Shown here one piece after another: positions 1 through 64,000 of a stretch of DNA of 64,000 nt (within the stretch, counting starts at the first letter, position 1; every line of letters begins with the position of its first letter). This DNA comes from Azolla caroliniana (lineage: Eukaryota > Plantae > Polypodiophyta): NCBI GenBank assembly GCA_043228905.1, contig JBHGNT010000004.1, positions 6,138,001 to 6,202,000 of the forward strand, given 5' to 3'. The position numbers and the translations under genes were made by a program. The notes below the pieces were generated by a model. It saw nothing but the letters and a program-made list of their open reading frames with translations. It did no database searches and was not told where the DNA came from.

Positions 1-598
1 TAAAACCTAATGGCATTAACTGGTAGCAAAATGAGAATATTACACACATCACATATTTTGAAACAAAGTCTCAATTAAGGGAAGTGAATATTTATGTAAA
101 ATGCACCTGACACAACCATTCTGAAGTGAATTTTATCATTTGAATAAGGGTCAGGTAAAACGAGGCGCAAATTACATATAGCTGCTTTATTTACCTTTAA
201 GAGCATGTTTCAGATAGCTCTCTGTGACAACAGTACATAGAATAGAGGCAACCATAGAGGAAAATAAATTCATGGATTTTTAAGGCAAATAGAGATAGTA
301 ACATGAAACAGCAAGAAGAGTTAATCCCAAGATAACCAACCATTTAATAACAGACTGTAACAAAGTAATAAGCCAATTCAAACCAAAATAGATTCCTTGC
401 TATACTTTTAAGCACAGCATACATTCAATAAAAACTGCAACGATCAGCTAAAGCATTTCAATGATAACATTTAAAGCTCTTCAGCAAGAGCTTACATAGG
501 CACTTTACTCCTAATTTATAGAGAATATATGTTACTAATTGCAATACAAATATCTTACAGAAGTAGGACATACTGCTGTCTTCAAATGAAAATCTTAC

Positions 599-3500
599 TG
601 GATGAAAATTGATAGCATTCACTGCATATATATCATTGTTGTCCCTATGGCATTTGAAAGTGAAGTTTTTTGATTGTTGTGCTTCCTCAACATGTTGCAC
701 GGCTACTCTACCTTCTATTGATCCAAGCTGATAATGATTGGAAGGACAAGTTAGTATCCATCATATACAAAATAAATCATCTTCGTACTAGTTTTAAATT
801 TCCCCAGACTCACCAAAAAGCCTTGCTTGTCAGGAAATGTTGCCACACACCTTGTTTGGTACTTCAATGGTGATTGAATTCTCTTGTATTCTGTCTGAAG
901 ATCAAGAGATGGATACAGCTGAGTTTTATAGAAATACCTTTCAGAAAGCAAATCAAATGTATAACCACTGATTATAATACAGTGCTATAGGCAGGAAGTA
1001 TGAATAAGACCTACTAGAGCATCACCTGAAGACAGAATGATAAACAAAGCCAAAACATGTCATTCAGTCCTGTAGGCCAAACAGGCCTCCTCATAGCAAT
1101 CAACTTAAGCAATGAGCATCCCTTGTTAAAGGTTGGGTGATTCAAGGTTCCAATGATGAGTCTAGCTTCTTCAGCTTTTAGCTTTAAATACTATTCCTAG
1201 ATTGCTTGCTTACCATATACAGCAAACAGCATAGCCTAACACTGCTTTTAAAATGCAAAATCTTCATTTTCTTACCAAAGAGGATAATTACCTAAGTTTT
1301 AACATAAGTATTTCATGTATCCACCCAGAAATGTTACAACTAACAAGCCAAAAAGAATAGCACCTGAGGATTAGAGAGGTCAAATATAACAACATGACGT
1401 TCAGCAGTCGCAACCACCATCAAAGGATGCCGTATACTGATTGCATAGCATTTATCCGGAAGCATTTGCGTATGTACTGGGTTTGATTGCCGCAAGTCCC
1501 AATATCTATATCACATCCAAATAATACTCAACATACATCAAAGTATATCACAACAGTTTTTTAAAAGAAAAACCTCTGCTCATCAACAAAATCTCATTCT
1601 AAAAGGCATATGATCTGTACTTGAGTGTTTTGTCCCAGCTTCCAGTTACAAGAAGGTTCATTTGTGGAATCCATTCTATACCCTTTATAGGTGCCTCATG
1701 CATACCCACTGTAACAGCTTGACCACCAGATAGAAGTGGCCACATCTTGGCCTGTTTATCACATCCCCCTGAGAATACGGTGGTTCCATCATCTTTCCAT
1801 GCCGAGCATAAAACCTTCACGATGAATCATGATGTTGTATCAAAGACTCGAGGATTCTTGAAAAAGTTGGATAAAACAGAATGGCTTCACTTACTGGTTG
1901 ATCATGTGAGATCGCTGCCATTGGAACACTTGCCCCATTTTGCTGAATCTCCCAGCAACGAACCTAACAATAGCAATATCACTAGACCCACTTATATAGA
2001 ATAAAGGCAATTAAAATTTCAAACAGCAGAGTTTCTTTAATGACCATGAACCTGGTTATCCCAAGATGTGGCCACTAAATAATTTGCCTTGGGACTGAAG
2101 CTAAGACTTGAAATCCCATCTGATGGAGGCTGAGAAACCTACATCAATTAATATATTTACATCAGAAAAGTATTGCTCAGAGCTTGGACTACAGTTTACT
2201 ATGTTCTATGTCCAGAAAAGGAACAAGATTTGTTGTTCTTTAATTTTAAAATTGAGATTAAGATATTACGACGTTTCAATTTATTCGATTTCTTTGAATA
2301 AATATAAATAACAAGAAAAAGAAACATCAATGTCCGCTAATAGATACAATTATTTAGTGGAAGTATTGCGAATAACTACCAATGACCACATGGAGAAATA
2401 TGTTCCTCTTTCAATAAACATGAATAACACAAAAAAAGCCCATGGTCCAAGAACAGAAAGTATTGAGGATAACTACCAATGACCACATGGAGAAATCAAT
2501 CATTGGTGATAATATTTATAAGAGTGTGACATCAATGGTCAGACACAGCTTTCACCAAAAATGTATGTCTCAATTTTTAACCTACTCTGATGAGAAAGCA
2601 ATCATTGGTGATGATACTTATAAGAGTGTGACCTCCAAGATCAGACACAGCTTTCAACAAAAATGTATGTCTCAATTTTTAACCTACTCTGATGAGGAAG
2701 CAGTCATTGGTGATGATATTTATAAGAGTGTGACCTCAAAGATCAGACACAGCTTTCAACAAAATGTACGTCTCAATTTTTAATGTGCTCTAATGAGAAA
2801 GAAAATGAGGATATGGAAAGAAATAATCACAAGATATCTTTGACCAAGAATAGTTTACAGTTCAAGGAATCGGGCTGACAAGGGAGGCGAAAGCAAATCC
2901 ACTCTCGAAGTTAATTGCCTCATACAAGTACTAAAGATTTTTTCTGATATCAAGAGTAAGAATCTGTCTTGGACAACCTATCTTGGACGAAGGAAGAATG
3001 AGCTCGGAAGTTGCTAATGGTTTTTCCTGTGTTTTAATTTCATGTCATGTTCCATATTATAGAATATCACATTTGTGAGCTTGATTATGCAATTCTTGTA
3101 AAGTTTACAAATTTTTCACATTAATATACATATTATATGTGACGGCTTTCCACGTCCATCAAAGCAATGTCCGTGAGGAGCTAGTTCTTACCTTAACTCT
3201 GAAAAGCTTTCTTACATTGTAAACATGATGTGACATTTACAAGCTTAATTGCGCAACTTCTGTAAGTTACAGCTCTTCTTACATCAAAGTGGTTATACAT
3301 AGAGTAAAGTAAGCTATTCCACCTGAAACATAATGTGCGTTTCTCCAGGCAAAAAGATATGCTAGGATTTTATGTCCTTTATTGAAGATTTACATTCCCA
3401 AATAGACAGCAATAATCTGTGAATAAACTAGATCTTACTTAATTCTAAATCCATTTTCTGCACTAATCACGATGTCCAATGGAAAGCTTAGTTACGCAAA

Positions 3501-4321
3501 TTCTGTAAGTTTCATTGCTTCTCCAAACATGTTTTTCGCATCAAATTAAATCAAGTTCCTTCCATGAAATCTAATGTGAATGCTAAAACAATGCCTTCAA
3601 CAGTGAATAACCAGTGATTGTAGCCTTTTTTCCTGAAGCATAATGTCACTGCTAAATAGATGCCTTGGGTGATAAAAAAATGTTATTTTTTCGTCCTATT
3701 TTACTGTTATTGAAGATTCCCATGCACTTCAACGAGCAAAGAACTGTGAGGAAACTAGATCTTACCTAAACTCCAAATCCATTCTTCCATGCTAGTCATT
3801 AAACATGGTAAAACATTGCGTATCATGCATCAATTTCCAATTTTAATCAAGTGTTTCTCCAGAAGCCTAATGTGACTTCTAAACCGATGCCTTCCACAGG
3901 AAAGAAAAATGCTCGTTTTTCTGCTCCTATCTTCTATCAAAGATTTCCATGTCAAACTAAACAGCAAAATGACCTTTAAGGAGCTACATCTTACTACAAA
4001 CCTGAAGCTATGTTTACACACGACACGATTTCTCACAAGTTTCACTGCTCTTTTAACCACGTGTTAAAACGGAGTTTTTTTCTCCCAGAAGCACAATGGT
4101 GGTTCACAAAGGGATTGATTCGACAGGAAAACAACGGCATATTTCTTTTCTTTTTTCTGCACCTATTTTGGAGTCATAGACGGATCCCGTCTAAATAAAA
4201 GAGAAGGAGGGAACAATTGATATATATAATGGGAGAGGAATTGGATAGTTTAGTTACTTACTTCCACGGATTTGTTGGGATTGTGTGGTGATGTGGCGGC
4301 GATGGTGCTGAACGTCGACAT
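599..4321 (-). CDS. RAE1: RAE1/Gle2 WD40 mRNA export factor, first 7 coding exons (3' exons beyond left edge)
   Basis: GT-AG exons 4262-4321 ([20 protein letters not shown]), 2052-2138 ([29 protein letters not shown]), 1895-1963 (VRCWEIQ..HDQP), 1621-1814 ([39 protein letters not shown]), 1364-1505 (YWDLRQSNP..), 814-894 ([16 protein letters not shown]..), 599-727 ([20 protein letters not shown]) splice in frame and match plant RAE1 motifs. Confidence 0.93.
2499..2790. repeat. ~3 x 102-bp tandem minisatellite in RAE1 intron 1
   Basis: Unit ATCATTGGTGAT(A/G)ATA(T/C)TTATAAGAGTGTGAC...CCTACTCTGATGAG repeated; gives the 34-aa periodicity of spurious ORF 2442..2783. Confidence 0.85.
3225..4045. 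repeat. Old degenerate ~250-330 bp tandem repeats in RAE1 intron 1
   Basis: Recurring blocks AAGCTTA(A/G)TT..CTGTAAGTT, TATTGAAGATT and AAACTAGATCTTAC..AAATCCATT at ~3240/3485, ~3380/3710 and ~3425/3755. Confidence 0.55.
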
Positions 4322-4358
4322 CTCTGCAGGAAAGGACTCTCAAACGAAGAAGAAGCAG

Positions 4359-4370
4359 CTCTCTCTCTCT

Positions 4371-4402
<32 letters not shown>
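4359..4402. repeat. (CT)n microsatellite in RAE1 5' UTR/promoter
   Basis: CT run about 40-80 bp upstream of the ATG (GA-repeat on the gene strand). Confidence 0.8.
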
Positions 4403-4409
<7 letters not shown>

Positions 4410-4814
4410 AACCTAATGAAGAAATAAGTGAGATAGTAAATTTAAATCGAATCAAATCAATTCTTAATCTCAAATTAGTTGTTAATTATGGAATTAGTTG
4501 CTAATTGCAGTTGTTAATTAAGATCCACAACACCGATTAAAATTACCCTCCGCTAATCATGCTATGAGGACAGCCCCTTTCATTTGCTACATCAATCAAT
4601 CGACAACAACTTCGGCCCCAACACTTCACCTTTACTTATCTGGTCATGCTCTTTTTTGAAAAATGGTCAATTGTGAGCCATATAGTTAAGGTCCAAGGAA
4701 TGAGAACCCATCAATTAACCCTCTTCATAGACCTAGTTCCTAGTTCCTATATCTAGTTATTATATGAGTCCATCATTTACAATCATAATGTTTGGCTATT
4801 TTTAATATTCTTAG

Positions 4815-5170
4815 TGTGAGATCGCATTATTAGTGCTTGGTTATCCTCCATTATAGATCAAGATCGAGTACATAGGAACAATGGGAAAACCATGGTCTAG
4901 TAGTCTGACCAACTACAGTTGGGTCTTCAACTACACCGAAACAACCAAGCTTAAGAGGACACACAATTGACCTTGAGGGGGCGTGTTGAGAATCAAGCTC
5001 AACTTGTGTGAACATGTGCTTATGAAGAAAAGGACGATGTGTTAAAAAGTGTGTGAGCACACTTTATTGTAATCCATGTAGTTGTCGAGTGTTAATGTAG
5101 TAAAAGAATATTAGATATTCTTATTACAAAATTGTACTCAAGTGGATATCTTGGTTATTCCACCAACACA
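4815..5170. mobile_element. Possible degenerate solo LTR
   Basis: Begins TGTGAG, ends CCAACACA, has LTR-like TTGTAA motifs; flanks CTTAG/TTTAA differ by two transitions. Confidence 0.25.
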
Positions 5171-5669
5171 TTTAATATGGTAGTCCATTGAGAACTTGCA
5201 TAGGAATTGCACGCTCCCTATGCGCAATGCTCGGCCACAATCGAGCTTATAATCATACACAGAAAACGAGAAATGAAACACACGACACAAAGGCGAGAAG
5301 AGTACACAGGATGTTTACGTGGAAAACCCAAACTAGGGAAAAACCACGGCAGCCCATAGGCTGCAAACTATCACTATGTTACAATGTACAACAGTAAAGC
5401 ACCGAGGCAACAACCTCAAGCTTTCTATCTTCGCCACAAGCGGCGGTTACAACAGAGGCAACGACCTCTTCCTCTCTCTCTCTCTCTCTCTCTCTTTGTA
5501 CATAGTTATGAGCTCTGATCTTGCGCAAACAAGAATAACAACAACACACTAAAAGTTTGCCCTAAGTTATATTTATATTAATATGACTTTTCGGCTATTT
5601 ACAAATATAGCCACGATGGACTCTCAGAAAACATATTTACGAATATGTCTCTTCATCCGGTGAGCACTC

Positions 5670-5885
5670 CTCACCGGGTTTGCACCATCCGGCTCTCCGT
5701 AGTCGAGTACTCCTCATTCGGTTCTCACCGGGTCTGCACCATCCGGCTCTCCGTAGTCGGGTACTCCTCATCCGGTTCTCACCGGGTCTGCACCATCCGA
5801 CTCTCCGTAGTCGGGTACTCCTCATCCGGTTCTCACCGGGTCTGCACCATCCGGCTCTCCGAAGCTGGGTACTCCTCATCCGGAT
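5670..5885. repeat. 4 x 54-bp tandem repeat in U3 of Copia A 3' LTR (1 copy in the 5' LTR)
   Basis: Unit TCACCGGGTCTGCACCATCCGGCTCTCCGTAGTCGGGTACTCCTCATCCGGTTC starting 5671, 5725, 5779, 5833. Confidence 0.9.
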
Positions 5886-5979
5886 TCGGCCTCGGCCGAG
5901 TTTGCTCATCAGCACTGTTATTCTCCCTTCCCATCCGGAGGGACCTGTCTCCCAACAAACTCCCCCTTCACTCCGGCAT

Positions 5980-8900
5980 GGGGTGTCTTACTAGTCCGAT
6001 CCGCTTTCGGCATGCATCCAGCTTGTCGGGTATCAACACTTTGGTCAGCATATCTGACCCGTTCTCGGCCGTGTGGATCTTCGTCAGCGCGAACTCCTGG
6101 TCATCTACTCTTTCCCGGATCCAGTGATATCTTCGCTGGATATGCTTCGTCCGGGAATGGTAGGCCGCATTCTTAGCAAGATGGATGGCACTTTAACTGT
6201 CGCAGTAGAGCCAGTATTCATCTTGCCTGATACCGAGCTCTCCGATGAAGTCCTTCATCCATAATATTTCCTTGCCGGCTTCCACAGCCGCCATGTACTC
6301 CGCCTCCGTGGTTGACAACGCAACCGTCTTCTGCAGTCTCGACTGCCACGAAACAGCTCCCCCTGCATATGTCATTACATACCGGGATGTAGACCGGCTG
6401 GTATCCACATCAGCCGACATGTCCGAATCGATGAAACCATCAAGTTGAGGTTTTCCGGAGCCGAATCAGAGACACATATTGGTAGTGCCCTTCAAGTACC
6501 GGAGTATCCATTTGACCACGCTCCAGTGCTCCTTGCCGGGATTGCTCATAAACCGGCTCACCACTCCGACTACGTATCCTATATCCGGTCGGGTACAAAC
6601 CATTGCGTACATTAAGCTCCCAACGACAGAGGCATATGGAAATTTCATCATATCCGCCTTCTCTGCTTTCGTCTTCGGGCTTTGCTTACCGTATAGCCTG
6701 CAGTTTGCCGGAAGTGTCGATCCGACCGGTTTCGTGTCTGACATGTTGAACCGCTGAAGCACCTTTGTCACGTATTTCTCCTGTGACAGCCACATTTGCT
6801 TCATTGGCCAGTTCCGGATGATATGCATCCCCAACATCTGTCTTACCGGACCCAAGTCTTTCATTGAGAAGGTCCGGTTGAGAGCCTTCTTCAGCATCCG
6901 GATTTTGGCTTGGTCTCGTCCGACGATCAACATGTTGTCCACGTACAGAAGGAGTATCAGGAAGTCGCCTCCTTTGAACTTCTTCACAAACACACAGTGA
7001 TCGACCTACGTCTTGTGGTACCCTTGATCGGTCATGAAGGAGTCGAACTTCCAGTACCATTGTCGGGGAGCCTGCTTCAGTCCATACAGGCTCTTCTTCA
7101 ACCGGCAAACCAAGTGCTCCTTCCCTTTCTCCACGAATCCTTCCGGTTGCTGCATGTAGATCTCCTCTTCGAGGTCACCGTGAAGGAATGTCGTCTTCAC
7201 GTCCAGCTGCTCTACCTCGAGGTCCATGCTTGCCGCTATACTCAGCACCGTCTGGATGGAGGTCATCTTTACTACTGGGGCAAATATCTCGTCGAAGTTC
7301 ACGCCCTTCTTCTGTTGGAACCCCTTCACCACGATCTTGGCTTTGTATCTCGGGGGGTTGCCGACATCTCCTGGTTTCAACTTGTACACCCACTTGTTTC
7401 GAAGTGCCCGCTTTCCTTTCGACAACTCCACTAATTCGTACGTATGGTTCTCATGCAGGGAATCCATCTCATCCTGCATGGCACTTAACCATTTGCGGAT
7501 GTGGGTGTCATCCTTCGCTTCTTCGAAGCTTTCCAGCTCCCCCTCATCGGTCAGCAGAACATGCTCTGCATCCGGAAATCTCCGGGGGGGCCTTCTCTCT
7601 CTGAGAGGATATCTCCATCTTCGGGCTTCGGTAACCGGCTCCTCCATTTGCTCTTCATCCGAATCCGATTCGGGGTCTTGGCCGGTTCCGGTTTCAGCTT
7701 CCTCTACTTCTTCTTCAGCCTGTTCGGTATCCTCACTGTAACCGGTTGGTCCCTCGAGTGCTAACCGGTCTCTTGCCGGTTGGGTCTGCTCATCGTAGAA
7801 TCGATCCTTACCGGTCGACTCGGAGTTCAGTATCTTCTTATCCGACTCCCAGTCGGCGAGCGTCTTGTCCTCCATGAAGATAATATCTTGACTCCGGAAT
7901 ACCTTCTTGTCGACCAGGTCCCACACTCGGTAGCCGAACTCATCGTCACCGTAACCGAGGAATATGCATGGCCGGGTCTTCGGATCTAGTTTTCCTGTCC
8001 GGTCCTTAGCTACATGCACATACGCAAGACACCCGAATACTTTCAGATGCTGGTAGGACACTTCCTTACCGGTCCAGACTCTTTGTGGCGTGTCTCCGTC
8101 CAAGGGTACTGAAGGTGATCTGTTTATCACATATGTCGCCGTCGACAGTGCCTAAGCCCAAAACTTCTTGGGTAGTTTTGCATGCGCCAACATACTCCGG
8201 ACCCTCTCCATTATGGTCTGGTTCATCCTCTCGGCCAGCCCGTTTAGTTCCGGCATCTTCGGCACGATGAATTCGAGCTGGATTCCCTTCGAGCGATAGT
8301 ACTCCTCGAACTACCCCCGGTATTCACCTCCGTTGTCTGCTCAAACCGCCTTCAGCTTCCGGCCGGTTTCTCTTTCCACTCTCGCGTGGAGCTCTTTGAA
8401 GACGGATAGCACATGATCCTTCGTCTTCAATGGTGTGGCCCACAGCTTCCGGCTATGGTCATCTATGAATGTCACGAAGTACTGCGATCCTGCATGTGAC
8501 TTCGTGTCCACTTGACACACATCAGTATGCACCAACTCCAGTGCTGCATTACGTCTCATCGGTGGCCTTGGTTGGAAGGAGGTCCGGTTTTGCTTACCGG
8601 CCAGACAATCAGTGCACTTCTCCAAGTGCACGTTCTTCACTGGAATGAGGTTGTCGTCTGCAAGCCTCTTCATCCCCTTCTCACTCATGTGACACAGCCT
8701 TTTGTGCCACAGTTCACCGGCAGTGTCGGATGCCATGTTCACTTCCTCTGGACATAACCGGGCATTCATCAGGTAAAGTGTGTTGACCTTCCAGGCTCGA
8801 GCCACAATCAGGCTCCCTTTGCTGAATTTCATGACACCGTTCTAGATGCTACCCGTGTAGCCTTCATCATCTAGCCGTCCGGCTGATATCAGGTTCAGAT

Positions 8901-10014
8901 GAACCTCCGGAACGTGTCGAACATCCTTCAGCAGCAACTTGCATCCGGTTGGTGTTGTCAGCCACACGTCTCCTATGCCGACAATTCGGCATGTACCTTC
9001 ATTCCCCATCCGAACACAACCGTGATCACCGGCTGAGTAGGACGAGAAGCATTTCCGGTCTGGGGTAAGGTGGAACGACGCTCCGGAGTCTACCACCCAG
9101 GTCATCTCGTCGCCGGCAAGGTTTATCTCACTCTCCTCGGTGATGAGCATCAACTCTTCTTCACTTGTCGCGATTGCCATCGTTCCCTTCCGGTCCGGGC
9201 CCCTCCGGTCTTTACCGTTCCGGTCCGAGGTCCGCTTCGAATCGGTACCGTAGGTTTCCTTCTCTTTTCGGAAATGCCGATAGTTCTTCTGGAAGTGTCC
9301 CGACTTGCCGCAATAGAAGCAAGTGGGCCTCCCCCTTGACTTAGAACGTGTCCCCAACTTCTCCCGGTTCTGGGGACTACGGTTCCTTTGTCTTCCGCGT
9401 TCCGATTCGGTAAGGAGCGCTTTGGAGTCGGAGCTCATATCCTTATCTTTCCGACGCGCCTCCTCATCCAGCAAGCTCGACTTCACTCTTGCTAGGGATA
9501 ACCATTTTCCTTCCGGCCCGACGTTGCCCAAAGTGACAACCAATGTCTCCCAGCTATCCGGGAGGGAACCGAGCAGGAGTAGCGCTAGTACCTCATCGGC
9601 GAGAGGTACTTCCAATGATGTTGCCTGGTGGATCAGCCCCTGGAAGGCATTCATGTGCTCCGCCATGCTGGAGCCATCTTGGTACCGGAGTCTTACTAGC
9701 TTCCGGAATATCGAAACCTGATTCACAACATTTTTGTTTTGAAACATAATGCCGATCTTCTCCCAGAGCTCATGAGCCTTGCTTTCTTCATTGAAGTTGT
9801 TGTATAGGCTCATGTCGATGAAGCACCGTATGTACACCGTTGTCTTCATGTGCATCACCTCCCATATTGTGGCATCGATTTTGTCCGGTCTCTTGTCCCC
9901 GAACTGAACCGGCAACCAAAGATCTTTAACCACGAGCATGTCCCTCATCTTCGACTTCCACACTGAATAGTTGGAGCCGGTGACCTTGAACATGCCTCCT
10001 AACGAATCGTCCAT
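5980..10014 (-). pseudogene. Copia A gag-pol polyprotein, disrupted by stops/frameshifts
   Basis: Gag with zinc knuckle, protease WVVDSGASFH, GAG-pre-integrase WHKRLCH, integrase LVHTDVC, RT QLDVKTTFLHG/LLYVDN, RNase H SSTTEAEY-like STTEAEY; left end approximate. Confidence 0.9.
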
Positions 10015-11222
10015 TTTCTGTGTCGTTTTGCTCTAATACCACTTGCTAGGAATTGCACGCTCCCTATGCGCAACGCTCGGCCACAACCGAGCTTAGAATC
10101 ATACACAGAAAACGGGAAATGAAACACACGACACAAAGGCGAGAAGAGTACACATGATGTTTACGTGGAAAACCCAAACTAGGGAAAAACCATGGCAGCC
10201 CACATGCTGCAAACTATCACTATGCTATAGTGTACAATAGTAAAGCACCGAGGCAACAACCTCGAGCTTTCTATCTTCGCCACAGGCGGCGGTTACAACA
10301 GAGGCAACGGCCTCTTCCTCTCTCTCTCTCTCTCTTTGTACACAGTTATGAGCTCTGATCTTGCGCAAACAAGAATAACAACAACACACTAAAAGTTTGC
10401 CCTAAGTCATATTTATACTAATATGACTTTTCAGCTATTTACAAATATAGCCACGATGGACTCTCAGAAAACATATTTACGAATATGTCTCTTCATCCGG
10501 TGAGCACTCCTCACCGGGTCTGCACCATTCGGCTCTCCGAAGCCGGGTACTCCTCATCCGGATTCGGCCTTGGCCGAGTTTGCTCATCAGCACTGTTCTT
10601 CTCCCTTCCCATCCGGAGGGACCTGTCTCCCAACAACTTTGTACATACTAATGTGCTCAGAGAGCACTTTTATACAAGTCCTTAAAAGGAATGACAAAAG
10701 TACTGACATGTACCTCAATGTTCATAACTGAGTGACTGACACTGACTCCTAAAACTATGCCTATCTATGAGGCTAGTGTAGGGAATGAACAAGGCCGTCA
10801 GTGCGGAAGAGATCACACAGTATGATACTATGAGGAAGAAAATACCTGCGTATGAGAAGGGCAACAACTCTATCAATGAACATCCAACCTTTACAAAAGG
10901 TTACAAAGTCACTATATATAGTGACTCACTTAGGGCAACTACCCTTTAAGTTATTTACAGAAATAGCCCGAACTTGGGCTCTCTAAGAGGATAGTGTGAA
11001 TACGTCCATTATACATTTGTATTCGACACTCCCCCGTAATGGGCGTATACATGGGCTATCTGAAAAAATACAGGTATAGGCATAGGTTCTCAGACGGATC
11101 GGTTTTGTTCGAATCGGCATGATCCGAAACAAAAGACCGAACCGGTCGGGTCGGAAAAGCTGAAGCCGATCGTCAGTGAACCGATGTCTGTTGTCTGAAA
11201 CCGTCCTGCACTATGTCCGGGT

Positions 11223-13418
11223 TCAACCTGACTGATATGTTGTTACGCCCATCTGTTGCCGAAGAGACCGGAATCGGTCTGCCGAAAGACACTTGGTCAT
11301 TCCATCTGCGACATTATCGGTTGTGGATATCTTCTCTAAACCGATTTTCCCGGAAATGACGCAGTCCCGAACGAAGTGATATCGAATTTCAATATGCTTG
11401 GAGGCGTTGTGATGAACCGGATTTTTCGACAAAGCAACAACACTCTGATTGTCGTTGTAGACAACTGGAGCCGAGTCGGAGTCGACTTGCCGAAATGTGT
11501 GCACCAGCCGACCGAGCCATAAAGCTTCTTTCGCTATGTCTGAGGTAGCTACATATTCTGCTTCGGTCGTTGAGGTGGTTGTGCACACCTGAAGTTTCGA
11601 CTTCCACAAGATTGCTCCATTGCCGAATTTAAAGCAATATTCGGTTATAGACTTGCGACTATCCACACAGCCGGCGAAGTCCGAGTCGGTGTAACTGGCT
11701 ATGCCTGAAGTTGAGTTCGGACCGAAAAGGATGCCGTGGTCTTTTGTGCCGGCTAAATATCTGAACACATGCTTGACTGCGTTCCAGTGCGATCGGCCGG
11801 GATTGTGCATAAATCTGCTGATGACTCCTACGGTGTGAGAAATATCAGGCCGTGTCGCGACCATCGCGTACATCAGAGAGCCTACTGCCGGTGCATACGG
11901 TACCGACTTCATGTCTTCCCCCTCCGGACCGGATGTTGGGTAGTCTTGCTGAGAAAGCCGAAGATGAACGGGGAGCGGGGTCGAAGCAGACTTGGCCGAT
12001 TGCATGTTGAAGCGTTCCAAGACACGTCCGATGTAGTCGGTTTGAGACAGAAAAAGCTGTCTTTTGGCGCGATTCCGACTAATCTTCATTCCAAGTATGT
12101 GTCTTGCCGGACCGAGGTCCTTCATGGCAAACGTCAATCGCAGTTTCCGAACGAGTTCGGTGAGCTCTCCGGTATGCCGACCGGAGAGTAGCATGTCGTC
12201 CACGTAGATGATGAGGAAGACGGGAGAACCGTCTTGAGCTGTTTTGGTGAAGAGGCAGTGGTCCTCATCGCTCTTGGAGAAGCCGACCGACTGGATGAAG
12301 TCGTCGAACTTCTTGTACCAATGTCAGGGTGCCTGTTTCATACCGTAGAGACTCTTCCTGAGTCGGTAGACTAGATGTTCCTGGCCGGTGGCCACAAAGC
12401 CTTTCGGCTGCTCCATGTAGATTTCCTCCTTTAGATCACCGTGGAGGAATGTCGTTTTCACATCTAGCTGAATCAGCTCCAAATTGTCGGCAGCCACAAC
12501 ACCGAGCATGAAACGAAGGGTGGTCATTTTCACCACTGGTGAAAAGATTTCGTCGAAGTCGACGCCATATTCCTGTTGAAATCCCTTCGCAACTAATCTG
12601 GCCTTGTACTTTGGGGTGGTCGAGTCGGACGTCACCTTTAGTCTATAGACCCACTTGCAAGGAAGAGCACGTCGGTTCTTCGGTAAGTCGACCAGATCCC
12701 AAGTTTTGTTGGCGTGGATGGAGTGCATTTCCGACTCCATTGCCAGATGCTAGGTGGCTGAATCGGCAGTTGCCGATGCTTCTTCGTAGGACGTCGGTTC
12801 ACCGGCGTCGGTGAAGAAAATGCCGGGAGAGTACCTCTCCAGAGGTTGCGACAGTCTCTCGGATCTTCGAGGTATGACTGGGCTGGTCGCACCGGGTGTC
12901 GATGTCGGATGGTCGGAAGCCGAGCCATTCGGCTATGCCGAATCTGTGGATTCGGTGCGAGAGAAGTCGGTTACCTGTGAAACCGGTCTCGTGTTGTGTG
13001 TTGGGCCGTCATGAAGGGTTGGCACTTCGGAAAATATTACCCTTTGGACTTCGATAGGCCTTTCGGCCATTTTGTGCATAGTTGACTCGTTGAACACGAC
13101 GTTCGAACTTCGGACGATTTGCCTGTGCTCAGGGTCCCAGAGTCGGTATCCGATCTCGCCGTCGGGTCCATACCCGAGGAAAACGCATTTCCTTGATCTC
13201 AGTTCGAGTTTTCGGCGGTCGTCTTTCAGTATGAGGGCGTATGCCTCGCAACCGAAAATCCTCAGCTTGTCATAATTCGGCTTTCTACCGGTTCATATTT
13301 CCTGAGGTATCTTAAGTCCTAGAGGTCTACTTGGCGACATATTGATTATGTGTACTGCCGTGAGTAGAGCCTCTGCCCAAAAGCCATCCGACAGTCCGGA
13401 GTGTTGGAGCATGGATAC
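11223..13418 (-). pseudogene. Copia B integrase C-terminus, RT and RNase H
   Basis: ORFs 12324-12740 (YKARLVAKG, QLDVKTTFLHG) and 11223-12203 (YVDD region, YTDSDFAG, KHIEIRYHFVR). Confidence 0.9.
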
Positions 13419-13517
13419 TGTCATGAACAGTACTGAGACAGAGAAGGAATTAGTACTAAACGAAGGATTAGTACTATGAGAGGTGTGGAACTTCTTCGAG
13501 AGAAGGAAGAAGTGAGC

Positions 13518-13565
<48 letters not shown>

Positions 13566-13783
13566 TGATAAGAAAGATATTTATTATATGAAGAGAATAT
13601 ACAACGGTGGCTAAAAGGCTTAAGACTGGCGTTGAACCAATTTGGTTCAACATAATGCCTAGTGCCCTCTTTTATAGTGTTTTCAGGAGTAATCCTGAAG
13701 CTTCTAGAATGTTCCAGAGAAATCTGGAATATACACTAATTTCCTATAATAAAATGTAAATGAAAATAATATCCTACGTATTA

Positions 13784-13856
13784 CAATAGATGGTCTAATG
13801 GTCAAGAGCTCGACCCATATAACCTAAGGTCATGGGTTCGAGTCTTGCCATATCAT
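13784..13856 (+). ncRNA. tRNA-like Pol III A-box/B-box module in the chromovirus LTR end (also 19023-19095, 38788-38860, 58547-58619)
   Basis: A box TGGTCTAATGG (13791-13801) and B box GGTTCGAGTC (13835-13844) at tRNA spacing; acceptor stem does not pair. Confidence 0.6.
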
Positions 13857-16800
13857 GACACTATCCCCCCTTTAAAACGACGAGTGTCACGAGTCGTCTT
13901 GGATTGAGGACCCGGTTTGTGTGGATATTGACGATGGAAGTCTTCAAGAAGAGCACGAGCATTGGTTACATTCTCGATCGGTTCCCAAGTACGTTCGCTG
14001 GGACTATAGCCTAGCCAATCGACTAGATAGTAGAGCTTGTTGCGAACAATCTTGGAATCAAGAATGGCGGCAACCTCGTACTCCGGCCCATCTTCAAGCT
14101 CGATCGGGGGTGGAGGTTGGATAAGGCGTTCTGGGATGGTGCTCTCGTGGTAGGGTTCGAAGAGAGAACTATGAAACACCGGATGTATCCGAAGTTGAGG
14201 AGGTAGATCGAGACGAAAAGCAACATCATTAATCTTTCCAATAATACGGAAAGGACCTAATCGCCGATAATCCAACTTCTCACATGGGCGAGTAGTCTTG
14301 ATGTGTCGTCATAGCAACCACACCCGATCTCCAATATTAAAACTAGATGAAAGTCGATGACGATCCGCGTAGACCTTGTGTGTTTGTTGAGCTTGCTGGA
14401 GATGAGTAGATAAATCCGCTTGTATCTTGCGTAACCGCTCCAAACGATCCTCCGCGCACGGATTTGTGGACACCTCTGGGGTTTCAAGTACACTCCACCG
14501 GGGGTGACATCCCGTATAAGCATAAAATGGCGTAACTTTAGTGGATGCGTGGATAGAGTTGTTATAGGCAAATTCGGCGAAGTGGAGAATATTTGCCCAG
14601 TCGTCCTGATGATAGCTGAGAAAGCACCGCAGATACTGCTCCAACGTTTGATTTGTTCGTTCAGCTTGGCCGTCAGTTTGTGGGTGGTAGCCGGAAGAGA
14701 GGTTACAAGTGACCTTGAGCATGTTAAAAAGGTGCTTCCAGAATTTTGACACGAACTGGGGTCCACGGTCGCTGATGATACTATCGGGGAGTCCATGATG
14801 CCGACATACTTCACGCATGACAATTTCGGCAGTGTCTTCACTGGAGATCTCCTTAGTACATGGCAAGAAATGAGCCATCTTCGTATATCGATCGACCACC
14901 GTTAGAATCGCATTGAACCCCTTAGAGACTGGAAGATCTGTGATGAAGTCTAGAGCAATGGATTGCCACGGCTTGCTTGGAATTGATAATGGTTCTAATA
15001 AACCATATGGATGATGCCTTGGCATTTTCGCTCTGCAACATGTATCACAAGTCCGAACAAAATCCTCGACAAATTGTCGCATACAGGGCCACCAGAATGA
15101 TCGTTGTACTAAATGTAATGTTTTAGTACTACCAAAATGCCCAGCTGTATATGTGTCATGACAGTTTTGTACTACTCGAAGGCGGCAAGAACCATTAGGA
15201 ACATTCAAAAGTTCTTTAAAGAAGAGTAATCCATCATGGTATTTGAATTTCCGATAGTCCGTACCTGGTGGTTGCGACTGTGAACACGACGCTCGAGAGG
15301 GATCAATTTGTGCTAGTATAGCTTGGGCGAACGCATCTGTCTTCAAGTCTTCACGTATGGTATCGATAACGCGGGAATCCATAGGCATGTCAAAGATTTG
15401 TGTTGCTTGTAATCGTGCCGGTCCCAAGATGACTTGTTTTTGGTTATCGAAAGCTGGCTCGCCGGGACGGGGTGCTAGATACGAACGCCGTGATAATGCA
15501 TCTGCCTTCCCTTGGTGCCTCCCCGGACGATATGTAATTTTGAAGTCGAAACGCATGAGGAAGTGGGCCCACCGAGCTTGACGTCGATTCAACACACGAG
15601 CATCCTGAAAGTAGGCAAGATTCTTGTGGTCACTAAATACGGTGACTGGATGAGAGGATCCCTCCAGCAAATGCCTCCATTGCATAAAAGAATCCACTAT
15701 TGCCAACAGCTCCTTATCATGGATTTCGTAGTTGATTTCGGCGGCATCAAACTTGCGTGAGTGAAAAGCCACAGGATGTAGCTTTTCATCATTCCCCTGT
15801 TGTGACAGAATGCTCCCCAATGCAAAATCCGATGCGTCAGCTTCGATAATGAATGGTTTCTCCAGATCGACATGAGCTAGAATTGGAGCCGATGTAAATG
15901 CTTTTTTAAGACTCTCGAAAGCCATGTCCGTTTCTTCAGACCAGGTGAACGGTTGTCCCTTCCTGGTAAGTTGTGTGAGAGGTAGAACGATCTTTGAGTA
16001 ATCCTGTATGAACTTCCGGTAAAAATTGGCAAAGCCTAAGAAGCATTGCACATCCCGTACCGAACGCGGAGTCTGCCATTCTACCACCGTTCTGACCTTA
16101 GCTGGGTCCATGGAGATGCCTTCTGACGAAATGATGTAGCCGAGAAATTCCACTTGGTTGCACCCGAAACTACATTTTTCTAGCTTTGCATACAGACCAT
16201 GTTCTCGAAGTCGTTTTAGTACTAATAATACATGAGAATCATGTTCTTCTTGGGTCTTTGAATAAACCAGTAGATCATCCAAATAGATGATCAAACAATC
16301 ATCCAATAGATCTCGGAATATATCATTAGCCATGTGCTGGAAGACTGCCGGCGCATTAGTGAGGCCGAACGGCATGACAGTATACTCGAAGTGCCCATAT
16401 CTGGTGCGAAACGCGGTCTTCCATTCGTCTCCTGGTCGGATCCGTACGAGGTTATATGCTCCCCGTAAGTCGATCTTCGTGAAGAACCTGGCACCATTGA
16501 TCCGTTCTAAAAGACTTGAGATAAGGGGAAGAGCATACCTATTCCTGATTGTAACCTTATTCAAGCCACGGTAATCTACAACGAGACGAAGCGATCCATC
16601 TTTTTTCTTGACGAAGAAAATGGGCGCACCGGCTGGAGATTTCGAATGCCGAATGAAACCATTTTCCAAATTCTCCTCTATATAGGCCCGAAGGACTTCC
16701 AGCTCGGTTGGTGACAAATTGTAGATCGGTCCCCATGGCGGCTCTTTTCCCGGTTGTAAATCGATGGGGCAATCGTACGGTCGATGATGAGGAAGTGTGT

Positions 16801-17440
16801 TGGCTTGTACTTTATCGAACACATCGGTGTAATGGCGATACTTCTCGGGAAGTTGAACAGTGGATTCTTCTTTAGTGGTGTTGGAGGGGTTTACTGATAT
16901 TGCAAAGAGGAACATTTCCTCCTTGTGCCCTTCTTTACGCAACTGACGTAGCGAAATGGTTGCCATCTTCTGAGTTGACCCTTGGGCTTGTCGACACCGG
17001 ATTTCTCTTGTTCTCCAATCTATGTCAGGGTTATGTAACTCGAACCACGGTAGTCCTAAAACTATAGGATGTTCTGGGATACTAATAATATTAAATGATA
17101 CTACACATACTAAGTTATCTAGGACAATATTAATGGGCTCTGACTCTTCTAGGATATTTCCGGAAGCAATGGGACGTCCATCAATGACTACTACAGAGGC
17201 TGGACACTGGAGTTTTCTTAGGGATATCTTATGAGCTTGAGCAAATTTCTTATCCATAAAGCAAGAGTTAGCTCCGGAATCTAGGAGTGCTAGGACATGT
17301 ACTGGAGGGGTACTTTTAGTACTAACTATTACTTGGGCTACGAACACATCACTAACTTGCTTAGAGGGAATGGAACCACTAATGGGCTGCACAGATCTAG
17401 GGCTGTCCAACCAAACGGCTCCTATTTTGGCTGGACTTAG
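13853..17440 (-). pseudogene. Chromovirus Pol (protease, RT, RNase H, integrase, chromodomain) with an in-frame nonsense codon at 14309
   Basis: LLDSGA, IYLDD, DASDFA, HHCC, DFIT/SDRG; WLL-TGA-RHIK (CGA>TGA) continues in frame into GPF motif and chromodomain YEVAAILD..YLVDWLGY..TWEP. Confidence 0.92.
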
Positions 17441-17449
17441 TCATTTAAC
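17397..17449 (-). promoter_or_regulatory. gag-pol -1 ribosomal frameshift signal (slippery site plus pseudoknot)
   Basis: G TTA AAT, 6-nt spacer, 11-bp stem GTCCAGCCAAA/TTTGGTTGGAC, loop TAGGAGC able to pair with downstream GCCCTA; pol is in the -1 frame. Confidence 0.7.
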
Positions 17450-18588
17450 TCTTCTTCTAACTGACTAAGGACATCAAATTTGTTTGCTAGATCTGGGATA
17501 TTAGTACTATTAGGACTATCAGATATCCCTACTGAAATAGGTTCGGATTTAGTACAATTAGAACTAGCGACTATTTGGTTTACCTGTCTTCTTGGCCTAT
17601 GGGGGCAATTTATTGCGATATGTCCTGGTCCACCGCAGTAAAGACATAGTCGATTTGTACGGCGTCGCTGCTTTTCTTCTTCGGATAATGGCCCTCGACG
17701 ACGTGTAGTGTCAATCTCCATCGGAGTCGGAGTATTCGCTGGAGACGCATTATATGACTCCCTCGGAAAAGGTCTTGCTACCACTGAGGCGTAGGTGGGC
17801 TCTGATCTTGCCCTCGGCATCTGTAGCTGTCGTTCCGAACGTCGCTCAAAGAGGCGGTTGTCACATCTCACCGCGCGACTGATTGCTTCTGTTAAGGACT
17901 TTGGCTCTTCGGGGAAGGTCAAGAGTAAATCCTTGACGTCGTTGCGTAAACCATAACGGAATTGCTCCATCAACGCTTGATCATCCCAAGGGATATCGGC
18001 GGCGAGTAGGCGAAAATCTGCAGCGTATGCGGAGGCTGGACGGTCACCTTGGCGTAATCGCCGGATTTTGTTGATTGCGGTCCTGATGCTGTCAGTATCT
18101 CCGAAACATGCTTTAAACTCACCTAGAAACTCTTCAAAATTGTTGAGTAACGGAGATTCCTTTTCTAATAGTGGAGCAAACCATGACAACGCTGAGCCAC
18201 TTAACAAAGTGCCTACTAAACCCACTCGTGATGCATCGGTGGGATATCGGGAAGGATGCATTTGAATAACTAATCGTACCTGGTTAAGGAACCCTCTAAA
18301 CTGCGATCGCGTTCCATCGAACTTCGTGGGAAGGCCAATCTTAGGTTCTTTATGAATCCCTTGTGTTCCGGGCCCATGTTGTTGCATCGCTACGATGGTG
18401 GCTTCGAGTTGTTGCACGCGTAACGCAAGTTCCCCATGTTGTTGTTGCGTTTGCTGCTTTTCTAAGGAGATTTGCTGAAGATCCCCCAGCAACCGTTGGT
18501 TTTCTTGTTCCAAAGCATGGAACTTCTCCTTCAAGCATTGGAATTCCGAGAAAACAGATTGATATTCTTCAGCGCTAACAGTGGCCAT
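17437..18588 (-). CDS. Chromovirus Gag (sushi/PEG10-like capsid, CCHC knuckle)
   Basis: Intact 383 aa; LPTKFDGTRSQFRGFLNQ capsid motif; CLYCGGPGHIAINC. Confidence 0.92.
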   Translation of the reverse strand: MATVSAEEYQSVFSEFQCLKEKFHALEQENQRLLGDLQQISLEKQQTQQQHGELALRVQQLEATIVAMQQHGPGTQGIHKEPKIGLPTKFDGTRSQFRGFLNQVRLVIQMHPSRYPTDASRVGLVGTLLSGSALSWFAPLLEKESPLLNNFEEFLGEFKACFGDTDSIRTAINKIRRLRQGDRPASAYAADFRLLAADIPWDDQALMEQFRYGLRNDVKDLLLTFPEEPKSLTEAISRAVRCDNRLFERRSERQLQMPRARSEPTYASVVARPFPRESYNASPANTPTPMEIDTTRRRGPLSEEEKQRRRTNRLCLYCGGPGHIAINCPHRPRRQVNQIVASSNCTKSEPISVGISDSPNSTNIPDLANKFDVLSQLEEELND

Positions 18589-18647
18589 GGGATGAAAGAA
18601 AAGAGGAATAAAAGATTAGTAGGAAATGAGAGAGACAGAAGGTAGGA

Positions 18648-18659
18648 AAATTGGTTCAA
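18648..18659 (-). promoter_or_regulatory. Self-priming PBS of the chromovirus
   Basis: TTGAACCAATTT 2 nt after the 5' LTR, no TGG tRNA complement; complementary to AAATTGGTTCAA in the LTR (18871-18882), 33 nt downstream of TATAAAA. Confidence 0.75.
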
Positions 18660-18765
18660 ACTGTCATGAACAGTACTGAGACAGAGAAGGAATTAGTACT
18701 AAACGAAGGATTAGTACTATGAGAGGTGTGGAACTTCTTCGAGAGAAGGAAGAAGTGAGCGAGAC

Positions 18766-18804
<39 letters not shown>

Positions 18805-19099
18805 TGATAAGAAAGATATTTATTATATGAAGAGAATATACAACGGTGGCTAAAAGGCTTAAGACTGGCGTTGAACCAATTTGGTTCAACATAATGCCTA
18901 GTGCCCTCTTTTATAGTGTTTTCAGGAGTAATCCTGAAGCTTCTAGAATGTTCCAGAGAAATCTGGAATATACACTAATTTCCTATAATAAAATGTAAAT
19001 GAAAATAATATCCTACGTATTACAATAGATGGTCTAATGGTCAAGAGCTCGACCCATATAACCTAAGGTCATGGGTTCGAGTCTTGCCATATCATGACA

Positions 19100-20019
19100 G
19101 ATACAACGCGTTCTTGAATCGTCCGAGTCATGCGTTCTGCGATTCCGTTCTGCTCCGGACTATATGGTGCCGTATATTCATGTCTAATGCCGCGTTCTCG
19201 CAAAATTTGACGAATTCATCAGATTTGAACTCACCTCCATTGTCGGTTCGGAGACACTTCAGTTTCCGACCGGTCTGGTTTTCAACCATTGCGAGCCAAT
19301 CTGAGAAGATCGAGAACACCCGATCTTTGGTTCTGATGGGGTAAGCCCACACCTTCCGAGTCGAGTCGTCAATGAAACTGACGAAGTACGAGGCACCACC
19401 GAGTGACTGATGTGGCATCGGGCCACAGACGTCCGAGTGGACCAAATCGAGCGGGCTCGACTCTCTTGGTTCTGATGTCGGGTGTGATGCAGCTACCTGT
19501 TTGCCGTACTGTGCAATGCTCGCAAAACTGATGGTCCGAGAAGGAGAGTTTCGGGATGTATCCGGCTCTGGATAGGTGCGTGATGCCGGCCTTGCTGAGG
19601 TGTCCGAGTCGTCCATGCCATAAGGATGACACAGGGATATCTACCAGAAATAAGTTACCCTCTCTGAGTGTGACATACAAAGGGTACAATGAGTGTACCT
19701 TTGGTCCTCTAGCAAGCAGGAGGTTCCCTCTGTGGAGTGTCCACCCTCCTGATGAGAAACCAACACGGATGCTAGCTTTATCAAGTTGTCCGACTGAGAT
19801 CAAGGGTCGTGAGAGCTCAGGAACGTGTCGAACGTTGTGTAGTACGAGTGTAGAGCCACCCGGAAGGTTGAGCTCTACGGTGCCGATTCCGATGATAGCA
19901 CAGTGCTGCGAATTTCCGACCCGAACTGAGTCGGAGTGCCGGTCTGAATATTGCCGAAACTATGATCGGTGAGGTGTCACGTGATACAACGCGCCCGAGT
20001 CCAGAAGCCATGTGCTCGA
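19100..20019 (-). pseudogene. Copia B protease, GAG-pre-integrase and integrase N-terminus
   Basis: WLLDSGALYHV, LWHGRLGH, LVHSDVCGP, RTDNGGEF; frameshifted. Confidence 0.88.
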
Positions 20020-23000
20020 TGTTATTCTCTGACCGGACAAGGCCTAACACAAGGTGTCACGGAGACACTTCACAAGGGGTGATTACGGCATAGGATTAAG
20101 ATTCAACGATTACACCGACTTACGTAGGTTACACGATTAGAGTGCTTTGGTTAATTACACGCGTAAGATATAACAGTAATTACAGAACGGAAATCAACAC
20201 AGAAGTATAAACACCATATGCTCTATTAATTATCCGCTGCGATTACAATGGGGTCCGAGCCTTTAAATAGGTTTCCGGCCCGTAGTACAAAACGGTGCCT
20301 ATCGCACCTATTCGGGATCCGTCCGGATCTGGAACGGCATACCGTTTCCAGTCCGTCCGTCCACACTATGCTTATTTACAACCATACTTAATTAATTCCT
20401 TCACTCCGTATTTTGGACTCCTTGCCGGCCGGTAACACATGGCACGCCCGTGGGACAGTACCTTGTACGTCGAACCCTTCTCGGCCCCTTCATTGTTCAC
20501 CCAAATTGTCCAAAATACTTTGTTCCAGAATTTCCACTTGTTCTTCCGGTTGTGGTTGTTGCGGCTGTGCTTGTTGCTGCTGCTGTGGTTGCGGTTGGGA
20601 CTGAGGCTGCTCCGGCTGCTCTATAGGCGGCTGCTCCGTTCGTTTCTCTGACTCCGGCATCTCCGTTTGACTGCTTCCGGTCCGGTCTCCTTCCAGTAAC
20701 GGTTCCTCATCACCGAGGTTGACCGTAACCGGTTCTCGTGCTTTCTCTTCTCGGATCCGGGACCTCTCGTAGCTTTCAAACTGGATCTGCGCCTCCAGCC
20801 TGTCGTCGTCCAGCTGAGCTACAAGTTGCCGGACTTGCCCTAGTTGGTCCTCTGCCAAGGCTTGAAAGTCTTCGGCCAGCTCATCTCTTATGCCGGTGAA
20901 GTCTTCGGAAGTCAGCATATAGCAATCATCTCCCTCCTTCCGCCGGTTCTCTACGTCGGCCCGGAGCAATTGGAGTTCCGCCGCGTTCGTGGCCCACTTG
21001 GTCCACCATTTGACGGAACCGTTGTCAATCAAGCTCTTGGTCTGGTTCAACCAGGCCCGCATGATATCCTGGATGCGACTTGCTCCCATTTGCGCTCTAC
21101 TTTCCACAACTTGTCGTTCCTCCTTCAACTGCTTGATGAGATTCGCCGTATCCTCCGCCTGCTCTCTGTAGCGCGTCAGCTGCCCTTGATATGTTGTCTG
21201 CAGCCTCTGCAGTACCTCCGCCGCTCTTTCTTTTTCCGCCTGCTGTTGCCTGAGGAGCTCTGTCCGAACCTTCTCCGCCTCTTCCAACCGTCTTCTGGTT
21301 TCCGCTTGTTCATTAGCGTATGCCGTTGCGGTCCGATCAACTGCTTGCCGGAGCTCATCCGTCCGTTCCTTGTGCTCCGTTTGCAACCGTTTATACTCCC
21401 GGTGCAAGTGCTCAAATTCCTCCGTTTTTTGTTTGAGCTTGCCGTTGATCTGGCGATGGTTCCGGTCCTCCCGGTCCTTTAGCTGCCGGAGTTCCTCTTT
21501 CAGGCGCTCTATTTTTGTTTCGGCGTTTCTCCGGAGCCTGTCCTTCTCTTGCAGCATTTTCTCCTTTTCCTCCTTGAGCCGGTCGTACGCTTGGTGGCCT
21601 TTTCGTAAACTCTCCTCAGCCCGGCGTAGATTCTCAGCAGTCTTTTTGAGTTCTGCCTCCGCTGCCGTCTTCAACTCTCTTTCGCGGCTCCTCAGCGCTT
21701 CTTGGGCAGCTAGCTCATCCTTTAAGTCCGCAAGCTCTTGGGCTTGTGCCGCATTTCTCTCCGGAACGGTTTCCGTTGCCGGGGTCTGATTGCTATGTAC
21801 AGGTTGATCTGACGCTTTATTCTGTACATTGCCCGGAGTCACCGGTGCTTGGACTTGTGTTGTCAAAGCCAATTGAGCCATTTCCCTTGTGACCCTGTCC
21901 AAGTCTTGTTCAAGGCTCCGGATTCTGGACCGGGCCGTCTCTAGATCTACGGTTGTGACGAGCAACCGTTCGTGGTGCGCTCTCTCCTCCGCCTCTATGT
22001 ACTCGACCGCTCCGGCGATCTGCTCGCCTACCCACCGTAGCCACATGCTACTGGTGCCTTGCTGCTGTACTGGTCGGGTCGGCTCGTTCACTGTGGAATT
22101 GTCTGGCCTGAGTGCCTGTATCTGCCGTTCTGGTTCTACTTCTTGGCCACCGTGTGTGCTGGCTGGGCTCGCCGGCTGTTGAGTTCCGGTTCTCGCCGTC
22201 TCCGGAGCCGTTGGAATGACTTCTTCTATAGAAGTCGTCAAGGCCGGTTCTATACGCACCGGTTCCGGTTCCTCCCTTGTGATTTGCTCAGGTTGAGTTG
22301 GGGGCGTTTCCTCCTTTTGCGGGTCCGAACACTCCCCCGCTGTCCCGGCGGTCCTACTTCTTGACCGTCGTTGGAGGTGCTCTTCTGGCTCCTCCGTTTC
22401 CTCTTCCTGGGTAACGGCATGTTTCTGTGCCGTCAAGGGTTCCGGTTCCTTCTGTCCCGGTCGCCGTATGGTTATCTTAACGGGTCCCACCGGTGACACC
22501 TCCTCCGGTTCTGGGAGCCGTTTCTTCCCTTTCGTCGCCTTCGACGCCAGCAGCTGCTGTCGTTTGGACGCGAGTTTACTGTAACCGAAGAGATTCCTCC
22601 GCGACTCTCCGGATCTTGTTGGAGAACGAACGATCCGAGCGAATTTCGTGCGCTGCTTGCTGGAAAGTCTCACGCCGTCTTTGCCGTTCGGCGAGGCGTC
22701 GAGCTCGGTCTGTAACCAGGTCGTGCGTTGGTCTCGTCATCCATTAAGCCGTCGTTCGCTGCGAGAAAGCAGGAATCGTGGTCGCCAAAACTGTGTTATT
22801 CTCTGACCGGACAAGGCCTAACACAAGGTGTCACGGAGACACTTCACCAAAGGGTGATTACGGCATAGGATTAAGATTCAACGATTACACCGACTTACGT
22901 AGGTTACACGATTAGAGTGCTTTGGTTAATTACACGCGTAAGATATAACAGTAATTACAAAACGGAAATCAACACAGAAGTATAAACACCATATGCTCTA

Positions 23001-23212
23001 TTAATTATCCGCTGCGATTACAATGGGGTCCGGGCCTTTAAATAGGTTTCCGGCCCGTAGTACAAAACGGTGCCTATCGCACCTATTCGGGATCCGTCCG
23101 GATCTGGAACGGCATATCGTTTCCAGTCCGTCCGTCCACACTATGCTTATTTACAACCATACTTAATTAATTCCTTCACTCCGTATTTTGGACTCCTTGC
23201 CGGCCGGTAACA
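20020..23212. mobile_element. Non-autonomous LTR element X (Tat/Ogre-like primer use), 3.2 kb, one coiled-coil ORF, opposed tRNA-Arg PBS-like sites
   Basis: LTRs 20020-20437 and 22794-23212 (TGTTA...TAACA, few differences); TSD CTCGA; no gag, RT or INT. Confidence 0.93.
20490..22673 (-). CDS. 727-codon ORF of element X: basic/NLS-like N-terminus, low-complexity linker, long SMC-like coiled coil, Q/P-rich tail
   Basis: Uninterrupted 2.2-kb frame filling the internal region, open in all three copies; start codon unclear (GTG, no upstream in-frame ATG). Confidence 0.7.
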   Translation of the reverse strand: MRLSSKQRTKFARIVRSPTRSGESRRNLFGYSKLASKRQQLLASKATKGKKRLPEPEEVSPVGPVKITIRRPGQKEPEPLTAQKHAVTQEEETEEPEEHLQRRSRSRTAGTAGECSDPQKEETPPTQPEQITREEPEPVRIEPALTTSIEEVIPTAPETARTGTQQPASPASTHGGQEVEPERQIQALRPDNSTVNEPTRPVQQQGTSSMWLRWVGEQIAGAVEYIEAEERAHHERLLVTTVDLETARSRIRSLEQDLDRVTREMAQLALTTQVQAPVTPGNVQNKASDQPVHSNQTPATETVPERNAAQAQELADLKDELAAQEALRSRERELKTAAEAELKKTAENLRRAEESLRKGHQAYDRLKEEKEKMLQEKDRLRRNAETKIERLKEELRQLKDREDRNHRQINGKLKQKTEEFEHLHREYKRLQTEHKERTDELRQAVDRTATAYANEQAETRRRLEEAEKVRTELLRQQQAEKERAAEVLQRLQTTYQGQLTRYREQAEDTANLIKQLKEERQVVESRAQMGASRIQDIMRAWLNQTKSLIDNGSVKWWTKWATNAAELQLLRADVENRRKEGDDCYMLTSEDFTGIRDELAEDFQALAEDQLGQVRQLVAQLDDDRLEAQIQFESYERSRIREEKAREPVTVNLGDEEPLLEGDRTGSSQTEMPESEKRTEQPPIEQPEQPQSQPQPQQQQQAQPQQPQPEEQVEILEQSILDNLGEQ

Positions 23213-24132
23213 CTCGATTCCTTAGTCGTATGCAGAACTTCTGATTCGACTAGATTCTCTATGGACAATATGTTCGGGTCGGTCGTCAATATCTCGACTG
23301 AAGAGCCAACGTAGTTGACTTCCTCATGTCGGTTACTCCTCTGATCAACTCTCTGAGCTTTGTTTGTCCTTGACTTGAGTACCCGATAGTCGGCCTTGAT
23401 GTGTCCCGGTTTCTTGCAGTAGTTGCAGATTCGGGTTTCCCGGGACTTGCTGCGCCTTCGCTGATTTGTCGGCGGTCGGGAAGAGCTTCTTCCCCGGTTG
23501 TTCGATCGGTCGGTCGAACCTTGTACTACATAGGCTTCTTCTGCCGAGTCTTTGGTGAAAGACTTTCTCCGAGCTGCTTCAGTCAAGATTGCACTTGTGA
23601 CTTCGGAGTACTTGATGGCAGTCGTAGAAGCGTTGCACACAGTTGTAACGAAGGTTTCCCAAGAGGAGGGGAGACTGCTCATGAGTATGATTGCTCTGAG
23701 TTCATCCTCGATTGTCGTCCCCTGTGACGAGATTTGGGAGCTCAAACTTTCGTACTCGTTAAGGTGTGCCTGAACCGAATCGGAGTCTTTCATCCGCAAG
23801 TTGTAGAGGTGTCAGATCAAATACATCTTCGTTGAGGTGACCTTCTTTTCGTAGGTTTCCGACAACTTCTTCCAAAGTTCGAAGGCTGTCGTGCACGATT
23901 GCACTGTGAAGTACACTGACTCCGACAGGTGCATTTGAATCGTGGCGCGGACGATTCTGTCCAGCTTCTGCCACTCATTTGCCTTGTATATTTCTGGAGC
24001 AGTTTCATTATCAATCGGATCGATCTGACCCTTGACTATAAGATAGTCCTGCATTTGCTCCTTCCAAAAATTGAAGTTCGAACTGTCGAACCTCCTTAGA
24101 CTCATTTCTGGTGAGCCGGATGTTGATGCCAT
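23213..24132 (-). pseudogene. Copia B gag
   Basis: FDSSNFNFWK, LMSSLPSSWE, CNYCKKPGHIKAD; internal TGA at 23812. Confidence 0.88.
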
Positions 24133-24943
24133 CAGATTTGGTTTCGGTTGACGAAGCTCGGTTCGGAGTTGACTACGAACTTTGTTGGAGTGCAGCTGGT
24201 CGGCTCACCCGATATTGTTCTAGTCGGATTTGAACCCGAGTCGGTTCGGTTTTGGATATATGTATTGTTGAACTTGCTTGAATTGACTCCGGTAACTTGA
24301 GGGACATAACCGACTGGTCTCCCCGAATGTTGCCGAGTCGGAGTGAGCCCGGTTCGCTTCCGAATATATATGCCAAATACCGATTATTGAAGCCGATTGT
24401 CTGGACCGATTCTGCTTCGGGTGACTGCAGTGACGAGAGAGACGGATCCAATTGATCCTCCCGAATGTCGATTAGTCGGATGAAGCACGAATTGGGGTTG
24501 TTGTCTTGAGACCGATCTGCACCGAGTGGTTACAACGGGCGGCGAGCAACATTCGATGACCTGTTCGGATGCCGTTTAACCGAGTGGGGCACGATCGTGT
24601 CAATGTTGCACAAGGGGATTTCACCTCGAGCGGTTACGATCACGAGGAACAGAGTACAGCCGGTTGGATTGCTCCAAGCGAAGATGATCTAACGCGATGA
24701 GATGCAAGCCTCGTTTTTCTTCTTCTTCTCTCTTCTCTGTTTCTTCAAATACAAAACAGAAAAAAGAAGGAATGTTGTGATCCAAAGATTCGAATGGCGG
24801 CCGGCAGCGGGATGAAGGACATCCAAGCTCTGATACCAAATGTAGGGAATGAACAAGGCCGTCAGTGCGGAAGAGATCACACAGTATGATACTGTGAGGA
24901 AGAAAATACCTGCGTATGAGAAAGGCAAGAACAAAATACGTAC

Positions 24944-24984
<41 letters not shown>

Positions 24985-25226
24985 CACAAAGAATATATAT
25001 CTATATTCACAAAAGGGCAACAACTCTATCAATGAACATCCAACCTTTACAAAAGGTTGCAAAGTCACTATATATAGTGACTCACTTAGGGCAACTGCCC
25101 TTTAAGTTATTTACAGAAATAGCCCGAACTTGGGCTCTCTAAGAGGATACTGTGAATACGTCCATTATACATTTGTATTCGACAGCTAGGATCGTAGGCC
25201 TCTAATGGCCTACTGGCTCTCCAAAC

Positions 25227-25925
25227 TCACTCTCGATCCGATATGGGCCTACCCGATCGGTCTTCACCCGATCCAGCTGTCGGCTTGTTCAACCGATCTG
25301 GCCCATGTTGAGCTTGCTTCTCAACACTCCCCCTCAAGCTCAACTTGAGGTTGCTTCTGCTCTGCCAATTTCTTGCCTCGGCTTCTCTTGGCGTCTTCAC
25401 GCCTTGCTCGCGCTCCGTGTCGGGTCTGGTCTCGCGTTCCATGACCCCACCGGTCCTGTGCTTCTTGACCCATCCAACTCCGCCCATCTCGACCCCTACG
25501 GTCAGCTTGTCTACTCATCATGCAAATCTCAGCTCCTTCAATGTTGTGACATTGGCACTTCTCAACCCGTCGGTTCCTTTGTGTCGGCACTGGGCCTACC
25601 TGATCGTTCTTCACCTGATCTAGTTGTCAGCTTGTTCAGCCGATCCGGCCCATGTTGAGCTTGCCTCTCAACACTCCCCCTCAAGCTCAACTTGAGGTTG
25701 CTTCTGCTCTGCTGGTTTCTTGCCTCGGCTTCTCTTGGCGTCTTCACGCCTTGCTCACGCTCCTTGTCAGGTCCGGTCTCACGTTCCACGACCCCACTGG
25801 TCCTGTGCTTCTTGACCCATCCGACTCCGCCCATCTCGACCGCTACGATCAACTTGTCTATTCATCATGCATATCTCAGGTCCTTTGCTATTGTGACATT
25901 GGCACTTGTCAACCCGTCGGTTCCT
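25227..25925. repeat. Diverged ~347-bp tandem duplication spanning the Copia C PPT/LTR junction
   Basis: CTCAACACTCCCCCTCAAGCTCAACTTGAGG at ~25320 and ~25667; shadow ORFs offset by 347. Confidence 0.85.
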
Positions 25926-27182
25926 CCGTGTCAGCATCAACTTCTGTTGCCTTCCTGTCCACTTGGCCTTCACTTGATTTGGCTCGTCAGAATCGAACCA
26001 CTCGATCAAATCGACTGTCTCTGATTCGCCATCCATCTTCAATACCTTGACCACATCCGACCATGTCTTGATCCTAGTCTTTTTCTTCAAGTCGGCTTTG
26101 TCCTTCTTGAATTTGTCGCCTTTCCTGTTTGTTTCGAATCTATCAGATGCATCGACTTCTTCAATTGATTCAACATCTTGTTCTTTTTCGGCTTTCTCCT
26201 ATTGCACTCCCCTTTTTTCTTTATCTGTTCTCCCCCTCAAGTGTGGCACGTCGAGATATTGTAACCCAAGCATCTTCGAAAATTGTTGCAACTTGTCCGA
26301 TACGAGCACTTTATTGAAGATGTCGGCCACCTGTTGATCGGTTCGAACATACCGGATATCAACCTCACCGCTTATGACCCGCTCGCGCACAAAGTGATAA
26401 TGTACCTCTATGTGCTTTGTGCGAGCATGGAACACGGGGTTCTTGGCCAACTGCATGCTACTGATGTTGTCATAGTAGATCAGGATCAGAGTGGGAACTT
26501 CGATCCGTAAGTCTTGCAGCAGTCGTCGGGGCCATATAGCTTCACAGGTCGTGACGGTGCCTCCTCGATATTCAGCCTTAGTGCTTGATAGGGCCACTGT
26601 CGGCTACTTCTAGCTGCTCCAAGCTATAAGTTGCGCTTCCAAGAGTGAATATGAAACTTGATGTCGATCGGCGATTCGACGCATCTTTGGCCTAGTCGGC
26701 ATCCGTATAGCCGACTAATTGTTCTGCTATACTGTGTCGGTATAGTAGTTCTCGATCCTTCGTGCCACTCATATATCTCAGTAGTCAATGCACTTACTGA
26801 AGGTGCTCGATGGTCGGTCGCTGCATGAATTGAGTAATCACCCCGACCGGATAACTAAGGTTAGGCCGGGTGATGGTTAAGTATATAAGCCTTCTGACAA
26901 TTTGTGGATGTGGATCACTTTGATCACTTTCATCCCGAAGAAGTAGTGAAGGTGCCCCTTCATCTCAAATGCGTCTGACAACTAAGACTTTACTCGGCCG
27001 ATTTCAACGAGGTCGGGTCTGGTGACAACCAAGTCGTCGACATATAGTAGAATGCAAACTAGACCCTTCAGACCTTTCCAAATGAACGAGGAAGTGTCGG
27101 ATTTGGAGACCGCAAACCTCATCTTACGCAATCGATGCGTGATCTTCGAGTTCCAAGCACAGGGGGGCTTGCTTCAAGCCGT

Positions 27183-28113
27183 TGTCGTGGGGAATTCCGT
27201 CTACACAAAGAAAATTCGTCGGATGCACGTGAATGGGGGTGTGTGTGAGTGCACACAAAATTTGTCTTTATGAACAAAGGTGTATAAATATCTAGGACTA
27301 AGAAGTACTAGGTAGTGAGACTCAGATGGGTACTTTAATGTCCCATGGAAGTAAGGAATAAAATATATGATGTGAGAGAGAATCAAGGGGGAAAAGCTGG
27401 CAGAAACGGTTGTCATTAATCGTGATGTAACGATGTAACGACCTCCCCTTGTTCTATAAAAGGGGAGGCTCTGCACTGTGTTAGGGATTCACGTTTTGGA
27501 GAATGAAGTGTTGCCGGACCGAGCTTTGCAGATTTTTGTTTTCTCTCATTCTCTATTTCAGTTTCTGGTTGTGCTGTGAGGCCTCCGTTTTGCATTGGTA
27601 GCCCGTGTGCTCCCAATCGGAGGCTCACCAACGTCAGTGTGTGTGAGTGTGAGGAGTTAGTAGCATTGTTGTTGGCCAAGTCTAGTTGTAACTCTTTCCC
27701 CATTGATTAATATATTATTTTGTTATCTTCATATTTTATGTCGTCTTCATTTTTGTAGTGTTCTTGTCACCTTCCCTTCTTGCTTGTGTGCGCATGCCCA
27801 AGTGTGTGAGCTCGTGAGCTCATTATTCGTTGTCTAGCGCTGCTCCAGAACCAATAAAGCATGTTGCCCCGTGCACGCACCATAAGGCAACCAGAGACCG
27901 GTCTGGTCCGGATACTTGTCCGGACTGCGCTTTGGCGAACTTATCTAGGAACTGAACCGGGTAATCCCTTTTCCTTACCAGCTCCGGAGCTGTGCTCTAG
28001 AGACAATCAACTAGACACTGATCCGGATAATCCTTCTTCCGTTACTGGCAGCTCGGTCTGAGACCCTGATGGTCCCACCCCGTTCCAACACATCCACGCA
28101 GAAATCCATGACA
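27183..28113 (+). mobile_element. Solo LTR 1 (931 bp) in Copia C RT
   Basis: TGTCGTGG...CCATGACA termini; 4-bp TSD CCGT/CTGT; TATAAAAGGGG at ~27455; removing it restores SLYGLKQ. Confidence 0.8.
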
Positions 28114-28886
28114 CTGTAAAGCGACTTCTTCAGTTGACATACTACCGACATGTTCACCTCCGACTAAAATCTGGGTGGTTGGACTATGTATACTTGTTCT
28201 TCAAGATCTCCTTGAAGAAACTCATTCTTCACGTTGTCGTGAAGATTTCTGGCAATGGTAAGAAAATTGGGTACGACGAATAAAACAAGGATGTGCAACG
28301 ACTTGCACATGCACAGGAGAAAATGTGTATAAGAATAAGAAAGAGGGAAAATTAAATGGGAAGGGGCACCTCTCCCCTTGGGCTATAGAAGGGGAAGGGT
28401 GCTCAAAAGAGAAGGGTCACCCCATTTTGGTGAGGGGGAGGTGCACCATGTAGATCTAGGGTTTCTCTTTCTTCCCCTTCTTTAGGGTTTGGTAGTTTTG
28501 TTGTTCTTCTTACTTTCGGGGTTCTTCTTTGAGTGAAGGTTTAGGGTTTCTTTTGGTTCTCCTCTCTCTTCTTGGTTAGGCTTTCAGTTGTTCTAGGTTT
28601 CTTCTTCTCCCTATTTCGGTTTTAGGGTTTTGGGTTTCTTCTTCCTTGTCATCTTGAAGAGTAGATTTAGGGTTTCTTCTTGTGGGTTTTGGGTTCTTCA
28701 TTTTCGTGTGAGTTAGGGAGGGTCATGGTAGGGTTTCAGGCGTTACTCTCTTCTTCTTATTTGTGTGAGAGTTTGGTTTGTTTTGGGGTTTCTACAATGG
28801 CGGCTCTTTCGGTATTCCGGTGGCAGCCTTCTCAGTGGTTTGGGCGTCCTCTCCTCAACGGAGAGCATTTGGTGCGGTGGAGATTT

Positions 28887-31800
28887 TGAAAAGAATGGCG
28901 TGTGGAAGCAATATAGGAAACTAAACAACAGAAAATGCAGGTTTAATGGAAAGCTTAGGTTTGCATAGTACACACGAGAGAGAGAGAGAGAGAGAGAGTA
29001 AAACACAAGAACTTAATTCAAAATAATGCTCAATCTATACATCGTGTGTGTTCAATGAACACTTTTATACAAGTCCTTTTCGGACTGACAAAAGTATTGA
29101 TAGTACTTCATTGCTCATTGAGGAACCCCTACACTAACTCCCAAATATATTCCTTGCGGAATATCTTTTCGATGGCCTCTCGGTTTCTGCACCGATCCGG
29201 CCTTCCTACGCACTGGTCTGCGTACCGGTTTCCAACCGATCCGGCCTAACCGATTGGTCCCAACCGATCCGGTCCTCGGCTTGCTCAGCCGATCCGGCCG
29301 ATGTTGAGCTTGTCTCTCAACACTCCCCCTCAAGCTCAACTTGAGGCTCTTCGGGATCTTCCGGATCACCGCTCCGGTTCCTCTTGGCTCCACGCCTTGC
29401 TCGCGCTCCTCGGCCTGTTCGACTCCGCGCGCTTCGACCCTTCCGGTCGGCTTGTGTGCTCCCATGGCCCTTCACAGCTCTCTTGCTGTCACGGTGTTGG
29501 CGCCTCTCCTGCTGCCTTCTTTTCCGCTTGGCCCTCAGTTGATTCAGTGTATCTGAATCAAACATCCGAACCGACTCGGCTACCTTCGATTGGTTTTCGC
29601 TCTCGTCCGAGTTGGCTGTCTCCAACTCATCTTCGGTCTTCTCGCCCTTGACGGCGTCATCTCCCCCATGCTTGATTGGCTTCGGCTCTTTCTTTCGGTT
29701 GTTCCCCTTATGTCCACTTTTGGACTCTTCCGCGGATCCGCCCTCGGCTTCTACAGCCGATCCAAAGTCAAATTCGTCATCCGACTTGGCGTCGCGGTCT
29801 TCTCTCCCCCTTCCATGGTCATTCGAGACATCTCTCCCCTTGAAGTTCGGCACGTCGAGGCGACGCAACCCAAGAGCACCCGAGAATTGCCACAACTTTT
29901 CCAGACCAAGAGGCTTGGTGAAGATGTCGGCGGTCTGCCGATCCATCCGAACATACTGAAGTTCGACTTCACCAAAAAGGACACGCTCACGGACAAAATG
30001 GTAGTGCACCTCAATGTGCTTGGTTCGTGCATGGAAAACGGGGTTCTTCGCGAGCTGGATGTTGCTGAGGTTGTCGCAGTAGATCGTTGTCAGATCGGAC
30101 ACCTCCTCTTGCAGGTCCTTAAGTAGCCGCTTCAACCATATGGCTTTGCATGTCACGATAGCCGCTCCTCGATACTCAACTTCGGTGCTTGACAGTGCAA
30201 CTGTCGGCTGCTTCTTGCTACACCACGCGATCGCGACACTCCCAAGAGAGAACGTGTATCTAGACGTGGATCGGCTATCGGCGGCATTGCCAACCCAATC
30301 AGCATCGGTGTAGCCGACCAACTGCGAGGCTGTACCGGTCCAATATAGCAATCCCCGGTCCTTAGTGCCGCTTACGTACCACAATATGCATTGCGCACAC
30401 GGGCTTGCTTCAGTCCGTAAAGGGACTTCTTCAATCGGCACACTGTCGATGTGTTCGTTCCGGAGTGAAATCCGGGGGGTTGTACCATGTACACCTGTTC
30501 CTCAAGCTCACCTTGCAGGAACGCATTCTTTACATCCATCTGATGCAAGTGCCACCCCTTTGTCGCAGCTACCACGAGCAAAACACGAACGATCGTCATC
30601 TTCGCGACCGACGCAAACGTCTCATCACAGTCGATGCCGTGTTTCTACGCGTAGCCTTTTGCCACTAACTGGGCCTTGTATCATTGAGTCTCCACTACTC
30701 GCCGACTCTTCATCGGACTGGTTGAACCGACTCAGTCGTCCATGTGGTCCACTTAAGTGAACTGAAGTCGGACTCTCTTCGCGGGTCCCGATTTCAGGCT
30801 CATCCGGAGGCATCTCGGCCTCGCTGACGTCATTGTCAGAACTCGGATTGGAGGTGAGGTCCGGAGTCGGAGGCAAGTACTAGGACGCGGACTCGTCAAA
30901 CACAACATTGCGGCTCACGCGCGCTTGTTTGGTGCATGGGTTATAACACTTATAACCCTTCTGCTTGTCTGAATAGCCGACCAAGATACTCTTCTCGGCC
31001 TTTGCGTCCAACTTCCTCCATTTCTCCTTCGGCACATGCACATACGCAATGCTACCGAAAACTCTCAAGTGTCGTAAATCCGGCTTCCTTCCGAAATATA
31101 GCTCATGCGCCAACACTTTGTCTCCGATCCGGTTCTGGATGTATACCGCGGTCCTTACCGCCTCGGCCCAGTAGAACTTGGGCAAGCTCTTCTCCTCCAG
31201 CATTGCCCGTGCCGCTTCCACAACCGACCGATTTTTCCTCTCGGCCACGCCGTTTTGCTCCGGCGTGTATCTACAACTGAATTCGCGCCGAATTCCCATA
31301 TGTTGTAGATAACCGTTGAATTGACCGGAAAAGTATTCTTTTCCGTCATCCGACCGCAGAAACTTGATCTTCCTTCCTGTTTCCGTTTCCACGAACCCTT
31401 TAAGGTCCTAGAAACAGTCGAAGACTTCGCTCTTCCTCTCAATGAGGTAGATCCACGTGTGCCGCGTGTAGTCGTCGATGAAGGAGACAAAATATCGGCT
31501 CCCGCCAAGACTAACGTTTTGTGTTGGCCCCCACAAATCAGAGTGTATCAAGTCGAGCTTGTTCCGGCTCCGGTTATGCTCATTGGGGAAAGGAAGTCGG
31601 TGTTGCTTCCCAAGCTGGCAAGCTTCACAAATTTGTGCCTTCCGGCCACTAAATTTGGGCAATCCGAACACCACCTATTTCGATTGCAGGTCCTAAAGCC
31701 GTTGGTAGTTGACGTGGCCTATCCGCTTGTGCCATAAGTCGATGTCTGACTCGACTTTTTGTCCCTTCGCGAACATTGCGGTGCCACCGTCAGTAGAGTC

Positions 31801-33650
31801 GAGGATAAACATCCTCCCATCTTTGCGCCCTTGTGCAATAACACGACCTTCTTCCTCAATGAAGCACCCGAGGTGTGTAAACCGGACCTCCATCCCTTGG
31901 TCGACGATTTGTCTGACCGACACCAAATTCTTCGTGATTGTCGGAACGTGTAGCACGTTCATGAGTTTCCCTTTCTGCCTGACATGGCTCAGGGGAACTT
32001 CTCCTACATTCGCGATCGGATGCTGAGTGTTGTCTCCGGTTGCGACTACTCCCGGTTGCATCAGTTTTTCTAGGTACGAGAACCACTCCTTATGGCTCGT
32101 CATGTGATTTGACGCGCTGGAGTCGACGTACCACACCTCGTCCGATTTCGGGGTGGTCTGCTTCATTGAGTTTGCTTTGTGTCTCGTCACGAAGGTAGAC
32201 ACTTTTCCGGCTTTTCCGGATCCTTCGGCGTAGTGCGATCATTGCAGATTTCCTTTGTCGGTCTGTCCGGAACCTGTTCCGGACCCGGTTCTCTCCAAAT
32301 CGGCGTGCTTCTTCCAGCAATCACTCTCCCTGTGGCCTTTCTTGCCACAGTACCAGCATTCCGCGACAGATTTCCCTTGCCGGTTCTTGTCGCCTCAACT
32401 CCCCCTGTTTCTGGAGGGTCCGGAATTGTTGTCGGCATCATTTCGGTGCCTCCTTCCTTGATCTCATCGGCCGCCTCCATTGCGCAACGATTTGCCTCGT
32501 CCTCCACGTCCATGGGGCCTATCTCCCTCTGTGTACAACATCTTGCTGTCGGTGTGCATGCTCGTTGACGCACCCGCATGGTTCTCCTCTACCAGGAGCA
32601 TTGACTGTAAGTCGAAAAAGGACGACGTATTCTCCCGGGTACACACAGCAGTTCGGAACGCCCCGAACTTCAACGCCAAACCCCCGAGACAGACCTGGAC
32701 CATCTCGCTTTCCTCAATGTTCACATCGATGGAGGCTAAGGAGTCGCATATGTCCTTGATCTTCGAGGTATAGTTAGCCACCGACAAATCGCGTTGTCGT
32801 AGGTTGCTCAACTCCTATCAGAGCTGAAGTTGGTTGTGGTGCTCGCCACGAAGATCTTCTTCAAATTTTCCCACGCACCCTTCGGTGTTTTTGCATCCCG
32901 AACGTAGCTTAATAGCTGTTCACCCACACAAGACGCGAGACAGTACAACACTCTACTCGCCGATTGTTCCCACGTCGGGAAGTCTTTGTGTGTCGAATCG
33001 GGTGTTGTGTCATTTGCTCCATCGACATAGCTCCAGTAACCGTGTCCGAGCAGGTACTAGTGCATCTTGTAGGACCAAGATGCGTAGTTGGTTCTGTCGA
33101 GCTTCTCCGTCGGAAGCGAGCTGGCTATTCCTCTGTCCATCGGTTTTCTTATTCTTCTTCGTTGGTTTTTCCTTCAAGCAAAGTCGACTGCAAAGGTTCT
33201 CAACCCTCGCGCTCTGATACCATGAAAAGAATGGCGCGCTCTGAAACCGAACAACAAAAAACACAGGTTTAATGGAAAGCTTAGGTTTGCGTAGTACACA
33301 CGGGAGAGAGAGAGAGAGAGAGAGAGTAAAACACAAGAACTTAATTCAAAATAATGCTCAATCTATACATCGTGTGTGTTCAATGAACACTTTTATACAA
33401 GTCCTTTTTGGACTGACAGAAGTACTGGCAGTACTTCATTGCTCATTGAGGAGCCCCTACACCAACTCCCAAATATATTCCTTGCGGAATATCTTTCTGA
33501 TGGCCTCCCGGTTTCTGCACCGATCTGGCCTTCCTACGCACTAGTCTACGTACCGGTTTTCAACCGATCCGACCTAACCGATCGGTCCCAACTGATCTGG
33601 TCCTCGACTTGCTCAGCCAATCCGACCGATGTTGAGCTTGTCTCTCAACA
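28887..33650 (-). mobile_element. Ty1/Copia element D (internally deleted RT)
   Basis: LTRs 28887-29322 and 33223-33650; TSD GATTT; PBS TGGTATCAGAGC at 33211-33222; PPT TTGAGGGGGAG. Confidence 0.93.
29317..33140 (-). pseudogene. Copia D gag-pol, degenerate, with a charged C-terminal extension after RNase H
   Basis: ATG at 33140 (MDRGIASSLPTEKLDRTNYASW), [53 protein letters not shown]. Confidence 0.88.
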
Positions 33651-34792
33651 GATTTTGACAAAGGCGGACTAACTCGGCGGCCGGTCGTCGAAGGGAGACC
33701 AGACTGACACGAGAACACTCCATTGTCTTCGGGGCTTGACCAATGGTGGGAGTCGCGGTTCCGGTGGCTCACTCGACTCACCTTCACCGGTCTCGTTTAG
33801 CCCGTTGTTGTATCTCGTTTAGCCTTTTGTTGTACCTTAGCTTATTATTTGTAAAAAGCTACCAGAATCGTGGCATTAAGCCGGTTCATTGTAACCCATT
33901 TTTCTTGTATCATAAATCGTGTATATTCGTTTCCCAAAAAATTTGTCTAATCTTGTGCTTGATCCCTAACCACGGGTTAATCTTCATGATGGTCTCAGAG
34001 CTAATCGAATAGAAACCCTAGGTTTGTTTGAGGAAATGAACGCCGATGTGGTCGGAAGACAACGTGGACGAAACGTGACCTTCCCCCCACCAACTCCCTA
34101 GTCAAAGATTTCCACAACAATGTCCATTTGGTGGAGATGCCACCCTCTTGCTGTTGTCGTCCTCTTCACCACCGGTGCGAAGGTCTCGTCGTAGTCGATT
34201 CCGTGGGTCTATGCATATCCTTTAGCCACCAATCGGGCCTTGTACCGGTTGACCAAACTGTCAGTGTTCTATTTCGCCTTATATACCCATTTGCAACCGA
34301 TTGGTTTGCAATGTCGGGGAGGGTCAACCAGGTCTCATGCGTCGTTGGCATCCAGTGTCCACATTTCTGCCTCCATAGCGGCACACCAATTCGCGTCTTT
34401 CGTCGCTTCTGCGTAGCTCTTCAGCTCACACACTTCCGCCACCTTCGTCATATACGCATAATAATGCACCATGTATTCATTATACCTGTACCATCATGGC
34501 TACACCGTTTTACTCTGATGTATATATACAACTGAATTCTTGCTGAATTCCCATATGTTGTAGGTAACAATTGAACTAGCCGAAAAAGTATTATTTTCCG
34601 CCATCCAACCGTAGACACTTGATCTTTCTCCCAATTTTCACTTTCAACAAGGCTTTTCAAATTCCGAAAACAGTCAAAGACTTCGTTTTTCTTCTCTATG
34701 AGATAGATCCATGCGTGTTGGCTGTAGATGTCGATGAAGGAGACAAAATATTGGCTCCCGCCTAGGCTCATGTTCTGTGTCGGTCCTCATGT

Positions 34793-37700
34793 TCTGCAAC
34801 ATGTATCACAAGTCCGAACAAAATCCTCGACAAATTGTCGCATACAGGGCCACCAGAATGATCGTTGTACTAAATGTAATGTTTTAGTACTACCAAAATG
34901 CCCAGCTGTATATGTGTCATGACAGTTTTGTACTACTCGAAGGTGGCAAGAACCATTAGGAACATTCAAAAGTTCTTTAAAGAAGAGTAATCCATCATGG
35001 TATTTGAATTTCCGATAGTCCGTACCTGGTGGTTGCGACTGTGAACACGACGCTCGAGAGGGATCAATTTGTGCTAGTATAGCTTGGGCGAACGCATCTG
35101 TCTTCAAGTCTTCACGTATGGTATCGATAACGCGGGAATCCATAGGCATGTCAAAGATTTGTGTTGCTTGTAATCGTGCCGGTCCCAAGATGACTTGTTT
35201 TTGGTTATCGAAAGCTGGCTCGCCGGGACGGGGTGCTAGATACGAACGCCGTGATAATGCATCTGCCTTCCCTTGGTGCCTCCCCGGACGATATGTAATT
35301 TTGAAGTCGAAACGCATGAGGAAGTGGGCCCACCGAGCTTGACGTCGATTCAACACACGAGCATCCTGAAAGTAGGCAAGATTCTTGTGGTCACTAAATA
35401 CGGTGACTGGATGAGAGGATCCCTCCAGCAAATGCCTCCATTGCATAAAAGAATCCACTATTGCCAACAGCTCCTTATCATGGATTTCGTAGTTGATTTC
35501 GGCGGCATCAAACTTGCGTGAGTGAAAAGCCACAGGATGTAGCTTTTCATCATTCCCCTGTTGTGACAGAATGCTCCCCAATGCAAAATCCGATGCGTCA
35601 GCTTCGATAATGAATGGTTTCTCCAGATCGACATGAGCTAGAATTGGAGCCGATGTAAATGCTTTTTTAAGACTCTCGAAAGCCATGTCCGTTTCTTCAG
35701 ACCAGGTGAACGGTTGTCCCTTCCTGGTAAGTTGTGTGAGAGGTAGAACGATCTTTGAGTAATCCTGTATGAACTTCCGGTAAAAATTGGCAAAGCCTAA
35801 GAAGCATTGCACATCCCGTACCGAACGCGGAGTCTGCCATTCTACCACCGTTCTGACCTTAGCTGGGTCCATGGAGATGCCTTCTGACGAAATGATGTAG
35901 CCGAGAAATTCCACTTGGTTGCACCCGAAACTACATTTTTCTAGCTTTGCATACAGACCATGTTCTCGAAGTCGTTTTAGTACTAATAATACATGAGAAT
36001 CATGTTCTTCTTGGGTCTTTGAATAAACCAGTAGATCATCCAAATAGATGATCAAACAATCATCCAATAGATCTCGGAATATATCATTAGCCATGTGCTG
36101 GAAGACTGCCGGCGCATTAGTGAGGCCGAACGGCATGACAGTATACTCGAAGTGCCCATATCTGGTGCGAAACGCGGTCTTCCATTCGTCTCCTGGTCGG
36201 ATCCGTACGAGGTTATATGCTCCCCGTAAGTCGATCTTCGTGAAGAACCTGGCACCATTGATCCGTTCTAAAAGACTTGAGATAAGGGGAAGAGCATACC
36301 TATTCCTGATTGTAACCTTATTCAAGCCACGGTAATCTACAACGAGACGAAGCGATCCATCTTTTTTCTTGACGAAGAAAATGGGCGCACCGGCTGGAGA
36401 TTTCGAATGCCGAATGAAACCATTTTCCAAATTCTCCTCTATATAGGCCCGAAGGACTTCCAGCTCGGTTGGTGACAAATTGTAGATCGGTCCCCATGGC
36501 GGCTCTTTTCCCGGTTGTAAATCGATGGGGCAATCGTACGGTCGATGATGAGGAAGTGTGTTGGCTTGTACTTTATCGAACACATCGGTGTAATGGCGAT
36601 ACTTCTCGGGAAGTTGAACAGTGGATTCTTCTTTAGTGGTGTTGGAGGGGTTTACTGATATTGCAAAGAGGAACATTTCCTCCTTGTGCCCTTCTTTACG
36701 CAACTGACGTAGCGAAATGGTTGCCATCTTCTGAGTTGACCCTTGGGCTTGTCGACACCGGATTTCTCTTGTTCTCCAATCTATGTCAGGGTTATGTAAC
36801 TCGAACCACGGTAGTCCTAAAACTATAGGATGTTCTGGGATACTAATAATATTAAATGATACTACACATACTAAGTTATCTAGGACAATATTAATGGGCT
36901 CTGACTCTTCTAGGATATTTCCGGAAGCAATGGGACGTCCATCAATGACTACTACAGAGGCTGGACACTGGAGTTTTCTTAGGGATATCTTATGAGCTTG
37001 AGCAAATTTCTTATCCATAAAGCAAGAGTTAGCTCCGGAATCTAGGAGTGCTAGGACATGTACTGGAGGGGTACTTTTAGTACTAACTATTACTTGGGCT
37101 ACGAACACATCACTAACTTGCTTAGAGGGAATGGAACCACTAATGGGCTGCACAGATCTAGGGCTGTCCAACCAAACGGCTCCTATTTTGGCTGGACTTA
37201 GTCATTTAACTCTTCTTCTAACTGACTAAGGACATCAAATTTGTTTGCTAGATCTGGGATATTAGTACTATTAGGACTATCAGATATCCCTACTGAAATA
37301 GGTTCGGATTTAGTACAATTAGAACTAGCGACTATTTGGTTTACCTGTCTTCTTGGCCTATGGGGGCAATTTATTGCGATATGTCCTGGTCCACCGCAGT
37401 AAAGACATAGTCGATTTGTACGGCGTCGCTGCTTTTCTTCTTCGGATAATGGCCCTCGACGACGTGTAGTGTCAATCTCCATCGGAGTCGGAGTATTCGC
37501 TGGAGACGCATTATATGACTCCCTCGGAAAAGGTCTTGCTACCACTGAGGCGTAGGTGGGCTCTGATCTTGCCCTCGGCATCTGTAGCTATCGTTCCGAA
37601 CGTCGCTCAAAGAGGCGGTTGTCACATCTCACCGCGCGACTGATTGCTTCTGTTAAGGACTTTGGCTCTTCGGGGAAGGTCAAGAGTAAATCCTTGACGT

Positions 37701-38526
37701 CGTTGCGTAAACCATAACGGAATTGCTCCATCAACGCTTGATCATCCCAAGGGATATCGGCGGCGAGTAGGCGAAAATCTGCAGCGTATGCGGAGGCTGG
37801 ACGGTCACCTTGGCGTAATCGCCGGATTTTGTTGATTGCGGTCCTGATGCTGTCAGTATCTCCGAAACATGCTTTAAACTCACCTAGAAACTCTTCAAAA
37901 TTGTTGAGTAACGGAGATTCCTTTTCTAATAGTGGAGCAAACCATGACAACGCTGAGCCACTTAACAAAGTGCCTACTAAACCCACTCGTGATGCATCGG
38001 TGGGATATCGGGAAGGATGCATTTGAATAACTAATCGTACCTGGTTAAGGAACCCTCTAAACTGCGATCGCGTTCCATCGAACTTCGTGGGAAGGCCAAT
38101 CTTAGGTTCTTTATGAATCCCTTGTGTTCCGGGCCCATGTTGTTGCATCTCTACGATGGTGGCTTCGAGTTGTTGCACGCGTAACGCAAGTTCCCCATGT
38201 TGTTGTTGCGTTTGCTGCTTTTCTAAGGAGATTTGCTGAAGATCCCCCAGCAACCGTTGGTTTTCTTGTTCCAAAGCATGGAACTTCTCCTTCAAGCATT
38301 GGAATTCCGAGAAAACAGATTGATATTCTTCAGCGCTAACAGTGGCCATGGGATGAAAGAAAAGAGGAATAAAAGATTAGTAGGAAATGAGAGAGACAGA
38401 AGGTAGGAAAATTGGTTCAAACTGTCATGAACAGTACTGAGACAGAGAAGGAATTAGTACTAAACGAAGGATTAGTACTATGAGAGGTGTGGAACTTCTT
38501 CGAGAGAAGGAAGAAGTGAGCGAGAC

Positions 38527-38569
<43 letters not shown>

Positions 38570-38864
38570 TGATAAGAAAGATATTTATTATATGAAGAGA
38601 ATATACAACGGTGGCTAAAAGGCTTAAGACTGGCGTTGAACCAATTTGGTTCAACATAATGCCTAGTGCCCTCTTTTATAGTGTTTTCAGGAGTAATCCT
38701 GAAGCTTCTAGAATGTTCCAGAGAAATCTGGAATATACACTAATTTCCTATAATAAAATGTAAATGAAAATAATATCCTACGTATTACAATAGATGGTCT
38801 AATGGTCAAGAGCTCGACCCATATAACCTAAGGTCATGGGTTCGAGTCTTGCCATATCATGACA
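34793..38864 (-). mobile_element. Chromovirus copy 2, 3'-truncated in integrase; gag has a nonsense codon
   Basis: 5' LTR 38423-38864; pol 34787-37171; CAG>TAG at 37590. Confidence 0.93.
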
Positions 38865-39784
38865 GATACAACGCGTTCTTGAATCGTCCGAGTCATGCGT
38901 TCTGCGATTCCGTTCTGCTCCGGACTATATGGTGCCGTATATTCATGTCTAATGCCGCGTTCTCGCAAAATTTGACGAATTCATCAGATTTGAACTCACC
39001 TCCATTGTCGGTTCGGAGACACTTCAGTTTCCGACCGGTCTGGTTTTCAACCATTGCGAGCCAATCTGAGAAGATCGAGAACACCCGATCTTTGGTTCTG
39101 ATGGGGTAAGCCCACACCTTCCGAGTCGAGTCGTCAATGAAACTGACGAAGTACGAGGCACCACCGAGTGACTGATGTGGCATCGGGCCACAGACGTCCG
39201 AGTGGACCAAATCGAGCGGGCTCGACTCTCTTGGTTCTGATGTCGGGTGTGATGCAGCTACCTGTTTGCCGTACTGTGCAATGCTCGCAAAACTGATGGT
39301 CCGAGAAGGAGAGTTTCGGGATGTATCCGGCTCTGGATAGGTGCGTGATGCCGGCCTTGCTGAGGTGTCCGAGTCGTCCATGCCATAAGGATGACACAGG
39401 GATATCTACCAGAAATAAGTTACCCTCTCTGAGTGTGACATACAAAGGGTACAATGAGTGTACCTTTGGTCCTCTAGCAAGCAGGAGGTTCCCTCTGTGG
39501 AGTGTCCACCCTCCTGATGAGAAACCAACACGGATGCTAGCTTTATCAAGTTGTCCGACTGAGATCAAGGGTCGTGAGAGCTCAGGAACGTGTCGAACGT
39601 TGTGTAGTACGAGTGTAGAGCCACCCGGAAGGTTGAGCTCTACGGTGCCGATTCCGATGATAGCACAGTGCTGCGAATTTCCGACCCGAACTGAGTCGGA
39701 GTGCCGGTCTGAATATTGCCGAAACTATGATCGGTGAGGTGTCACGTGATACAACGCGCCCGAGTCCAGAAGCCATGTGCTCGA

Positions 39785-42700
39785 TGTTATTCTCTGACCG
39801 GACAAGGCCTAACACAAGGTGTCACGGAGACACTTCACAAGGGGTGATTACGGCATAGGATTAAGATTCAACGATTACACCGACTTACGTAGGTTACACG
39901 ATTAGAGTGCTTTGGTTAATTACACGCGTAAGATATAACAGTAATTACAGAACGGAAATCAACACAGAAGTATAAACACCATATGCTCTATTAATTATCC
40001 GCTGCGATTACAATGGGGTCCGAGCCTTTAAATAGGTTTCCGGCCCGTAGTACAAAACGGTGCCTATCGCACCTATTCGGGATCCGTCCGGATCTGGAAC
40101 GGCATACCGTTTCCAGTCCGTCCGTCCACACTATGCTTATTTACAACCATACTTAATTAATTCCTTCACTCCGTATTTTGGACTCCTTGCCGGCCGGTAA
40201 CACATGGCACGCCCGTGGGACAGTACCTTGTACGTCGAACCCTTCTCGGCCCCTTCATTGTTCACCCAAATTGTCCAAAATACTTTGTTCCAGAATTTCC
40301 ACTTGTTCTTCCGGTTGTGGTTGTTGCGGCTGTGCTTGTTGCTGCTGCTGTGGTTGCGGTTGGGACTGAGGCTGCTCCGGCTGCTCTATAGGCGGCTGCT
40401 CCGTTCGTTTCTCTGACTCCGGCATCTCCGTTTGACTGCTTCCGGTCCGGTCTCCTTCCAGTAACGGTTCCTCATCACCGAGGTTGACCGTAACCGGTTC
40501 TCGTGCTTTCTCTTCTCGGATCCGGGACCTCTCGTAGCTTTCAAACTGGATCTGCGCCTCCAGCCTGTCGTCGTCCAGCTGAGCTACAAGTTGCCGGACT
40601 TGCCCTAGTTGGTCCTCTGCCAAGGCTTGAAAGTCTTCGGCCAGCTCATCTCTTATGCCGGTGAAGTCTTCGGAAGTCAGCATATAGCAATCATCTCCCT
40701 CCTTCCGCCGGTTCTCTACGTCGGCCCGGAGCAATTGGAGTTCCGCCGCGTTCGTGGCCCACTTGGTCCACCATTTGACGGAACCGTTGTCAATCAAGCT
40801 CTTGGTCTGGTTCAACCAGGCCCGCATGATATCCTGGATGCGACTTGCTCCCATTTGCGCTCTACTTTCCACAACTTGTCGTTCCTCCTTCAACTGCTTG
40901 ATGAGATTCGCCGTATCCTCCGCCTGCTCTCTGTAGCGCGTCAGCTGCCCTTGATATGTTGTCTGCAGCCTCTGCAGTACCTCCGCCGCTCTTTCTTTTT
41001 CCGCCTGCTGTTGCCTGAGGAGCTCTGTCCGAACCTTCTCCGCCTCTTCCAACCGTCTTCTGGTTTCCGCTTGTTCATTAGCGTATGCCGTTGCGGTCCG
41101 ATCAACTGCTTGCCGGAGCTCATCCGTCCGTTCCTTGTGCTCCGTTTGCAACCGTTTATACTCCCGGTGCAAGTGCTCAAATTCCTCCGTTTTTTGTTTG
41201 AGCTTGCCGTTGATCTGGCGATGGTTCCGGTCCTCCCGGTCCTTTAGCTGCCGGAGTTCCTCTTTCAGGCGCTCTATTTTTGTTTCGGCGTTTCTCCGGA
41301 GCCTGTCCTTCTCTTGCAGCATTTTCTCCTTTTCCTCCTTGAGCCGGTCGTACGCTTGGTGGCCTTTTCGTAAACTCTCCTCAGCCCGGCGTAGATTCTC
41401 AGCAGTCTTTTTGAGTTCTGCCTCCGCTGCCGTCTTCAACTCTCTTTCGCGGCTCCTCAGCGCTTCTTGGGCAGCTAGCTCATCCTTTAAGTCCGCAAGC
41501 TCTTGGGCTTGTGCCGCATTTCTCTCCGGAACGGTTTCCGTTGCCGGGGTCTGATTGCTATGTACAGGTTGATCTGACGCTTTATTCTGTACATTGCCCG
41601 GAGTCACCGGTGCTTGGACTTGTGTTGTCAAAGCCAATTGAGCCATTTCCCTTGTGACCCTGTCCAAGTCTTGTTCAAGGCTCCGGATTCTGGACCGGGC
41701 CGTCTCTAGATCTACGGTTGTGACGAGCAACCGTTCGTGGTGCGCTCTCTCCTCCGCCTCTATGTACTCGACCGCTCCGGCGATCTGCTCGCCTACCCAC
41801 CGTAGCCACATGCTACTGGTGCCTTGCTGCTGTACTGGTCGGGTCGGCTCGTTCACTGTGGAATTGTCTGGCCTGAGTGCCTGTATCTGCCGTTCTGGTT
41901 CTACTTCTTGGCCGCCGTGTGTGCTGGCTGGGCTCGCCGGCTGTTGAGTTCCGGTTCTCGCCGTCTCCGGAGCCGTTGGAATGACTTCTTCTATAGAAGT
42001 CGTCAAGGCCGGTTCTATACGCACCGGTTCCGGTTCCTCCCTTGTGATTTGCTCAGGTTGAGTTTGGGGCGTTTCCTCCTTTTGCGGGTTCGAACACTCC
42101 CCCGCTGTCCCGGCGGTCCTACTTCTTGACCGTCGTTGGAGGTGCTCTTCTGGCTCCTCCGTTTCCTCTTCCTGGGTAACGGCATGTTTCTGTGCCGTCA
42201 AGGGTTCCGGTTCCTTCTGTCCCGGTCGCCGTATGGTTATCTTAACGGGTCCCACCGGTGACACCTCCTCCGGTTCTGGGAGCCGTTTCTTCCCTTTCGT
42301 CGCCTTCGACGCCAGCAGCTGCTGTCGTTTGGACGCGAGTTTACTGTAACCGAAGAGATTCCTCCGCGACTCTCCGGATCTTGTTGGAGAACGAACGATC
42401 CGAGCGAATTTCGTGCGCTGCTTGCTGGAAAGTCTCACGCCGTCTTTGCCGTTCGGCGAGGCGTCGAGCTCGGTCTGTAACCAGGTCGTGCGTTGGTCTC
42501 GTCATCCATTAAGCCGTCGTTCGCTGCGAGAAAGCAGGAATCGTGGTCGCCAAAACTGTGTTATTCTCTGACCGGACAAGGCCTAACACAAGGTGTCACG
42601 GAGACACTTCACCAAAGGGTGATTACGGCATAGGATTAAGATTCAACGATTACACCGACTTACGTAGGTTACACGATTAGAGTGCTTTGGTTAATTACAC

Positions 42701-42977
42701 GCGTAAGATATAACAGTAATTACAAAACGGAAATCAACACAGAAGTATAAACACCATATGCTCTATTAATTATCCGCTGCGATTACAATGGGGTCCGGGC
42801 CTTTAAATAGGTTTCCGGCCCGTAGTACAAAACGGTGCCTATCGCACCTATTCGGGATCCGTCCGGATCTGGAACGGCATACCGTTTCCAGTCCGTCCGT
42901 CCACACTATGCTTATTTACAACCATACTTAATTAATTCCTTCACTCCGTATTTTGGACTCCTTGCCGGCCGGTAACA
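39785..42977. mobile_element. Element X copy 2
   Basis: Same LTRs and TSD CTCGA. Confidence 0.93.
40255..42438 (-). CDS. Element X coiled-coil ORF, copy 2
   Basis: 727 codons; 2 aa changes versus copy 1 (D>N, P>Q). Confidence 0.7.
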   Translation of the reverse strand: MRLSSKQRTKFARIVRSPTRSGESRRNLFGYSKLASKRQQLLASKATKGKKRLPEPEEVSPVGPVKITIRRPGQKEPEPLTAQKHAVTQEEETEEPEEHLQRRSRSRTAGTAGECSNPQKEETPQTQPEQITREEPEPVRIEPALTTSIEEVIPTAPETARTGTQQPASPASTHGGQEVEPERQIQALRPDNSTVNEPTRPVQQQGTSSMWLRWVGEQIAGAVEYIEAEERAHHERLLVTTVDLETARSRIRSLEQDLDRVTREMAQLALTTQVQAPVTPGNVQNKASDQPVHSNQTPATETVPERNAAQAQELADLKDELAAQEALRSRERELKTAAEAELKKTAENLRRAEESLRKGHQAYDRLKEEKEKMLQEKDRLRRNAETKIERLKEELRQLKDREDRNHRQINGKLKQKTEEFEHLHREYKRLQTEHKERTDELRQAVDRTATAYANEQAETRRRLEEAEKVRTELLRQQQAEKERAAEVLQRLQTTYQGQLTRYREQAEDTANLIKQLKEERQVVESRAQMGASRIQDIMRAWLNQTKSLIDNGSVKWWTKWATNAAELQLLRADVENRRKEGDDCYMLTSEDFTGIRDELAEDFQALAEDQLGQVRQLVAQLDDDRLEAQIQFESYERSRIREEKAREPVTVNLGDEEPLLEGDRTGSSQTEMPESEKRTEQPPIEQPEQPQSQPQPQQQQQAQPQQPQPEEQVEILEQSILDNLGEQ

Positions 42978-44708
42978 CTCGATTCCTTAGTCGTATGCAG
43001 AACTTCTGATTCGACTAGATTCTCTATGGACAATATGTTCGGGTCGGTCGTCAATATCTCGACTGAAGAGCCAACGTAGTTGACTTCCTCATGTCGGTTA
43101 CTCCTCTGATCAACTCTCTGAGCTTTGTTTGTCCTTGACTTGAGTACCCGATAGTCGGCCTTGATGTGTCCCGGTTTCTTGCAGTAGTTGCAGATTCGGG
43201 TTTCCCGGGACTTGCTGCGCCTTCGCTGATTTGTCGGCGGTCGGGAAGAGCTTCTTCCCCGGTTGTTCGATCGGTCGGTCGAACCTTGTACTACATAGGC
43301 TTCTTCTGCCGAGTCTTTGGTGAAAGACTTTCTCCGAGCTGCTTCAGTCAAGATTGCACTTGTGACTTCGGAGTACTTGATGGCAGTCGTAGAAGCGTTG
43401 CACACAGTTGTAACGAAGGTTTCCCAAGAGGAGGGGAGACTGCTCATGAGTATGATTGCTCTGAGTTCATCCTCGATTGTCGTCCCCTGTGACGAGATTT
43501 GGGAGCTCAAACTTTCGTACTCGTTAAGGTGTGCCTGAACCGAATCGGAGTCTTTCATCCGCAAGTTGTAGAGGTGTCAGATCAAATACATCTTCGTTGA
43601 GGTGACCTTCTTTTCGTAGGTTTCCGACAACTTCTTCCAAAGTTCGAAGGCTGTCGTGCACGATTGCACTGTGAAGTACACTGACTCCGACAGGTGCATT
43701 TGAATCGTGGCGCGGACGATTCTGTCCAGCTTCTGCCACTCATTTGCCTTGTATATTTCTGGAGCAGTTTCATTATCAATCGGATCGATCTGACCCTTGA
43801 CTATAAGATAGTCCTGCATTTGCTCCTTCCAAAAATTGAAGTTCGAACTGTCGAACCTCCTTAGACTCATTTCTGGTGAGCCGGATGTTGATGCCATCAG
43901 ATTTGGTTTCGGTTGACGAAGCTCGGTTCGGAGTTGACTACGAACTTTGTTGGAGTGCAGCTGGTCGGCTCACCCGATATTGTTCTAGTCGGATTTGAAC
44001 CCGAGTCGGTTCGGTTTTGGATATATGTATTGTTGAACTTGCTTGAATTGACTCCGGTAACTTGAGGGACATAACCGACTGGTCTCCCCGAATGTTGCCG
44101 AGTCGGAGTGAGCCCGGTTCGCTTCCGGATATATATGCCAAATACCGATTATTGAAGCCGATTGTCTGGACCGATTCTGCTTCGGGTGACTGCAGTGACG
44201 AGAGAGACGGATCCAATTGATCCTCCCGAATGTCGATTAGTCGGATGAAGCACGAATTGGGGTTGTTGTCTTGAGACCGATCTGCACCGAGTGGTTACAA
44301 CGGGCGGCGAGCAACATTCGATGACCTGTTCGGATGCCGTTTAACCGAGTGGGGCACGATCGTGTCAATGTTGCACAAGGGGATTTCACCTCGAGCGGTT
44401 ACGATCACGAGGAACAGAGTACAGCCGGTTGGATTGCTCCAAGCGAAGATGATCTAACGCGATGAGATGCAAGCCTCGTTTTTCTTCTTCTTCTCTCTTC
44501 TCTGTTTCTTCAAATACAAAACAGAAAAAAGAAGGAATGTTGTGATCCAAAGATTCGAATGGCGGCCGGCAGCGGGATGAAGGACATCCAAGCTCTGATA
44601 CCAAATGTAGGGAATGAACAAGGCCGTCAGTGCGGAAGAGATCACACAGTATGATACTGTGAGGAAGAAAATACCTGCGTATGAGAAAGGCAAGAACAAA
44701 ATACGTAC

Positions 44709-44747
<39 letters not shown>

Positions 44748-46945
44748 CACAAAGAATATATATCTATATTCACAAAAGGGCAACAACTCTATCAATGAAC
44801 ATCCAACCTTTACAAAAGGTTGCAAAGTCACTATATATAGTGACTCACTTAGGGCAACTGCCCTTTAAGTTATTTACAGAAATAGCCCGAACTTGGGCTC
44901 TCTAAGAGGATACTGTGAATACGTCCATTATACATTTGTATTCGACAGCTAGGATCGTAGGCCTCTAATGGCCTACTGGCTCTCCAAACTCACTCTCGAT
45001 CCGATATGGGCCTACCCGATCGGTCTTCACCCGATCCAGCTGTCGGCTTGTTCAACCGATCTGGCCCATGTTGAGCTTGCTTCTCAACACTCCCCCTCAA
45101 GCTCAACTTGAGGTTGCTTCTGCTCTGCCAATTTCTTGCCTCGGCTTCTCTTGGCGTCTTCACGCCTTGCTCGCGCTCCGTGTCGGGTCTGGTCTCGCGT
45201 TCCATGACCCCACCGGTCCTGTGCTTCTTGACCCATCCAACTCCGCCCATCTCGACCCCTACGGTCAGCTTGTCTACTCATCATGCAAATCTCAGCTCCT
45301 TCAATGTTGTGACATTGGCACTTCTCAACCCGTCGGTTCCTTTGTGTCGGCACTGGGCCTACCTGATCGTTCTTCACCTGATCTAGTTGTCAGCTTGTTC
45401 AGCCGATCCGGCCCATGTTGAGCTTGCCTCTCAACACTCCCCCTCAAGCTCAACTTGAGGTTGCTTCTGCTCTGCTGGTTTCTTGCCTCGGCTTCTCTTG
45501 GCGTCTTCACGCCTTGCTCACGCTCCTTGTCAGGTCCGGTCTCACGTTCCACGACCCCACTGGTCCTGTGCTTCTTGACCCATCCGACTCCGCCCATCTC
45601 GACCGCTACGATCAACTTGTCTATTCATCATGCATATCTCAGGTCCTTTGCTATTGTGACATTGGCACTTGTCAACCCGTCGGTTCCTCCGTGTCAGCAT
45701 CAACTTCTGTTGCCTTCCTGTCCACTTGGCCTTCACTTGATTTGGCTCGTCAGAATCGAACCACTCGATCAAATCGACTGTCTCTGATTCGCCATCCATC
45801 TTCAATACCTTGACCACATCCGACCATGTCTTGATCCTAGTCTTTTTCTTCAAGTCGGCTTTGTCCTTCTTGAATTTGTCGCCTTTCCTGTTTGTTTCGA
45901 ATCTATCAGATGCATCGACTTCTTCAATTGATTCAACATCTTGTTCTTTTTCGGCTTTCTCCTATTGCACTCCCCTTTTTTCTTTATCTGTTCTCCCCCT
46001 CAAGTGTGGCACGTCGAGATATTGTAACCCAAGCATCTTCGAAAATTGTTGCAACTTGTCCGATACGAGCACTTTATTGAAGATGTCGGCCACCTGTTGA
46101 TCGGTTCGAACATACCGGATATCAACCTCACCGCTTATGACCCGCTCGCGCACAAAGTGATAATGTACCTCTATGTGCTTTGTGCGAGCATGGAACACGG
46201 GGTTCTTGGCCAACTGCATGCTACTGATGTTGTCATAGTAGATCAGGATCAGAGTGGGAACTTCGATCCGTAAGTCTTGCAGCAGTCGTCGGGGCCATAT
46301 AGCTTCACAGGTCGTGACGGTGCCTCCTCGATATTCAGCCTTAGTGCTTGATAGGGCCACTGTCGGCTACTTCTAGCTGCTCCAAGCTATAAGTTGCGCT
46401 TCCAAGAGTGAATATGAAACTTGATGTCGATCGGCGATTCGACGCATCTTTGGCCTAGTCGGCATCCGTATAGCCGACTAATTGTTCTGCTATACTGTGT
46501 CGGTATAGTAGTTCTCGATCCTTCGTGCCACTCATATATCTCAGTAGTCAATGCACTTACTGAAGGTGCTCGATGGTCGGTCGCTGCATGAATTGAGTAA
46601 TCACCCCGACCGGATAACTAAGGTTAGGCCGGGTGATGGTTAAGTATATAAGCCTTCTGACAATTTGTGGATGTGGATCACTTTGATCACTTTCATCCCG
46701 AAGAAGTAGTGAAGGTGCCCCTTCATCTCAAATGCGTCTGACAACTAAGACTTTACTCGGCCGATTTCAACGAGGTCGGGTCTGGTGACAACCAAGTCGT
46801 CGACATATAGTAGAATGCAAACTAGACCCTTCAGACCTTTCCAAATGAACGAGGAAGTGTCGGATTTGGAGACCGCAAACCTCATCTTACGCAATCGATG
46901 CGTGATCTTCGAGTTCCAAGCACAGGGGGGCTTGCTTCAAGCCGT

Positions 46946-47876
46946 TGTCGTGGGGAATTCCGTCTACACAAAGAAAATTCGTCGGATGCACGTGAATGGG
47001 GGTGTGTGTGAGTGCACACAAAATTTGTCTTTATGAACAAAGGTGTATAAATATCTAGGACTAAGAAGTACTAGGTAGTGAGACTCAGATGGGTACTTTA
47101 ATGTCCCATGGAAGTAAGGAATAAAATATATGATGTGAGAGAGAATCAAGGGGGAAAAGCTGGCAGAAACGGTTGTCATTAATCGTGATGTAACGATGTA
47201 ACGACCTCCCCTTGTTCTATAAAAGGGGAGGCTCTGCACTGTGTTAGGGATTCACGTTTTGGAGAATGAAGTGTTGCCGGACCGAGCTTTGCAGATTTTT
47301 GTTTTCTCTCATTCTCTATTTCAGTTTCTGGTTGTGCTGTGAGGCCTCCGTTTTGCATTGGTAGCCCGTGTGCTCCCAATCGGAGGCTCACCAACGTCAG
47401 TGTGTGTGAGTGTGAGGAGTTAGTAGCATTGTTGTTGGCCAAGTCTAGTTGTAACTCTTTCCCCATTGATTAATATATTATTTTGTTATCTTCATATTTT
47501 ATGTCGTCTTCATTTTTGTAGTGTTCTTGTCACCTTCCCTTCTTGCTTGTGTGCGCATGCCCAAGTGTGTGAGCTCGTGAGCTCATTATTCGTTGTCTAG
47601 CGCTGCTCCAGAACCAATAAAGCATGTTGCCCCGTGCACGCACCATAAGGCAACCAGAGACCGGTCTGGTCCGGATACTTGTCCGGACTGCGCTTTGGCG
47701 AACTTATCTAGGAACTGAACCGGGTAATCCCTTTTCCTTACCAGCTCCGGAGCTGTGCTCTAGAGACAATCAACCAGACACTGATCCGGATAATCCTTCT
47801 TCCGTTACTGGCAGCTCGGTCTGAGACCCTGATGGTCCCACCCCGTTCCAACACATCCACGCAGAAATCCATGACA
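46946..47876 (+). mobile_element. Solo LTR 1, copy 2
   Basis: Offset +19763 from 27183-28113. Confidence 0.8.
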
Positions 47877-48649
47877 CTGTAAAGCGACTTCTTCAGTTGA
47901 CATACTACCGACATGTTCACCTCCGACTAAAATCTGGGTGGTTGGACTATGTATACTTGTTCTTCAAGATCTCCTTGAAGAAACTCATTCTTCACGTTGT
48001 CGTGAAGATTTCTGGCAATGGTAAGAAAATTGGGTACGACGAATAAAACAAGGATGTGCAACGACTTGCACATGCACAGGAGAAAATGTGTATAAGAATA
48101 AGAAAGAGGGAAAATTAAATGGGAAGGGGCACCTCTCCCCTTGGGCTATAGAAGGGGAAGGGTGCTCAAAAGAGAAGGGTCACCCCATTTTGGTGAGGGG
48201 GAGGTGCACCATGTAGATCTAGGGTTTCTCTTTCTTCCCCTTCTTTAGGGTTTGGTAGTTTTGTTGTTCTTCTTACTTTCGGGGTTCTTCTTTGAGTGAA
48301 GGTTTAGGGTTTCTTTTGGTTCTCCTCTCTCTTCTTGGTTAGGCTTTCAGTTGTTCTAGGTTTCTTCTTCTCCCTATTTCGGTTTTAGGGTTTTGGGTTT
48401 CTTCTTCCTTGTCATCTTGAAGAGTAGATTTAGGGTTTCTTCTTGTGGGTTTTGGGTTCTTCATTTTCGTGTGAGTTAGGGAGGGTCATGGTAGGGTTTC
48501 AGGCGTTACTCTCTTCTTCTTATTTGTGTGAGAGTTTGGTTTGTTTTGGGGTTTCTACAATGGCGGCTCTTTCGGTATTCCGGTGGCAGCCTTCTCAGTG
48601 GTTTGGGCGTCCTCTCCTCAACGGAGAGCATTTGGTGCGGTGGAGATTT

Positions 48650-51600
48650 TGAAAAGAATGGCGTGTGGAAGCAATATAGGAAACTAAACAACAGAAAATG
48701 CAGGTTTAATGGAAAGCTTAGGTTTGCATAGTACACACGAGAGAGAGAGAGAGAGAGAGAGTAAAACACAAGAACTTAATTCAAAATAATGCTCAATCTA
48801 TACATCGTGTGTGTTCAATGAACACTTTTATACAAGTCCTTTTCGGACTGACAAAAGTATTGATAGTACTTCATTGCTCATTGAGGAACCCCTACACTAA
48901 CTCCCAAATATATTCCTTGCGGAATATCTTTTCGATGGCCTCTCGGTTTCTGCACCGATCCGGCCTTCCTACGCACTGGTCTGCGTACCGGTTTCCAACC
49001 GATCCGGCCTAACCGATTGGTCCCAACCGATCCGGTCCTCGGCTTGCTCAGCCGATCCGGCCGATGTTGAGCTTGTCTCTCAACACTCCCCCTCAAGCTC
49101 AACTTGAGGCTCTTCGGGATCTTCCGGATCACCGCTCCGGTTCCTCTTGGCTCCACGCCTTGCTCGCGCTCCTCGGCCTGTTCGACTCCGCGCGCTTCGA
49201 CCCTTCCGGTCGGCTTGTGTGCTCCCATGGCCCTTCACAGCTCTCTTGCTGTCACGGTGTTGGCGCCTCTCCTGCTGCCTTCTTTTCCGCTTGGCCCTCA
49301 GTTGATTCAGTGTATCTGAATCAAACATCCGAACCGACTCGGCTACCTTCGATTGGTTTTCGCTCTCGTCCGAGTTGGCTGTCTCCAACTCATCTTCGGT
49401 CTTCTCGCCCTTGACGGCGTCATCTCCCCCATGCTTGATTGGCTTCGGCTCTTTCTTTCGGTTGTTCCCCTTATGTCCACTTTTGGACTCTTCCGCGGAT
49501 CCGCCCTCGGCTTCTACAGCCGATCCAAAGTCAAATTCGTCATCCGACTTGGCGTCGCGGTCTTCTCTCCCCCTTCCATGGTCATTCGAGACATCTCTCC
49601 CCTTGAAGTTCGGCACGTCGAGGCGACGCAACCCAAGAGCACCCGAGAATTGCCACAACTTTTCCAGACCAAGAGGCTTGGTGAAGATGTCGGCGGTCTG
49701 CCGATCCATCCGAACATACTGAAGTTCGACTTCACCAAAAAGGACACGCTCACGGACAAAATGGTAGTGCACCTCAATGTGCTTGGTTCGTGCATGGAAA
49801 ACGGGGTTCTTCGCGAGCTGGATGTTGCTGAGGTTGTCGCAGTAGATCGTTGTCAGATCGGACACCTCCTCTTGCAGGTCCTTAAGTAGCCGCTTCAACC
49901 ATATGGCTTTGCATGTCACGATAGCCGCTCCTCGATACTCAACTTCGGTGCTTGACAGTGCAACTGTCGGCTGCTTCTTGCTACACCACGCGATCGCGAC
50001 ACTCCCAAGAGAGAACGTGTATCTAGACGTGGATCGCCTATCGGCGGCATTGCCAACCCAATCAGCATCGGTGTAGCCGACCAACTGCGAGGCTGTACCG
50101 GTCCAATATAGCAATCCCCGGTCCTTAGTGCCGCTTACGTACCACAATATGCGTTGCGCACACGGGCTTGCTTCAGTCCGTAAAGGGACTTCTTCAATCG
50201 GCACACTGTCGATGTGTTCGTTCCGGAGTGAAATCCGGGGGGTTGTACCATGTACACCTGTTCCTCAAGCTCACCTTGCAGGAACGCATTCTTTACATCC
50301 ATCTGATGCAAGTGCCACCCCTTTGTCGCAGCTACCACGAGCAAAACACGAACGATCGTCATCTTCGCGACCGACGCAAACGTCTCATCACAGTCGATGC
50401 CGTGTTTCTACGCGTAGCCTTTTGCCACTAACTGGGCCTTGTATCATTGAGTCTCCACTACTCGCCGACTCTTCATCGGACTGGTTGAACCGACTCAGTC
50501 GTCCATGTGGTCCACTTAAGTGAACTGAAGTCGGACTCTCTTCGCGGGTCCCGATTTCAGGCTCATCCGGAGGCATCTCGGCCTCGCTGACGTCATTGTC
50601 AGAACTCGGATTGGAGGTGAGGTCCGGAGTCGGAGGCAAGTACTAGGACGCGGACTCGTCAAACACAACATTGCGGCTCACGCGCGCTTGTTTGGTGCAT
50701 GGGTTATAACACTTATAACCCTTCTGCTTGTCTGAATAGCCGACCAAGATACTCTTCTCGGCCTTTGCGTCCAACTTCCTCCATTTCTCCTTCGGCACAT
50801 GCACATACGCAATGCTACCGAAAACTCTCAAGTGTCGTAAATCCGGCTTCCTTCCGAAATATAGCTCATGCGCCAACACTTTGTCTCCGATCCGGTTCTG
50901 GATGTATACCGCGGTCCTTACCGCCTCGGCCCAGTAGAACTTGGGCAAGCTCTTCTCCTCCAGCATTGCCCGTGCCGCTTCCACAACCGACCGATTTTTC
51001 CTCTCGGCCACGCCGTTTTGCTCCGGCGTGTATCTACAACTGAATTCGCGCCGAATTCCCATATGTTGTAGATAACCGTTGAATTGACCGGAAAAGTATT
51101 CTTTTCCGTCATCCGACCGCAGAAACTTGATCTTCCTTCCTGTTTCCGTTTCCACGAACCCTTTAAGGTCCTAGAAACAGTCGAAGACTTCGCTCTTCCT
51201 CTCAATGAGGTAGATCCACGTGTGCCGCGTGTAGTCGTCGATGAAGGAGACAAAATATCGGCTCCCGCCAAGACTAACGTTTTGTGTTGGCCCCCACAAA
51301 TCAGAGTGTATCAAGTCGAGCTTGTTCCGGCTCCGGTTATGCTCATTGGGGAAAGGAAGTCGGTGTTGCTTCCCAAGCTGGCAAGCTTCACAAATTTGTG
51401 CCTTCCGGCCACTAAATTTGGGCAATCCGAACACCACCTATTTCGATTGCAGGTCCTAAAGCCGTTGGTAGTTGACGTGGCCTATCCGCTTGTGCCATAA
51501 GTCGATGTCTGACTCGACTTTTTGTCCCTTCGCGAACATTGCGGTGCCACCGTCAGTAGAGTCGAGGATAAACATCCTCCCATCTTTGCGCCCTTGTGCA

Positions 51601-53413
51601 ATAACACGACCTTCTTCCTCAATGAAGCACCCGAGGTGTGTAAACCGGACCTCCATCCCTTGGTCGACGATTTGTCTGACCGACACCAAATTCTTCGTGA
51701 TTGTCGGAACGTGTAGCACGTTCATGAGTTTCCCTTTCTGCCTGACATGGCTCAGGGGAACTTCTCCTACATTCGCGATCGGATGCTGAGTGTTGTCTCC
51801 GGTTGCGACTACTCCCGGTTGCATCAGTTTTTCTAGGTACGAGAACCACTCCTTATGGCTCGTCATGTGATTTGACGCGCTGGAGTCGACGTACCACACC
51901 TCGTCCGATTTCGGGGTGGTCTGCTTCATTGAGTTTGCTTTGTGTCTCGTCACGAAGGTAGACACTTTTCCGGCTTTTCCGGATCCTTCGGCGTAGTGCG
52001 ATCATTGCAGATTTCCTTTGTCGGTCTGTCCGGAACCTGTTCCGGACCCGGTTCTCTCCAAATCGGCGTGCTTCTTCCAACAATCACTCTCCCTGTGGCC
52101 TTTCTTGCCACAATACCAGCATTCCGCGACAGATTTCCCTTGCCGGTTCTTGTCGCCTCAACTCCCCCTGTTTCTGGAGGGTCCGGAATTGTTGTCGGCA
52201 TCATTTCGGTGCCTCCTTCCTTGATCTCGTCGGCCGCCTCCATTGCGCAACGATTTGCCTCGTCCTCCACGTCCATGGGGCCTATCTCCCTCTGTGTACA
52301 ACATCTTGCTGTCGGTGTGCATGCTCGTTGACGCACCCGCATGGTTCTCCTCTACCAGGAGCATTGACTGTAAGTCGAAAAAGGACGACGTATTCTCCCG
52401 GGTACACACAGCAGTTCGGAACGCCCCGAACTTCAACGCCAAACCCCCGAGACAGACCTGGACCATCTCGCTTTCCTCAATGTTCACATCGATGGAGGCT
52501 AAGGAGTCGCATATGTCCTTGATCTTCGAGGTATAGTTAGCCACCGACAAATCGCGTTGTCGTAGGTTGCTCAACTCCTATCAGAGCTGAAGTTGGTTGT
52601 GGTGCTCGCCACGAAGATCTTCTTCAAATTTTCCCACGCACCCTTCGGTGTTTTTGCATCCCGAACGTAGCTTAATAGCTGTTCACCCACACAAGACGCG
52701 AGACAGTACAACACTCTACTCGCCGATTGTTCCCACGTCGGGAAGTCTTTGTGTGTCGAATCGGGTGTTGTGTCATTTGCTCCATCGACATAGCTCCAGT
52801 AACCGTGTCCGAGCAGGTACTAGTGCATCTTGTAGGACCAAGATGCGTAGTTGGTTCTGTCGAGCTTCTCCGTCGGAAGCGAGCTGGCTATTCCTCTGTC
52901 CATCGGTTTTCTTATTCTTCTTCGTTGGTTTTTCCTTCAAGCAAAGTCGACTGCAAAGGTTCTCAACCCTCGCGCTCTGATACCATGAAAAGAATGGCGC
53001 GCTCTGAAACCGAACAACAAAAAACACAGGTTTAATGGAAAGCTTAGGTTTGCGTAGTACACACGGGAGAGAGAGAGAGAGAGAGAGAGTAAAACACAAG
53101 AACTTAATTCAAAATAATGCTCAATCTATACATCGTGTGTGTTCAATGAACACTTTTATACAAGTCCTTTTTGGACTGACAGAAGTACTGGCAGTACTTC
53201 ATTGCTCATTGAGGAGCCCCTACACCAACTCCCAAATATATTCCTTGCGGAATATCTTTCTGATGGCCTCCCGGTTTCTGCACCGATCTGGCCTTCCTAC
53301 GCACTAGTCTACGTACCGGTTTTCAACCGATCCGACCTAACCGATCGGTCCCAACTGATCTGGTCCTCGACTTGCTCAGCCAATCCGACCGATGTTGAGC
53401 TTGTCTCTCAACA
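48650..53413 (-). mobile_element. Copia D copy 2 (inside solo LTR 2 copy, 47998-53882)
   Basis: Offset +19763; TSD GATTT. Confidence 0.92.
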
Positions 53414-54555
53414 GATTTTGACAAAGGCGGACTAACTCGGCGGCCGGTCGTCGAAGGGAGACCAGACTGACACGAGAACACTCCATTGTCTTCGGGGCTT
53501 GACCAATGGTGGGAGTCGCGGTTCCGGTGGCTCACTCGACTCACCTTCACCGGTCTCGTTTAGCCCGTTGTTGTATCTCGTTTAGCCTTTTGTTGTACCT
53601 TAGCTTATTATTTGTAAAAAGCTACCAGAATCGTGGCATTAAGCCGGTTCATTGTAACCCATTTTTCTTGTATCATAAATCGTGTATATTCGTTTCCCAA
53701 AAAATTTGTCTAATCTTGTGCTTGATCCCTAACCACGGGTTAATCTTCATGATGGTCTCAGAGCTAATCGAATAGAAACCCTAGGTTTGTTTGAGGAAAT
53801 GAACGCCGATGTGGTCGGAAGACAACGTGGACGAAACGTGACCTTCCCCCCACCAACTCCCTAGTCAAAGATTTCCACAACAATGTCCATTTGGTGGAGA
53901 TGCCACCCTCTTGCTGTTGTCGTCCTCTTCACCACCGGTGCGAAGGTCTCGTCGTAGTCGATTCCGTGGGTCTATGCATATCCTTTAGCCACCAATCGGG
54001 CCTTGTACCGGTTGACCAAACTGTCAGTGTTCTATTTCGCCTTATATACCCATTTGCAACCGATTGGTTTGCAATGTCGGGGAGGGTCAACCAGGTCTCA
54101 TGCGTCGTTGGCATCCAGTGTCCACATTTCTGCCTCCATAGCGGCACACCAATTCGCGTCTTTCGTCGCTTCTGCGTAGCTCTTCAGCTCACACACTTCC
54201 GCCACCTTCGTCATATACGCATAATAATGCACCATGTATTCATTATACCTGTACCATCATGGCTACACCGTTTTACTCTGATGTATATATACAACTGAAT
54301 TCTTGCTGAATTCCCATATGTTGTAGGTAACAATTGAACTAGCCGAAAAAGTATTATTTTCCGCCATCCAACCGTAGACACTTGATCTTTCTCCCAATTT
54401 TCACTTTCAACAAGGCTTTTCAAATTCCGAAAACAGTCAAAGACTTCGTTTTTCTTCTCTATGAGATAGATCCATGCGTGTTGGCTGTAGATGTCGATGA
54501 AGGAGACAAAATATTGGCTCCCGCCTAGGCTCATGTTCTGTGTCGGTCCTCATGT

Positions 54556-57500
54556 TCTGCAACATGTATCACAAGTCCGAACAAAATCCTCGACAAATTG
54601 TCGCATACAGGGCCACCAGAATGATCGTTGTACTAAATGTAATGTTTTAGTACTACCAAAATGCCCAGCTGTATATGTGTCATGACAGTTTTGTACTACT
54701 CGAAGGTGGCAAGAACCATTAGGAACATTCAAAAGTTCTTTAAAGAAGAGTAATCCATCATGGTATTTGAATTTCCGATAGTCCGTACCTGGTGGTTGCG
54801 ACTGTGAACACGACGCTCGAGAGGGATCAATTTGTGCTAGTATAGCTTGGGCGAACGCATCTGTCTTCAAGTCTTCACGTATGGTATCGATAACGCGGGA
54901 ATCCATAGGCATGTCAAAGATTTGTGTTGCTTGTAATCGTGCCGGTCCCAAGATGACTTGTTTTTGGTTATCGAAAGCTGGCTCGCCGGGACGGGGTGCT
55001 AGATACGAACGTCGTGATAATGCATCTGCCTTCCCTTGGTGCCTCCCCGGACGATATGTAATTTTGAAGTCGAAACGCATGAGGAAGTGGGCCCACCGAG
55101 CTTGACGTCGATTCAACACACGAGCATCCTGAAAGTAGGCAAGATTCTTGTGGTCACTAAATACGGTGACTGGATGAGAGGATCCCTCCAGCAAATGCCT
55201 CCATTGCATAAAAGAATCCACTATTGCCAACAGCTCCTTATCATGGATTTCGTAGTTGATTTCGGCGGCATCAAACTTGCGTGAGTGAAAAGCCACAGGA
55301 TGTAGCTTTTCATCATTCCCCTGTTGTGACAGAATGCTCCCCAATGCAAAATCCGATGCGTCAGCTTCGATAATGAATGGTTTCTCCAGATCGACATGAG
55401 CTAGAATTGGAGCCGATGTAAATGCTTTTTTAAGACTCTCGAAAGCCATGTCCGTTTCTTCAGACCAGGTGAACGGTTGTCCCTTCCTGGTAAGTTGTGT
55501 GAGAGGTAGAACGATCTTTGAGTAATCCTGTATGAACTTCCGGTAAAAATTGGCAAAGCCTAAGAAGCATTGCACATCCCGTACCGAACGCGGAGTCTGC
55601 CATTCTACCACCGTTCTGACCTTAGCTGGGTCCATGGAGATGCCTTCTGACGAAATGATGTAGCCGAGAAATTCCACTTGGTTGCACCCGAAACTACATT
55701 TTTCTAGCTTTGCATACAGACCATGTTCTCGAAGTCGTTTTAGTACTAATAATACATGAGAATCATGTTCTTCTTGGGTCTTTGAATAAACCAGTAGATC
55801 ATCCAAATAGATGATCAAACAATCATCCAATAGATCTCGGAATATATCATTAGCCATGTGCTGGAAGACTGCCGGCGCATTAGTGAGGCCGAACGGCATG
55901 ACAGTATACTCGAAGTGCCCATATCTGGTGCGAAACGCGGTCTTCCATTCGTCTCCTGGTCGGATCCGTACGAGGTTATATGCTCCTCGTAAGTCGATCT
56001 TCGTGAAGAACCTGGCACCATTGATCCGTTCTAAAAGACTTGAGATAAGGGGAAGAGCATACCTATTCCTGATTGTAACCTTATTCAAGCCACGGTAATC
56101 TACAACGAGACGAAGCGATCCATCTTTTTTCTTGACGAAGAAAATGGGCGCACCGGCTGGAGATTTCGAATGCCGAATGAAACCATTTTCCAAATTCTCC
56201 TCTATATAGGCCCGAAGGACTTCCAGCTCGGTTGGTGACAAATTGTAGATCGGTCCCCATGGCGGCTCTTTTCCCGGTTGTAAATCGATGGGGCAATCGT
56301 ACGGTCGATGATGAGGAAGTGTGTTGGCTTGTACTTTATCGAACACATCGGTGTAATGGCGATACTTCTCGGGAAGTTGAACAGTGGATTCTTCTTTAGT
56401 GGTGTTGGAGGGGTTTACTGATATTGCAAAGAGGAACATTTCCTCCTTGTGCCCTTCTTTACGCAACTGACGTAGCGAAATGGTTGCCATCTTCTGAGTT
56501 GACCCTTGGGCTTGTCGACACCGGATTTCTCTTGTTCTCCAATCTATGTCAGGGTTATGTAACTCGAACCACGGTAGTCCTAAAACTATAGGATGTTCTG
56601 GGATACTAATAATATTAAATGATACTACACATACTAAGTTATCTAGGACAATATTAATGGGCTCTGACTCTTCTAGGATATTTCCGGAAGCAATGGGACG
56701 TCCATCAATGACTACTACAGAGGCTGGACACTGGAGTTTTCTTAGGGATATCTTATGAGCTTGAGCAAATTTCTTATCCATAAAGCAAGAGTTAGCTCCG
56801 GAATCTAGGAGTGCTAGGACATGTACTGGAGGGGTACTTTTAGTACTAACTATTACTTGGGCTACGAACACATCACTAACTTGCTTAGAGGGAATGGAAC
56901 CACTAATGGGCTGCACAGATCTAGGGCTGTCCAACCAAACGGCTCCTATTTTGGCTGGACTTAGTCATTTAACTCTTCTTCTAACTGACTAAGGACATCA
57001 AATTTGTTTGCTAGATCTGGGATATTAGTACTATTAGGACTATCAGATATCCCTACTGAAATAGGTTCGGATTTAGTACAATTAGAACTAGCGACTATTT
57101 GGTTTACCTGTCTTCTTGGCCTATGGGGGCAATTTATTGCGATATGTCCTGGTCCACCGCAGTAAAGACATAGTCGATTTGTACGGCGTCGCTGCTTTTC
57201 TTCTTCGGATAATGGCCCTCGACGACGTGTAGTGTCAATCTCCATCGGAGTCGGAGTATTCGCTGGAGACGCATTATATGACTCCCTCGGAAAAGGTCTT
57301 GCTACCACTGAGGCGTAGGTGGGCTCTGATCTTGCCCTCGGCATCTGTAGCTGTCGTTCCGAACGTCGCTCAAAGAGGCGGTTGTCACATCTCACCGCGC
57401 GACTGATTGCTTCTGTTAAGGACTTTGGCTCTTCGGGGAAGGTCAAGAGTAAATCCTTGACGTCGTTGCGTAAACCATAACGGAATTGCTCCATCAACGC

Positions 57501-58289
57501 TTGATCATCCCAAGGGATATCGGCGGCGAGTAGGCGAAAATCTGCAGCGTATGCGGAGGCTGGACGGTCACCTTGGCGTAATCGCCGGATTTTGTTGATT
57601 GCGGTCCTGATGCTGTCAGTATCTCCGAAACATGCTTTAAACTCACCTAGAAACTCTTCAAAATTGTTGAGTAACGGAGATTCCTTTTCTAATAGTGGAG
57701 CAAACCATGACAACGCTGAGCCACTTAACAAAGTGCCTACTAAACCCACTCGTGATGCATCGGTGGGATATCGGGAAGGATGCATTTGAATAACTAATCG
57801 TACCTGGTTAAGGAACCCTCTAAACTGCGATCGCGTTCCATCGAACTTCGTGGGAAGGCCAATCTTAGGTTCTTTATGAATCCCTTGTGTTCCGGGCCCA
57901 TGTTGTTGCATCGCTACGATGGTGGCTTCGAGTTGTTGCACGCGTAACGCAAGTTCCCCATGTTGTTGTTGCGTTTGCTGCTTTTCTAAGGAGATTTGCT
58001 GAAGATCCCCCAGCAACCGTTGGTTTTCTTGTTCCAAAGCATGGAACTTCTCCTTCAAGCATTGGAATTCCGAGAAAACAGATTGATATTCTTCAGCGCT
58101 AACAGTGGCCATGGGATGAAAGAAAAGAGGAATAAAAGATTAGTAGGAAATGAGAGAGACAGAAGGTAGGAAAATTGGTTCAAACTGTCATGAACAGTAC
58201 TGAGACAGAGAAGGAATTAGTACTAAACGAAGGATTAGTACTATGAGAGGTGTGGAACTTCTTCGAGAGAAGGAAGAAGTGAGCGAGAC

Positions 58290-58328
<39 letters not shown>

Positions 58329-58623
58329 TGATAAGAAAGATATTTATTATATGAAGAGAATATACAACGGTGGCTAAAAGGCTTAAGACTGGCGTTGAAC
58401 CAATTTGGTTCAACATAATGCCTAGTGCCCTCTTTTATAGTGTTTTCAGGAGTAATCCTGAAGCTTCTAGAATGTTCCAGAGAAATCTGGAATATACACT
58501 AATTTCCTATAATAAAATGTAAATGAAAATAATATCCTACGTATTACAATAGATGGTCTAATGGTCAAGAGCTCGACCCATATAACCTAAGGTCATGGGT
58601 TCGAGTCTTGCCATATCATGACA
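54556..58623 (-). mobile_element. Chromovirus copy 3, 3'-truncated; gag 56961-58112 intact
   Basis: 5' LTR 58186-58623; pol 54550-56934. Confidence 0.93.
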
Positions 58624-59543
58624 GATACAACGCGTTCTTGAATCGTCCGAGTCATGCGTTCTGCGATTCCGTTCTGCTCCGGACTATATGGTGCCGTATA
58701 TTCATGTCTAATGCCGCGTTCTCGCAAAATTTGACGAATTCATCAGATTTGAACTCACCTCCATTGTCGGTTCGGAGACACTTCAGTTTCCGACCGGTCT
58801 GGTTTTCAACCATTGCGAGCCAATCTGAGAAGATCGAGAACACCCGATCTTTGGTTCTGATGGGGTAAGCCCACACCTTCCGAGTCGAGTCGTCAATGAA
58901 ACTGACGAAGTACGAGGCACCACCGAGTGACTGATGTGGCATCGGGCCACAGACGTCCGAGTGGACCAAATCGAGCGGGCTCGACTCTCTTGGTTCTGAT
59001 GTCGGGTGTGATGCAGCTACCTGTTTGCCGTACTGTGCAATGCTCGCAAAACTGATGGTCCGAGAAGGAGAGTTTCGGGATGTATCCGGCTCTGGATAGG
59101 TGCGTGATGCCGGCCTTGCTGAGGTGTCCGAGTCGTCCATGCCATAAGGATGACACAGGGATATCTACCAGAAATAAGTTACCCTCTCTGAGTGTGACAT
59201 ACAAAGGGTACAATGAGTGTACCTTTGGTCCTCTAGCAAGCAGGAGGTTCCCTCTGTGGAGTGTCCACCCTCCTGATGAGAAACCAACACGGATGCTAGC
59301 TTTATCAAGTTGTCCGACTGAGATCAAGGGTCGTGAGAGCTCAGGAACGTGTCGAACGTTGTGTAGTACGAGTGTAGAGCCACCCGGAAGGTTGAGCTCT
59401 ACGGTGCCGATTCCGATGATAGCACAGTGCTGCGAATTTCCGACCCGAACTGAGTCGGAGTGCCGGTCTGAATATTGCCGAAACTATGATCGGTGAGGTG
59501 TCACGTGATACAACGCGCCCGAGTCCAGAAGCCATGTGCTCGA

Positions 59544-62500
59544 TGTTATTCTCTGACCGGACAAGGCCTAACACAAGGTGTCACGGAGACACTTCACAAG
59601 GGGTGATTACGGCATAGGATTAAGATTCAACGATTACACCGACTTACGTAGGTTACACGATTAGAGTGCTTTGGTTAATTACACGCGTAAGATATAACAG
59701 TAATTACAGAACGGAAATCAACACAGAAGTATAAACACCATATGCTCTATTAATTATCCGCTGCGATTACAATGGGGTCCGAGCCTTTAAATAGGTTTCC
59801 GGCCCGTAGTACAAAACGGTGCCTATCGCACCTATTCGGGATCCGTCCGGATCTGGAACGGCATACCGTTTCCAGTCCGTCCGTCCACACTATGCTTATT
59901 TACAACCATACTTAATTAATTCCTTCACTCCGTATTTTGGACTCCTTGCCGGCCGGTAACACATGGCACGCCCGTGGGACAGTACCTTGTACGTCGAACC
60001 CTTCTCGGCCCCTTCATTGTTCACCCAAATTGTCCAAAATACTTTGTTCCAGAATTTCCACTTGTTCTTCCGGTTGTGGTTGTTGCGGCTGTGCTTGTTG
60101 CTGCTGCTGTGGTTGCGGTTGGGACTGAGGCTGCTCCGGCTGCTCTATAGGCGGCTGCTCCGTTCGTTTCTCTGACTCCGGCATCTCCGTTTGACTGCTT
60201 CCGGTCCGGTCTCCTTCCAGTAACGGTTCCTCATCACCGAGGTTGACCGTAACCGGTTCTCGTGCTTTCTCTTCCCGGATCCGGGACCTCTCGTAGCTTT
60301 CAAACTGGATCTGCGCCTCCAGCCTGTCGTCGTCCAGCTGAGCTACAAGTTGCCGGACTTGCCCTAGTTGGTCCTCTGCCAAGGCTTGAAAGTCTTCGGC
60401 CAGCTCATCTCTTATGCCGGTGAAGTCTTCGGAAGTCAGCATATAGCAATCATCTCCCTCCTTCCGCCGGTTCTCTACGTCGGCCCGGAGCAATTGGAGT
60501 TCCGCCGCGTTCGTGGCCCACTTGGTCCACCATTTGACGGAACCGTTGTCAATCAAGCTCTTGGTCTGGTTCAACCAGGCCCGCATGATATCCTGGATGC
60601 GACTTGCTCCCATTTGCGCTCTACTTTCCACAACTTGTCGTTCCTCCTTCAACTGCTTGATGAGATTCGCCGTATCCTCCGCCTGCTCTCTGTAGCGCGT
60701 CAGCTGCCCTTGATATGTTGTCTGCAGCCTCTGCAGTACCTCCGCCGCTCTTTCTTTTTCCGCCTGCTGTTGCCTGAGGAGCTCTGTCCGAACCTTCTCC
60801 GCCTCTTCCAACCGTCTTCTGGTTTCCGCTTGTTCATTAGCGTATGCCGTTGCGGTCCGATCAACTGCTTGCCGGAGCTCATCCGTCCGTTCCTTGTGCT
60901 CCGTTTGCAACCGTTTATACTCCCGGTGCAAGTGCTCAAATTCCTCCGTTTTTTGTTTGAGCTTGCCGTTGATCTGGCGATGGTTCCGGTCCTCCCGGTC
61001 CTTTAGCTGCCGGAGTTCCTCTTTCAGGCGCTCTATTTTTGTTTCGGCGTTTCTCCGGAGCCTGTCCTTCTCTTGCAGCATTTTCTCCTTTTCCTCCTTG
61101 AGCCGGTCGTACGCTTGGTGGCCTTTTCGTAAACTCTCCTCAGCCCGGCGTAGATTCTCAGCAGTCTTTTTGAGTTCTGCCTCCGCTGCCGTCTTCAACT
61201 CTCTTTCGCGGCTCCTCAGCGCTTCTTGGGCAGCTAGCTCATCCTTTAAGTCCGCAAGCTCTTGGGCTTGTGCCGCATTTCTCTCCGGAACGGTTTCCGT
61301 TGCCGGGGTCTGATTGCTATGTACAGGTTGATCTGACGCTTTATTCTGTACATTGCCCGGAGTCACCGGTGCTTGGACTTGTGTTGTCAAAGCCAATTGA
61401 GCCATTTCCCTTGTGACCCTGTCCAAGTCTTGTTCAAGGCTCCGGATTCTGGACCGGGCCGTCTCTAGATCTACGGTTGTGACGAGCAACCGTTCGTGGT
61501 GCGCTCTCTCCTCCGCCTCTATGTACTCGACCGCTCCGGCGATCTGCTCGCCTACCCACCGTAGCCACATGCTACTGGTGCCTTGCTGCTGTACTGGTCG
61601 GGTCGGCTCGTTCACTGTGGAATTGTCTGGCCTGAGTGCCTGTATCTGCCGTTCTGGTTCTACTTCTTGGCCGCCGTGTGTGCTGGCTGGGCTCGCCGGC
61701 TGTTGAGTTCCGGTTCTCGCCGTCTCCGGAGCCGTTGGAATGACTTCTTCTATAGAAGTCGTCAAGGCCGGTTCTATACGCACCGGTTCCGGTTCCTCCC
61801 TTGTGATTTGCTCAGGTTGAGTTGGGGGCGTTTCCTCCTTTTGCGGGTCCGAACACTCCCCCGCTGTCCCGGCGGTCCTACTTCTTGACCGTCGTTGGAG
61901 GTGCTCTTCTGGCTCCTCCGTTTCCTCTTCCTGGGTAATGGCATGTTTCTGTGCCGTCAAGGGTTCCGGTTCCTTCTGTCCCGGTCGCCGTATGGTTATC
62001 TTAACGGGTCCCACCGGTGACACCTCCTCCGGTTCTGGGAGCCGTTTCTTCCCTTTCGTCGCCTTCGACGCCAGCAGCTGCTGTCGTTTGGACGCGAGTT
62101 TACTGTAACCGAAGAGATTCCTCCGCGACTCTCCGGATCTTGTTGGAGAACGAACGATCCGAGCGAATTTCGTGCGCTGCTTGCTGGAAAGTCTCACGCC
62201 GTCTTTGCCGTTCGGCGAGGCGTCGAGCTCGGTCTGTAACCAGGTCGTGCGTTGGTCTCGTCATCCATTAAGCCGTCGTTCGCTGCGAGAAAGCAGGAAT
62301 CGTGGTCGCCAAAACTGTGTTATTCTCTGACCGGACAAGGCCTAACACAAGGTGTCACGGAGACACTTCACCAAAGGGTGATTACGGCATAGGATTAAGA
62401 TTCAACGATTACACCGACTTACGTAGGTTACACGATTAGAGTGCTTTGGTTAATTACACGCGTAAGATATAACAGTAATTACAAAACGGAAATCAACACA

Positions 62501-62736
62501 GAAGTATAAACACCATATGCTCTATTAATTATCCGCTGCGATTACAATGGGGTCCGGGCCTTTAAATAGGTTTCCGGCCCGTAGTACAAAACGGTGCCTA
62601 TCGCACCTATTCGGGATCCGTCCGGATCTGGAACGGCATACCGTTTCCAGTCCGTCCGTCCACACTATGCTTATTTACAACCATACTTAATTAATTCCTT
62701 CACTCCGTATTTTGGACTCCTTGCCGGCCGGTAACA
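59544..62736. mobile_element. Element X copy 3
   Basis: Same LTRs and TSD CTCGA. Confidence 0.93.
60014..62197 (-). CDS. Element X coiled-coil ORF, copy 3
   Basis: 727 codons; 1 aa change versus copy 1 (V>I). Confidence 0.7.
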   Translation of the reverse strand: MRLSSKQRTKFARIVRSPTRSGESRRNLFGYSKLASKRQQLLASKATKGKKRLPEPEEVSPVGPVKITIRRPGQKEPEPLTAQKHAITQEEETEEPEEHLQRRSRSRTAGTAGECSDPQKEETPPTQPEQITREEPEPVRIEPALTTSIEEVIPTAPETARTGTQQPASPASTHGGQEVEPERQIQALRPDNSTVNEPTRPVQQQGTSSMWLRWVGEQIAGAVEYIEAEERAHHERLLVTTVDLETARSRIRSLEQDLDRVTREMAQLALTTQVQAPVTPGNVQNKASDQPVHSNQTPATETVPERNAAQAQELADLKDELAAQEALRSRERELKTAAEAELKKTAENLRRAEESLRKGHQAYDRLKEEKEKMLQEKDRLRRNAETKIERLKEELRQLKDREDRNHRQINGKLKQKTEEFEHLHREYKRLQTEHKERTDELRQAVDRTATAYANEQAETRRRLEEAEKVRTELLRQQQAEKERAAEVLQRLQTTYQGQLTRYREQAEDTANLIKQLKEERQVVESRAQMGASRIQDIMRAWLNQTKSLIDNGSVKWWTKWATNAAELQLLRADVENRRKEGDDCYMLTSEDFTGIRDELAEDFQALAEDQLGQVRQLVAQLDDDRLEAQIQFESYERSRIREEKAREPVTVNLGDEEPLLEGDRTGSSQTEMPESEKRTEQPPIEQPEQPQSQPQPQQQQQAQPQQPQPEEQVEILEQSILDNLGEQ

Positions 62737-64000
62737 CTCGATTCCTTAGTCGTATGCAGAACTTCTGATTCGACTAGATTCTCTATGGACAATATGTTCG
62801 GGTCGGTCGTCAATATCTCGACTGAAGAGCCAACGTAGTTGACTTCCTCATGTCGGTTACTCCTCTGATCAACTCTCTGAGCTTTGTTTGTCCTTGACTT
62901 GAGTACCCGATAGTCGGCCTTGATGTGTCCCGGTTTCTTGCAGTAGTTGCAGATTCGGGTTTCCCGGGACTTGCTGCGCCTTCGCTGATTTGTCGGCGGT
63001 CGGGAAGAGCTTCTTCCCCGGTTGTTCGATCGGTCGGTCGAACCTTGTACTACATAGGCTTCTTCTGCCGAGTCTTTGGTGAAAGACTTTCTCCGAGCTG
63101 CTTCAGTCAAGATTGCACTTGTGACTTCGGAGTACTTGATGGCAGTCGTAGAAGCGTTGCACACAGTTGTAACGAAGGTTTCCCAAGAGGAGGGGAGACT
63201 GCTCATGAGTATGATTGCTCTGAGTTCATCCTCGATTGTCGTCCCCTGTGACGAGATTTGGGAGCTCAAACTTTCGTACTCGTTAAGGTGTGCCTGAACC
63301 GAATCGGAGTCTTTCATCCGCAAGTTGTAGAGGTGTCAGATCAAATACATCTTCGTTGAGGTGACCTTCTTTTCGTAGGTTTCCGACAACTTCTTCCAAA
63401 GTTCGAAGGCTGTCGTGCACGATTGCACTGTGAAGTACACTGACTCCGACAGGTGCATTTGAATCGTGGCGCGGACGATTCTGTCCAGCTTCTGCCACTC
63501 ATTTGCCTTGTATATTTCTGGAGCAGTTTCATTATCAATCGGATCGATCTGACCCTTGACTATAAGATAGTCCTGCATTTGCTCCTTCCAAAAATTGAAG
63601 TTCGAACTGTCGAACCTCCTTAGACTCATTTCTGGTGAGCCGGATGTTGATGCCATCAGATTTGGTTTCGGTTGACGAAGCTCGGTTCGGAGTTGACTAC
63701 GAACTTTGTTGGAGTGCAGCTGGTCGGCTCACCCGATATTGTTCTAGTCGGATTTGAACCCGAGTCGGTTCGGTTTTGGATATATGTATTGTTGAACTTG
63801 CTTGAATTGACTCCGGTAACTTGAGGGACATAACCGACTGGTCTCCCCGAATGTTGCCGAGTCGGAGTGAGCCCGGTTCGCTTCCGGATATATATGCCAA
63901 ATACCGATTATTGAAGCCGATTGTCTGGACCGATTCTGCTTCGGGTGACTGCAGTGACGAGAGAGACGGATCCAATTGATCCTCCCGAATGTCGATTAGT

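What the first reader, a model, noticed from the sequence alone, without database searches (positions are those of the whole stretch)
13784..13860. tRNA-like Pol III promoter built into the end of a chromovirus LTR
Seen: the last ~75 bp of every LTR copy read AGATGGTCTAATGGTCAAGAGCTCGACCCATATAACCTAAGGTCATGGGTTCGAGTCTTGCC on +, with A and B boxes at tRNA spacing. The 3' part resembles (from memory) organellar tRNA-fMet (AGCTCG..ATAACCT..AGGTCAyGGGTTC). It sits in U3, antisense to the element, directly against the terminal repeat, and is present in both LTRs, so it is part of the replicating element. Known analogy: Cassandra TRIMs carry 5S-derived Pol III promoters in their LTRs. Inference: it could drive antisense RNA over the PPT/chromodomain from the 3' LTR, drive outward transcripts from the 5' LTR, or act as a TFIIIC barrier. 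This is notable in an element that appears to need no tRNA primer.
Basis: partly seen in the sequence, partly recalled or inferred. Interest (0 to 1): 0.72.

Follow-up and report, generated by a model that had tools for sequence, protein, structure and literature searches.

The report
Outward tRNA promoter in retrotransposon ends
The end-repeats of a large family of self-sufficient plant jumping genes carry a backwards, tRNA-derived promoter whose two boxes and spacing are kept across distant relatives whose repeats otherwise share almost nothing, so it is likely a working protein-binding signal, possibly a portable shield against gene silencing.

Summary
Confirmed and wider than reported. The stretch lies antisense at the U3 start of both LTRs of a chromodomain Ty3/gypsy element (Tcn1-like, predicted self-priming; 1,925 PPT/LTR junction matches in the genome). 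It is tRNA-derived but not a tRNA. Its A and B boxes sit 45 nt apart. 7 of 8 distant families from other samples, and 3 more families in this genome, keep both boxes at 44-45 nt, although their LTRs share little else and silent sites are near saturation. An unrelated, chromodomain-less Gypsy lineage in this genome has the same kind of module (5 of 30 LTRs), pointing away from the TATA region, in 4 of 5 on both sides. Within this family the A box drifts, the B box does not, and a lineage-specific hairpin is conserved. No terminator is conserved and no expression or binding data were available. Best reading: a TFIIIC-binding, Pol III-type promoter acting as a boundary for the LTR's Pol II promoter (inferred). 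The fMet origin is not supported. Closest known: Helenus/Cassandra TRIMs and foamy-virus U3 cassettes. The scan noted tRNA boxes in fungal LTRs before.

The parts
13784..13860 (+). tRNA-derived module in the 3' LTR (antisense to the element, U3 start)
13791..13801 (+). A box (tRNA positions 8-19); best A-box score of 428 LTR positions
   Evidence: variable at positions 9, 10, 12 within the family
13827..13845 (+). conserved block, tRNA positions 44-62, including the B box at 13835-13845
13798..13851 (.). rod hairpin (arms about 13798-13819 and 13831-13851), specific to this lineage
19023..19099 (+). same module in the 5' LTR, pointing out into flanking DNA
38788..38864 (+). module in a duplicated 5' LTR (tandem segmental repeat)
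58547..58623 (+). module in a second duplicated 5' LTR
13419..13860 (-). 3' LTR (TG...CA)
18662..19099 (-). 5' LTR (TG...CA)
13414..13418 (.). 5-bp target-site duplication, matching 19100-19104
13861..13873 (-). polypurine tract
13670..13676 (-). TATA-like box of the predicted Pol II promoter (18909-18915 in the 5' LTR)
   Evidence: sequence; function inferred
18871..18882 (-). predicted 5' end of the genomic RNA, the self-primer (13632-13643 in the 3' LTR)
   Evidence: 12-nt complement of the site after the 5' LTR; fixed 37-38 nt from TATA in 12 LTRs
18646..18661 (-). primer-binding position, complementary to the LTR itself rather than a tRNA 3' end
17437..18615 (-). gag (Retrotrans_gag, Ty3_capsid, zf-CCHC)
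14309..17440 (-). pol: protease, RT, RNase H, integrase; ends at a premature stop in this copy
   Evidence: many genomic copies have an open 1203-aa frame
13853..14308 (-). rest of pol: SH3 and chromodomain with the Y/W/Y cage residues
   Evidence: cage definition from PMC3350952 passages

Best explanation
This is a tRNA-derived A-box/B-box module, kept antisense at the start of U3 across a clade of autonomous chromodomain retrotransposons, that likely works as a DNA binding site for the Pol III factor TFIIIC and so likely marks a chromatin boundary outside the LTR's Pol II promoter. Shown: tRNA origin, orientation, position, long-term conservation of boxes and spacing, loss of the cloverleaf. 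Inferred: one early capture of a tRNA or SINE head, copied to both LTRs by reverse transcription. Inferred: TFIIIC binds (with or without Pol III firing) on active copies. Inferred: because the element's chromodomain would steer it into heterochromatin, a bound module between flanking DNA and the 5' LTR promoter would keep that promoter open. The hairpin is a later feature of this lineage.
For: Boxes at 44-45 nt in 6 of 7 distant families by a tRNA-trained matrix allowed 30-60 nt; the 7th aligns without gaps at 45. Four-fold sites in their pol differ by 1.3 substitutions per site to saturation, and their LTRs share only short motifs with this one. Among 8 families identity is 0.58 at tRNA positions 8-19 and 0.74 at 44-61, but 0.29-0.30 at 27-43 and 62-73. 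Anticodon and T stems are not paired above shuffles: boxes kept, RNA fold lost. Three more chromovirus families in this genome carry it (L378/L379, L380, L389; 0 of 100 shuffles each). The B box is unchanged in all young sister subfamilies seen. A chromodomain-less Gypsy lineage (pol about 23% identical) has antisense modules upstream of the TATA region in 5 of 30 sampled LTRs, and a sense module downstream in 4 of those 5. One such element has 99.9% identical LTRs (L388). TFIIIB/C limit silencing spread in yeast and tRNA genes insulate in animals (PMC9540200, passages).
Against: No binding or expression data. The A box drifts in active subfamilies: G10 is lost in several and A14 in one. C61 is missing in 3 of 8 families. 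Positions 44-52 are as conserved as the B box (0.74), which the standard box consensus does not explain. The B-box CpG decays like other LTR CpGs (0.16 against 0.05-0.25), so most copies show no protection from methylation. No clustering of other insertions upstream of the A box was found. 25 of 30 LTRs of the second lineage lack a module within 600 nt, so it is dispensable there. The tree resolves only four sub-lineages among the module carriers, with unresolved deep nodes. Three or so independent captures pointing outward is not significant alone, and could reflect tolerance. The one plant barrier review consulted cites TFIIIC evidence only from yeast and animals.
Confidence: 0.45

Rival explanations
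1. The product matters: Pol III makes an antisense RNA from the module (short hairpin, or read-through over the PPT and chromodomain) that tunes the element's own expression or acts as a silencing decoy, as foamy-virus U3 cassettes make miRNAs.
For: Both boxes and tRNA spacing are kept. In this lineage the hairpin arms have 0 of 38 subfamily-variable sites against 46 of 288 elsewhere in the LTR (P=0.002), with one compensated pair between old and young subfamilies. The old subfamily has four T right after the B box. Foamy-virus precedent: PMC7693620, abstract and passages.
Against: First T4 lies 10 to about 1,380 nt past G53 depending on family, and 908 nt in this one. The hairpin is absent in the 7 distant families on the module strand (z +0.5 to -1.8). 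The middle of the module is at chance identity. Folding does not pick a strand.
Confidence: 0.22
2. The module acts on the sense genomic RNA as a site complementary to the D and T arms of a host tRNA, helping reverse transcription, strand transfer or dimerisation, as the U3 half of the Ty3 bipartite PBS does.
For: Antisense orientation in U3 is what this predicts. The conserved block 44-58 is longer than a B box and matches Ile(TAT) and Lys(TTT) genes of this genome at most positions. Ty3 precedent: PMC5371799, passages. An HIV-1 U3/R precedent was seen by title only.
Against: The element is predicted to self-prime, so a tRNA has no 5' site to bridge (PMC6317226). No single tRNA is the best match across subfamilies (Arg, Trp, Ile, Thr). 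The hairpin would bury the site in this lineage. Sense-strand modules downstream of TATA in the second lineage cannot pair with a tRNA. Exact 44-45 nt spacing is not required for RNA pairing.
Confidence: 0.15
3. A passenger SINE or tRNA head whose surviving letters are kept for another reason (Pol II upstream element, integrase-end or PPT context), with the hairpin made and extended by template switching.
For: In sister subfamilies the A-box region has become a copy of the inverted LTR end (L312, L333, L336), as quasi-palindrome correction would give. Kojima notes that many Repbase LTRs resemble part of a tRNA (PMC10886601). An earlier scan note judged a fungal case a passenger (e1-9852194, not tested here).
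Against: The kept letters are the tRNA promoter positions on both sides of a freely changing middle, with no indels, at near-saturated silent divergence. Distance to the LTR end varies 20-69 nt in the chromoviruses and 144-266 nt in the second lineage, so it is not an end signal.
Confidence: 0.18

Closest known systems
Helenus / TRIMp3 (Kojima 2024, PMC10886601; parts 1-4 of 6 and searched passages read, supplements not seen)
   Same: tRNA-derived sequence in both LTRs, conserved around boxes A and B, not a functional tRNA, probably from a SINE insertion.
   Different: Helenus elements are non-coding TRIMs of 311-1263 bp with a tRNA PBS, proposed to be transcribed by the Pol III promoter. Here the element is 5.7 kb with gag and pol, has a TATA promoter and no tRNA PBS, and the module points away from the element, so it cannot make the genomic RNA. 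The paper expects autonomous partners not to share such LTR sequence.
Cassandra TRIMs (as described in PMC10886601)
   Same: Pol III-type promoter carried inside plant LTRs.
   Different: 5S-derived, non-autonomous, drives the element's own transcript.
Bovine and simian foamy virus U3 miRNA cassettes (PMC7693620, abstract and passages)
   Same: Pol III-directed unit in U3 of an autonomous retroelement; hairpin RNA.
   Different: Expression and function are shown there. Here there is no conserved terminator or clade-wide hairpin, and the unit is tRNA-derived.
Ty3 bipartite PBS (PMC5371799, passages); HIV-1 U3/R tRNA-Lys3-like sequence (title only)
   Same: U3 sequence complementary, on the genomic RNA, to tRNA D and T arms.
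   Different: Those elements are tRNA-primed and match one primer tRNA. This one is predicted to self-prime and matches no single tRNA.
Tcn1 clade of chromoviruses (Neumann 2019, PMC6317226; Novikova 2010, PMC2864245; passages)
   Same: Chromodomain with aromatic cage, no tRNA PBS, predicted self-priming, nearest named proteins from fungi and vertebrates.
   Different: [quoted passage not shown] Supplements were not seen.
tDNA and TFIIIC chromatin barriers of yeast and animals (PMC9540200, passages)
   Same: A/B-box DNA next to heterochromatin as a candidate boundary.
   Different: Those are fixed host loci. Here the module would travel with a transposon, and barrier activity is untested.

Membership tests
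Functional tRNA gene | cloverleaf with acceptor, D, anticodon and T stems | tested here: not met
   ARAGORN none; cloverleaf model 9.8 bits; anticodon stem 2 of 5 pairs
Type-2 Pol III promoter | A box and B box at tRNA-like spacing | tested here: met
   score 26.5, 0 of 200 shuffles, 45 nt; training tRNAs score 24.5 minimum, 31.9 mean
Type-2 Pol III promoter | downstream T-run terminator | tested here: inconclusive
   first T4 at 14744 after the 3' LTR and 19279 after the 5' LTR; position varies widely between families
Type-2 Pol III promoter | TFIIIC binding and Pol III transcription | not testable with these tools
   needs ChIP or in vitro transcription
Helenus / TRIMp3 | tRNA-derived sequence in both LTRs | tested here: met
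Helenus / TRIMp3 | short, non-coding TRIM | tested here: not met
   5.7 kb with gag and pol
Helenus / TRIMp3 | tRNA primer-binding site | tested here: not met
   the site after the 5' LTR complements the LTR itself; not compared with a full tRNA set
Tcn1 chromovirus | Ty3/gypsy domain order with C-terminal chromodomain | tested here: met
Tcn1 chromovirus | aromatic cage residues in the chromodomain | tested here: met
   Y, W, Y read from the translation
Tcn1 chromovirus | self-priming layout | tested here: met
   12-nt complement; L244 keeps pairing with different middle letters, one mismatch
Tcn1 chromovirus | RT phylogeny with reference Tcn1 elements | tested here: inconclusive
   no named Tcn1 reference was returned; nearest named RT-RNase H hits are fungal (up to 64%) and vertebrate; tree unresolved at depth
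Free SINE family | dispersed copies outside LTRs with tail and TSD | tested here: inconclusive
   30 of 30 loci for the old-subfamily motif end at this LTR's terminus or match the LTR; most other A/B hits followed up were also in LTRs, three were not classed; no genome-wide SINE search was possible

The most novel reading that the evidence does not exclude
Autonomous plant LTR retrotransposons carry portable tRNA-gene insulators: at least two unrelated Gypsy lineages captured tRNA-type promoters that face away from, and in one lineage bracket, the Pol II promoter, recruiting TFIIIC so that the element stays transcribable in the heterochromatin where it lands.
Probability: 0.3. Interest if true: 0.85.

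Novelty: new variant of a known kind. Interest (0 to 1): 0.64.

Why it matters
How heterochromatin-seeking retrotransposons stay transcribable is an open question, and chromatin barriers are poorly known in plants. A conserved, outward-facing Pol III-type module in thousands of LTRs gives a direct test of both: ChIP for TFIIIC and box mutants in a promoter reporter. It would also mean such LTRs scatter more Pol III-type sites than the host has tRNA genes (2,180 matches to one strict pattern; the tRNA gene count was not determined). It extends the TRIMp3 idea from non-coding TRIMs to autonomous elements with a different use of the promoter.

Tried and rejected
Functional tRNA: rejected. fMet origin: rejected as best match; isotype could not be assigned from 106 distinct tRNA sequences of 18 types, an incomplete set. 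Expression: no RNA holder listed; two read-laying runs on 8 of 22 runs gave contigs only, with no strand or start information. They do show the LTR in runs labelled as other organisms. Landing-pad idea taken from earlier scan notes: one insertion 15 nt upstream of the A box among 156 LTR hits. The genome-wide pattern gave 3 matches against 0 at a control site, but all sit at an ACG site and that inserting family has CG at flank positions 2-3 in 13 of 17 host flanks, so I count it as no support. Strand of the hairpin from G-U asymmetry: undecided. Protection from CpG decay: not seen. Viral contigs gave 3 weak, irrelevant loci. Outgroups at 30-53% identity: 0 of 11 loci show an antisense B-box-like motif after the chromodomain match, but LTRs were not located in most. 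L224 lacks the module but is a broken copy with 67 nt of LTR in view. The HIV-1 paper was not held. Literature searches that found no description of this module in autonomous plant LTRs; Repbase and REXdb annotations and paper supplements were not seen.

Full report
Observation. The letters are present at the stated place. An 18-nt piece occurs 4 times in the window against 0.04 expected, and the four copies are identical over the module. Two are the LTRs of one complete 5.7-kb element (13419-13860 and 18662-19099, 5-bp TSD); the other two come from a 19.76-kb tandem repeat. The element is on the minus strand, with gag, protease, RT, RNase H, integrase, SH3 and chromodomain. The module is therefore antisense, at the very start of U3.

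The element. The chromodomain has the three aromatic cage residues. The site after the 5' LTR is a 12-nt complement of LTR sequence about 33 nt past the TATA box, and a distant family keeps this pairing with different middle letters and one mismatch. Nearest named RT-RNase H proteins are fungal and vertebrate. This fits the Tcn1 clade, reported from mosses and club mosses and predicted to self-prime (PMC6317226, passages). The host is probably a moss; that is an inference from the clade. The family is large and young: 1,925 PPT/LTR junction matches and many open 1203-aa frames among 150 scored matches.

Is it tRNA-derived? ARAGORN and Rfam do not call it. Against 106 distinct tRNA sequences from this genome the best local score is 43, reached by 1 of 300 shuffles, and the reverse strand scores 28. 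A sequence-only model from 25 genome tRNAs ranks the four copies first in the window (E about 6e-5). The cloverleaf model scores the window copy poorly (9.8 bits) but relatives at 19-24.5 bits (L214, L227, L221, L219). The isotype is not assignable: Arg, Trp, Ile and Thr genes lead in different subfamilies, and the Met-CAT gene scores 34. So it is tRNA-derived, not a tRNA, and not specifically fMet.

Within the family. Of 70 3' LTRs anchored on the terminus and PPT, 65 were kept and 5 dropped for deletions or insertions. Subfamily-level variable sites, CpG excluded, number 0 of 38 in the hairpin arms, 46 of 288 in the rest of the LTR (P=0.002), 4 of 8 in the loop, 3 of 11 in the A box and 0 of 9 in the B box (P=0.21 alone). 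An older subfamily (283 pattern matches) has the module at the same place with four T after the B box. Across 42 old and young copies one pair is compensated, U-A against C-G, which is one event. Young sister subfamilies keep the B box but lose A-box G10 or A14, and in some the hairpin has grown by copying the LTR end. Within the family, hairpin and B box cannot be separated, and the A box is loose.

Between families. A metagenome scan gave 65 loci. Eight have 64-74% chromodomain-region identity and distinct LTRs. Their LTRs share with this one only the terminus, the B-box region and the self-priming palindrome, plus one short match. Seven of the eight have the antisense module; L224 is a broken copy with 67 nt of LTR in view. 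A tRNA-trained matrix allowed 30-60 nt spacing and chose 44-45 nt in 6 of 7 (shuffles reaching the score: 0, 16, 0, 3, 0, 0 of 200). For L230 it chose another site (10 of 200), but L230 aligns at 45 nt. Four-fold sites differ by 1.3 per site to saturation. Identity among 8 families is 0.58 at tRNA positions 8-19, 0.29 at 27-43, 0.74 at 44-52, 0.74 at 53-61 and 0.30 at 62-73. Anticodon and T stems are not paired above shuffles; the D stem is marginal (P=0.04 for Watson-Crick pairs). The hairpin is not shared. Three further chromovirus families in this genome carry the module, two of them in both LTRs of full-length copies with 97-99.5% identical LTR pairs. The tree groups its module-carrying chromovirus rows into four sub-lineages with unresolved deep nodes; L244 and L389 were not among the rows. 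These are not eleven independent tests.

A second lineage. Scanning 940 kb of fetched DNA for other A/B pairs led to Gypsy elements without a chromodomain, with pol about 23% identical. In 5 of 30 sampled 3' LTRs there is an antisense module 144-266 nt from the LTR start at 44-46 nt spacing. Two of the five have two such modules. Four of the five also have a sense module downstream of the TATA region, two strong (0 of 100 shuffles) and two weaker (1-2 of 100). The modules thus face away from the Pol II promoter on both sides. The other 25 have none within 600 nt.

Mechanism. Selection has kept the promoter positions and their spacing, not the tRNA fold, not a terminator (first T4 from 10 to about 1,380 nt downstream) and not a fixed distance to the LTR end. 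That points to a DNA-binding role, most simply for TFIIIC. The module cannot make the genomic RNA, since it points outward. Yeast TFIIIB/C sites and animal tRNA genes act as chromatin barriers (PMC9540200, passages), and a fungal retrotransposon chromodomain of this class binds H3K9 methylation (PMC3350952, passages). I therefore favour a boundary that protects the 5' LTR promoter (0.45). Rivals are a Pol III RNA product (0.22), a passenger with a template-switch hairpin (0.18) and a tRNA-annealing site on the genomic RNA (0.15). Against my reading: the A box drifts, C61 is lost in 3 of 8 families, positions 44-52 are unexpectedly conserved, the B-box CpG decays like others, and nothing here shows binding.

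Comparison and novelty. tRNA-like LTR sequence is known in Helenus TRIMs, and Kojima remarks that many Repbase LTRs resemble part of a tRNA but analysed only TRIMs (PMC10886601). This element fails TRIMp3 membership: it is autonomous and lacks a tRNA PBS. Foamy viruses give a precedent for a Pol III unit in U3 of an autonomous retroelement, and Ty3 for tRNA-complementary U3 RNA. My searches found no description of a conserved antisense A/B module in autonomous plant LTRs; database annotations and supplements were not seen. Earlier scan notes report tRNA boxes in fungal LTRs; their landing-pad idea found no support here. Verdict: real, under long-term selection, a new variant of a known kind, function inferred. 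Interest 0.64.

Noticed in passing
L388 1684-2780 and 8513-9611; also L344, L355/L386, L368/L390, L371, L342: Chromodomain-less Gypsy families whose LTRs carry one or two antisense A/B modules before the TATA region and often one sense module after it; L388 has 99.9% identical LTRs and open gag and pol frames.
   Followed up: partly
window 13628-13638 (-) and 18867-18877 (-): The motif at the predicted RNA start fits the B-box pattern on the sense strand and stays 37-38 nt from TATA in 12 LTRs, including letters beyond the self-priming duplex. No A box goes with it.
   Followed up: partly
window 13877-13899: A short imperfect inverted repeat just upstream of the PPT is conserved at DNA level in most related families (L214, L218, L219, L221, L244); possibly a cis signal.
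   Followed up: no
window 15032-64000: A 19.76-kb block of nested retrotransposons is repeated in tandem about 2.5 times at 99.9% identity; recent duplication or an assembly artefact.
   Followed up: no
L031-L039, L048, L153-L167: Nuclear tRNA genes (Lys-TTT, Arg-TCT, Ile-TAT, Thr-TGT) lie in tandem arrays with many decayed copies.
   Followed up: no
L276-L305: An abundant Gypsy family (3,168 LTR-end matches) has CG at flank positions 2-3 in 13 of 17 host flanks, suggesting a CpG target preference.
   Followed up: partly
L128 150-1000: Tandem array of decayed tRNA-like units next to an old LTR.
   Followed up: no
window 20490-22736 (-) and its two copies: 748-aa open frame with no Pfam match.
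   Followed up: no
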